This document shows, piece after piece, positions 1 through 64,000 of a DNA stretch of 64,000 nt. The DNA is taken from assembly GCA_050575255.1 (NCBI GenBank), contig JBNZDD010013732.1, forward strand, positions 24,426,566 through 24,490,565. The letters are read 5' to 3'. Within the stretch, counting starts at the first letter, position 1. The number at the start of each line of letters is the position of its first letter. Origin of the DNA: Harriotta raleighana. Its lineage: Eukaryota. The position numbers and the translations under genes are program-made. The notes under the pieces were generated by a model. The model ran no database searches. It was not told where the DNA came from and saw only the letters and a program-made list of their open reading frames with translations.

Positions 1-1184
1 ACAAGCATAGTGACTCTCACATCAGAAGACCATCCCAAGGCCCTGAAATTATGGGAGCCCATTCTATTTTTGTGGGTCAGCCTGGTATCTCACAAATGCT
101 CATGAGTCTCCAAACCAAACTGAATACCGCATATGGGTGGATCCATTTGCCCAATACGTAGAATGTGTGGTCTCTCCAAAGGGATGCGTTTACAAAAGCA
201 ACTGCATTTATATAGAGCCGTTTGTACAGGATAGCTTCTTGGACACTTGATCCAGGTCAGAGTTTTGGTGCAGGTTGGCATGAGCAATATTTTTTCCTTT
301 TTGTTATTCGTAGGCGAAAGCTAGAATGAGATTTAGATTGAGATTCCCCAATTAACTTATCTGCGTTCCCATTGTAAGAAGTGCGACCTTGCACTTTCCA
401 TTTCTTCATGGCAACATCTCTCTTTGACTTCCTGTTTTCAAAAGAAAAGTCAACTAGAACAATGTTATTTTAATAAAAGCAAGGTTGCATTCAAGATTTT
501 GTTAAAGGCACAATATTTACATTCTGCGCACATGGCAGGAAACAGACTAGAAGGAAGAATTGTGTGTGTGTTGAGGGTTACCTTTTATTGTACATGGTTC
601 TATGGTCAAGGTCAATTTACCTAGAAATAAAACACTATCCACTTCTTGTGTGTGTTTCAGTTAGTTAATACAGTTGGAACATAATGCACTGAAGTGCGGC
701 TTCCAATACGGGAACAAGAATTATGTTGCAAAATAGCACAATAAACCCTAGTAACATTTAATAAAAATAAATAGATTCTGTGCTTTTCTCAAAAGATTGT
801 TTCTCAACCTTCTCTCACCCTCCGTTTATATTAAACTATACAGTTGATACTTTATCACAGAAAGATAGAATATAGGTTGTTGGCTCAAAGCATTCATTCA
901 GTTAATGGCCTGGCTGAGTCAGAAAAGCCATCATGCAGAGAAACTTTAACAAATCACCTTGTGATAGACTGCAAGCCACCTGCAATCAGAGTTTGGCATA
1001 TCGATTCAGGATATGGACTATTGTAGCTAAATTCCTCTCACGTAGTGGAAAAACAATCCCCCTCAATTCTTTTCATAAGGGGAAGGGCAGCCAGCAGTAT
1101 AGTGTGGAGCAGATGTAAGTGATCTGCAACTCAAGGCATAGAAAGCCCTCAATACTTGTCCTCAGTCAAGGGATGAGTCTAGAG

Positions 1185-1496
1185 CAATGGTTCTCAACTT
1201 TTTTCAGCAATGTGCCCCTTGTTAATTTTCAACATTATCATGTACCCCCACCCAACCACATACACACACACACCTCTCCCCTCATTCCACTTGCATTTTA
1301 TGACCAAGCTGTTCTTATATACCAAAATAACTAGCACATACAAAACAAAGGGAATAACAATTAAATATACAATTTGGAAGGCTATAAAACGCTAAATAAG
1401 AGAGCTAAATAAATCAATGTACGTACCTCCGCCTGTACACCCTGGAAGTAATTTTGTACCCCTTGGGGTACATGTACCCCTGGTTGAGAACCACTG
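1185..1496. mobile_element. hAT (Charlie/MER5-like) non-autonomous DNA transposon
   Basis: TIRs CAATGGTTCTCAAC...GTTGAGAACCACTG, flanked by a perfect 8-bp TSD GTCTAGAG (1177-1184, 1497-1504). Confidence 0.9.
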
Positions 1497-2124
1497 GTCT
1501 AGAGTATGCTCTGCGTGGCACAAATCCCTTTTAAACTCTCTGTCAGATCTATGACAGTACTGGCTATCTTATTTATGTCTGTTTGTGTGGTGCAAAATGG
1601 CTCCTGCTTTTTCCAACAAATACACTTGACAGCGACAACCCGTGAAGCGCCCTGGGACGTTTAGTATTCTTGACATTGTAAGAAACACAAGGAAGAGGAT
1701 GTTGATGATGATTATTACCACTGCAGTTCTGGGTGATGATCCGACTTTCTTGTTCGGGTAGTTGATTAGTTTATTTAGTTCAATTCCAAGCCTCTTGTGC
1801 AAAATCGCAACAATGTTCCAGTCCTAGAATGTCAACAGTAGGACAACCGTGGGAATCATGGGGAAAAGGAAGAGGCGTCCCAGCTGATCTTCACCTTGTC
1901 CTTGTTAACACAGTATTGAACCAATGACCCATGTTTGCCTGTGCGCTGTGCGGGGCTGTGGGAATGTGATTTGAATTAATTAGAGATAGCGCTTTGCAGA
2001 GTAAGTGGGGACGGTGCCCAGACAATCATCAACCAATGGATGGACAAAATGATTGGCATTTCCAAAAGTTATTTTCACTTTAACACTTCCAAACTCTGCC
2101 AAGCCCAGATTTGACCAATGCTTC

Positions 2125-2468
2125 TGACAGAGCTGACACTGACACTCCAATGCAGCCCTAGGTGTGTGTACGGCATTATAGGTGGAACTGTCTTTCAGAT
2201 TAAATGTTAAAGCACGGTCATGGCTGCCTACTGATGTTAAAGACCCTGTGGCACTATTCAAATACAAAAAAGGGAATTTTTCCTGCTGCACTGGTCAATA
2301 ATTCACTAATTAAAACTGGTAATGAACTAAATTTTTGGCAAGACATTGCTGTGTGCATTTGCCCACAAAATATACAGTTGCACCATTTTATAGAGTATCC
2401 TACAAAGTACTTTGAGACGTTTTAATAATGTGATAAGGAGCTACATCAAATGTAAGATGTTTCATTAT
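2125..2468 (+). mobile_element. Old Deu-domain-type SINE (further fragments at about 2505-2745 and 3165-3385)
   Basis: Motifs ...TCTTTCAGATTAAATGTTAAA...GACATTGCTGTGTGCA...CTTTGAGACG...ATCAAATGTAAG are shared with other SINE copies in the window. Boundaries are approximate. Confidence 0.6.
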
Positions 2469-3433
2469 TAAAATAGGATTTAACTTCAAGACCATGTGAT
2501 CCAGAGGAAACCCTTGAATAGTTGGTAGGTAGTGTTTTCATCTCTGAGCCAGTAGGTTGTGGGTTCAAGCCCCATGAGCTCGTAGACTAGGCTGATTCTC
2601 AGTGCAGTGCTCAGGTAGTTCTGCATCTCCATTCTTTGGATGAAATGTTAAACCAAAGTCCAGGCTGCCTATTCACGTGGATATTAAAAGATTCTGGCAC
2701 TGTTCAAACAGAGAAGGGTGTTCTCTGCTTAGTGTGCTGGCCGGCAATTCAGTCATTGAAACGTAAACCTGCTGTCTTTTATAAACACTGCATGTCTGAA
2801 ATTCAGTCATTGTAGAAACTCTTATGAAAACTAACGACATCTGAACTCAAGCTAAATTTAATCATTTTCTACAATTCTGCACAACCTTAAAATTCAATAG
2901 AAAATGGTCATGTAGGCTAAGACCAGGTGTAACTCTCAACCTTACACCTGAGTGTAATGGAGCAGGTTTGGTTCCAGATGGCAGCCTGTGGGTGTCTTTT
3001 GTTATGACGTCCATTGTTGTCAATGGGAAGCCACAAGTCTTTGTTACAATAATAATGCTGTAGCATCCAAAAGAGCTTCATAACCAGTAAGTTAAATGGG
3101 ATATAATGTTAAAGTTGATCTTTGAAAAGCCATTATTTTCAATGTTGTTGAACTGTGTCCTTAAGAGGGGAGTTTCTTCCAGTGTCCAGGCCAACAATTT
3201 CCCCTCCACCCAAAAATAACTGGTCATTGACTTCATGGCTGTGGGACATTGCTATCTAGATTGGCTTCCGCATTTGCCTACAAAATACACCTTAATTTCA
3301 CCATTAGAATAAATCCTATGAAGCGCTTTGAGACGTCCTCCTGAGGTGAAAAGCACTATATCAAATTAAAGGCTTATTATTATTCTGTAATCTTTTTTAG
3401 CAAATGTTCTGAAACATTTTTTTTTGCTCCTAG

Positions 3434-3524
3434 GTATTTGCTCCCAGAGTAGGCGTTATGTATCTACTAGCAAGTTTGGCGTTTTTGTTTTATTACAGCA
3501 AAGTCCCTGAAAGATACTTTCCTG
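3434..3524 (+). CDS. PAQR3: PAQR3-like (progestin and adipoQ receptor family), penultimate coding exon
   Basis: tag|GTATTT...CCTG|gtaagt, 91 nt, phase 0 to 1. Encodes VFAPRVGVMYLLASLAFLFYYSKVPERYFP, matching the PAQR3 SKVPERYFPG motif. No upstream exons were found in the window. Confidence 0.88.
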
Positions 3525-3893
3525 GTAAGTCGCCACAACCTATCGATACAATCTCTTGAGTAATAAGCATTTGTATATTCAATGCAAATGGCCTTTTTTT
3601 TAGCAAGACAAAACAGGTTTTCAGTGAAGGCTCACATATCGAAATGTAGCTGAAGTCTATTCAAATTGCTTTAAAACAAATTAATGATAGTACTGATGTT
3701 CATGAGAAGTAACCTTCCATTATAACTAGGTGGGCCCTTGTTAACTTTGCTATGGTGCATAATCTCTAATATTACATATTATTGGGTGGAGTGGGTGGGG
3801 TGGGAGAGGAAAGTGCAGGATTGTGTTTAAAACTGAACACATGAAAATGGTCAGTGATCCTGGGCCTCTTTGTAATCAACTCTTGTTTTCCAG

Positions 3894-4033
3894 GTGGATA
3901 CTTGAATTACTTTGGCTGCAGCCACCAGTGGTGGCATTTCCTGGTCGTTTTAATGTTCTATTGGTGGCACCAGACTGCAGTTCATATAATGCATTATAGA
4001 CACGAGCAACCATGCCTAAAAATAACTAAGTAA
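3894..4033 (+). CDS. PAQR3: PAQR3-like, last coding exon
   Basis: cag|GT GGA TAC..., phase-compatible with the previous exon. Encodes GGYLNYFGCSHQWWHFLVVLMFYWWHQTAVHIMHYRHEQPCLKITK*, with the PAQR SHQxWH zinc-ligand motif. Confidence 0.9.
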
Positions 4034-5399
4034 GTAAATTAACATTTTCCAGCATTTCTACAAGGAGGATTGTTTGGCAGTTAAGAATGAGGTGCTGTTA
4101 TTAAAGACAAGGAAGCCAATGTGGTAGAATGATGTGCGGAGAAAGGGGAACAAAATCTCAGTTTAAATAGTAATTCTTCAGTTCAACAACTCTTCTTGTG
4201 AATGTATTGACTGCCTTCTAATTTACCTAAGATTGAATGTGTCTTGATCACGTTACTGCAAATATTGGAAGTTGTACCTTAGTACCGACCAGTACTGTAA
4301 TATCTGCTCAGCTGATGACTCAGACTTACAGTTGCATGAAGAAACCTTCCCAACGAGCCAAATTGTTGGCTGCCTACTTTTCTAACACTTGGACTGTGCC
4401 AGTAACCAATACAGCATCACAAACTTGAGGTGCATTATGTTCAGGCAGCTGCAATAAATGCCTTTTAATAGAGAAGTAAGAGCATGTATTTGTAAATGTC
4501 TCAAATGTATTTATTGAACTGTCTTTCTTCATAAATAATAATTGCCTGCCTTTGTCATAGTTCTAATTTTGTAGAAATGGTTTAATATGTACTGTACCGT
4601 GTGGGCTGTAAATCTAATGACTATAGAACAGTAAAACAGTTCTGCATGCACAGTAAAAAAAATTATTGTAACTGTTTACAAGGCCCAATTAGTATCCTGC
4701 CGACCACCTTTTCTCCCCAACCCTAAGTTGTTGTGTTTTTCCTTCTATAATGTGATGATGGGTTCAATGACCACTAAATGCTTTTGCTTAATTTGTGAAG
4801 TGACCAACAAATTGAATTAGAAAAGTTGCACTAACAGACTTACAACGATCACTTCTGCTGTCCATAGTAGTAACTTGATGCGTTTTCATTTAAAACTTGA
4901 ATGTCTTTGAGATGCAGATTTCAGGGAAGGGAGGGCGTGATTTTTTTCTAAAAATGGGAGAAGTTGATACTAACTGTTGGACATTTATTTTCTCTGATGC
5001 TGTTTGCATAGTCTTTGCAAACATTTGCCTTACCTTGGGCCATTTTACTGATAAGTGTAAGATACGAAAAGCTTTAGGATACTGTATGCAAAACCTTCAA
5101 ATAGTCAGGAGCTTCCAATGTTGTGATTCCATTATTTGCCTGAGTTCCACCTTTATGCAAGGTTCACCACCTTTTGAACATGTGGAAGCAACTGATAAAT
5201 GAGTTTTTAATGGGAGCAGCTGCCATAAAATAGGGATTGGTGGTTATAAACATGTCTAGACAATTTTAAGATGGGCGGGCATTTTATCTTGCATTCACTT
5301 AATGTTGGCAAATGCACCGTGATGAGAGATGGGAAAGGAGAATACATATTGGGGCTAAAGATAGAAACTAAAGATACATAGGGGTGGATTGGAGAGGGA

Positions 5400-5965
5400 G
5401 ATAGTGTTGATTAATCACTGCAACGATCAGAACAGTGTGTGGCAGCAATGAAGACAGCAAACAAGATCTTGAAATACACAGCTGAGGACAAATGAGGTAT
5501 TACTGAACTTGTACATGTAATAGACTGGTCCCAATGGGGAGCACTCTATTATGGGTACTCTATTCCTGTAGGGACATTTTTGCACTTGAAAGGGCAACTA
5601 AAATGGAATTCCGTATTCGAATTATGAGACCGTAACAGAAACTCGGATGTTCACACTGAGGAAGGGACATCTTAAAGTATTCAAAAAGAATCATAATACA
5701 GTATGTTTAGCAGAATCACAAACATCACAACAAGGAGGAATAGAAGCTGGAAGGCGAATAGGCAGTTCCGATTTTATTATTTTACACACCAAGCATGTGG
5801 AATGGACCAGCCAATGAAGCGGATTCTGTTAGCAATTCAAGAGGGGATTGGATAGTTATTTGCAAAGAAAGCAGCTGAGGCGCATGAGATGGTAGTACAG
5901 GATATGTTTAAGATTGAGACCTGCCAGATAGGGCATGGGTGGACTCTTCTGTTCCTGTATGTGTT
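5400..5965 (+). mobile_element. Degraded CR1-type LINE 3' fragment
   Basis: Decayed similarity to the CR1 ORF2 end seen at 26000-26730, ending ...GGTGGACTCTTCTGTTCCTGTATG. Boundaries are approximate. Confidence 0.55.
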
Positions 5966-7102
5966 ATAGTTTCATACACTTTTGTAATTTGCAAGAATTT
6001 GTGCAATAGATTCAAGCCCCGAAGAATGCAATTTTTCAAGTTGATCTGGAATAATATGTGCATAAATTTAAACCTCCTTTTATAGCCTAGCCATTTCAGT
6101 GTATATGTTAGCTTCCACTTCATAAAACAAGAGGAAACCGAGTCCACCCCACAAAGGTCAACTCCGTTTGCCAAAGATGGTTTCATCTTTCTCAGCTATA
6201 AATATTTTAAGATGCTGATACAATAACCATATTTAATGATTGTCCAGATAAATTGACTTTTAAAAAAAAAAAGTAATTTCTCGGTTGTTAAGCTGCACAA
6301 TTTAAATAATAAGTGTTGGGAAGACAAAACAATCCACAGATGAAACCTTGGGTCTCATTTCTCGTATTTAAAACAGTTCAAGGAACTCATTCCGAGTACT
6401 CCTGAAATGAGACTGTGGGGTCATGCTCGTTCAATTGTGTTGCAAGGGTAAATTCAATCCGGAGATATATTGGCTACCATAAAAAATCTGTGATCTATTT
6501 TGCTTGATCGATTGCAGCATACTGCTAACATTTCAACAACATAGATGGATTTCAGGCCATAAACAGGTTGCATATGTCCCTTCTGGACAACAAACCTCCC
6601 CTCAGGGCTTTCCGCATTAAATATAATTTGTGTGCAGCTCTGAAAGTCACTTTTCTCTCTCCTACCCACCGGCCTCTCCAGCAGTTTCTTTCCCAGAACG
6701 ATCTTTGAAATTCCAGACATTTTCCACCCAATTTAAAAATTGATAAAGGTTCTTAATTTTAATTCATTATTTTTCATTCAGTTCAGTGTGTTGCTGCAAT
6801 GTTCCAAGTGCCAAATGTGTTCGACTTTGCCTTGTATTTGGTTCACTATTCAACACAGAAATTGCCCATTCCTTTCTACTGTGTTGAAGGGATAAAGGCA
6901 TTTGAGGAAATCTTTATTGTTTCCAATGGTTGAACATTTGGTAGATGAAGCACTGAATTAAGCGACTTCTTATTACATAAAGCAACTTAAATAGTATCTG
7001 GAGTTTTATTTGCTCTTTAATGCAATTCTTTTTATCAGGTCTTTTGATATGCATCAAATATGTTTTCAAAATGTTTACAAAACTGAATGTTGCATCTAAA
7101 GT

Positions 7103-7108
7103 AATAAA
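7103..7108 (+). terminator. Candidate polyadenylation signal of the PAQR3-like gene
   Basis: AATAAA followed about 15 nt later by a T/GT-rich tract (TTTGTTTCTTTGT). A proximal AATAAA also lies at 4453-4458. Confidence 0.4.
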
Positions 7109-8701
7109 GATTTTTCATGCAATTTGTTTCTTTGTACCTTATACCAGCACTGAATTATTTTAGTTATGTTTGCTTTTTGGCCTTTATTTAAGATTTGGAA
7201 TAACCAATTTCAGAACATACTTAGTACACATACACTCAATAGCTATGTTTAAATAATGCAGCATTGCAAAAACAATCTTAGTATCAGATTGCTTTTAACA
7301 GGAATGGCTAGTCCTATCCTGGATATCACAGTGATTTATAGTTCATCATTTTTACGTTATTCCTAACCCACAGAAATATTTGTAACAGTAAATAGAGCCA
7401 AGTGAAAAACCAATCCTCCTGATTTACAGTGTAAGAACGGTGACTGCTTTGTGTGTTCCATGATAGATCGTTTAAAGACAGTATCTGCTGTACCGACAAG
7501 CTCCTCCCAACGTTTTGCCTCTTGGTTTAGAGCAGCTTGAGCACGCTTTGGAGAACAACGGTGATGGTGCAATGGCAGAGATTGAAAACTGCAGTAAATC
7601 CAATGTAGCGTTGCATAGTGCATTGTTGAATACGAGTGCATAGATATTAACATACTAAATCTGTCAAAGCACAGATTTTGTTCTATTCTGAGTTTTTATG
7701 ATTTCCTAATGTTCTATGATACTTGTTGAACTATTGTGACACTTTCAAACTCACATAGTTTCAGAATTACAGTTCATCAATCTTTGGTAAAGTATTGTAT
7801 TTGCATTGCATTTCAGATTTCAAATCACCAGTTGGCCAGATGAACTATAAAATAAAAGGGCTAAATGAAAGAAACTGCTCAGAGAAAATAATTGAGAAAT
7901 TGCAGTCAATCACAATATAGATTCAGAAATTCCAGATTAATTTCCTGTTCTTAATCTTGGCAGATTTATTAGGTTCAGAGAATTAAATAAAACTACTCAG
8001 GAAGGGTTGATTGGATGTAAAGTGAAATATTCTCTTACCCAAATAATCAATTTCTCAAAATGACAAATGAGTAACTAATATTTTGTACAGTTTGATGGCA
8101 TTCTTCATTGAGTTTGTTAGGTGAGGTACAGATCTCATTAACCTGGCCATTAAGAAAATGTAACTAAAGTAGGGACATAATGTTCTTTGAATATTGTGTC
8201 CCCACTGAATGTAATTCTTGTTGAGTTATTTTTGGTAGGTCAGGGTAAAGAAATTGAGGCAAGAAATTGGAACTGAAAGGATTAGTTGAGGTACAGATCA
8301 GTCATGGTGTAATTAAATTGCAGAACAGGCTCAAAGGGCTGAATGGCCTACTCCTCTTCCTATGTTCATAAAGTAGGAAATCAATCCTATCACTTAGTTG
8401 CATCTTCTTGCTTTGAAATAAAACCAAATTTCTTCAGTGCATTGTTCCATACACTGAACCACTGTGTGAATTGCTGAAGCTATGAAGTAATATTTATGGT
8501 CTGCAATTTCAGTAACACTGACATTTCATTAATGTATTGATTTCTGAATCCATTGATATGTCCATAAATGGTGCAAACCAGAGCCCATCCCTTGGGATTC
8601 AAGTTATAATTCATTCTGTTCAGTTTTGCACAAGGAGAGGTTAAAACCATTTCTGCCCTGCTAATGTTCATCAAAATTTTAAATTCAACACAGTAAATAT
8701 A

Positions 8702-9684
8702 TTATTCACTCTCTGTTGAACCACTTGTTGGAAAAACTTTTCCCCAACCCTTCATAGGGAAAGGTGCAGCAGAAAATGGGTCTTCATTGTTTGTGTGCTG
8801 GACAGCGCCTCGAAGCAGAACAACCTGTTGTTCAATGAGTCTATTAGATTCTAGGTTTCTCATATCATTAGGGTTGGTACTTTGGCTAAAAGGGTTTAAT
8901 ACTGAAGGTACTTTCATAACAGAATTAAGTTTTTCATATTTTACAGAACTAACATCATCTGAAATATTCCCAAGGCACCCTGTTATTAAAGCAGTATCAG
9001 AGTGCACTTCTTGCTCCTTATTTGGTCCAACGCTTTTGTTGATTTTGCATTTAAGGCCATCTACCGGTGCTTGCATATGCTGCTCCGTGTTATTTATACT
9101 TCCACTCATTAGCTCTAAGTGGCACACTTCTGAAAAGTCCCTTCCAGTCTCAACAGAAACTGTCCGAAAAGGAACATGGCCAAATAAATCTGTGTTTGCG
9201 GGTTCCACTGATGTGATTTCTATGTTGTGAGAGTCCGGTAGGTGTAATTTGATTGGAAATGGTGCATTCTTGAAGATGTATGATTCATCTTGGTTACTTT
9301 TAAAATTCATTTTAGGTTTGAACGGAGCTTCTCGAAATAGTTCCAGCTTCCTGTCATCATTTGCATTTTCGGTCTCTTTACATGCTCCAAATTCAAACGG
9401 TGAAAGATCCATTCCCAAATTAGTCACAGAGGGTTCCTGAAAGACATCAGTGTTTTGGATACTGGTAGTAGAAACAGATGATCTAACTTGGCACGGTTCC
9501 TCTGAGTCAGTTTCTTTAGAAAGATCTGGGTTGAGATATTCTCCTTCATTCTCATTTTGATTGTCTTGGTCTATCTCATAGTCTTCATCTTCAGCGAGGA
9601 GAGGCTTGGAGCTGTTATAGTCTTCCAATTCGATGGTGTCTTCATCTGTTTTACCCTCGTCTTCATCACTGCTGAACAAAGTCC
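8702..9684 (-). CDS. AAK1: AAK1 alternative long terminal exon (BMP2K C-terminal-like domain)
   Basis: Acceptor cccctctgcag|GG is phase 1, matching the upstream phase-1 donors. 327 codons open to TAA. Contains acidic SSDEDE...SKPLLAEDED and repeated FREAPF/FKNAPF/DLFGHVPF/DPFSAAPF motifs, typical of the BMP2K/AAK1-long C-terminus. Confidence 0.85.
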
Positions 9685-10910
9685 CTGCAGAGGGGATTAC
9701 AAAATCACTTGAAAGTTCCTCAATTATTGTGTGAAGCAATATGCACTATAAAATGCACACATACTTCTCCACAAGTCAACTGTTTAATTCTATCCTTTGA
9801 TGTACAACCCACAAAACTAGTCAGTCATAACTGACTTTAGAAACTTCCCTGAAACTAAATTTTCAAAGCCAAACAAAACAAATTAAACTTGAAAGAAGCA
9901 TAACACATCTTTATTATATGCAAAAGGAAACTTTAAGGTATCTCACTAATAATTTTGGCATAAATAATCCATATTATATTCAATGACTGCAATGGACCTC
10001 TCAATTAATAATTATGGCAATGGAGTTGCATTCCTCCTATTTACCAATGAAATCAAAACAAGTGGCATTGCTGAGTCTGCGGAAAATGGCAGTTTTCTGC
10101 CTACAAACTGAGTCAGTGAAGTTATCTCAGGAAAATATATTGATTACAATGCTCTCTAATGAATAAAGGGGTTGCTTTTAAAAGACTCCTCAACAGCCAG
10201 GTTACTGTATGGAAAACCAATACACTTATCAGATAACAGCAATGAGGGCAAAATAAAGACCATCAAATTGGAAGACGACAACAGCAGTTATAAAAGAGAA
10301 AGCATTAGCAATGGAAATATTGCATAATCAGTTTAGACTAGAAATTAATGTAAGATAGGAATAATAATATTCTGCTTTCTTGTCAGCTCTTTAAATCTCT
10401 GCTTCATTTTAAAAGTAATTATTCTTGTTAAAAAGATGAGCAATTTGTGCTTCTGCACAGATAGTTGTTACAAATCCAAAATAATATTGTAATAAACAAA
10501 AATCTGGTATATTTCTGTCAAGTGTAGTATTTCTTGGTATCACTAACAAACCATTGCAAGATTTAGAGATAACACTATTGGAAATTTTTGTGTCTAGCTG
10601 GCTTTTGATTCATGATTGAAGTCTAGTAATTTCCAAGAATCCTGATTCTCAGAAGGAAAGTATAAACGTGAAGTGGAACAGGAACTTAGATTGCAAGTAT
10701 GATTTTTTTTTAAAATGCCAATTTGTTTTAATTCTTTTAACTCATCTATCATGAAAATGAGGCTCGAGGGTAGTAAATCAGACCATTTTAACTCAATCTG
10801 GTCTTTTAGGACAGAGTGAACATCTCATTATCATTGAGGAAAGCCAAATAAAATTACTCTTTAAAAACAATAAATTTCTAGCCTGTCTGAAATTCCTATA
10901 TTGCAAAATA

Positions 10911-11298
10911 CAGTAAAACCTTGTTTATCCGGCACGCTCTGGGGGTCAACTAATTGACTCTGCTAGATAAACAAGTCGCCGAAAACCCAACATAAAAAAT
11001 TAACTTATTTTAAAACATACCATGTTAATAATAGACTACATAGTAACAGAATATTGTGTGGATACTTACCAATAAAACATTCCAGCACAGTCGGAAAAAA
11101 ATTTGGTAAATCAGTATGTTTTACCGATCGGTTAAAAACCCAAGTGCGTAAGTTTACTAAGTGCACATGCACACACATTGCACGCATGCGCAAAGTGAGC
11201 AAACTCGCGATTCTGCAATGGGGAATTGCCCCGGGAGGGGGTCAAGCAATTGAATCGGGTTACAGTTGATCGGGTCACGGATAAACAAGGTTTAACTG
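10911..11298. mobile_element. Tigger/pogo-like MITE
   Basis: TIRs CAGTAAAACCTTGTTTATCCG...CGGATAAACAAGGTTTAACTG with TA TSDs. The same TIR family occurs at 35506-37122 and 39649-40467. Confidence 0.88.
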
Positions 11299-13047
11299 TA
11301 ATTCATTCTGAAGCCTCAAACATTTACTGATGAGATTCATACTTAAGGCTTATTTCACAGTATGCAAAGCTATCAGTGCACCAGATACAAGAATGACAAT
11401 ATGTTCCAGGAGCATTCTTCAAACCACTACATGTAATATAATTCAAAGGACAATTACATTGGAAAACTGTGGCCAATTTAGCAATTATAGCAAAATAGAA
11501 TTTAGGGCTTGAAAGGAGATTCATAATAAATCTGGCTAGATTACAAGATCACATTAGTCTGAATGAAGAAGTCCCTTCAGACCATTTGATCTCATCCCCT
11601 CAGATTACAAGTCCTACTAACCTCCCATCACAGTATCAAGCTATTTTAAAAGTCACCAGGAACGGTTACTTTTAGCAGTTCCAGAGAAAAGTCAAGTTGG
11701 CAAAGGAGGTGCAGAGCAAAACCAAATGAAAATTAATCTCGGGTTGGAATTCATTTTTGAAACATCATTTAATCACCTGACTTGGGGGTTCAGAAAGGCA
11801 ACGTTTAAAATAGATGCATCAGCTCATTGGTCATGTTGGGGTTATGTACAATTTATTGATGTATTGCGTATAGGCTGGTAAAACATAGGTTTGCGCTCAC
11901 ATTTTTTGGAAGCATTGACTAACATTTTGAGCAGAGACTGACTTTCATTGGGCTAATCTTCATAGGAAAGGTGGAACGGGATGTGTGGCAACATAAATTG
12001 GATTCTGAGGGCTGTAAATTGTGTCTCTATCTTGCTGTCCCTCTCCTAATCCAATGAATCTCTTTGGAGACATTTAGAAAAAAATCATACTTTTGCTCTG
12101 ATGACTCCAAATTATACAGCTTCCTGGTATTCAAGTCTTATCACCTTTTACTTTGCCTCAGGTTAGTTACTGGGAGAAAAGAACACAGCCATGTGACAAT
12201 CATAAGAATCATTAAATTATACAGCACAGCAGGAGGCTTTGAAAAGAGCGGTCCAAATCAATCCCACTCCCCCACATAGCCCCGCAAATTTGAGCTCTCT
12301 CCCTATAGCCCTAACAACAATAATCATTGGAAGATTTATCTTGCATAATGAGTGGCTGGATTTGCAGTGGTGAGTGGGCATTAAAAGGATTACAATCAAT
12401 ATCAATACAACCACCAAATTCTTGGATCAGTTCAAAAATGGCCTGAGAAATCTTTGCTGTGGAAGGCTGCCAGAACACCGACAATCTGTTTTCTACATTG
12501 GCACATTGGTAAATCAGCAAATACAAAGGGATTCAGTACATCAGAGTTCAATGCAAGAGTTGGCTACATAACTTCCTTATCTTGTCCCTTCTCAAATACT
12601 AATTTACAGGCACCCAAAGAATCTCAGCAGATGTAAAAATAAAGGTTTCTTCCTTGTGTGGATTTTAATTGTCAATTTTTGAGTCAAGTCACTTTCTTCT
12701 CAATGTGAATATTGTGTCTTATCCCAACTTGCTTTGTCTATCACTGAAGAAAAGAATGCTTCGGCCGTTCTAGACTGATTACTATTGAACCGTCAACATC
12801 TTCTTTGGAAACATTGGTAGATTAATCTCCAGTAGGCTGAAGTTCATAATTGATATTAACAAGTGTTTTATCACAAATTTACTGAGGAACATAATCTGTT
12901 AAAAAAAAGACATATAAGGCATTATTTCTTCCACAATTAACAAAATTAAAATCCCAGTCAAAATGTATGCCAGCATATGCAGATCTGTATAGTAAATCTG
13001 ATAAATTTGAAATGTGAAAAAATGGTCAAGCTTTCAATCGTAATATA

Positions 13048-13222
13048 CAGTAAACTGATAACTCAACTAGGTTTTACTGATCACCAACACTTAAGGATGC
13101 GTGCTGTCAACACCTGACTGAATTTATTCATTTCTACATTATGCCTAACTTGCCACTCCAGATAAGTCATCACTGACCACTTTTCTCTCAGAGTGATGAG
13201 TTGAGTTATCACCAGTTTACTG
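13048..13222. mobile_element. Short Tigger-like MITE
   Basis: TIRs CAGTAAACTGATAACTCAACT...AGTTGAGTTATCACCAGTTTACTG with TA flanks. Confidence 0.75.
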
Positions 13223-15188
13223 TATCATGATCTTGCATTCCCAAACTTCTTAGCACATCAAAAAATCATAATTACATTTAGATTTGTACTTTCATAAAGT
13301 ACAAAATTATCCATAGGTAGTTAAGTCATTTATCCAAAGAATAACATGGTGTAGATTTGAAAATCAAATGAACCAGAAAAGCAATATTTAGTGTAAATGT
13401 GAAAATTATTTCAAATTTATTTACAGTACGTTTTAAATAATCACACATTTTAGTGATCCATTTGTTCCCGTTATTAAACTGGTATATTTCACATTCATAA
13501 TCAAACAGTGCATACACAACGCAACATATATTACTGCCTTTCATACACCAGACACAGCTGCTTGACAAACAGGGAAGCAGGATATATCCTGAGATGTGAA
13601 TACAATGACAAAAAATAGTGCAAAGCTTTATATTCTAAAAACCCGTTCAAAATTCAGCATATTATTAAACGTTCAACATTGCACACAGACTCATAGTAAC
13701 ATTCCTCTCAATAGACATGAAAAAATATCAGGAAATAGCATAATCATTCCATCATTATCTTCACCTTGTCTGAAATTATTTACAACTTTAAGAAAGCCTC
13801 CGATTTTATAAGTTTTCTGTTCTTCAATTTTACATATTAAAAAGACTAGCAAAGCTACCAAAGTCAGTCACTATTGTAAAAGTTCATTAGCTGTGAATTA
13901 TAGGCATACAACAGTTTAAATATAGGTTTCTATTTGGATTCTAGTTATAGCTACATTGACTGATTCTTAAAAGGCAATTTATTTTAACTGAAGCTCATCT
14001 ACAGAAAACTACTTTAGAGAAAAATCAATTTCTAAGCCTACCACAATCTAAATGAAGTGGCTGCAGAGTGGAAACACATTTGATTCTTTTGCACCAAATC
14101 GGGAACTTTGGGAACATTTATAAACTGAAAGTAGCAGAGTGATCTCCAAGAATAAAATGCAGGAAAGTTAAAATTAAAGTATATTTTGCAATATATACAT
14201 TTTTAGAAGTATTAGATTTTATATAGAAAATGGACTTTGTATTTGCAAAGAAAACATTCATGGTACAGGATCGTACCTGCACACTTCATTGAGGTATTAC
14301 ACTCTCTGTTAGCCCTATTAGAAAAGGTAGCACTTCACTTTAGTGGGGCTGTTTACAAGAATAGGAAGAAGGAAAATAAAAGTTGAATTCAGTGAAATTG
14401 TGGGCTCCTCCCTCATCATGTAGCGACATTAAAAACAATTAGATTTTTTCTGAAATAAAAAAATTACTGAACATTGTTTACTTATGTTTGCATGACAATA
14501 AAAGTAAATGCTCTCATGTCGCAAATGAATCACAAACTGAATACAATTCATTTGCAAGCTCAAGCAAATAATGCAGCCCAATCTAAGTCCAATGCAAAAT
14601 GACCTTGATGTCACTTTCACATCAACACGCAGTGAAAGATCATGCCATTGAATACAATAAGCCTAAATACCACTACAGCTTTGTGTGGTGGGATTCAGGC
14701 AATGTGAGCATTAAAACATTTCTTAGCAACACAAACACAAAAGGATAAAGCAGGATAAGGGTACAGCATTTTCAAATCAGCTAATCACTCTGCAACTAAA
14801 AGGATATTTGCACCTATGCATAATTTTACCATACAATGCTCAAAATGCTGAGTTCTATTCAGCCAAGATCTTGTAGGGAAGCATTTCAACACAAGACAGG
14901 AAGGTAGGAAGAGGATTGATCTGGAGGGATGTCCAAAGCAGTTTTTTCTTGTATATGCGTATAAACAGCATGCAGGCAGTTTCAAGGCGAACTAAAGCCT
15001 GGATAGAGATGTTCTGAAGCAAACTGGTTTTATTTTTAGTTGAATCTCCATTGCATCGTTATAATCATGTCTTGGTAGGCGTGGCATTCAACTGAGGTAT
15101 CCTACTGATTTTGTCATGCTTTCTTTGTAAAGGAATTGCTATTGTAGGGTGCAGGTACTTAGATATGTGGGCATGGGTTAATGGGAGG

Positions 15189-15277
15189 TCATGAAAGATC
15201 TATCAGCTGATCCATAAGCAGAAAAGACCTAGGAAGACTGTTTTCTGAACTCCCACCACGGTTCTTTGAATGACAAC
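15189..15277 (-). CDS. AAK1: AAK1 short terminal exon (exon 17)
   Basis: ttctag|GT, phase 1. Encodes GCHSKNRGGSSENSLPRSFLLMDQLIDLS*, homologous to the human AAK1 end [30 protein letters not shown]. Confidence 0.9.
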
Positions 15278-15891
15278 CTAGAAATGTAAAAAAACATGAC
15301 TTTACTAGGTTATTTTTTTATGCAAGACATACAATTGGAGTTTTGTGAATGTTCTCATATTTTTCCTAATTACAATCACACCACCATAGTGGGAATCATT
15401 ATAATCCAAGATCTGTTAACAGTCAAAGACAGTGGTCAGAGGTGGTGAAAACGCAGAAAAAAAGTAAAAGAAGCTGAACAGCGATACCTAAATGAGATTA
15501 AAAAAAACACAGAATGTCAAAAACTGGAGTGAAAGCAGCATAAATGGGACAGAGAGTGGTATAACTGCAATTAAATTGAGCCAACACCATGGTAAAATAT
15601 AGGACAATGAGTCTGGAACAAGATGCAATACTTTCAGTTCAATTCCAAAACTACAAATCACAACAAGGATAGAAGGATACTATCTTTTCATGAACATGGA
15701 AAATGGGATAACTACATACAGTGATTATACCTCGCAGAGATAAAGTAGCATAGCAATACATAAAGCTTTTTTTTCTCCCTGGAGAACTTTTTTTGTGTTT
15801 TTTCCCATATTATCCAGCAATTCATTTTTTTTTTTACTATGTTCATCAAATGCACCATTAACAAAATAAAAGCAAATCCTCCTCCTCTTAC

Positions 15892-15996
15892 CAGTCTGCT
15901 TAGAAGACACAACAGGGTTAAAAGGGTCAATGTTGCCAGCTGAAGCAGCATGAAGGAGTTTGGGATGTGAAATAGAATCATCCCCAGGAATGTATT
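15892..15996 (-). CDS. AAK1: AAK1 exon 16
   Basis: Strong polypyrimidine tract ctttcag|AA...ACTG|gtaaga, 105 nt, phase 1-1. Encodes EYIPGDDSISHPKLLHAASAGNIDPFNPVVSSKQT (DPF motif). Confidence 0.75.
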
Positions 15997-17774
15997 CTGA
16001 AAGGGTGAAAGAGGAATAGCAGAGGGAAGAACGTTGTGACTCGGGAGAAAGGAGGTTGTAAGCCAATAGAAATAGCAAGATCATTCAGAGCATTCTTGAT
16101 ATTCTTTTTTGTACAATTTGATACACTTCCAAATTCAGTTTCGAAAATCAAGGTAATATATTTGATACTGACAACCCACTGATTGGAACTCCCACCATGT
16201 GCAGCAAGGAAAGTGATAAAGGAGAACAAACCCCCCAATAGACTGCCTGATAAGTTCACAACAACAAGATGCATTACATTTTTGAAAACCTGTGTACAAA
16301 ACTGCAAAAAAGAAAAAAATCCCAACACAGATTATCCAGAGATAAATACAAACAAACAATGCAGCTAACTTTCAAGTAATGACAATAAATAAGCAAATGA
16401 AACAATCGGAATTCAAACTAATTTAAAATGTAGCATTCTACGTATTGCAATGATGAAAGCTTCCCTTAAATTTTGCAACTGAAATATGTTCTGCTTTCCC
16501 AGCTGAAAGCCATGTCTTATTATTGTAGTCATATAACAGTACTATACAATGATGGTCTGCAGCTAACTATAATTAATAGGCTTCCAGTATCTTATGGGGC
16601 TTGATTACTGAAGTGTATTAGAAATTGTTACTGTCTTTTGACAACCTTGCACCCCAAACTAATTAGCACAATCCCGACCATCTGCTATTCTGTTTTATAA
16701 GAGACTAAAATGTATCCTTACCATTTCCAAAACAAACAGATCAACTGTTTACCAGCAAGAAATAAATTTAAAATAAACTTAAATGGTTCAGAAATTTATT
16801 CTTATTATGTTACAACAATGAAACCCACATTTGCAACATTATAGGGAAAGAGAGGGAGAGCGGGACAAATTGGAAAGCTCTTCCAAAGAACCGGCACAGG
16901 CACAATGGGTGAATGGCCTCCTTTTGTACTGTAGGATCCATGACCCATGTGTTATCCTCGATATATCTGAAAACATTCAGATAATGGTCTTTACTATAAT
17001 AACAATAATATTTGCATTGTAGATTTTACAATACTATTTGATAAAAGATTCTTGGTGCACACATTTCAAAAATTATTGATTTCAAAGTGTGATGATTCTT
17101 TCAAACACAGATTGGATAGTTTTCTTCTAGAAAGTAACATTATGGGATACAGTACATAGGTACTTGGGACATAAGTGCATGCGACCACCAGGAAGGTGGA
17201 AGGCGAACTACATGGATCTTATTTTCTTCTAGCATTTCAGATGTAGTTATTATGCATCTTTCCCAAACATTTGAAAATAAATGTGAAATATTTATACTTA
17301 TACTTAACTATTTATTGCCTCCAAACTACACTGCAAATCCTTTTAAGCTCTTTGGAGGTTTTGACATTTGTAGGTGCTTCATCAGACACAAGGATTGTTT
17401 CCCAAAATAAATTGTCTACTTGGAGATATACCAAATGATTAAATCTGTAAATCTAGTTATTCGTCCTAACTTGCTGATCAGACCACGGTGAATGTATATG
17501 GATTAGATATATGTACATGTACCTAGTAAAATAAGAGTCTAGAATTGATGCCTCCAAAATTATGTTTTGAATTGCAAATGGGGTTCAATAAGGCTTCTTA
17601 ATATTTTCTACCAATAGTTTATGTTGTTCGAATAAGTACAGTAATCTTTGTCAAAATGATAATAAATGGAAAAGCACGTGTATTTAAAACATTTTTTCAA
17701 CTTCAATCAACAATGATGTCAAGATTAAAGGAAACCACTAGATACTGATGAATGATGCAAATCCTAATACAAAC

Positions 17775-17891
17775 CTGAGCCAGATGCAAAGGCTGATGCC
17801 ACAAACATGTCAGTTTGTAATGGAGCCTTGCCAGGATGAAATCCTGGCAGAAGATTTTCATTTGACACTTTTTTCAATTCAGTAGTTTTAC
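17775..17891 (-). CDS. AAK1: AAK1 exon 15
   Basis: caacag|GT...TCAG|gtttgt, 117 nt, phase 1-1. Encodes KTTELKKVSNENLLPGFHPGKAPLQTDMFVASAFASGS, similar to the human ESLIPGF...DAF region. Confidence 0.8.
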
Positions 17892-18134
17892 CTGTTGGAG
17901 CAGTTTTAATGGAAGGGATTAGTCATAGTTGTTCACCATTTAGTTGATTTTTTTAAAAAGCTCACAAGAAGGTATCAATCTTTACATAAAAATATCTTAA
18001 TCGTATCATCTTATGAATCTCTGTTGGTAACTTGTGCTTAGACTCAGTACTAAGAGGGAGGACATTATATCACATGCAGCAATTTACAAAGAGCAAAAAC
18101 AACACACTGCCTTGATATTCTGGAGTGTACCCAC

Positions 18135-18292
18135 CATTCCGAAGCTCATCAAACTGTTTATCGAGAAGTTCCTCAGCAGTTAGTTTAGAAAAATTGTCAT
18201 CACCGAAAGGATTCCACGAAGAGAGATCGGGAGGGTTGTAAATGTTTTGCTGTGAAGTTTTGGGAGAACCCACAGGACTTGTGGAAGCTGAC
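18135..18292 (-). CDS. AAK1: AAK1 exon 14
   Basis: 158 nt, phase 2-1. Encodes SASTSPVGSPKTSQQNIYNPPDLSSWNPFGDDNFSKLTAEELLDKQFDELRN. Confidence 0.92.
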
Positions 18293-19134
18293 CTGGGAAA
18301 GAATAACCCCAAAATTAAAGTACCTTATTAAGTAACCTAGCTATCCGACATGAACAAACATTTATCTACACAAGAGATGGTAAACGTTTACTGAGTTCAT
18401 GCTATTCATTCTTGAAAATAAGCAAAGTTGACGTCTTGTAGGGATACTCCAAAGCTTTTTTCTTATGAAAAGTCTATTCATGCTCTAGTAGAAACCTAGT
18501 AAAACTTGGGAGCAATTCCTAACCAAAAACTCTGCCTCAACTTCGACTATAATGAACTCCTGGTGGTCTGTTTTTTTTCTGCTTGTACGTTTCACCCACA
18601 AAATAAAGTCAATTCACTTTACAATATATTCTATGTAGCGCTTTTGAGACGTCTTGAAGGTGATAAGGCACTACATCAAATGCAAATTATTATAAATAGT
18701 TGCCACCTTCGAGGATGGACAATACAGCCTAACAGAACTAAAGAACACAAAATCAATCCTTTAAGCCACTGTAATTAGCCTTAAACTTTGGGCATGTGTG
18801 GAACAGACTTGCCGTCACTGACCTCTAAAGTGCAAAAATATTTTAGCAGTAAAAAAAATGATATTTCATAATAAAATGATAATAAATAGTAGGTATGTAA
18901 CTCATGAATTTAGCAAAACTGTTGCAATGTATCAATGAATTAAAACAATGATTAACTAAATTGCCTTTATACTGCTAAATTACTTCAAAACTTTGAGTTA
19001 TCTAGAAAACATGAAAAGCGCTGTATCAAATGCAAGGATGATAATGAAAACTTGGGAATAAACATGGTCAGAACTTATTCCTGAAATCGATCCCACAGCC
19101 CAGATGTATATGTGTAGTGTTATGATAAACTCAC

Positions 19135-19352
19135 TTTGATTTATGAAGGTTGGCTTCAGCAGCAGCTGCTGCCAGCTGTTGGGAGGAATGACTTGCTGTA
19201 ACTCCAAACAAGCTGCTGAATGTGACATCGCTGAGGATTCTCCGATGACCAGCTCGTTGCACTTTTGGTGAAGATGGTGGGGTTAATTCCAGCAGCGTTA
19301 ATGTTTGTTGAGGTTGCGGTTGAACTTTCTGAGCCTTTTGTTGCATTTGTGC
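19135..19352 (-). CDS. AAK1: AAK1 exon 13
   Basis: 218 nt, phase 0-2. Encodes ...[51 protein letters not shown]. Confidence 0.92.
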
Positions 19353-21504
19353 CTGTAACTAAACAGATGTTAGCAATCATTTACTGGGAGTTATGCATTT
19401 ATCAATTTGTACAACTCTGACCAATCCTAGGGAACAATTAATTTTGAAAAGATTTGAATTCAATGGTTTAATCCTCTATAATAGGATGTTTTTACATTCA
19501 GGTTTTTATAATATATACAGGCATTTATCCTTCGTACTTGCTCAATAGGAATTTTGATCTTTAGAGCATCATGTACAATATAAGATTATTCGTCTGAGAC
19601 TAATCATTGTGTGGGTGTCACTAATGAGTACACTCGCAAGTGTGGCTGCCCTGCATTCACCTTACCAGTCTCTCTGCAGCCTAGTTCTGCATTGGTAAGT
19701 TCTGAGATGTTAACAGCAACCTCAAATTCTAAACTAATATCAGAGTTAAACCTTTACAAAAAATATACTTTGAAAAAAGTAGCACCAATAATAAACCAGA
19801 GAAATGCTGTTTTTCACCAATGTATTGCCCATACTTACTTTACAGTTGTTTTAAGGGTCCCTGCTTCACAAAAAGACTGTTCATCTCATAGAAAAGCAGA
19901 GACTACGCTTAACATTGCTGCTTTGAGATGTTCTAACATGATAAAGTAGAATGAGACAAAATGCAATTTCCTCTTCTAGTAATAAACATAATTGACTGCA
20001 AGTCAGAAGTCCATATTCTTGGGACATTAAGATCCGACTAAATAAGGAATTCTCTTTCAAGAAATTCCAATTTCTACTCTCAGAGGTTTGTGGTGATTTT
20101 CAAAGTAGGACAATGACGAATATATTAGCTCTAATTCTTTTTTTTTTCTGACCACAAGATTTCACCTGGAGAATGGTGAAAGCAATACGTGTACGAGTAA
20201 CCAAGCACACAAGTCTGAGTGTGCAGGGCAGCATTTTTCAATTCCACAGAATATCTGGCAGAATTCACAAGATGGAAAAGTGAATTAAATAAAATGTCTT
20301 TCAGAGACTGATGCAATTTAAAAGTCAGAACTAACTGGCTATAAAATAGCAATCATTAATTCTAAAAAAAACACTACTTTATCCAGACTGGAAATGGAAT
20401 GCTTTTCAAACCAATGTTTACTATAAATTGAAATCTAGTCCCATTCTTCACAGTGATATCAGCGGGTATGTTTAGATTGTGCCTAACCATTGAGAGAAGA
20501 CAAGTAAATGGGACTGAAAGGATTGCTTTACAAGATGTTGAATGATCTTCTTCTGTGCTGTAAATTTCCCAAGTTTCAATACCAATAAAAGGGAAATAGG
20601 CAAATACAGTCAAACGTGTTTAAGCAATGACCTCCATTCAGTAATCACCCTGTTACAACTTTGCAGAAACAGCCCAGACAGATTACACACACACACACAC
20701 ACACCAACAAACCCATACTCAAAGGCAACCTTTATATGAACAGCCATTTTGAACCAGTCACCTGAGATGTTGTTCAGTCAGGTTTGTTTTTGGAGAAAGA
20801 AAAATTTAAAAGGTTATATGGAAAAGGTAGGAATGTGAAGCTAAATGGACATCTTTTTCGGCTATAAGAAGATGGGCTAAGTGGTTTCCTGTACGATTCT
20901 TATTTTAAAGATTCTTATTTTATTAATACTGTATGTGCAGAAAAACTGTATTTGATAGAATAACTGTCGAAAGGTGGTCTAGATGGTAACTATCCAAAAT
21001 AATTTAAAAGATTAAAAATATTAAAAACCTAAATACATCACTGGCAAAATTAAAACAGATGCTAAACAACAAATTCAATTAGGTGTAGGGTTGCAAATTC
21101 CTCCACAAACAGATTTGAGTTTGTTGTAGATATATTGATAGCTTTACCACAGGGGGGAGCTGTTATACAGATTATTAACAACCTTGATAGCACAATTTGA
21201 GTGTACGTAATCTTTAGGTGCTGAGCACAATTCATGTCAGATACAATTAATAATAATAATCCTTCCACTTGATATCTTTTTTTACGTGTGACAGCACTTT
21301 TTCACACAATCGTGTGTGGATAACAATCTGTAATGAAGACAAATGCAAAGTACTGATTGAACCAATATTTGCAATGCTGGGATCATATTTAGTATTTTAT
21401 ATAAAGATGCATATATATATACACACACATATATATACTATATAATATATAGCATATACTTATACAGCATATATATATACCATTACTCAATCAATCATAT
21501 ATAT

Positions 21505-21810
21505 TTGAGATGTCTCAAAGTGCATCACAGAATACACTATAAAGTTAACTGAACGGATATTTTGCGGCAGCCAATTGCATAGAGCAGTGTCCCACAGACA
21601 GTTATGGATTGAAAGACCAGATTATTTATTTATTTGAAGGAATTGTTACCTCCAGAAAAACAAACCACCAATCAACTAACAACTGGGTTCCAAGTTACTT
21701 CTGGGTGAACAGAGGTGTGTGGAGTAAGGAAATGTTTTGCCACATGCAGGAATCAAACCCAGGTCCTCTCGCTTGCGAGGCTATTGCTCTAACTACGAAG
21801 CTACAGAACT
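21505..21810 (-). mobile_element. tRNA-headed SINE
   Basis: tRNA-like head (GTAGCTTCGTAGTTAGAGC...GGTTTGATTCC on -), a GGACACTGCT...ATTGGCTGCCGC core and a CTTTGAGACATCT tail. Same family as 55475-55785. Confidence 0.75.
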
Positions 21811-21984
21811 CGATTTTCCACAGAAACCAAAATAAGATAAGAAATAAGATAATGCTGAGTGAAAGGTTGATGGGAAAAAAACATTAAATAGGGGATGCAC
21901 AAACAGATAGCTTCTGTAGATATCTACCTCTCCCACATTTTGTTTGCATGTAACCAGTGCACATTTTTAAGATAATGATATTAC

Positions 21985-22149
21985 CAGAGCACGTTGCTGC
22001 ATGGCCACCTGCTGCTGAACAGAAGTGTGCTGTGCCATCATTTGCATCTGCTGCATGGCTGCTTGCTGCTGCATGGCGGCCGCATACTGCTGTTGAAGGT
22101 AGTAATTTTGCATCATCTGCTGCTGTGCCTGCTGCATCACATGGTATTG
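21985..22149 (-). CDS. AAK1: AAK1 exon 12 (Gln/Met-rich)
   Basis: aaacag|CAA...CTG|gtaata, 165 nt, phase 0-0. Encodes QYHVMQQAQQQMMQNYYLQQQYAAAMQQQ...QQRAL. Confidence 0.8.
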
Positions 22150-22622
22150 CTGTTTTACAGATCATAATATCAATAAAAATATTTGCTATACATTTTTTGT
22201 GCTCACACAATAAATGCACTATTCATTTAAGAGTAATTATGAATTCACATTTCACTTACAAAAGGTAGCAGTACTTTTGTACAATAACTGGGTTGAAGGT
22301 ATAATGGATCAATTTAGAATACTGTTTCAATGCATGTGCTACAGATATCAGTTGCATTGAAGGTTGCGCTTCTCAAATCAAATCACTATTTGTGGTTAGA
22401 AAACAGAGTGATGTACTTAAAGTCACTGAAGTGTTAGGAAGGAAAAGACAATTTGAAGAGCAAGCTCCAATTGGGTTTATACCTCTCCTTATAAATTACA
22501 ATGGATTAATAAATTAGCAGTGAATGTATGAGAGACGGATCAATTAAATTTACACTGCACATTCACTAGGCATTTGCAACCAGAGAGCAAAAGTCAATTT
22601 TTCAATGAAGTTGGAACATTAC

Positions 22623-22816
22623 CTGTGCTGCCTGAAGCATTTGTTGCTGTTGGTAATATGCCTGTTGTTGGTGCTGCACTAAATACTGCTGCTGAATGAG
22701 CTGCTGTGCTTGTGGCGTTGGCTGTGCCTGAGGTGGTGCCTGGTGTCCATGAAATGGAGCAACCTGGCCACTACTTGCAGATGTAACTCGTGTGCAATCC
22801 AAGGATGAGACACAAT
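22623..22816 (-). CDS. AAK1: AAK1 exon 11 (QPA-rich)
   Basis: ttttag|AT...CAG|gtaatg, 194 nt, phase 1-0. Encodes ...GHQAPPQAQPTPQAQQLIQQQYLVQHQQQAYYQQQQMLQAAQ. Confidence 0.85.
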
Positions 22817-23423
22817 CTAAAAATTTCAATTCATCATTAACCACATTGAATACAGATAATTCAAATTGCACAGTACTCAAAAGAACTAAACACTTTTGCA
22901 AAACTTTCACCATCAACAGGATATCTATAGGTACCGAATCTTCTCAGTCCATTCAAGCTAACTGCTTATCAAACTTCTTAAGCGTTTTTGTTCCTTCCCA
23001 ACTCTCCTCCGCTGCCTTTCGCAACTGGTCATTTATCACACAAAGGCCTGGATAGGTGTTCTGGTTTTCATCAGGTCCAAATAAACATTTTTCAGCAGAT
23101 ATTAATGGATGGAGAGAGGATGAAACACTGGTTAAATTGTCCTTTCCCCAGCCCAGTGATACAGATCATTCAAATAACTTTGCAAATAACTTTGCAAATC
23201 AATTTGCAAATCACAATTTAACCCTATGGTTTCTCTGAATCATTATTCGAAGTTACTGAAGATTTATTTTGCAGCCTCAATGTGACTCAACAACAAATTC
23301 TTGTATATCCTTCAATATTCCTTTATCTTATGGATTTGAATCCTCCATTCACTTTGAAACAAGACAAAACACCATGGCAATACACTGAACAAGTATCTGC
23401 TGAATGATCCATCTTAGTATCTT

Positions 23424-23780
23424 CAACAACAAAATTACACTTGTATAGCGCCTTTCATGTCGGGAGGACGTTCCAGAGCGCTGAACAGTCAGGTTGGGAC
23501 CCGAGAAGGGGGGAAGGGTCGAGGATAGGGGGAGGGAGAAGAGTCAGGGTTGGGGGGGGGGGGCGGGGGGAGCCGAATGTGCGGTCGAAGAGGAATGTCT
23601 TGAGACCAGCCTTGAAAGAGGAAAGGGAAGAAGCAAGGTGGAGGAACTGCGAGATGGAGTTCCAAAGTGTGGGGGCAGAGAGGCTGAAAGGCCGGCCACC
23701 GATGATTGGGCAGTTAGGGCGGTGGACGTGGAGCAGGCCTGAGTCCGCTGAACGGAGAGTGCGGGCGTGCTGATAGGGAG
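23424..23780 (-). mobile_element. L2-type LINE 3' fragment
   Basis: Translates RTLRSADSGLLHVHRPN...GGRPFSLSAPTLWNSI...FKAGLKTFLF (L2 ORF2 C-terminus). Tail is AGGCGCTATACAAGTGTAATTTTG(TTG)n. Confidence 0.85.
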
Positions 23781-24667
23781 ACAACAAAATTTGCAGGATT
23801 TGCAAACTGTGATTTGCAAATTCAAAGTTCTACAATAATTAATCCAATTAAATTATAAGTACAGAGAGGCAGCATGGATTAAGTAGCTATCTAATTCGGA
23901 ACTCTAAAGCTATAATAGGAATAGAGGTGTCTTCAGTTTATTAATGCACGTCTCAATCAAGCAATGTTTATTTGTACCTAAAGAATTTACAACCAATTAA
24001 AAAAAAGAAAACTGAACACAATCTAGTTCTTTTAAAAAGATATTGAAATCACCACATTTTCACACATCAGATTCAGATACGAGTTTCTACATATCAGATT
24101 CATGATTACAGTCTATTGGAGATCCACTATTTTAGGTCTCAAAATACAATACACTTGCTAAGATAATGTTATTGGGTAGCTTCACAAAATCCAGCAGGAG
24201 TTGAAAAATTCGACAAGAAGTTTGTGGAATTTTTGCCTATCATTCATTTCATTACATCTACTGTAGAACCACAGAGGCATTCAGTCTGCAGTGCTGCTTT
24301 CTACTCATGATTTAATTAGATCTATTATAATTGATACCAAAATGGATTGCAATCTTATAGGTAACAGATTCCAGTAACTTTATAGAGTTGCTTGCAATTT
24401 GATCCTAAAGAATCATTTTAAGACAAACCTATTGTAGAACATTAACAATCTAATTTTGACAGTAAGACAGGAAAAAATTACCTTTAAATATTTAATTAGA
24501 TATTGGAAATTAAAGTATTCTAGTTAGAGCTTTAAGCAAAAAAAAAATCAGGATATTAGTACATTACAACAGATATGATGAGCCAAATGGTCTTAATGTG
24601 TTGTAAAGTTCCAAGTTTCCGAATGATAATAATCCTTACATTGGTGTACGACCCTTGTCCCTGAACC

Positions 24668-24843
24668 CAGTTCTGACGAAGGGTGGTGATTGTCCCAGTG
24701 CTTTGGGATGTCCTCCTGAAGTGAAAGGGGCTCTATAAATGTAATTTTGTTGTTGTTGGACCGGAAACATTGACTCATTTTCCTTTCTTCGTAGATTCTG
24801 CCTGACCTGCTGAGTGTTCCCAGCGACTTCTGTTTTTGTTTCA
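24668..24843 (+). mobile_element. Penelope-like terminal repeat with hammerhead motif, interrupted by an L2 tail
   Basis: CAGTTCTGACGAAGGGTGGTG-[L2 tail about 24689-24757]-GGACCGGAAACATTGACTC...CTGCCTGACCTGCTGAG. Confidence 0.7.
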
Positions 24844-25163
24844 TTATAAACCAATCTTGCCTGACCCTACACTGCACTTTTGAAGTATCACTTAAATCCT
24901 TGGGCTATTTTTACTTAAAGTTAATTTCTATTGTAAAAAAAAATCTGAAAGAGTGCAATTTGGAAATATAATTGCATCGACTTAGTGGAATGCTTAATAA
25001 ACATTTCTTAGCAAACTAGTTATGTAGTTATGTTTCTATAGTAATAGCATTTAGCTAACATTTCTACTGAAAATATCTTCCAAGAAATTATAGCTATTTA
25101 AGTAACCAGACATTAAGTCAAAGCAATGAGAATAAAACAATCTATAAAACATTTAAAAACTCA

Positions 25164-25243
25164 AAGGGTCGTGGACCCGAAACGTTGACTCACTTTCCTT
25201 TCTCCATGCCTGACCTGCTGAGTTTTTCCAGTTTTCTGTTTTT
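25164..25243 (+). mobile_element. 5'-truncated Penelope-like terminal repeat
   Basis: AAGGGTCGTGGACCCGAAACGTTGACTCACTTTCCTTTCTCCAT...CCTGACCTGCTGAG. Stem II and GAAACGTT are intact; the CTGACG part is missing. Confidence 0.7.
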
Positions 25244-25424
25244 GGTATAAAACATTTCACTTGCACTCTAATTATATTCAACATGCATTAGTTTTCAACA
25301 TTTCAATCAGCTATTGAGTGCAAATGTGATTCCTGTTAGGATTATCTAGTAAATCAATTGTTGCTCAATTGGAGCCCACTTACTCCAAAAATACAAATGA
25401 TAACCACTTTGCTGAAATTTTTAG

Positions 25425-26733
25425 GGGCGGGTGAGGGCCAAGAGAGGACAACAAAGGTGGTCCAGCCGTGGCGAACTAGAGCAGTTAGGGAAAATATCAA
25501 GTCAAAAGAAGAAGCCTATAAAACAGCCAAGATGAGTAATAAACCCGAGGATTGGGAGAACTTTAGGGAACAACAAAGGAGAAGCAAAAAATTGATCAAG
25601 AGGGAGAAAATAGAATATGAGGGCAAACTAGCAAGGAACATAAAAACAGACTAGATTAATGGGTACATATTAACATGGATAGAAGAGTGGCTAATGAGTA
25701 GAAAACAGAGTAGCTATAAACGGGTCATTCTCGAATTGGCAGGATGTAACTAGTGGAATGCCACAAGGATCATTGCTTGGGCCTCAGCTATATAGATCAA
25801 TGATCTGGATGAGGACATTGAATGTAATGTATCTAAATTCGCGGATGACACTAGATTAGGTAGGAGAGTGCACTGAGGATGATGCAAAAAGATTGCAACA
25901 AGATACAGATAGGCTAGGGGAGTGGGCAAATAGGTGGCAGATGGAATTTAATGTTGGAATGTGTGAAATTATTCACCTAGGTAGCAAAAATAAAAGAATA
26001 GATTGTTTTCTAGAAGGGGAGAGGTTAGATAGTGTTAGTATTCAAAGGGATTTGGGTGTCCTTGCACACCAGTCTCAAAAAGTTAGTTTGCAGGTGCAGC
26101 AAGCAACTAAGAAGGCGAACGGCAGGCTAGCGTTCATTTCAAGAGGTTTAGAGTATAAGAGTAGTGAAGTCTTGCTGCAACTGACTAGGGCTTTGGTGAG
26201 ACCACACCTAGAATATTGTGTGCAGTTTTGGTCTCCTTATTCAAAAAAGGACATACTTGCCTTGGAGAGGATGCAGCATAGATTCACTACATTAGTTCTT
26301 GGGATGAGGGGACTGATCTATGAGGATAGGTTGAATAAACTAGGGCTGTATTCTCTAGAGTACAGAAGAATTAAGGGGGATCTTATTGAAACATATAAAA
26401 TTCTTAAAGGGCTGGATAAAGTAGACACTGAGTGATTGTTTCCTCTGGTAGGAGAATCTATAACCAGGGGTCACAGTCTTAAAATTAAGGGTCAGCCTTT
26501 TAGAACAGAGTTGAGGAAACATTTCTTCACTCAGAGGGTAGAAGGCTGTAGATGCTCAGTCCTTGAACATTTTCAAGGCTGAGACTGATAGATTTTTATA
26601 AAAATAGAGGGATTAGGGGATATGGGGCAGGTAATTAGAATTAGGGCAGAAGATCAGCCATGATCTTATTGAATGGCGGGGCAGGCTCGAAGGGCCGAAT
26701 GGCCTACTCCTGTTCCTAATTCTTATGTTCTTA
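25425..26733 (+). mobile_element. CR1-type LINE, internally deleted, decayed RT fragment
   Basis: Encodes GMPQGSLLGP, KFADDT, WQMEFNVGMCE and LVRPHLEYCVQFWSPY with stops and frameshifts. Internal jump near 25652. CR1 3' end GGCCGAATGGCCTACTCCTGTTCCTAATTCTTATGTTC. Confidence 0.93.
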
Positions 26734-26814
26734 GAGATATAACCAATAAGACATTGACAATTTAAATCCAGCACTGACTCATCAGTTTCATAGAACTGTA
26801 GTCCTTAGAACTGT

Positions 26815-27237
26815 AGATCCTCATCCTTACCTACGAGGCCATTCACGGCCTTGCTCCCTCCTACCTCTCCGACCTATTATCCCCCTATCTACCTGCCCGT
26901 ACGCTCCATTCCTCTGGCTCTGGTCTGCTCCACATCCTCTGCCCTAACCGTCCTACCATCGGCGGTCGGGCTTTCAGCCACTCAGCCCCCAGGCTCTGGA
27001 ACTCCATTTCCCAGTGCCTTCGCCTCACTTCCTCCCTTTCCTCTTTCAAGGCCGGTCTCAAGACCTTTCTCTTCGACTGTGCCTTCAGCTCCCCTCTCAA
27101 CTCTCTACCTCTTCCTCGCTCCCTCCCTCCCCTCGCCCTGATCATTTCCCCCTGCTCGGGTCCTAAACCAACTGTCCAGTGCCTTGGGACGTCCTCCCGA
27201 TGTGAAACTCGCTCTATAAATGCAATCTTGTTGTTGT
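26815..27237 (+). mobile_element. L2-type LINE 3' fragment
   Basis: LAPSYLSDLL...GGRAFSHSAPRLWNSI-type ORF2 end and a (TTG)n tail. Confidence 0.85.
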
Positions 27238-27254
27238 AGTCTTCGTCAACCAAC

Positions 27255-27409
27255 CTGCTGTTTGAGACTCTAATTGTGTTGTAGGTCTCTTCCTTGGCGT
27301 GAGCACTGGCTGAATCGTCAGAATACCCGGAGCTGAATTTGCTTGACTAGCTTTAGGTCTTTGGCGAGGTGCTATTGAGGTCTCTGTAGTGGGTATTGGA
27401 TCTGTAAGC
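27255..27409 (-). CDS. AAK1: AAK1 exon 10
   Basis: 155 nt, phase 2-1. Encodes [51 protein letters not shown]. Confidence 0.93.
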
Positions 27410-27553
27410 CTAAGAAAGATTTACCACAGGTGAATTTGGAGTACAGTTAAATTGCTACATTAATATTTATGCTTAAAATAAACCATATTAGATAAAATCT
27501 CAAGAAGTTCTGCAATAAAAATGGATTACAATATAAACTAGTGATAGCTTTAC

Positions 27554-27633
27554 CTGGCTCTTGATTGGATTTTTTTAGCAGCAACTTCACTAGCTTTTAT
27601 TGGTACTGGCATTTTCACTGGAATTGGAGCATT
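27554..27633 (-). CDS. AAK1: AAK1 exon 9
   Basis: 80 nt, phase 0-2. Encodes NAPIPVKMPVPIKASEVAAKKIQSRAR. Confidence 0.92.
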
Positions 27634-28787
27634 CTGGAAAACAAAAGTACATTTTAAACAAGGAAAGGACAGATTGACTTTGTAACCAACCCATGGATAA
27701 ATCAGAGAATTAAGATCTTATAATGAGGTAAACAAGAGCCAGATTGATTTCAGTGTATAAAAGTGGAACGAATCAACCGGTTTACCACTCCTAAAATGTA
27801 AAGTAAAAAACTGCATAAGTTTAGAACTGCAAATATTAATGTCTTCTTCTCCTAAATGAAATGGACTTCATTTGCTTAAACTGTCTTTTTTGAGTTAATC
27901 CAACCCGCTTGACGTCACCAAACACCAGATTCATTTATTGGATTACGTACTTGCTCAGCTCCTTAAAGGAGAGCGACAGATCATATTTTTATATCAGAAT
28001 GTGCAGAGAAGGGATATACACACAGTAATATTAATCTAAGGGATAGTATTCTCCAATTCTAGTTTTTACATATACCTTAAATTTTAATTCACTGATGTTT
28101 CAAGTCAAGTCAGCCCAAAATACAAATTAATTTTGGAAACAAAATCTGTGAAATTTTCAGATTCCGGAAATGTTACAGTAAGCTTGCATATCAAAGAACT
28201 GATGCATTTTTAGACCTTCATGGTTTCAATAGCTCTCTAAAGATTCATTGTATCTAATTTTCTCAACTAGAATCTCTGCTAGTCATCTTTCACGCACGGG
28301 AAATCTCATGAACAGAATCATATTACATTTTATATAATTTGTGTGTGTATGACCTACATAGCTGTCACACAACTTTATATTATAGACACTGAGAGCTCAC
28401 TGCTTAACATGCAAGATGCATCTTGTTAAGTCTAATAATGTCTGGAAAGATTTTTGAACACAGCCTAATCATGCTGAAATATTTAAAAGTACATCATGAA
28501 TAATTGCTGTCAAGTGAAGTGACTATTCTTCGACGAATATAACAGTTATTCACACCAGCAACAAGCTATTAACAATTTTGAAGTGAATAATCGATTAATC
28601 TGGAGGATTACTGCCAGGAGATTTGGAGAAACTCCCTTCTTTTTGAATAGCACGTAGGATCTCTAATATCCACCTGAACAGGACTTTAATTTGATGTCAG
28701 ATCCCTACAATAATGTAACAATCCCCCCCAATATACAATGAGATATCTGCCTAGATGGTGAGCTCAATGTCCCAACATGGGTCTTCA

Positions 28788-29199
<412 letters not shown>

Positions 29200-29310
29200 C
29201 TAAGAGAGTTAAAACAAAACAGGTTTCAAGGATCAGCTGCTTGGCAACTTCATTTCTCAGTCAGCTCAGACAGTTCTGAGAAATCAATTGCAAGAGTAAA
29301 TGTGATATCA

Positions 29311-29487
<177 letters not shown>

Positions 29488-29880
29488 CTACAATTTTGTT
29501 GCTGTCTATACAGTAAGTTAGGCACCAAATTATGGCAGATTAAAACAAAAAAAAAGTTAACAGTTCTAAAAGGGCATTAAAACAGCTTCTATAGAAACAA
29601 TGAATGAAATAGTCTCATTCCTGGCAGACACACAACAGAATTGGCAAATTATGTCCCCATTCCCACCAATCAGGATGCTTGTGTTCAGCCAGGAATGTGA
29701 AATAAACCTTGCATGGTCACCTCAACAAGACCAAAAGGTAAAACAGCAGTCCCATAGCCAGATAGAAGCCCCAAATTCCTCCTACGTTCCATTAGAGCAC
29801 AGTCACATTCAGTTACAGTTACATTGGAGCTCTGTCTCACATTTTCCCAGTAACCACTGTAAATATTTTGTCCTTAGGGA

Positions 29881-30860
29881 AAAAACACACCAAATACTGC
29901 AGATGCTGGGAGTCTGAAAAAAACAGGGGGAAACTCAGCAAGTCAGGCAGCATCGATGGAGAAAGGAAAAGTGAGTTATTGTTTTGGGTCCACGACTCTT
30001 CGTCAGAACTGGGGAGTGTTTTAGAGGGAGAGGTTTTTAAGGACATTAGAGTGGGGGGGGGGGGAGGGTGAAGGCAGGACATGGAAGACATAGGAGACAA
30101 AGAAGACAAAAGAAAGGAGTGTGAAAACTGATGGGTTGAAAATGTGATAACGATGTATAGAAATAAAAAGGAGGGTAGGTTTCAATGAAACTGGGGAGAA
30201 GAGGTGTTTACTGGTGACAGAACAGACAGAAGGCAGGAGGTGTCTGGAGTTATAATTGTGACAACAACAACAACAACAAAATTACACTTATAGAGCGCGT
30301 TTCACGTCAGGAGGACGTCCCAAGGCGCTGGACAGATTGGTTCAGGACCCGAGCAAGGGAAAATGTTCAGGGCGAGGGGGGGGAAGGGTGGGAGCAAGNN
30401 NNNNNNNNNNNNNNNNNNNNNNNNNNNNNNNNNNNNNNNNNNNNNNNNNNNNNNGGGGGGGAAGGGTGGGAGCAAGGAGGGGGTAGAGACTTGAGAGGGG
30501 AGGGGTTGCTCTTATGGTCTGAAGTGGCTAAAATCGATGTTGCAGATAGATTACCACTAAACACCTCTTCTCCCCAGTTTTGTTGAAACCTACCCCCCTT
30601 TTTGTTTCTATACATCGTTATCACATTTTCAACCTGTCAGTTTTCACACTCCTTTTCCTTTGTCTTCTTTGACTCGTGTCTTCCATTTCCTGCCTTCCCC
30701 ACCCCCCTCCCCCCCCACCAATGTCCTTAAAAACCTCTCCCTCTAAAACACTCCCCAGTTCTGACAAAGGGTCATGGACCCAAAACATTGACTCACTTTC
30801 CTTTCTCCATGGATGCTGCCTGACTTGCTGTGTTTCCCCAGCAACTTCTGTGTTTTTTTC
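29881..30860. mobile_element. Inverted pair of Penelope-like terminal repeats with an L2 fragment and an assembly gap between them
   Basis: About 29915-30216 (-) is the reverse complement of about 30553-30860 (+). Each arm carries a CpG-decayed CTGACGA...GAAAC motif. An L2 tail lies at about 30258-30400. Confidence 0.8.
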
Positions 30861-31559
30861 TTGTCCTTAAGGCCTCAGTTCACTCTGAGCTACCTCATTG
30901 GTGTTCAGAATCAGAGGTTTAATTGAGGGGAATGAGAAACAATGTGAACTCCAAAAGAAATGATCGATAAGTATCACTCCTCCCTACAGCAACATAGTAT
31001 TACCAGCATGGTTCTTCCCTTGCTGGGAATGCTTGTACTTTTTGAAAAACAAGGCAGCCATGGGATTTCCTGAACATTGTGTTCACAAACACTTAACCTC
31101 ACCCTGGATGGTTATATCACACTGATGAAATCACTGACAGCTGTGTCCCAGTGTAGCTTGTGTCCCTTCAAAAGCATTCACCATCCCAAATGTATGTGTT
31201 TTCAGCACTCTTAGACTATGGAGAACAATCATAATTGGTGAATATCAGTATTAAAATTAGAGAAATTGTGAGGCTAGCACAGCATGTTAGCCACAATGCA
31301 GCCCATTTAACAGCATTAATAACTAATTTGATATTCAGCCCAAACAAATTATGAATCATTGGAAGTTTATAGCAAACAACACATCCTACCTGTGCTGCTG
31401 CCAGTGCTCCTACCAAGAGGCATTTATAAAATCAAAATCCATTGTTTTTTTCTCATAACCTCAATATTCATTAGAAATAAATTTCTTGTTATTTATCCAA
31501 TCCCCTTTTAAATGCAGTTATGGACTTGGCTTCAACAACCATTTGTGGCAAAATATTCA

Positions 31560-31754
<195 letters not shown>

Positions 31755-31788
31755 TTAAAACACTGAATTGATAACGCTGAAATAATCA

Positions 31789-32010
<222 letters not shown>

Positions 32011-32524
32011 TCATTGCCTGAAGCAGAATCAAGATAAAAAATAGGAAGTTTTTAAAAAAAAGTTTCTTCCTTCCCAAAAGACCACTACCACATTCCTCTT
32101 TCCAGAAGGGGCTAACTGAAAATGACACAGTTCTGGTAACATACACAAACTGATTTTTCTTCATGTTTAAGGTATGCAGGGAGTGGGAAACAAAGAAAGT
32201 GTAAACGGAACGTTCAAAGCAATTTACAGGTAATAATCCATTATTATTTACTACACTCCTGTTGTGCCTTCTGTTCTAATTGTTGACAAAGATATTCAAA
32301 GGAAACAAACAAAAGAATGTGACCAGTCTTAAGAAACAAAATGTTATTCAGTAAGTCTCATGCTTGATTGTGGGTTAGTCCAATATATAAAGGACAATAA
32401 TACCCACAAATAGAACCTGAATGACAATCCAACAAAAACTGCACAAAAGATCTGATTCAGATAAGACCTCACTCATGTAACCAAACCAGCCAGGGTGTGG
32501 CTAAGAATATTAAAAAAAACCTCA

Positions 32525-32983
<459 letters not shown>

Positions 32984-33386
32984 TTATTGAAACCATTCTG
33001 AATGCTTCCTGGTATAATTTTTATTTGTAATTTTCAAACCCACACTGAAACTGTGTTTTCATCCCAGAAATTAAGATCTTTCACAAATACCACACTATGT
33101 TGTAACACCGCAGATTACAGCTCATAGGCGGTAACAAGTTGATCATGTCATAATATGAAAGACAAACAGAACATTGTTTTTAAAAGTGTCTGTACACATC
33201 AAAATGTTTCAGAAGCATAATGCGCAAAATAACTGTCAAATGTAGAAACTATATGTTGACACAAGGCAGCAATGTACCAGAAACAATCACAGACATGGTT
33301 GCCCAGCTCAGCACATTCCCTTCTCTTTTGAGATAGCATCTCGGGCGTAATCTCCAAATGGAATTCCCTTGGGTTGGTGTGAAGTA

Positions 33387-34081
33387 CAGGCAGTCCTCTA
33401 GCTACGACGTTTCGAGGTACGACAATTCGAAGTTACGACACTTAAAATCAGTAAAATTACGTCCGAGTTACATCCAAGTTCTCGAAGTTACGACACTACT
33501 ATGTAAATACTTTAGTTGCCCCACGCGCGATAGAAAACTGGAGTCGCCGCTCTCAACACTTACGGGACCACGATACGCGTTCAGGAACAGGATGGAGGCG
33601 AAACGCGAGTGTGTACTGTACAGATACTGTGCGAGTCTGTGAGCTCGGCGGGACAGTACTCTCCAGCCTTTAGATTGCGCTACGTCACGTGTGATCTGCG
33701 TTGCGCTACGTCACACGTGATCTGCGTTGCGCTACGTCACATGTGATCTCCTGCGTTGCGCTATGTCGCATGTGATCTGCGTTGCGCTACATCGCGTGTG
33801 ATCTCCTGTGTTGCGCTACGTCGCGTGTGATCTCCTGTGTTGCGCTACATCGAGTGCCAGACTCACAATGAAGCCATGTAAGTACATAGTAATATTTTAT
33901 TTTATTTACAGTACTGTACATATTAGGAGGGGTGCAGGGGAGAGAGGGCAGCTCACTATACACTACAACCAATCACTGTATGTTACTGTAAGCATTATAG
34001 GGGGGTGACTCGACTTACATACAAATTCGACTTACACCAAATTGTAGGAACCTAACCCTGACGTAACTTGAGGACTGCCTG
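33387..34081. mobile_element. Tigger-like non-autonomous DNA transposon
   Basis: TIRs CAGGCAGTCCTCTAGCTACG...CGTAACTTGAGGACTGCCTG with TA TSDs. Confidence 0.85.
33675..33853. repeat. Minisatellite, about 23-26-bp unit, about 7 copies
   Basis: Unit TTGCGCTACGTCRCGTGTGATCT(CCT)GYG, located inside the Tigger-like element. Confidence 0.9.
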
Positions 34082-34111
34082 TACATCTTGTTACCTATAG
34101 AATGCAATAGA

Positions 34112-34790
34112 ATAATAATCCTTGCATTTGATATAGTGCTTTTCACATCTTCTGGTCATCTCAAAGTGCTTCACAGGAAACAGTATAGTGAATTGACTGT
34201 ATATTTGTGGACAAAATACAGCTCCCAATTATGCACAGCAGTGTCCCACAAACAGTCGTGGATTCAGTGACCAACCACAACAACAAAATTACATTTGTAT
34301 TGTGCCTTTCATGTCAGGAAGACGTTCCAAGGCGCTGGACAGTTACTGCTTCAGACCCAGCTGAGGATGGGGGGGGAAAGAGTTGCCAATGGGTCCATCG
34401 AAGAGGAGAGTCTTGAGGCGAGACTTGAAGGAGTCCAAGGAAGGGATGAGGTGGAGGGACTTTGGGATGGAGTTCCAGAGGTTCGGGGCAGAATGACTGA
34501 AGGCTAACCCGCCAATGGTTGGGCGGGTGGGTCGGGGAGTAGGCCAATGCCTGCTGCACAGAGGGGGTGGGCAGGTTGGTAAGGCGATAGGAGGTCACGG
34601 ATGTAGGTTGGGACAAGGTTGTGAGGACCAGGATCTTGAATTGGATCCTCTGGATGACAGGGAGCCAATGGAATCGGGCAAGGATGGCGGAGATGGGGGT
34701 CACAGAGTTTGGAACTGTAGAGGACATGGGGCGCAGAGTTCTAGATTATCTGCAGCCTGTAGAGAGAGGAATTGGGAAGCCCGATCAGCA
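34112..34790 (-). mobile_element. SINE 3' half (34112-34275) abutted by an L2 fragment (34276-34790)
   Basis: SINE tail AATAATCCTTGCATTTGATATAGTGC. The L2 part translates TPISAILARFHWLPVIQRIQFKILVL. Confidence 0.8.
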
Positions 34791-35505
34791 AGGCAAATTA
34801 TTATTGGATTTTAATATTTATAAATTATGTGAGATCTGCTGCATTTGAGATCAAATATTGTCAAAAGTCGCTAAATATAGTAGCGAGATCATTTATCTCC
34901 CAGGTTTATTCCCTTTAAAATCAAGCAGGATGTCAGCTTTGAATTAACTAAGCAATAACCAAATGCTGCCAGAAATAATTTAATATTTTACTGTAAGATG
35001 ATTAAACACCTGAATACTGATTACCTTGATGCCCATTAACTTGTTAATACACGTTTCCAAATTATGTTGGATATAAAATAATTTAATGCATTGTTGTTTT
35101 TAATCAGAGTGGAGCCAAATTTATTTGCTTAAAGCAACATACAATGTAACTAGATTTTTGTTCAAGCATACAAAGTGAATAATAACATGTTTCAAATGAA
35201 GCCTTTGACTCACATTTAGATATCGATTAGCCTGCTGAAAATTTTAGCTTTTTTCAGTGTTGCATATCTTTTGCATTTAACTTGTAATTTAAATTTGTTT
35301 ATTTTAACAATCTTGTTCTGTGTAGGTCTATTCATCTACATAATCTTAAAAAATATTCAACATTTCTAGTAGGAAGGGGTGTGGAGCGTTTTCAGGCATT
35401 GATCTTTCCTAATATGAGCACCCACATTGTTACATTAAATGATTTGAGAAGACGAGATTTAATGTTACTGAGTGATACTTCGAAGCACATCTTAGAATCC
35501 TAGTA

Positions 35506-37122
35506 CAGTAAAACCTCGTTCATAGAATCATAGAAGGTTACGGCACAGAAGGAGGCCATTCGGCCCATCGAGTCTGTGCCGGCTCTTTGACAAGAGCAAT
35601 GTCACTTTTATTGACCCCAATCACCAGCTTTCTTCTCCCCATAACCCTGCAAACCCGTTTTCCCCAGATACCTATCTAGTTCTCTCTTAACAGCTGCTAT
35701 CGAATTGGACCTCATAACCCTTTCAGGTAGATTATTCCAAATTCGAACAACTCGCTGAATGAAAAAATTTATTCTAACCTCCCCTCTGCTTCTTTTNGTA
35801 GATATCTTAAGACTGTGACCACGGGTCACAGACACACCTACCAGCGGAAACAGCTTTTCCCTATCTAGCCTGTCAAAACCTTTCATGATCTTGAAGACCT
35901 CTATTAGGTCCCTGCGTAACATTCTCTGCTCCAATGGGAAAAGTCCTAACTTTTCCAGCCTGTCCTCACTGCTAAGATTCCCCATTCCTGGAATCAATCT
36001 CGCGAATCGCCTCTGCACCCTTTCCAGTGCCTTAATGTCCTTCCTGAAGTAAGGTGCCCAGAACTGGATGCAGTACTCCAGCTGAGGCCTAACCAGTGTT
36101 TTGTATAAATTAACCATAACTTCCCTACTCTTAAACTCTATGCCCCTACTAATAAAGCTCAGTACACCAAATGCCTTTTTACTGCCTTATCTACCTGCGC
36201 TGCTACCTTTAATGATTCGCTTACTTGAACACCCAGATCTCTCTGTATGTTCACCCCCCTTAAGATTGAGCTACCAAGATTACATTGCCTCCTATCATTT
36301 TTCCTACCTAAGTGTATCACCTCACACTTATCCACATTGAAATCCATCTGGCACATGTCAGTCCATTCCACCATTCTGTATATGTCTGCTTTTTGTTGGT
36401 TACAGTCCTCCTCACTATTTATCACCCTACCTAACTTTGTATCATCTGCAAACTTGGAAATAGTGCTCTCTATGCCCAAGTCCAGATCATTAATAAATAT
36501 TAGAAAGAGCAGTGGTCCCAATACCGATCCCTGGGGGACACCGCTGCACATCTCCTTCCAGTTTGAGAAACACCTATTAACCACCACCCTCTGCTTTCTG
36601 TCACTCAGCCAGTTCTTAATCCAAACTGCCACNNNNNNNNNNCGACCCCCCCCCCCGAGCGTGCCAGATAAACAAGGTTTTACTGTATTTTAAAACATAC
36701 CATGTTAATAATGTGGAGCTCCTGTGGCTTAGTGGTTAGAGCATTTGCCTTACAAGCATGAGACCTGTGTTCGAATCCAGGCAGATCAGGGCGAAACCTT
36801 GGGCAAGTTTTGTTACTCCACATGCCTAATAATAATCCCTCCAAAAAAAAATAATTCAAATATTCTGTGAGTGCGTAAATTTACCAAGTGCGCATGCGCA
36901 CGCATTGCACGTATGTGCAAGGTGAGCAAACTCGCGATTCTGGAATGGGGAATTGTCCCAGGAGGGGGTCGAGCAATTGAATCGAATCACGGATAAACAA
37001 GGTTTTACTGTAAGTTAATTTTTAATGTTGGGTTTTCAGCGACTTGTCTTCCATTTATCCGGCAGAGTCAATTAATTTGCCACCCCCCTACCCCAGGGTG
37101 CCGGATAAACAAGGTTTTACTG
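35506..37122. mobile_element. Compound Tigger-like MITE cluster hosting a CR1 and a SINE head
   Basis: Left TIR start CAGTAAAACCTCGTT at 35506. Three GATAAACAAGGTTTTACTG-TA ends at 36685, 37010 and 37122. SINE tRNA head at about 36713-36855. Confidence 0.8.
35521..36632 (-). mobile_element. CR1-type LINE 3' portion (RT C-terminal half)
   Basis: ORFs 36159-36632 (GVPQGSVLGP, KFADDTK) and 35608-36117 (LVRPQLEYCIQFWAPY) are separated by a frameshift. CR1 tail GATTCTATG at 35521. Confidence 0.93.
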
Positions 37123-37779
37123 TATACTGTGTAAAAGGATACCTTTGTATTCCGGTAATATCAGGTCTTGAATGTTTTAATTACCTTATTCAAATCAAAT
37201 GACAGAAGTCAAAACAGAGGGTTATAAATGATAAAACATTCATTACATTCATTCTTATATATTTATACAGTATTCAGCTTACTTTGAAAAATTTGGAATT
37301 GCTCCAATCCTAAAGCGATTAATTTTTAAAATTTGTTTAACTTGATATTTTATTGTGATTTAATTTGGAGCATGATTCAAATGTCTAGCTCCAATTTGGG
37401 GGGATTTTTCTTAGTGTATTGCATGAATATAATACAAGCAAAGGCACACTATTTGCAATTCACTAACCAGTTCAAGTTGATACTTGTAGGATATCCAGTC
37501 TGATTTTCAGTTGATAAATCCCATCATTTAAATTTTGTCATCATACATCACCTGCTTATGAAATTCTTGTTGCATAAGTAGAATAAATGACTCCTCTACT
37601 TCCAGGACAAAATGTATGATACATGGTGCAATATTGCAACCAGACCACATGTGCCAGCAACCTTTATTGTCAAGCTTCTTTATTGTCTTTCTTCAAGCTG
37701 TGGCACACAAATGTCACTTCAAGACTAACTTGTGTTGTTGACATCAGCCAAACTGCCTTGCTTACCTAATTTCCATATA

Positions 37780-38263
37780 CAGTAAAAGCCCGTTTATGCG
37801 GCACCCAACCAACCGGAACGCTCAACCAACCAGTACCTCCCAATTCAATTCACCATTCAAGCAACCAGATCTCATACCGGAGCCATCTGGCACACTCTCA
37901 GTGGCGCATTCAGTTGTCTCACAAGAGTATAGAGTACAAGAAGTTCTGAATGCTGCTGGTAGTGGCTTAAAGTGGCACTGCCGTTTTTGCCTCTTAAACC
38001 GATAGTGCCGCTTTAATCCACTACCGTCCGCCATTGGAGAAGTTTGCTTTGTGATTGTGTGCTGTGTTTATAGACTGTAATCAATATTTGTTGCTCTATT
38101 GGTAAGTATGCATTAAATATTCTGTTATTATTTATATGGTATGTTTAAAAAAAGTTAATTTTTTGTGTTGGATTTTCGGCAACTTGCCGGCTAAATATCC
38201 GGCATATTCAACTAACCGGCACAGGTCAGGTCCTGAGGGTGCCAGATACGCGGGCTTTGACTG
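37780..38263. mobile_element. Tigger/pogo-like MITE
   Basis: TIRs CAGTAAAAGCCCGTTTATGCGGCAC...GTGCCAGATACGCGGGCTTTGACTG with TA flanks. Confidence 0.82.
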
Positions 38264-39648
38264 TATTTAAATCCAGGGCAGGAGCTTTTAAACGAAAGAA
38301 ACAGGATGAAATGAAGTTCTATAATTCTGCAGAAAGCTGACATATCTGGACCATATAAGGGGATATCTGAAGGCAAGAATACTCTGAGAATTGATAAAGA
38401 GCATGAAACCAAGGTTTGTGGCATCTTTAATCAGGTAATTATAACATTTTTCACCTCCCAACCCTTGGTACACAAAACCTCAAGCAGTAAAAATTTCCTT
38501 TTTCGTTTAACCAGATTTCTCGCTTTTCACTCCGAATATTAAGAATATGAGAATGTACAAATTTGCTAGACTAAAGGCCAAGGTTCATCTATGGACCTCC
38601 ACTGGTATCACATTCCTCTTTACTTTATTAATAATATTAGTTTCCTTATCTCCCACCAATGGAGTTAGACCTATTATTCTTTGGTTTATTTTTCCATTTG
38701 TATAGTTTAAGGTTTCCCCGAATCGATTTGGGTGCTCTCTTACCACACCATCCCTGCATCTAGTTGAAACAAATATATACTCCTTTGTTAAAAATTAAAA
38801 CTTCTCGTTTTTAATATATAATCAGCTGAAGCTTTCAAATGCTGCATGTTTTCTGTTATCTTAAGTATCATCCACAAGAGCTTCAAGCTTAAATGTTTAG
38901 AGATGCCTCTTTTCTGCAACATTAAAAATGGTACAGATTTGTTCCACTTTACAAACTAAACCATATCTTCTTTGCTCAGTACTTGGGTTATCTGTGATAT
39001 TGAAAGTCAATAATTAAAATCTGGTTCCCATTTTGTGCCTGTGATTAAATTTGAAACCAATCTGCAGAAACACAATACTTCACAGTAATCAGCGATTTAG
39101 AATTAATTCTCTTGTGATTTATCACATGCAAATTGTCTAGGTATCCTCACGAAATATATCATTGGTTCTATTAGTGCATTTATCCAAATGTAACCACAAA
39201 GAAATCATAAAAATTAGGTTATTTCTGTGACTCTTATGACTATTGTTTATAAGATTCTAAAGAGACTAGATGATGTAACTATGACAAACTGTTTTAAATT
39301 GTCCAGAACAGTAGAACCAGAGGACATGGCCTGCACTTGGAGGATGGGTAAATACAAAACTAATCAGCAGAAATATTAGTTCAGTAAACGACCGGTAAAT
39401 CTATGGAACAGGATCCTGAGGAAGACAATGGAAGCAGAAAGTGTGGTTTTATTCAAATGCCACTTAGATAAATTTCAGAAAATAATATCATGGGACAGTA
39501 TCTAAATAATTTGCACCATGACATCCGGCGTATTCTTGGGAAACACAAAGAGCTTTGGACCTATGGTTTCCAAAGCTTTCCATCACTGGTAGGATATCCC
39601 TGCCTTATGCCCGAGTCTGTTATAATAATAATCCTTCCATTTGATATA

Positions 39649-40467
39649 CAGTAAAACCTTGTTTATCCGTGACTCAATGAACCGGAAAACCCGTTCAACT
39701 GCCACCTCAAAAAAAAAGTCCTGATTCGATTAACCGTAAGTTATCCGGCAAATAGTGACGATGCATTTAATGAATGAACTGTTGCAAGCGAGTGCAGTAC
39801 TCGCGAGTGCAGTACTCGCGGTTGGCCATTAGGCATAAACTGGTGAGATGCTCAGAGCCCTGGGCAGCAGCCGTTTACAGGTGAGAGAGAAGGACACACA
39901 GATAGAGAGGGACACCCACACACAGATAGAGACACACACACACGGAGACACACAGAGAGAGAGACACACTGATACAGAGGGAGGGAGACACAGAGACACA
40001 GNNNNNNNNNNNNNNNNNNNNNNNNNNNNNNNNNNNNNNNNNNNNNNNNNNNNNNNNNNNNNNNNNNNNNNNNNNNNNNNNNNNNNNNNNNNNNNNNNNN
40101 NNNNNNNNNNNNNNNNNNNNNNNNNNNNNNNCACAGAGAGAGAGACATACACAGAGAGAAAAAGTCGCGGTTTTTCTTACCTCATTCGTTTTTATCTGTT
40201 AATGGAAACTCACGCATAGTGATGCTATTACAACACAGAAGTTGCTACTTTGGTCAATCTGACCTAAAATAGTTTGGGTGAGGGCTGCGATTGCGAAGTT
40301 AAGTTTAAATAAAAGTACTAATACAAATATTCTGTTGTTATTTAGTCTATTATTAATATAGTATGTGTTAAAAAAAATTAAAAAAAATTAAAATCTGTTC
40401 AACCAGAAAAACGGTTTAACTGCCACTGGCCAGGTCCCGTGGGTGCCAGATAAACAAGGTTTTGCTG
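39649..40467. mobile_element. Tigger-like MITE with internal (GA/CA) microsatellite, inserted in a SINE
   Basis: TIRs CAGTAAAACCTTGTTTATC...GATAAACAAGGTTTTGCTG. The element splits the SINE tail TTTGATA|TA|GCACTTTTC at a TA. Confidence 0.85.
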
Positions 40468-40701
40468 TAGCACTTTTCGCATCTTCTAGACATCTCAAAG
40501 CTCTTCACAGAATATACAGTAAAGTGAATTGACTGTGCATTTGTGGCCGAAAAACACGGAAGCCAATTGCACACAGCAGTGCCCTACAAACAGATGTTGT
40601 GGACTTATTCATAGAAATTGACTGCCATGATTAGTCAACATGTCTATTATGATTGTAGCATGCAACTGTCAGGATACTAGAAGGCAAACTAGATGTACCT
40701 T

Positions 40702-41403
40702 TGTTGGGATATGGAGATATTAACAATTAATTATAGTCGGTTCCAATCAGACACCAATTAAAACAATCTATTAACAACATAGGCATGGTCAGCAATCTTG
40801 AGCAGGAAGGAGGGGAAATTGTCTGCGTGGGGCATTCCTCTGCACTAGAACAGCCTTGGGTGCTGGTCTGTGCACAATAACATCAGCAGCTTCTAGGATA
40901 AATAAAGAAAAGAAGGGAGGCAAACAACTCCCTACAAACCTGGCCTTTGTAACAAAGGCACAAAGGAATGTACTGTGGAGGGGGTTCAGGCCAGAAAGAA
41001 GGTAGAGCTAGACACAACATTTGGGAAATTGCCAAGTGAGTAGCAAGAGAGCCATCTCAAGGTCTGGGAAAAGAAAGGGAGTGACAAGCTGCAGGAAGAA
41101 TTCTGCATGTGTGTGAAAGCCGAGCCGGGAAAGAGCGAGTGCCTCAGGAGGACAGACAGGATCCGAAGTTGATGGAAGAGCTGTGACCCCGAGACAGCAG
41201 TAAAACCAGATCATCCGAAATAACAAGAAAGAAGACCCTGAAACAACGGAGCGAGCTTTGCTGGGTAGTATAATTTACAGATGCTTTAGTGTCAGCTCAA
41301 GGAGTATACCCGAATAAACCAACCTGCTTATTAAACAAGGAATAGAGACTGGCTGTAATCTTATTTCCGAACTAAAACTAAAGAGAAATCTTGATCTCTA
41401 ACA
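40702..41403 (+). mobile_element. Solo LTR (702 bp)
   Basis: TGTTGGGA...TCTCTAACA termini with a 4-bp TSD CCTT (40698-40701, 41404-41407). TATA-like GATAAATAA at about 40897 and AATAAA at 41313. The flanks rejoin as a CR1-like 3' end. Confidence 0.78.
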
Positions 41404-41619
41404 CCTTGGATCTTTTACCATCTAGCAATTCTTGTATTCTTATGTAGACTTCTGCCATTTCATCAATCGACTTTGGAAATTACCAGAGCACAAATAAGTA
41501 GGTAAAAAGTGACATTTGTAAGATTAAATAATATTTTGAAATTTGACTCAAGTGGGAGCCAAATTTAGTTAGCCCTTTACATCCAGTACAATCAAATGTT
41601 AAGTTTTTAACTGCGGTTA

Positions 41620-41802
<183 letters not shown>

Positions 41803-41885
41803 CTAAAATACATTTAATTTACAGGCATAAATCTTCTTCGTATTACTTTTCCAATTAATACATATACATTACTTTAAACCTTATA

Positions 41886-42305
41886 CAGTAAAATTCCTTA
41901 AATCCAGCACTTGTTAATCTGGAATGCCTTATAGTCCGGCATCTGCGATGGTCCATCTTTTTTCAATATGTGCATCTCTTCCCAGAGAGCCTTTACATTA
42001 CTCAGTGCATTTTCCTCAGGGGGCTGTCACGTTTAATAAGTGCACATGTGCGCTTCAATAAATGCGTGTGTGCGCACAATTTTTTAAAAAAATACTTTCG
42101 GTGGGTGCGATGCCTCTTTAGGCGGCCCGCCTGCTCCGCCAGGATGGGGAGAGCTCTGGTTTTCGCTATACAGATATGTAACATAGATAAAAGCACAGCA
42201 CACTCAAATCCTCCCACCCCTAAGAGTAATGTCCAATAATCCATCATATTTGCTAATCCGGCACTGCCTAGGTCCCGAACGTGCCGGATTTTCGGAATTT
42301 TACTG
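41886..42305. mobile_element. Tigger/pogo-like MITE
   Basis: TIRs CAGTAAAATTCCTTAAATCCAGCAC...GTGCCGGATTTTCGGAATTTTACTG with TA flanks. Confidence 0.82.
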
Positions 42306-42843
42306 TACTGTATTGCCAGTGGGTCTATCAAGCCAAGTTTTTCTACTCCAACTTGTGCATTTTCAACACTGAAAAAATCTGCATTATTACCATCGAAACA
42401 GTCAAATATCAGATTAATTAAATTCAGATAATGCAAAAATGAAAGTGGGGGAACGGCTTTGTGAAAGTGAGGAAGAGGTTTAGAAAATGTTGTCATCAAG
42501 TGCTAGCAGTTCATTTTATACTTTGATACCTCTATTATTAAAAATATTGTATTATTGCTACCTTGTGTGCACTCTAATCATTCAATATAAACTGTTTTCT
42601 CCCAGGGACCTTGATAATGCAGATGAATTCTGATTACTTTTTTTCTAAACTAATACAATACAATGATAGGTAATTCACTTTTTTGGCTCACCAATTAGTA
42701 CAAACATCACGCTTCTATTTCAGCTATTGTACAAACATTGTTGACTTCATTTCACCCCATACATTCCTGCCTGAAGAGACACAATTGATTAAAAATTAAT
42801 GCTAATCATGTACTAATGCTACGAGACATTTTGGTATGAGCTG

Positions 42844-43412
42844 AACAACAAATTACACTTGTATAGCGCCTTTCACGTCAAGAGGACGTCCCAAGGCGCT
42901 GAAGTCATTGATTCAGACCCAAGCTGGGGAGGCTGGAGGAAGAGGGGGCGATATGGGGTGACCAAAAGGGCTGTCGATGAGGAGTGTCTTGAGGCAGAAC
43001 TTGAAGGATGCTAGGGAGGGGGTCAGGCGGAGGAACTGCGGGATGTTCCAGAGGTTGGGGGCAGAGTGGCTGAAGGTAGGGCAGTTGGATCGGGGGACGT
43101 GGAGCAGGCTGGAGTCTGCTGAGCGGAGGGGTGGGCAGGTTGATAGGGGGTCAGGAGATCGCAGAGATAGGATGGGGCAGAGCCACGGAAAGCTTTGTGA
43201 GGACCAGGATCTTGAATTGAATTCTCTGGATGATGGGGAGCCAATGGAGTCGGGCAGGGATGGGGTCATGAAGCTGAAGCGGCAGACACAGGCCGCAGAG
43301 TTCTAGATATATGCAGCCTATGGAGGGAGGAATTAGAAAGGTCAATAAGCAGGGCATTGGCGTAGCAAAGCTAGGATGTGATGAAGGCATGAATTAGGGT
43401 TTCAGAGGACTG
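42844..43412 (-). mobile_element. L2-type LINE 3' fragment
   Basis: Translates ARLHWLPIIQRIQFKILVL and APNLWNIPQFLRL...FKFCLKTLL; family tail present. Confidence 0.85.
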
Positions 43413-45844
43413 AGGTGTGAGTTATTGGCAGACATTATCTGCATCATATAATCATAAAATTAGTGCAAAAGATTACCTGACAATCAATATTTATTTCATC
43501 TTAATTACATCAAATAACTTGATTCAATTAAATTGGGAAATAGATCAGAGCAGCAGTTACAAATGGAGATCCAGGTCACACAATGGACAATCCTTTAACT
43601 TCTAGGCTTTGCGTTCTGATTTATTTTGTAATACAGTACTAGAATAAAACATCTCAAAGAATCTAAGGAAGTCTCAACAAATTTGCTGGTGAACGCAGGG
43701 CTGTAAGTAATGTTCCCGATAATTTATCAGAAGACGAGTCTCAATTGAGTGAAGCTTGGAGGATATCTCAGTGCAAAATAACAACTTTACCATAACAATT
43801 ACAATAATCCTTGCATTTGATGTAGCGCTTTTCACTATAGGTAATGTTTGGCAGAGATTGCTAATAAACTTGAATGCAGTAAAGAGGGAGCTTTGCTCTA
43901 GATGTACCCTGCCCTATGTGTTGCCTGTGATTACAGTCAGGATCAGTCTTCACTCGCAAACATTGTTTTTTTTTAAAATGGTGTGTACTCTTGCAATTCT
44001 GGGAAAGAACAAAGTACCAGGTTAGGACTTTGAGCCAATTGTCCGGACTGCATTGTTGGAGGTGCCATCAAGCGGATGGGATGTTAAACTGAGGTCCTGT
44101 CTGTCTGTTCGGGTGGACATTAAAGATGCCATGACACTATTCGGTAAGAGGAGTTTCTCCAGTGTCCTAGCCAACAATCCTCCAAGTAAAATTGGACATT
44201 CACTACACTCTATAGTAATTGAATTTTCAAACCTTTTCTTCATTTTCAATCCATCATTGAAAATCTAAAAAGCAAGTGGTGTTTAAAAATACTGTATTGT
44301 ACAATGTGTTACAATATATTATATTGCATCCAAGACATGACAAACAGATCAGCTATTATGACTCTTTTCCCACATAAACAACAACGTCCTTGGAACCTAT
44401 GGTACCTAATAATTTTTTTTCAAAGGACTTAGCCTGGAAAGGTCAAATTTCAACAAAAGTTCCAATTTTTAAAAAAATCCTGGGGCATAATTACTTGTAA
44501 TTTCATCTCTATCATATTGAAGAATTTGAAAATCATATTACATGCTACCAAAGGAAGACAGGGAATATCCCTGTCAAATTCCTTAACTGTTTAGTACTTT
44601 GGGACGTCCTCCCGACACGAAAAGTGCTACACAAATGTTTTTATTAAATAGATGCTTACCAATTAAAGTTGACATGAAAAGTATTCGTTTTCCTATTTTC
44701 TCTTGCCAAATTGGCAACAACAACTTGTATTTATAAAGCACCCTTCGGCAGGATGGCATTTCAAAACACTTCTTTTTACGGGATACATCACTTGGCAGTA
44801 CAACACACAATAATCTCACAGTTTACCAGAATTCGGGTCTGCGGAGTTTAAGTATATAACAAATAAAACCAGGATTGAGATTGGTTTAATTTTAAAAAGT
44901 ATCATGTACTGAGAAAAAAACACTTGATGTGTGAATACTGCCGATGCTCAAACTGGGTTTTGAGTTGCATTTTCTTTTCTGGAATCAATCAATCCAAGAT
45001 AAATTCAACTTCAGCAAAAAGACCCAAGCTTTTAATATCGCAAAGAAAGTACAGTACTGTACTTTGAAACTTGATCTTGGATACAGTATTTCATATCTGA
45101 ATACAAATCACATAAGTTGATTTGTTCATCAGTGCAAACAGCAATGATCCACTCCCCCAACCACAAATTATATTTGTATAATTGCACATTAGGAGGACGT
45201 CCCAAGGTGTTGAGCTGGTGGGTTCACAAGGGTTCAGAAACTGCTCCTTTGGCATTCGCATTGGAGAAGCATAGAAGCTGAGCTCCATTCCTGAGTGAAT
45301 TTAACATATATAGTACTAAAATCTTCTAATCCTTTATGCGTCAGTGATCATCTTACAACTCGGATATACTTATGTGCTTAACTAAAAACCAAGTGTTCCT
45401 GCCCCATACTTCACAAATACTTGCACCACAAAAACAAGGAGAACTGGTTTCCCAATGCCCTTAGCCGTTAAGATTTTTCTTTAAACCCGTAGTTCCTTAT
45501 GGGAGCTCAAATATCTTCAATTATATTGCAATGTTAACTGTTCCTTAATACATTAAACATTCTAAATAATTAATTCACTTTCAGAATAACAACACACTCC
45601 TCTACATCTGCTAACCAAGCATTTTTTATTCCACTGTTTCAAGTAGTGTTAAAAGCAGCTATACTTGAGTGCACTCACACCGTTTACACAACTGGGTACA
45701 TTAGTAAATAAATACTAGAGCTAGCCAACATGCATTTTATTTAACAAACACGCTTGCTTACAGTTTTCTTATTTCCAAATTTGACAACCACACAATCTAC
45801 AAATCAGATTGCCAATAAAGTGGCAGGAAATATCCAATTGGAAT

Positions 45845-45977
45845 AAAAACACAAAATACTACAGATGCTGGAAATCTGAAACAAAAATAGAAATCGCTGG
45901 GAACACTCAGTAGGTCAGACAGTAGCTATGGAGAAAGGAAAAGTGAGTCAACTTTTCGGGTCCACGACGCTTCGTCA
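45845..45977 (-). mobile_element. Penelope-like terminal repeat with degenerate hammerhead motif
   Basis: Minus strand reads TGACGAAGCGTCGTGGACCCGAAAAGTTGACTCACTTTTCC...CTGACCTACTGAGTGTTCCCAGC. Confidence 0.75.
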
Positions 45978-46009
45978 TATATATCAAGTATTTATAGTCT
46001 GCAAAATAT

Positions 46010-46525
46010 AACAACAACAAAATGACACTTGTATAGCGCCTTTCACGTCGCCAGACACGAGCTGGGGACATTTGGGGTGACCGATGGTAGAGTCGAAGAG
46101 GAGGGTCTTGAGGTGGGACTATTCACCCCCTAGGTAGGAGGGACTGCAGGATGGAATTCCAGAGGTTAGAAGCAGATTGGCTGAAGGCTCGCTCGCTCGC
46201 CAATGGTGGGGCAGGGGACATGGAGCAGGCCAGAACCTGCTGTGTGGAGGGAGAGGACAGGTTGGTAGGGGTGCAGGAGATCAGAGGTAGAGTGGGACGA
46301 TGCCATGGAGAGCTCCGAATGTGAGGACCAGGATCTTGAATTGAATCCTCTGGATGATGGGGAGTCAATGGAGTCGAGTGAGATTGGGGAGATGGGGTTA
46401 CGGAGCTTGGAACGGTTGAGGACACAGGTCACAGAGTTCTGGATTATCTGCAGCCTACGGAGGGAGGAATTGGGAAGACTGATAAGCAGCGTATTGATCT
46501 AGTCAAGCCTGGATTTGATGAAGAC
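46010..46525 (-). mobile_element. L2-type LINE 3' fragment
   Basis: Same family as 42844-43412 (shared GAGGACCAGGATCTTGAATTGAATCCTCTGGATGATGGGG block and tail). Confidence 0.8.
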
Positions 46526-48289
46526 AATGATAGAAACAGAATACATTTTTTTCAGTTAGGAAAAAAAAAATTTAAACCAGCATCTTCTAAAGTAAATAGG
46601 AATACACTATTAAATGTACAGTACTAGTTATAGCATTTAGTCTTCAAATATGCTTTCTGAACATCTTTCATAGCATTTGACTTGTTCTTGACTACAGAAT
46701 AAATGCTGCAAATGTCCATTTTAAGGAATTTTTCAAGAAAATTATATATCACTCCCATTACATTTTAATGTGTTGTTAACAGAATGATGACTATATTTTA
46801 GCTCAAGGCTATTTGGAATCATCTGCCAGAAATATTTCAATTTAGGAGCGCAAGTAAACAAGAGCACATAATTAAAGGTCAGTACAATCTTCAGTACTGT
46901 AGTCTGCAACTGCACAAATTAAACAAAATTGTTTCCTTTACTAAGTGAATAGATTTAACTTTCACAGATATTGTTGATCAAAGGATAGATCCATTTTTCT
47001 AGTAGGTATGTCAAAACATTTTACTGGTGACCTTGAATTGTGACCCTTTCAGAACTGGATCAAGTAAGCAATGACACCATCACGTGCAAAAAAAAAATAC
47101 CCAGAACACATCATTACTGATGGGTGCCAGTGGAATTTAAGAAAGTCTTTAGAAAAATTCTGGAAAGTCAACTTCTACTGAACAATGCAGCACTGATGTT
47201 CCCGCACATTTCATGCTGGATGGAATTGGAGACATTGAGTTGACTAAAACAAATCATGCAGGAATGCTCATTGATGGATTACTGTTAGACCCATTAAATC
47301 TCTGCTGTTTTAGCTAACTGCTTCTTTTGACTGCTCAGCAGCACGTTAGATTTTCATATCTACACTCTGGCAATTTTGATTCAAATGCAATTACCAGTTA
47401 CAATACCTGCCAATATAGGTACAAGTGTACTTGAGACAATTATTTGGGCTGATACTGTCTTTTGAACAAGAATGCAATTGAATTAATCTCCAGATATGAT
47501 TTACATCATCATATTATGTTTGCAAAACAAAGGAAAGGGTTTTCCACGGTAGAATGGATTGCCTAATAGATCTGTGCATTCTGATACAAAGCCACTTCCC
47601 TGTTGGCAGCAAGACCTATATGCGAAAGGACCAATCACAACTTTGCTGAAATATCAAGTGTTTTTGCCAAACTAGTCTTGACAGTTGGGAAACCAATACA
47701 TGGTGGTGAAAGGCAGCAAAATATCTAATTTTCGGTATATGTAACAAAGTCTCCATTTGCCACTTTGGATATAAAATTCACTGAACAGTAATGAATGTGG
47801 AAGCACAGCACAGAAACAGGCCATTCAACCCTTGTCAATGTAAGTGTGTATAATCCACACCAACCTCCACCCCTCTTATGACCATCTATTCCATTCTCCC
47901 TGATGTAGGCATATAAATGTAATTTTGATTGATTTTGGATTGATAAGCATCAAGTTTTATCTAAAAAAAATCATGTTTTGTTTCACTTTGGGACGAGGAG
48001 ACTTCAAAGCAATCTGTAATTACGGTATATTGTATTTGCATGATTATTAACCCCACCCTTTTCGCTATGTCCTTCAAGCCGAGAAATACCGGTTTCAATT
48101 TTAAAGTGGTGAAAAAAATCACATATGTTTCATCAGCAAGAAGTACCTTTAGTGCATTTTAAATATGTTTATGCAGGTGTACGAAATTCACATTAAAGGA
48201 CGGAAAGGCAACAGACCATTTAATGGACATTGGTAAAAACATTAAAGCAGAGCAGTTTCACTTGGATCAGTGTTTGCAGGAAGTGTGCG

Positions 48290-48850
48290 AGTAAGAGGGG
48301 GAAGGGATTTGAGGGCAAAGTGGGGGGAACATAGAAGGAAAAGGCCGGGGGGGGGGATAAAGGGTAATGTTAAGAAGGGAGTGAGGGAGAGTGAGGGTGA
48401 TGGCAAGGGGGAGTGAGGGTGCGGGCAAGGATACGGGCAAGAGGGAGTGAGGGGGAGGAAGAGGAGATGGTGAGGGCAAATGGGAGTGAGGGTGCCGGCA
48501 AGGGCGGTGTGAAGGTGAGGGCAAAGGGGAGGGAGGGTCAGGGGGAAGCTAGGGTAAGGCTGAAGTAAGGGTGATGGCAAGGGAGGAGCGAGAGTGAGGG
48601 CAATGGGGGAGGGAGGATGGATGAGCATAAGACTGAGGATAATAGGGGAGGGAAGTGAAGCCTGAGGGCAATGAGGGAAGGAGCGTTGGGAGTAAGCCTG
48701 AGTGCAATGGGGAAGGGAGGGAGAATGGGTGAGGGTAAGTCTGAGGGAGGGTGCGTGAGGGTAAACCTGGGGGAGAGTGGGTGAGGGTAAACCTGGGGGA
48801 GGGTGGGTGAGGGTAAGCCTGAGGGCAGAGGGGGAGGGAGGGAGGGTGGA
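48290..48850. repeat. Purine/G-rich low-complexity tract
   Basis: About 560 bp strongly dominated by G/A on +, with recurrent GTGAGGG(T/C)AA units. It produces the spurious Pro-rich ORF 48242-49027. Confidence 0.85.
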
Positions 48851-48929
48851 GTTGATCGGAGCTGCAGTCGGAACTGTTAAGTGTTGATAGACTTTGTGCT
48901 TCCTGTCTCTGTGTCCCGGAGTCTCTCGC

Positions 48930-49470
48930 TCCCTGGAATCATCTGGAAGCCCCGGGAACATTCGAGCCGGTGGCACGTGCAGCCGCCGGGGTAACGGTCG
49001 CAGGAGCCGGAGCGGCGCTGACCGCAACCTCCAGCCCCGGTCCGGACGCGACAGGATCCCCGCCCCACACCACCACCCACAAAACTCCCATACCTTCAGC
49101 TATCAGCTCTTCCACCGTGACCTGGTAACGGCCCACAGTGTACACTTTCCCCTGGAAGGAGCCGCCCCCGCTGCCGCCTCCGCCGCCCGTGCTCCCGCCG
49201 AGGCCGCCCGTTCCGGCCGCTGCGCCTTCCCTCCGGGTGTCGAAAAACTTCTTCATCCTCCGTCTTTCCTTCCCTTCAGTGCTTCGGCTCCGACATGGGC
49301 GGCTTGTCCTCGGCTTGGTAGGTAGGTGGTGGGTCGCCCGTTCCTTCCCGCACAGCGAGAGACACAAACCTCGCTCCTTCACCTGCCGCCAGGCGGAGAG
49401 CGGTCACTGACGGCCGGAACCGGAAATCTAACTCACTTACTCCGAGGCAACTCGCATCGATCTGTAACTG
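48930..49470. promoter_or_regulatory. CpG island / probable AAK1 promoter region
   Basis: GC- and CpG-dense segment over exon 1 in an otherwise CpG-depleted, AT-rich window. Tandem ETS-like CCGGAA motifs at 49414-49426. Confidence 0.7.
49094..49256 (-). CDS. AAK1: AAK1 first coding exon
   Basis: ATG AAG AAG TTT TTC GAC...GAA G|gtatgg, 163 nt. Encodes MKKFFDTRREGAAAGTGGLGGSTGGGGGSGGGSFQGKVYTVGRYQVTVEELIAEG. Confidence 0.95.
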
Positions 49471-49612
49471 GGACAACAGCACCGTCTGACTGGGGCACTG
49501 ACAGACTGTGTGTGACACTGGGGCAGCAGCACTGTCTGGCTGGGACTCTGGGACAGCAGCTCTGTGTGACTGGGACTCCCAATAACATCTGGCTGTGTGG
49601 CTGGGACTCCAG
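49462..49612. repeat. Degenerate minisatellite upstream of AAK1
   Basis: Recurring CTGTGTGACTGGGAC/CTGGGACAGCAGC units. Confidence 0.7.
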
Positions 49613-49659
49613 CAGACGTTTCAGTTGACATAAGGTGCTAATAATTATCAAAGTATTAT

Positions 49660-50065
49660 TAATAAAATCCCTTTCAATTGGTATTGAATCACAGGGGGAG
49701 GACGTCTCAAAATATTTTTCAGAATACCCTATAGAGGGGAAAAACTGTTTTGTGAGCAAATGCAGCAGCCAATTTCCACCTGACAATGTCTCCCAAATAG
49801 TCATAAAATGAATGACCAATTTTAATGGGGGATTGTTTGTTGGGACAACGGGAGAAACTTCTCTTTTCAAATATTGCTATGAGATCTTTAACATCCATCC
49901 AAATAAGCAGATAAGACATTGGTTTAATGTCTCATCTCGGACAGCACAACAATGCGGTAAACCCAAACCCCAACAGCTATGTCTTCTGTGATCCAAGTCC
50001 TGCACAGAGCTTGAATCCACAGCCTTTTGACTCAGAGGTGAAAGTGCTACCCACTGAGTCAGAAT
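49660..50065 (-). mobile_element. Deu-domain-type SINE (L2 tail on + follows at about 50100-50213)
   Basis: Head CTCAGTGGGTAGCACTTTCACCTCTGAGTCAAAAGG, GAGATGAGACATTAAACC core, GGAGACATTGT...AAATTGGCTGCTGC, and TTTGAGACGTCC tail on -. Confidence 0.75.
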
Positions 50066-51413
50066 AACAACACTCGGTACATACTCAATCAGTCACTCTA
50101 AATCCCCCCCCCCCCTTTCCCTCCACCCTCCCTGTCCCCAGCTTGGGTCTGAAACAATGACTGTTCAGCACCTTGGGATGTCCTTCTGACGTGAAGGCGC
50201 TATACAAGTGTAACAAGAACTCCCAACAATGCCACAGTTGCTAGTTACAGTGTTTCCATAACTAATACTCACTCCAACTGGGACACTACAGTATTTCCAA
50301 ATTAATCTTTCTTACATGTCATCTGAATTTTGAGCTTGCTATCTGCAGCTGCTTTATAATATTGTTAGGAATATGATCCTCCATATCATTTAAAGATAAG
50401 ACAGATCTACAAGCCAGGATTGTTAACCACTTTGGACACCCTCTTGACATGAAAGGTGCTACATAAATGTACATTTGTATTGTATTGCAAATAATGTGAA
50501 TTGGGTGGGGAAGACAGATTTCTGTAAAACTTTATTAATCAGTGCCTGTTATGACCGCTTGATAAACAATTTTTTCCCCTGAGAAACACAAATATTTAAT
50601 GCTTGAAAACATTGTAAGAATCATGGTTTCCACCTTTTATTAACAATAGAGAAAGAGGAAATGATCAATGAGAGCTTGTTACAGTGTTAACAGTCATGCT
50701 GTAAAAAAAATTGCAACAGATTTGTTTTTAAAACAAACAGTAAAACTATGTAATCTTGAGTTCATGTTTTGTTATTGTAAATACTGCAACCAAGTGTTAT
50801 CCTGCAATATCTTGATGACCTTCATGCCATCTTAAATTTGTATTGCTTGATGTTGCATTGCATTGAGTCACATGTTGTATTGAGTTGCGATTTTGGTGGC
50901 TGAGGTTATGGTGTACATGGGCAGTGTCGAGATTTTAAAAAATCATTGTTGCATCCAATATAATTGTGCTGAAATTGAAATGTCTCAAAGCACTTTGCAA
51001 AATACAGTATTGTCAAGTTCAGTGAATGCATTTGTAGGTAAATACAGCTTCCAAATAGCACATAGTAATGTACCACAACAAGCTTTTAAGAGAATTTATC
51101 CAGAGAATAGTAGGCCACAACATCAAGAGAAACTCACTTTTTTTTAATAATCCAATTTAATCTCTACCTGATTGAATAGCATTTGTTCAACGCAGTGACA
51201 CTAAGATAAATCAAATTTTAATTGTCTGTGATTTGTGAAAAACGTTACATCAGACCAATGACCCCAATACACGGATTCCAGTCCTCAATCTCTCATGTTT
51301 CACCCTGTGCAAGTCTATATGCAAAGGAGGACCATTAATCACAATAAACTCACTCTTTCACTTTTACATAGGTTAAATTAAGATGCTGATTAAAATCTTA
51401 CTGATTTATTTTC

Positions 51414-51767
51414 CTTGCATTTTACATAGCGCCTTATCCCATCATTGAAACGTCTCAAAGCACTTCACAGAGTATACTGTAAAGTGAATCAAGTACTTGT
51501 TTTGTGGGCAAAATGTGGCAGCCAATTGCACATAGCAGTGTCTCACAAACAGTGTGAATTGAGTGACCCAATTTTTTTTAGAAAAGGTTTGAAGGGATTA
51601 TTACCTCTATAAATGATCCACCAATCAGCTGACAACCAGGTTCCTACTTACTGCTTGGTAAACAGCCGTGTGGAGTAAGAAAAATTTATTTTGCTTTGCC
51701 TGAGAATCGAATCTGGATCCAGTCGCTTGTAAGGCAGGTGCTCTAACCAATAGACTACAGAATCCAC
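51414..51767 (-). mobile_element. tRNA-headed SINE
   Basis: Same head, core and tail as 55475-55785. Confidence 0.78.
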
Positions 51768-52082
51768 AGTATTCATACGATAAAGAACTTGCTGAATTTC
51801 TGAATTCCAGTTAAAATCTTTCAAAACACCCTTGGGTAATAGGCACTCCAAGATTCACAACATCAGATTTTATTTCAACACAACATGTTCTTGGTGAACT
51901 CATTTTATCTACAAATATTACACCCATATAGAACAGATGACCTAAAGCAAAATAATTGTTAGCTCCTAAATTCATGGATGATTTAGATATTATCACTGCA
52001 CTGAAAAATTCCACAGTTCTGTTGAGCTGCATGGATAGATGTCCTTAGCTGAATATATTACTTTATAAAGTTTAGAAATATT

Positions 52083-52720
52083 AACAACAACAAAATTATA
52101 TTTGTTTAGCACTTTTCATGTTGAGAGGATGTCCCAAGATGCTGGACAGGCAATATTCCGGATACAAGCTGGGGTTAGTGATCGAGGAGAGTGGAGAGCA
52201 AGGGTGGAAGGAGATTCATCGAAAGCACGGTCAAGGCCCCCCTTGATGCAGGCAAAGGATGGAGCAAGGCGGAGCGATTGCGGGATGGAGTTCAAGAGGA
52301 TGGGGGAAGAATGACTGAAGGCCCACATACCAATGGTGGGGTGGGCGTGGGGGTTTCGTGGAGCCCAGAGTCCACTGTGCAGAGGAAGTGGGCAGGTTGA
52401 TAGAAGCTTAAGAGGTCACAGAGGTAGTAGGACTTTGAAGGTGAGGACCAGGATTGTGAACTGTATCTTCTGGGTGATGGGAAGCCAATGAAGTTGGGCG
52501 AGGATGGTGGTGATATGGTCATGGAGCCTAGTTGGGACAGCCAACAAGCAAGGAGTTTGCATAGTCAAGCCTGGATGTTATGAATGCATGTATGAGAATT
52601 TTGCCGGCCTGTGATGTGATACAGTGATGGAGCCAAACGATGTGGAGGTGGGGAAGGAGAGCAGTTCATGGGAAGGATGTGGGGTAGAAATGGTAGTTGA
52701 GGGTCAAACAAGATGACAAG
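52083..52720 (-). mobile_element. L2-type LINE 3' fragment (diverged)
   Basis: Family tail plus AFSHSSPILLNSIPQSLRL ORF2 remnant. Confidence 0.75.
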
Positions 52721-53002
52721 GTCTTGTTCATGCTAAATTCCATTTACAATTTTCCCCGCCCTTACCATTTATGTGGTAAACCCTAGTTTAAGAATAGCTT
52801 CATGGCTTGATAACTTCTTGTAGCCATGTATACTTACAGCAAATTATAGCTAAAATATGAAATTAATGAGAGCACATTGATGCTAGATTTTTTAAGTGCT
52901 GGATTTTACAAAGGGGAGTTGAAATTGGGTAGATTTACTCCCTGATATGAAGAAGGCTTTGTGTAGAATTTTCACTCTTTTTAGATTTATCATCAGTTTG
53001 CG

Positions 53003-53527
53003 CAAGCAGAAACCCATCATTGTTTCCAAACGAATGACTAAGAGGTTCACAAAATCACGAAAATTTCCATTTATCTGGAATGGAGTGTTAACTCTCTCTG
53101 TAGAGGGAGTTAACTCTCCCTGCTCACCCAATCAATATTTTGCGCAATAGTGTGTTGTTTGTTATCATTTGAGTTAGTAAAGAAGCTTATTAAATTATTA
53201 AAGGGCAGGCCAGTTACTATTTTCCAGCTCAATGCTCATCATTCTTGTTCGCTGCTGGTGGTGGAGACAGTGGAGCTATGTTTATTTTATACAAAATTGC
53301 ATTGTAACAAACTGTCAGACAATGAGAACACATTTTAAGCAATTTATGCTTTTAGTATTTAAAAGATTTAAATATTTGTGTCAGCTGGGTGTCTGACACA
53401 AGCAGAAACCCATCATTGTTTCCATACGAATGCCTAAGAGGTTCACAAAATCATGAAAATTTCCATTTATCTGGAATGGAGTGTTAACTCTCTCTGTAGA
53501 GGGATGACACCCTGCTCATCCAATCAA
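53003..53527. repeat. Direct duplication of about 130 bp (53003-53135 and 53399-53527)
   Basis: CAAGCAGAAACCCATCATTGTTTCC...CTCTCTGTAGAGGGA...CCCTGCTCAYCCAATCAA occurs twice with few substitutions. Confidence 0.9.
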
Positions 53528-55474
53528 GCACAAATTGGCAAGAGCCAAAATTTAGGGATCCCAAATTGTGTGTTGGTGGACATTTGGAGTTTAACCAGCT
53601 AAAAACATATAATTTGTCATTGCTAATACTACCTGGCAAGCTTTCTGCTGCTAGGACCATCATTAGGACTTTGAACTGCCAAGATAACTAGAACCAATTG
53701 GGAAGAATCCCTGTCCCCATTGACTGGTAGATGACTGGTAGGCCTCTCCAAGTCCTGGAATGTGTCAGGCTGGCTGATCCATCATTACATCTAGGGCTTA
53801 TAAAATTGGTAGCAATGTGAGTATTACGACAACGAGTCTGTTCTCTGAATAGCATTTGTTAGACCCTAGTTTGTCCCTCATTCCCTTCCCTTCCACATTG
53901 TCACCATATTGTCTCCTTTCAAACGCAGACACAGGATGTGGTTAGGATCCTCCTATGCTGTTCATTATGGAATGATTCATCTAATTGAGAGATTGTCTAT
54001 GAATCGTGGTATTTCTTCACTATGCTATTTAGTAACTTATTCTTTCCTTGTAATATTCCAAAAATAATTTCAATGTACATTTCCACTCAGCAAGTAATAA
54101 TTAGATTTTCCTGTTTCTGTAGTTTGATTGAATGTTATTTCATATTCATATCTGTAGCTGATAACAAGTATTTTTCGTGTATCATTTCCCTTTTCAATCA
54201 AATCCATTATTATTGTCTATTCTCTCTTATACCTTCATTCAAATTATTTCTACAGTACTTCTCCACCACCTTTGTCTGCCTTACTCCATCTCTGATTCAG
54301 GCTAGCCTCAAATAAAGCCCGTGATTAAAATTCGAAAACACTACAGTTAATTCCCTAGTACTGTACCTAGCAAGTAGAAATCGTTTTTGACTTAATAACA
54401 ATGGCCAGCAAGCTCAGTTACCTCTTTAATTTGCATGGTTTTGTCTTTCATCAAGTTGAATAGCACAAGCACAGGAGCTAGGCAATAAATGCCTATTGAT
54501 TTACAAACTCCAACATTTCTTCTCTGAAAAACAAGTTTGAAGATTACCTGTTTGCTGAACAGAGTAAATTATTTTAAATGAGCCCAGAGTTGTTTAAAAT
54601 AGACAAGTCACAATAAAATGTATGATGCCTTCAATGAGAATACAAAAAACTGAAAACCATCTAGTTTAAAATTAATTACTTAACAAGGGCAATAAATGCA
54701 GTACAATGTATCTAGCATTTTAGAAACTCCCAACCTCTGGCTGAAACTATAAATCATTTTATGTTGTTTCCATTTGATTAATTATGTTGGAGAAGTGCAT
54801 CTCACACACAAAGATAGAAGACAATGTTAAACTGATATAATAATAAGCAAATAGTGAAATATAGCACTAAATCAGATATTAATGTGATTTACTGTACAGT
54901 ACTTTACAATATGTGGATAACGAATTTACTGCATTTGACTCGATTTTTATTGCTGTCACTAAGTGGCGCTGTTGATCATTAAAACACCTCAGAATGGCTT
55001 TGAACAGTTTTCTCACTCGCAAATAACAACACTCAGATCAGAATTCACCCCCACCCCCCCAATTGTCTTAAAACTCAGCAAAACAGTTTTATAAAAATGC
55101 CAACAAATACCTCTTCACAGCAAAATCTTGTGAAGCACGTTGAGACATGTCAACAGTGTGATAAGGCTGTATGAAATTGAAGGCCACTGTATAGTCTGCT
55201 TGGTTTTAAGTACAGTAATTGTTGAAGATTCCACGACACTATTAAAAAAAAATGAATTTCTCCCAGTTTTCTGGACATCGATCCTCCAGTTGAAATTGGC
55301 CATTTACCTCAGGACTGTTGTTTGACACTTTTCTATGTAGCAATTGGCTACCATGTTTGCCTAAAACTCAGCCACTATAACAACAACAAAATTACACTTG
55401 TATAGTACCTTTCACATCAGGAGGACGTCCCTATACTTGAGAATAATTATTGTTAAAGGCTCCTCAATATGATC

Positions 55475-55785
55475 ATAATAATAATCCTTACATTTTGTTA
55501 TAGCGCTTTTCACGTTTTCTAGCTGTCTCAAAGCACTTCACAAAATATACAGTAAAGTGAATTGACTGTATATATGTGGGTGAAATGTGGCAGCCAATTG
55601 CATACAGCAGTGTCCCACAAACAGCTGTGGATTGAAATGACCAATTTTATTATTGTTTTTTTGGAGGGATTACTATTAGGCGTGTGGAGTAAGGAAACTT
55701 GCCAAAGGTTTCGTCCTGCCTGGAATTGAACCCAGACCTCTTGCTTCTAAAGCGAGTGCTCTAACCACTGAGCTACAGGACTCCA
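55475..55785 (-). mobile_element. Full-length tRNA-headed SINE with Deu-like core and L2-like tail
   Basis: A box TAGCTCAGTGG and B box GGTTCAATTCC; core GTTTGTGGGACACTGCTGT...AATTGGCTGCC; tail GCGCTATA...AAGGA(TTA)n. Confidence 0.85.
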
Positions 55786-56722
55786 TGGTAACTATATAAA
55801 AAACATCTGTTTCTTAGTTCTTGAGAAAATGACTGACAGAATTAATTTATCTTTCATTTGCCATAATCAGACAAACTAGATAACCATTTAGAGCAATACA
55901 TTAATTATGCCTTTGAGTTTATTTCATTGGAGCACCAATGTAATCTTATGTTGGATTGCAAAATACCCAAAGTAAGTTTGATTGTTTTTAAAAAAATATA
56001 TACCAAAGCTTCTTTTCAGTTCCTAAATAGGATTCATAATAATCTAAGGCATCACAGCTTTGCTCAATGGAAAAATGACTACGTTTGCTAGTTTCTGCTC
56101 ATCTGCAAAATCCAGTTAATCCAAAACTCAGCCGTCCACATAAGCACCTGCACTGAACTCTCTATGCATTTATCACACTAGTTCTAGTCAGGCTCCACTG
56201 GCTTCCAATCACATAATAAATCAATTTAAAGTTTGTAACACTCATTTATAAGTAACTGATCTGACCTGCTCACTCCCTAATCCATTCCCTCAGCTAATTA
56301 TTAGTGATGGTTTGCAGCTGCAGGGACAGTGTTCAATTTAGTCAGTGCTGGTTGACAACAACAATGACAACTTCGATTTATATAGCTCCCTCCACACTGG
56401 ATGGCGTCTCAAAGCGCTTCACAGTCGCGGATCCTGGGACCGGGGTAGAAAGGTGACCAAAGGCGCGTTCGAAGAGAAAGGTCTTTAGCTGGGATCTGAA
56501 ACTGGAAAGTTTCCCAGAAACTTCCCTGAAACTGGGAAGTTGACCTAGTTTCCTGTTGATTGAAGATAAGAGCACTTGTATTTGTTAGATGTTGAACCAT
56601 TGAATGGAAATGTGTGGAGAAGCTGTAGCACCCCCTTCCAGTTGAATGCTATTGGCATGAGGCAACCTCTTTAATAAGGGAAGAAACTTGAGATTTTATA
56701 CAGAGATTAGAAATTTATTAAA

Positions 56723-57039
56723 AATAATCCTTGCATTTTGATATAGTGTTTTTCATGTCTTCTAGATGTCTCAAAGTGCTTCACAGAATGTACTGTAAAG
56801 AGAATTGACTATATATTTGTGTACGAAACGCGGCAGCCAATTGCGCATAGCAGTATCTCACAATCAGTCGTGGATTGAAATGATCAATTTTATTATTGTG
56901 GCTCTTTTGTGGAGGGATTATTATTAGGCATGTGGAGTAAGGAAACTTGCCCAAAGTTTCGCCCTGACTTCCCTGGATTCGAACACAAGTCTCACGCTTG
57001 TAAAGCGGGTGTTCTAACCACTGATCTGCAGGACTCCAC
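56723..57039 (-). mobile_element. Full-length tRNA-headed SINE
   Basis: Same family as 55475-55785 (B box GTTCGAATCC). Lies about 300 bp upstream of the annexin ATG exon. Confidence 0.85.
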
Positions 57040-57341
57040 GATATGATATGTAGGAGAGAGATTAAATATGGAAATTCTCCAAAAAGGGCAGGAAGTCCAA
57101 GGTAGACAAAGATACTTAGTGAGTGTTGGTGTTTAACAGATAGGGTGTTACCAAACTGGTCTGATAGCTCTTACCACGAAACTCCTCCCTTTACAAAGAA
57201 TATGTATTCAAATAGGTAATAGGACACCTCTACCCATTTAATCATTTGACTTCGATCACCCCACTCAGCTCCATTTGAAGATTGGAAGAGTGCATTGCTG
57301 ATTTTGTTTGGAAGGATTTTTTCCAAACTTCTAAACTAAGG

Positions 57342-57362
57342 ATGGCAGCCAAGGGTGCAGTC
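57342..57362 (+). CDS. Annexin, putative first coding exon (MAAKGAV)
   Basis: aggATGG Kozak context, 21 nt, strong donor GTC|gtaagt, phase 0 matching the next exon. Confidence 0.7.
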
Positions 57363-59150
57363 GTAAGTAAATAGATCGTGTTAGTATTGGGAGTAAGGGG
57401 GATGTTCCAGTCTGTGTGTTGTGTATGCAGATGGAGGGAGAAATCGAGTGATCTGCGAATGATTGTTGCTAGAAAATGGTTTGTCTTGTTAAAAGTGAAA
57501 TTAACCCACTACTTTGGGACAGTCTCACCACCGCAGTGAGTCTGCAGATGGATCTAGGGCCACTTTCATCTTCGACATGTAAGACTGGCAGGTTAATCTT
57601 GGGGTTTTACAGTCATTTATTGATAAGCACTAAACCAGTGGCATTTATATCGCACCGGTGGAACTTGCTGCATTTCTAAACCGACGTGGCTGTTGTCTCA
57701 CTGGTGTTTTGAACTTACTGTTACAGAATTGCTGATGGGTCGGAAAATATTTGTGTTTCGCCTTTGTTGGTGGAAGAACTGGTAAACATCACTTAACAGT
57801 GTGGATGGAAGGTGTAAATGGGGTAAAAGGTAGCCAGGTAAAAGCTGTTGGGTTCATGGTTAGGGGAGCCAAGAGTGATTTGAAAGCTGGTGTTAGGTTA
57901 CACTGATTTCCTCGTTGGGGATTCACTATTCCTGACACACCCAGCTGACTAATACAAGAAAGAAATACTGTACCTTGCAAAACTTTACACAATATTCACT
58001 GACATTTTTTTCTATCGTGTTTGGCAGAACCAGTAGGAAGGAATGTGCAGTAAAGATTGTTTTGCTAAAGGTGGCTTGGTGATGTCTTAAGAATGAAAAA
58101 CGATTGCAGAAAATAATCTTTGACCTAATGATTTTTGGTACCTGTATAATACTGTTGGTCGTGAGTACTTTTGTTTTAAAACAGATTACTTTAATGCTTT
58201 GTAATATTGCCAGTCCTTGTGCTACTTGTTTTAGTGGATGTTAAGCATCCCACTCTTGCAAAGAAGAAGGGAGTTTCCACTTCCTGGTCAACAATCTCCC
58301 AAATTAAAAAAAATTGGCCATTCACTTCACAGCTGTTTGTGGGACGTTGTCGTGCCTATGTCGGCCACATTCAACTACAAAATCCAGTCACTAATCACTG
58401 CACTTTACAGTGCTGTATATCCTGTGAAGTGCTTTGAAGTGTCCTCTCAATGTGAAATGGCTCTATGTCAAATGTAAGGATTGTTTGCCTATTTGTTTAT
58501 TTCTTTATGTATTATGTAAATAAAATAAACACAAGGCTAACTCAGTTACACCTCTTAGCATCGTAAAGAGCTTTTCTGTTTATTTCTGAGATCACAAGTG
58601 TATAATTTCCCCAATATTGAGGCAAAAAAAATCGCTTCAGATTTTGATTTAGAAATAGGAAACCGGGTACATTACCATCTAAAATATGGTAGGAGATCAA
58701 CAGGGAGCTTTTCAGACATTCAGGGAAATGGATGCCTTCTACTTGATTTTGTGTCTCTTATGGTAAACCAAAAACAAAGAAAAAGATGGTCTGCTTTCAT
58801 TGATTTTTGTTTGTTTGACATCATAGTGTGTTATTTTAAAGGGTAAAGGACATTTAATAAATCATTTTCATAGGAAATCTTCCTACTCAAAGTACTTAAT
58901 CTGACTATAAAGAAACCTAAGATAAATGAACACTTTACACAATTACAAGTCTACATTGCTTGTAACATGCTGACCATATTCTGTAGCTGCTCCAGTGATA
59001 TTCCTGAGAAGAAAGCACATGACTACTGGAGGTGTTGAGGTAGTATTTTTCAATTATAATAGAGTTATAACGCTTTCAGGAATGTGAATCACAGATCCTG
59101 CAAATAGAGTCTGACTTTTTAAAAATTACAACCAGTATGCAATTTGTAGA

Positions 59151-59408
59151 AGATGCTGAAACAAAAACAGAAATAGCTGGGAACACTCAGCAGGTCAGGC
59201 AGCATCTACGGAGAAAGGAAAAGTGAGTCAACGTTTCGGGTCCACGACTGTTCGTCAGAACATAAGTATATATCGAGTTCTGACGAAGTGACGTGGACTC
59301 GAAATGTTGACTCGCTTTTCCTTTCTCCATAGATGCTGTCTGACCTGCTGAGTGTTCCTAGTGACTTTTTGTTTCAGATTTCCAGCATCTGCAGTATTTT
59401 GTGTTTTT
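59151..59408. mobile_element. Head-to-head inverted pair of Penelope-like repeats, each with a hammerhead-like core
   Basis: 59151-59261 (-) and 59277-59408 (+) are reverse complements separated by a 15-nt spacer. Cores are GTTCTGACGAACAGTCGTGGACCCGAAACGTTGACTC and CGAGTTCTGACGAAGTGACGTGGACTCGAAATGTTGACTCG. Confidence 0.82.
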
Positions 59409-59595
59409 GTTTATAGAAAATACTGTCATTCAACTTGCATTACAATACAAATTTACTTTTATGTGATGTCTTTCATGGCAGGAGGACGTCTCAGGTCTCT
59501 TAAAAATGTTCAGTCTGTCAAAGGAGTTTTCTGTTCTGAGGTTGGAGTGATTTATCAAGCTTTGTAACTACAGTACTTTATTTTTCTCTGTACAG

Positions 59596-59677
59596 GCGAG
59601 AGGTACAATCACACCCTTCCCCAGTTTTAATGCTGAAGATGATGCCGACACTCTTCAGAGTGCCATGAAAGGATTAG
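59596..59677 (+). CDS. Annexin coding exon 2 (ANXA4/A5/A3/A8 group)
   Basis: tacag|GCG...TTAG|gtaacc, 82 nt. Encodes [28 protein letters not shown] (annexin MKGLGT motif). Confidence 0.93.
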
Positions 59678-59787
59678 GTAACCAAAGATCTTACGTTTCG
59701 TGTTACCATTGTATAATGGAATGATCACTACAAGTAGAAAATACTCTATATGTTTTCAGTTTGTAAAGGTTAACTTGTTCAGTCCTT

Positions 59788-60090
59788 TATGCATTTGATA
59801 TGGCACTTTATCATATTGTTGATGTATGAAAGCATTTCACAGAATATGTCGTCAAGTGGATTGTCTGTGTGCTTTTTGGGTGAAACACAGCAGCCAATTA
59901 CACACAACGGTGTCAAACAAACAGTTGTGGATGGAGTGACCAAATCTTTTTGGAGGGATTATTATCCCCGGAAAGCGATCAGCCAATGGCCTAACAACCA
60001 GTTCCTATTTACTGCTAAGTAAACGGAGGCGTGTGGAGTACGGAAACCATCTTAAGGTTTTTGTCCTGCCTGGGTCCTCTTGCCTCACAA
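59788..60090 (-). mobile_element. tRNA-headed SINE (diverged)
   Basis: Shares the GCAGCCAATT...AAACAGTTGTGGA...GGAGGGATTATTA...GTGTGGAGTA blocks with other copies. Confidence 0.7.
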
Positions 60091-60971
60091 GTCAGCTTCC
60101 CACCCAGAGATCTTAAACTAACACCTAGCTAATTCATAAAACAGTTGAATTAAACTTGCATATTTGTTAGTCGGGACAAACTCTGAAGAGAGTGCCATTT
60201 GTAAATCTATTCAACTCTTATTTTTGCAAGTGCAAGGACATTTTTAATATTTGGATTCTATATTTGGTAAATCCAGATGATGCTAGATTTTTAGGATTTC
60301 ATTTGTGCTCAAGAAAGCACACCAACAGCTTTCTGTAATGCTGCTACAAATTCCAGTTGTGCTCCCCTTCCAATTTTCTGGCAGGTAAAAGCATCGCCTA
60401 TTTAGCACTGTGTCCTGCAGTTCAGAAGGGCAGAAATTTACTAAATTCAAATGATTGTTACAAATCCCGCAAAGACTTCCCAGTCAGGCCTCCGGTACGT
60501 AACAGTTATGTAAAACCAATAAGGAGTGTTCGTGTTCACAGCTGTGGAAATGCTAAATAGACACCACCTCAGTTCCTTGTGATCAAATTATTATTCTGTG
60601 AAGAAGCTCCTTTGACCCCAGTCATGCCAGGATATTTTAAGAGTGTGTGATGTGGACAAAATAACTTTTAGATTAAGTTTGCTTAATTTTCAAATAAAAT
60701 GCTTTGAGACGTCTTGAAGATGTGATAAAGTGCTATATCAAATGCAAGGATTAGTATTATTAATATTTCTCTGGACAATGTCTATGACATAACTTTTTCA
60801 AGCCACCATGAGGTGTGTGTGATCACATGACAACTATCATTCACTGCTCAGCTGAGAGTTAAACTCTGATCTTCCAATAAAGAATCAAAACTCTGATCTT
60901 CGAATAAGAATTCCAGTGTCCTGTTGGCATTAGCTGTTTACCCACTCAATACCAACTTCTTATTTCTTCAG

Positions 60972-61066
60972 GAACTGATGAAGATGAGATTATCAACCTT
61001 TTGACAAGTCGCAGCAATGCTCAGCGACAGCAAATCGTCAAAGCATTTTCGGAGAATCACGGAAAG
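60972..61066 (+). CDS. Annexin coding exon 3
   Basis: ttcag|GA...AAG|gtaata, 95 nt. Encodes [31 protein letters not shown]. Confidence 0.95.
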
Positions 61067-62955
61067 GTAATAAATACTTTTTAATATTTAATATGCATGT
61101 AGTTACATTGAAACTGAGCACAGAATCACATCATTCAGCCCAGCTAATCCGTTTCAGCGCTTTATCTCCATCTGAGATTCCACACTCCTTAATCCACTCT
61201 TTACACTCCACTTCCATTCCCTTCCATTCCCTTCTCACTTGTGTATGCATCAAGTTTCTTCTTAATTATGTTGATGCTTTCTACCACAACCACAGTTTTC
61301 GGCAGTGCGTTTCGTATTCTCTCCACCATTTGTGTAAAGTTTTTTTTTTCAAAATTTCTGTTTAGATCTGCACTGGCAATCCTAATATATGTGCCCTTGT
61401 TTGGAACTCACTGAGAAGTGGAAATAGCCTATTAATCTTTTGTTAATACAACACATTTGGGGAAAATTTGTTGACATGTTGGGAACAATATCACTGACAG
61501 ATGTATACGGTGAATAGGGGCTCATCCACTGCAGAATGAATATTGTGAGTGTAAATTGCACTGGTCCTCATGTTTGGTCTGTATAGAGCTCTTATTGAAA
61601 GAGGTTCAACCATGTCCCACATCACATTATTCTGCAAGGACCAATGTGGCAAAGATGAATGCAAATTGAAGATCAGAGTGTACGATAAAGCCTGGGGCAA
61701 TGTTTCAGATTTGAATAAATGTAATGACAGACATAGAATAACAGAATCTTACAAAAATCATTGGGTTGTCAATTATCAACTCTGCTAGGGTTTTTTCCAC
61801 ATGAGCTACCTGATGTTCAGAAGTTGAAACCCTCGACTGTGACAAACTGTGACAGATTTGTGTTGCTTTGCTCATTTGACTACCAGAGAAAATGATTGGC
61901 TGTCTAATAAACCAGATATGTCAGTTCCTGGTTTCAAACCTGTGAACAATATCAGTCCAATGGATCTTTCTGATCCTTCAGTCACTCATTTGTGGGACTC
62001 ACATGCCTGAGGTTGTTTATAAATTGGACTGGTTGGGGAGAGATGCTCCCCCTCATGAAGGGCATTACATAAATGCAATTGTTGTTTACTTATGTGCTTT
62101 ACAACTGTGTTTTAAGATTAATTTAAACCACAATTAATTCTTGGTTCTTTCATTTGGGGTGGATATTTAAATGTGGCTGCCATGCATTCTTTGTTTACTC
62201 AGTTCCACATTCGCCTTGACTGCTCACTAAGCAGAAAATGTAAAGCTTCTGAAGCACTGGGTGTGTAAACCGCACACAATACATTTATTTCACTGCAGTT
62301 TGGGAATTAGAAGAGTCTCTTTGTAACTTGATGAAACCCAGTCATTGTACTTTACTGCGAAGGCAGCAGAAAAGAGATTTCAACCCACTCTCATTACCAC
62401 AATCTAATTCCAATCTAATCCACAATCTATTTGTATTCCCCTGTACAAGAGCATCTGAAAGATAGAGTTCTGTGGAATGGCAGCAATCTCTGTGTAGAAG
62501 ATAGCCCATTAAAGATTTAATTTAGATACAGAAATGCTTAAAATGTTAATGCTGCGAAAATTGTAAGGAGAGGTAGCTTTGTTGTAGGGTATTTTATAAG
62601 TTTGTTTTAAGGTCTAAAATGAGATCTGAAAATGGGGAAGGAGAGAGCAAGGCGAAGGGAATGAGGGTGAGAGTTTCATGGCTACCAGTTTTTTTTGATC
62701 AGCACACAATAATAGGGTTGCAGGAGGTCACAGATGGGAGGAGGTGGCCCTGTGAGTAATTTGAATGCAAGGACATTTGATATGATTAATGCGGTTGATG
62801 GGCTGGTGGAGGAGGAATCGTGGGCATATTGTAATAGATGCGGTACAATATTGCATGTTTGCATAAATTACATTTTCTTCCTAATCTTTCCTTTCTTGAA
62901 AATGTCATATTCTGGTTGAGGTTCCACAAAAGTTGGATTCCTCCCATTGCTCGCT

Positions 62956-63447
62956 CAACAACAACAACAACAAAATTACATTTGTATAGTGCCTTTCACG
63001 TCAGGAGGACATCCCAAGGTGCTGAACAGTTACTGCTTCAGACCCGAGCTGAGGACAGGGGAGGGGGGGGAAGGAGTTGCCGATGGGTCCATCAAAAAGT
63101 ATAGTCTAGAGGTTGAGTCTTGAAGGAGGCCAGGGAGGGGGCGAGGCGGAGGGATTTCAGGATGGAGTTCCAGAGATTGAGGGCAGAGTGTCTGAAGGCT
63201 CACCTGCCAATGGTTGGGCGGGTGGGTCGGAGGACGTGTCGCAGACCAGAGTCTGCTGCATAGAGGGGGTGGGCAGGTTGGTAAGGAGATAGGAGATCAT
63301 GGATGTAGGGTGGGGCAAGGTTGTGGAGGGCTTTAAATATAAGGGCCAGGATCTTGAATTGGATCCTCTGGATGATGGGGAGCCAATGGAGTCAGGCAAG
63401 GATGGGGGAGATGGGGTCATGGAGTTTGGAACAGTAGAGGACACAGC
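62956..63447 (-). mobile_element. L2-type LINE 3' fragment
   Basis: Close relative of 34276-34790, with a (CAA)n AAATTACATTTGTATAGTGCCTTTCACG tail on +. Confidence 0.85.
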
Positions 63448-63811
63448 CTTTCATATTCGTGAACTTGTCTGGCATTGAGCTTGAGATGTTCTTAACTGAT
63501 AGTCACCACATACACCCTCCAGGAGCTCTCGCACATCTTAGCTAAATCAGTAGGGACCAGAGACTAAACCTGGGAATTTTTGATCTGTATGCTTCCAATG
63601 CTGCATTATACAATGCACTCACCCCAGAGATATCAATAAAGTCCATTTTTGGAAAAAAAAATGCCTTGTCAGAAGGAGCCTGAAAAAAGAACTCTGAGCA
63701 TTTTTGTATTAATACTTTCACATTATTGGCTTCAATGCACATCTTACAGTGGATAAGAGACTTCAAACACAAACCTACCGTGCTGAATAACCTATCACTG
63801 AAAACCCACAG

Positions 63812-63925
63812 GATCTGATTGATGAATTGAAAACGGAGCTTGGAGGACATCTCGAAATGGTTATTGAGGGCCTCATCTTGACCCCTGCAGCATATGATGC
63901 AAAGGAACTGAAGAACTCCATGGAT
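63812..63925 (+). CDS. Annexin coding exon 4 (gene continues beyond the window)
   Basis: cacag|GAT...GAT|gtaaat, 114 nt. Encodes [38 protein letters not shown]. Confidence 0.93.
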
Positions 63926-64000
63926 GTAAATCATGTCTTTCAATTGATTGCTCATTTTGGGTTCCTGTTGTCCAAAGTAAAAAGTCACCTTTGCTTTCTG

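Follow-up and report, generated by a model that had tools for sequence, protein, structure and literature searches.

A palindromic pair of Penelope-like end repeats with hammerhead motifs beside an annexin exon of Harriotta raleighana

The palindrome and other family copies in the window

The DNA analysed here is a 64,000-nucleotide stretch of the Harriotta raleighana genome (hereafter the window), in which an initial annotation had described a palindrome of two back-to-back minimal hammerhead ribozyme motifs. Inverted-repeat comparison bears this out: the arms, at 59164-59261 and 59277-59374, are 98 nt long and 85% complementary, and enclose the 15-nt spacer originally given, ATAAGTATATATCGA, although the gapless hairpin measures 98 bp and not about 110 bp. 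The RNA fold of the palindrome reaches -184.7 kcal/mol (z -21.6), which none of 200 shuffles matched. The two arms differ at 15 of 98 sites. The earlier statement that differences between copies are largely CpG decay is upheld. Repeat positions are numbered with hammerhead C3 as 0, and the parts of the locus are as follows.

59143..59158 (+): probable left copy of the target-site duplication, TTTGTAGAAGATGCTG, matching 59410-59425 at 13 of 16 positions
59159..59261 (-): left arm, a Penelope-like element (PLE) end repeat from -3 to +98, without the tail (blastn to a natural long copy)
59225..59261 (-): left minimal hammerhead motif, core boxes intact, 3 of 5 stem II pairs, G10.1-C11.1 lost
59262..59275 (no strand): junction fill ATAAGTATATATCG, unique to the locus; its last G is the 'extra G' that precedes many arms
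59276..59409 (+): right arm, tailed; PLE end repeat covering -4 to about +133 (blastn to a natural long copy)
59276..59313 (+): right minimal hammerhead motif, 3 of 5 stem II pairs, ACGU palindrome changed to AUGU
59375..59409 (+): 35-nt PLE tail, in the right arm only (sequence and blastn to a natural long copy)
59410..59425 (+): probable right copy of the target-site duplication, TTTATAGAAAATACTG (flank comparison)
59596..59677 (+): annexin coding exon of the host gene, best match annexin VI (E 8.6e-11)

The tail is a feature defined in PMC8557442 and PMC11167929. The duplication scores 7, just below our cut-off of 8, and the last 8 nt of its left copy are also readable as arm, in which case it would be 9 nt long. 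As had been noted, an annexin exon follows closely, starting 187 nt downstream of the right arm. Since this exon has no start codon an upstream exon is expected, and the palindrome likely sits in the intron between them. Further inverted pairs about 1 kb apart lie near the exon (59790-59816 with 60720-60746, and 58808-58835 with 59896-59923); they probably represent a different short repeat, present in both orientations.

All seven family copies annotated in the window were recovered at E<1e-8, with nothing further below E 0.6 and no match in a reversed control. Besides the palindrome, they are distributed as follows.

24669..24843 (+): family copy interrupted by a younger insertion; a small inverted fragment lies directly upstream
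25164..25246 (+): solo copy from +6, without the CUGANGA box, with TATAAAACATTT on either side (by eye)
29878..30859 (no strand): second head-to-head pair, with longer arms (-302..+138 and -211..+98), comprising the copies at 29971(-) and 30757(+)
45843..45977 (-): solo tailed copy from +1, lacking the helix I 5' strand and C3

Their presence stands, with corrections to individual copies: the one at 25164 begins only past the CUGANGA box, that at 45977 has neither C3 nor the helix I 5' strand, and that at 24669 is interrupted. The pair at 29878..30859 contains a later insertion and an N run and is flanked, by eye, by the duplication TTGTCCTTARGG. Short repeats with TATAAATGTAATTTTGTTGTTGTT-like tail ends lie inside two PLE arms (24689-24756 and 30262-30491) and, being inserted in them, are younger than their host arms. 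A resemblance had been drawn between the palindrome spacer and TATATATCAAGT beside the copy at 45977; the sequence is indeed present at 45978-45989 and agrees at 11 of 12 positions, but no common junction exists genome-wide, TA-rich filler is seen at another family locus (L222) too, and the likeness is probably chance or filler bias. Two tRNA-like matches in the window, at 55711-55782 (-; 57.4 bits) and 36722-36784 (+; 33.6 bits), are probably heads of tRNA-derived SINEs and not tRNA genes, since similar letters head a repeat at a further locus (L290).

The parent element and its hammerhead motif

The parent was sought with the copy at 30757 as query; 40 of 4542 candidates were scored and 30 loci extracted. 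Among these, long copies reach 1.8 kb, and their translations show reverse transcriptase (RT) motifs (by eye), a C-x4-C-x2-C linker and a GIY-YIG domain. GIY-YIG exceeds the Pfam cut-off (24.1 against 22.6 bits), and a short RT piece, with its motifs visible, gives a Pfam E of 0.034, weaker than the cut-off. The order is RT-EN-3'UTR-repeat, the repeat lying downstream of the RT/GIY-YIG ORF in long copies. Walking in the 5' direction, we found that the end repeat continues into the front of the ORF at four loci (L273, L277, L294 and L300), and a stop codon follows the tail in all five copies read, with the likely ATG about 35 nt beyond. Because the repeat both precedes and follows the parent ORF, each arm is the pLTR end and likely also the mRNA 5' leader. 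At five loci (the same four and L287) a pyrimidine run and TAG directly past the tail, just before the likely ATG, resemble a second splice acceptor. A separate RT match, at G000:C13480:558607-558876, lies inside an open frame of 2284 aa.

The linker, read in the translations of L057 and L066, fits the CX2-5CxxC linker preceding GIY-YIG that PMC8557442 gives as a feature of Neptune, common to Nematis too; by this linker criterion the parent may be classed as a Neptune-like PLE. The family shows the features of EN+ PLEs, namely RT followed by C-terminal GIY-YIG, a pLTR, an inverted 5'-truncated copy with a tail at one end, and a short duplication. The arms belong to a PLE with RT and GIY-YIG, and the original assignment of the motif to the Penelope-type minimal type I hammerheads is right. 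Nine 100-kb blocks chosen regardless of the repeat held 25 arms in 881,585 bases (reversed control, 0), a density that, carried over to 1.10 Gb, would give roughly 30,000 arms genome-wide. On average, 77 arms compared diverge by 7.4% from the family majority.

An Rfam scan of the window returned no hammerhead among six matches at E<=5, and the hammerhead call therefore comes from comparing the sequence by reading with the published minimal descriptor (PMC4209133). The majority sequence of the 77 arms has the core boxes, helix I, stem II and a palindromic stem III stub. In 1.98 Mb of sampled, partly motif-selected DNA the descriptor found 49 matches against none in reversed sequence, and no other hammerhead family. 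Stem variation in this one young family takes the form of decay, without a compensatory series. All 11 core bases are kept in 42 of the 77 arms; CpG core bases have decayed at 19%, compared with 22% for other CpG, and the remaining core bases at 5.2% against 7.0% (G/C) and 1.7% against 3.4% (A/T; p 0.03), the comparison set including T runs and subfamily sites. Selection on inserted hammerheads was considered and set aside, the 77 arms giving no clear sign of it and none being expected in dead copies.

Cleavage of the family motif is predicted after GAAACGUU, in the dimer only, and the hammerhead numbering of PMC4209133 puts the predicted cut of the right motif between 59308 and 59309. The 6-bp stem I (CGAGTT/GACTCG) originally read at this copy is adventitious: where the palindrome copy has the CGAGTT-side extension the parent has CCCCAG, and among 38 genomic copies having both GAG and GACTCG, C precedes GAG in only 5. 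Neither arm of the palindrome folds alone as a hammerhead, and a 98-bp hairpin in the annexin pre-mRNA would mask the motif. Both hammerheads at the locus are predicted to be inactive, as had been suspected, because stem II retains only 3 of 5 pairs, the lone fold is absent, each strand carries a single motif and the hairpin would cover it.

Formation of the inverted arms at each insertion

It had been proposed that the palindrome spread as a unit, in the manner of a non-autonomous MITE or retrozyme with a ribozyme on each strand. Short pairs are abundant, and a search with the palindrome as query (40 of 4275 candidates scored; 30 loci extracted, representing 28 distinct places) gave head-to-head pairs of similar size with duplications at all 28. 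These loci, however, were chosen by a palindromic query. For an unbiased set we took 90 of the 223 exact matches to a 36-nt hammerhead motif and dropped three duplicates, and of the resulting 87 unselected loci 30 have an inverted partner within 700 nt (32 of 90 by a looser count). Across 58 pairs, no spacer is common to two pairs (0 of 39 spacers of at least 5 nt). The palindrome junction has two matches genome-wide at up to two mismatches, the second lying outside any element, and is unique in the genome; the initial annotation had named a search for the same inverted junction and had linked its absence elsewhere to an ordinary Penelope inversion, which is the outcome here. Arm lengths differ from pair to pair, from below 40 nt to above 700 nt, and form a continuum with arms that bear ORF sequence. 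Tandem monomers of the retrozyme type were not seen, and each strand of the palindrome has a single hammerhead, masked by the hairpin. Spread as a unit is thus already largely refuted and we regard it as very improbable; the unshared spacers, unique junction and individual arm lengths indicate that the mirror is made anew at each insertion.

The 3' ends of copies fall into two classes, near +98 (short) and near +135 (long or tailed), and both occur among the 56 solo copies (31 short, 25 long). Among 30 unselected pairs, 29 have exactly one tailed arm and one has two short ends. The short-ended arm extends further 5' than the tailed arm in 18 of the 29 one-tail pairs, so that each arm has private sequence and neither was copied from the other, which suggests priming from both nicks. 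Target duplications scoring at least 8 flank 35 of 58 pairs, compared with 3 of 600 swapped-flank controls, and 23 of the 35 are 12-15 nt long; the remaining 23 pairs show none at this cut-off. The arms of one insertion agree in subfamily bases in 86-95% of comparisons, against 48-69% when permuted, which fits a single template but also later gene conversion within the hairpins.

This concordance would also follow if one cDNA reached the end of the RNA, folded back and copied itself into a mirror arm, as is known for R2 insertions (PMC11371274). Such snap-back would likewise account for a second arm of lesser length, and microhomology in helix I is seen at a few junctions (L351, for example). 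At the palindrome itself the left arm falls within the span of the right, so that snap-back may have acted at this locus. Yet it does not provide for arms that each hold sequence absent from the other, nor for short ends at the same +98 site that solo copies use, and pairs with two short ends are confined to the single case above; we consider it unlikely.

Our preferred reading, to which we assign a probability of about 0.85, is that the palindrome is a short, decayed insertion of an EN+ PLE in which both target strands were cut and one cDNA was primed at each nick. Uncleaved RNA of a single source would serve as template, each nick using a different one of its two internal start sites; the cDNAs would both run off the RNA 5' end, some 100-135 nt away, and be joined head to head with filler bases, and the staggered cut would yield the target duplication. 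We infer this twin priming from the counts above together with published PLE work. Inverted pLTR copies, a one-ended tail and 8-10 bp duplications are reported for PLE insertions (PMC8557442, PMC3846280), and in vitro both strands are cut and extended by a PLE protein that starts at either of two internal positions, one on each side of the tail, with ribozyme cleavage unneeded (PMC11167929). In the latter study, which used a Poseidon-clade element, the start site does not differ between strands. Our literature search, thin on subscription papers, found no published model that explains PLE inversions by twin priming or by a capped start. By the features tested, the palindrome is a minimal inverted-pLTR PLE insertion, and this copy is a dead end.

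The 5' boundary of copies and comparison with known systems

The twin-primed reading raises the nature of the RNA 5' end, which was addressed in 86 loci (the unselected set minus one at a contig edge). At 54 of these the copy stops between -2 and -13, here called the helix I wall, and the other 32 extend further, spread over 550 nt. Of the 54 wall copies, 45 keep G(-3) and 32 keep A(-4), with which helix I begins. AGTTCTG has 391 matches preceded by a base other than C, some of them duplicates or mutated long copies; in the first 100, counted by hand, the preceding base is G in 57, A in 26 and T in 17, where G is expected at 26%. Among the 28 wall copies keeping AG, C precedes in 15 and G in 8, and since C outnumbers G the 5' end does not fall at a single sharp position.

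The parent has a TTAAAA/TTATAAA word some 30 nt upstream of the wall, and CCAGTTC at the wall fits an initiator, going by the consensus positions of TATA and initiator elements. An extra G is the mark of capped full-length L1 ends (PMC11702581). We lean slightly towards the view that transcription starts, with a cap, where helix I begins and that this start is the RNA 5' end; the candidate start base may be the A of AGUUCUGACGA. Taken one step further, a double strong-stop can be proposed, for which we would give even odds: the capped mRNA would begin with the opening base of helix I, the nicks would be primed at +98 and +135 on one uncleaved leader, and both cDNAs would extend as far as the cap before being joined. 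If true, a single mechanism would explain why the pLTR is inverted, why only one end has a tail and why the ribozyme is dispensable, and tens of thousands of copies in the genome would record it.

The same twin-primed insertion could also arise with a wall of different origin, either a splice acceptor (CCCCAG|TTCTG) or a nuclease or RT stop at protein-bound helix I, which we hold possible but clearly the less probable account. A branch-point-like CTCTAAY, a pyrimidine tract and CAG do lie upstream of the wall, and an intron of D. virilis Penelope ends at helix I (PMC4209133, PMC2377424). Wall copies nevertheless have no common exon-1 sequence upstream, and duplications often directly adjoin the wall. 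The excess of G is a further difficulty, since neither the consensus of host exon ends nor exonuclease trimming predicts it. A spliced exon 1 derived from the element was rejected, as no ORF-derived match lies upstream of wall copies and the sole match (L343) was read as a flanking repeat. At two loci (L286:1630-1650 and L299:1625-1645) an ORF fragment from a nearly identical ORF position is followed by an A6-7 run, G and AGTTCT; at these joins the enzyme appears to have switched template between an RNA 5' end and a transcript with a premature poly(A) tail.

Two other explanations of the bases at the boundary were discarded: TCGAG, which the loci found with the palindromic query had pointed to as a constant 5' motif, has one match genome-wide, and helix I fold-back as the main source of bases before AGTT predicted C before GAG in copies with GACTCG, as is the case in just the 5 of 38 counted above. 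In 26 of these 38 genome-wide matches the base before the extra G is T, the search pattern disallowing G at that position; this would fit a cDNA that gained a single untemplated A behind its cap-templated C. Breaks at the predicted ribozyme cut number 31, compared with 40 at a control site four bases on, and upstream hammerhead parts are still present at about a third of 30 cut-site loci viewed. The lack of an excess at the cut and the retained upstream parts indicate that templates were mostly uncleaved. Passages of PMC6431247 and PMC8969392 add no information on 5' ends.

Taken singly, the palindrome matters little, being a dead annexin-intron repeat of a known kind. Taken together, the copies bear on how PLE insertions gain inverted ends with a single tail and on the role of the hammerhead. 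The counts obtained here, of a single tail for each insertion, of an absence of starts at the ribozyme cut and of a helix I wall with an extra G, yield sharp predictions for the existing in vitro PLE system.

The nearest relatives are the inverted-pLTR insertions of EN+ PLEs (PMC8557442, PMC3846280), which share head-to-head 5'-truncated copies with 3' ends outward, a 30-40 bp tail at one end, duplications of about 8-17 nt and a parent with RT and C-terminal GIY-YIG. In contrast to those described, the arms of the palindrome are only 100-135 nt long with no ORF between them, and the one-tail rule, worded as 'often' in published PLE accounts, is here counted at 29 of 30. With the minimal type I hammerheads of metazoan PLEs (PMC4209133) the motif shares a short helix I, an extra base between A9 and G10.1, the G10.1-C11.1 pair (in the family majority) and palindromic 15.2/16.2, and the same source reports Schistosoma mansoni hammerhead pairs 100-700 bp apart on opposite strands. 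The present family differs in its GUU triplet and 5-bp stem II, and both palindrome copies are damaged.

Poseidon_Ac of the green anole, as characterised in vitro (PMC11167929), likewise has two RT start sites bracketing the tail, cutting and extension of both strands, and an uncleaved RNA template. Its ORF begins in stem II, whereas the present family has a conserved stop after the tail and a likely ATG about 35 nt further on; unlike Poseidon_Ac, it also has the Cys linker of Neptune and Nematis. The non-LTR retrozymes (bioRxiv 10.64898/2026.07.22.740005) resemble the palindrome in their type I hammerhead, PLE pLTR origin and non-coding nature, but are head-to-tail tandem units, while the palindrome is head to head, unique to its locus and without sign of its own amplification. 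Twin priming of L1 (PMC11702581) shares a second nick that primes internally, an inversion with a target-site duplication and an extra G at full-length 5' ends; its two segments are adjacent parts of the RNA, whereas the arms of the present family copy the same segment from two fixed sites.
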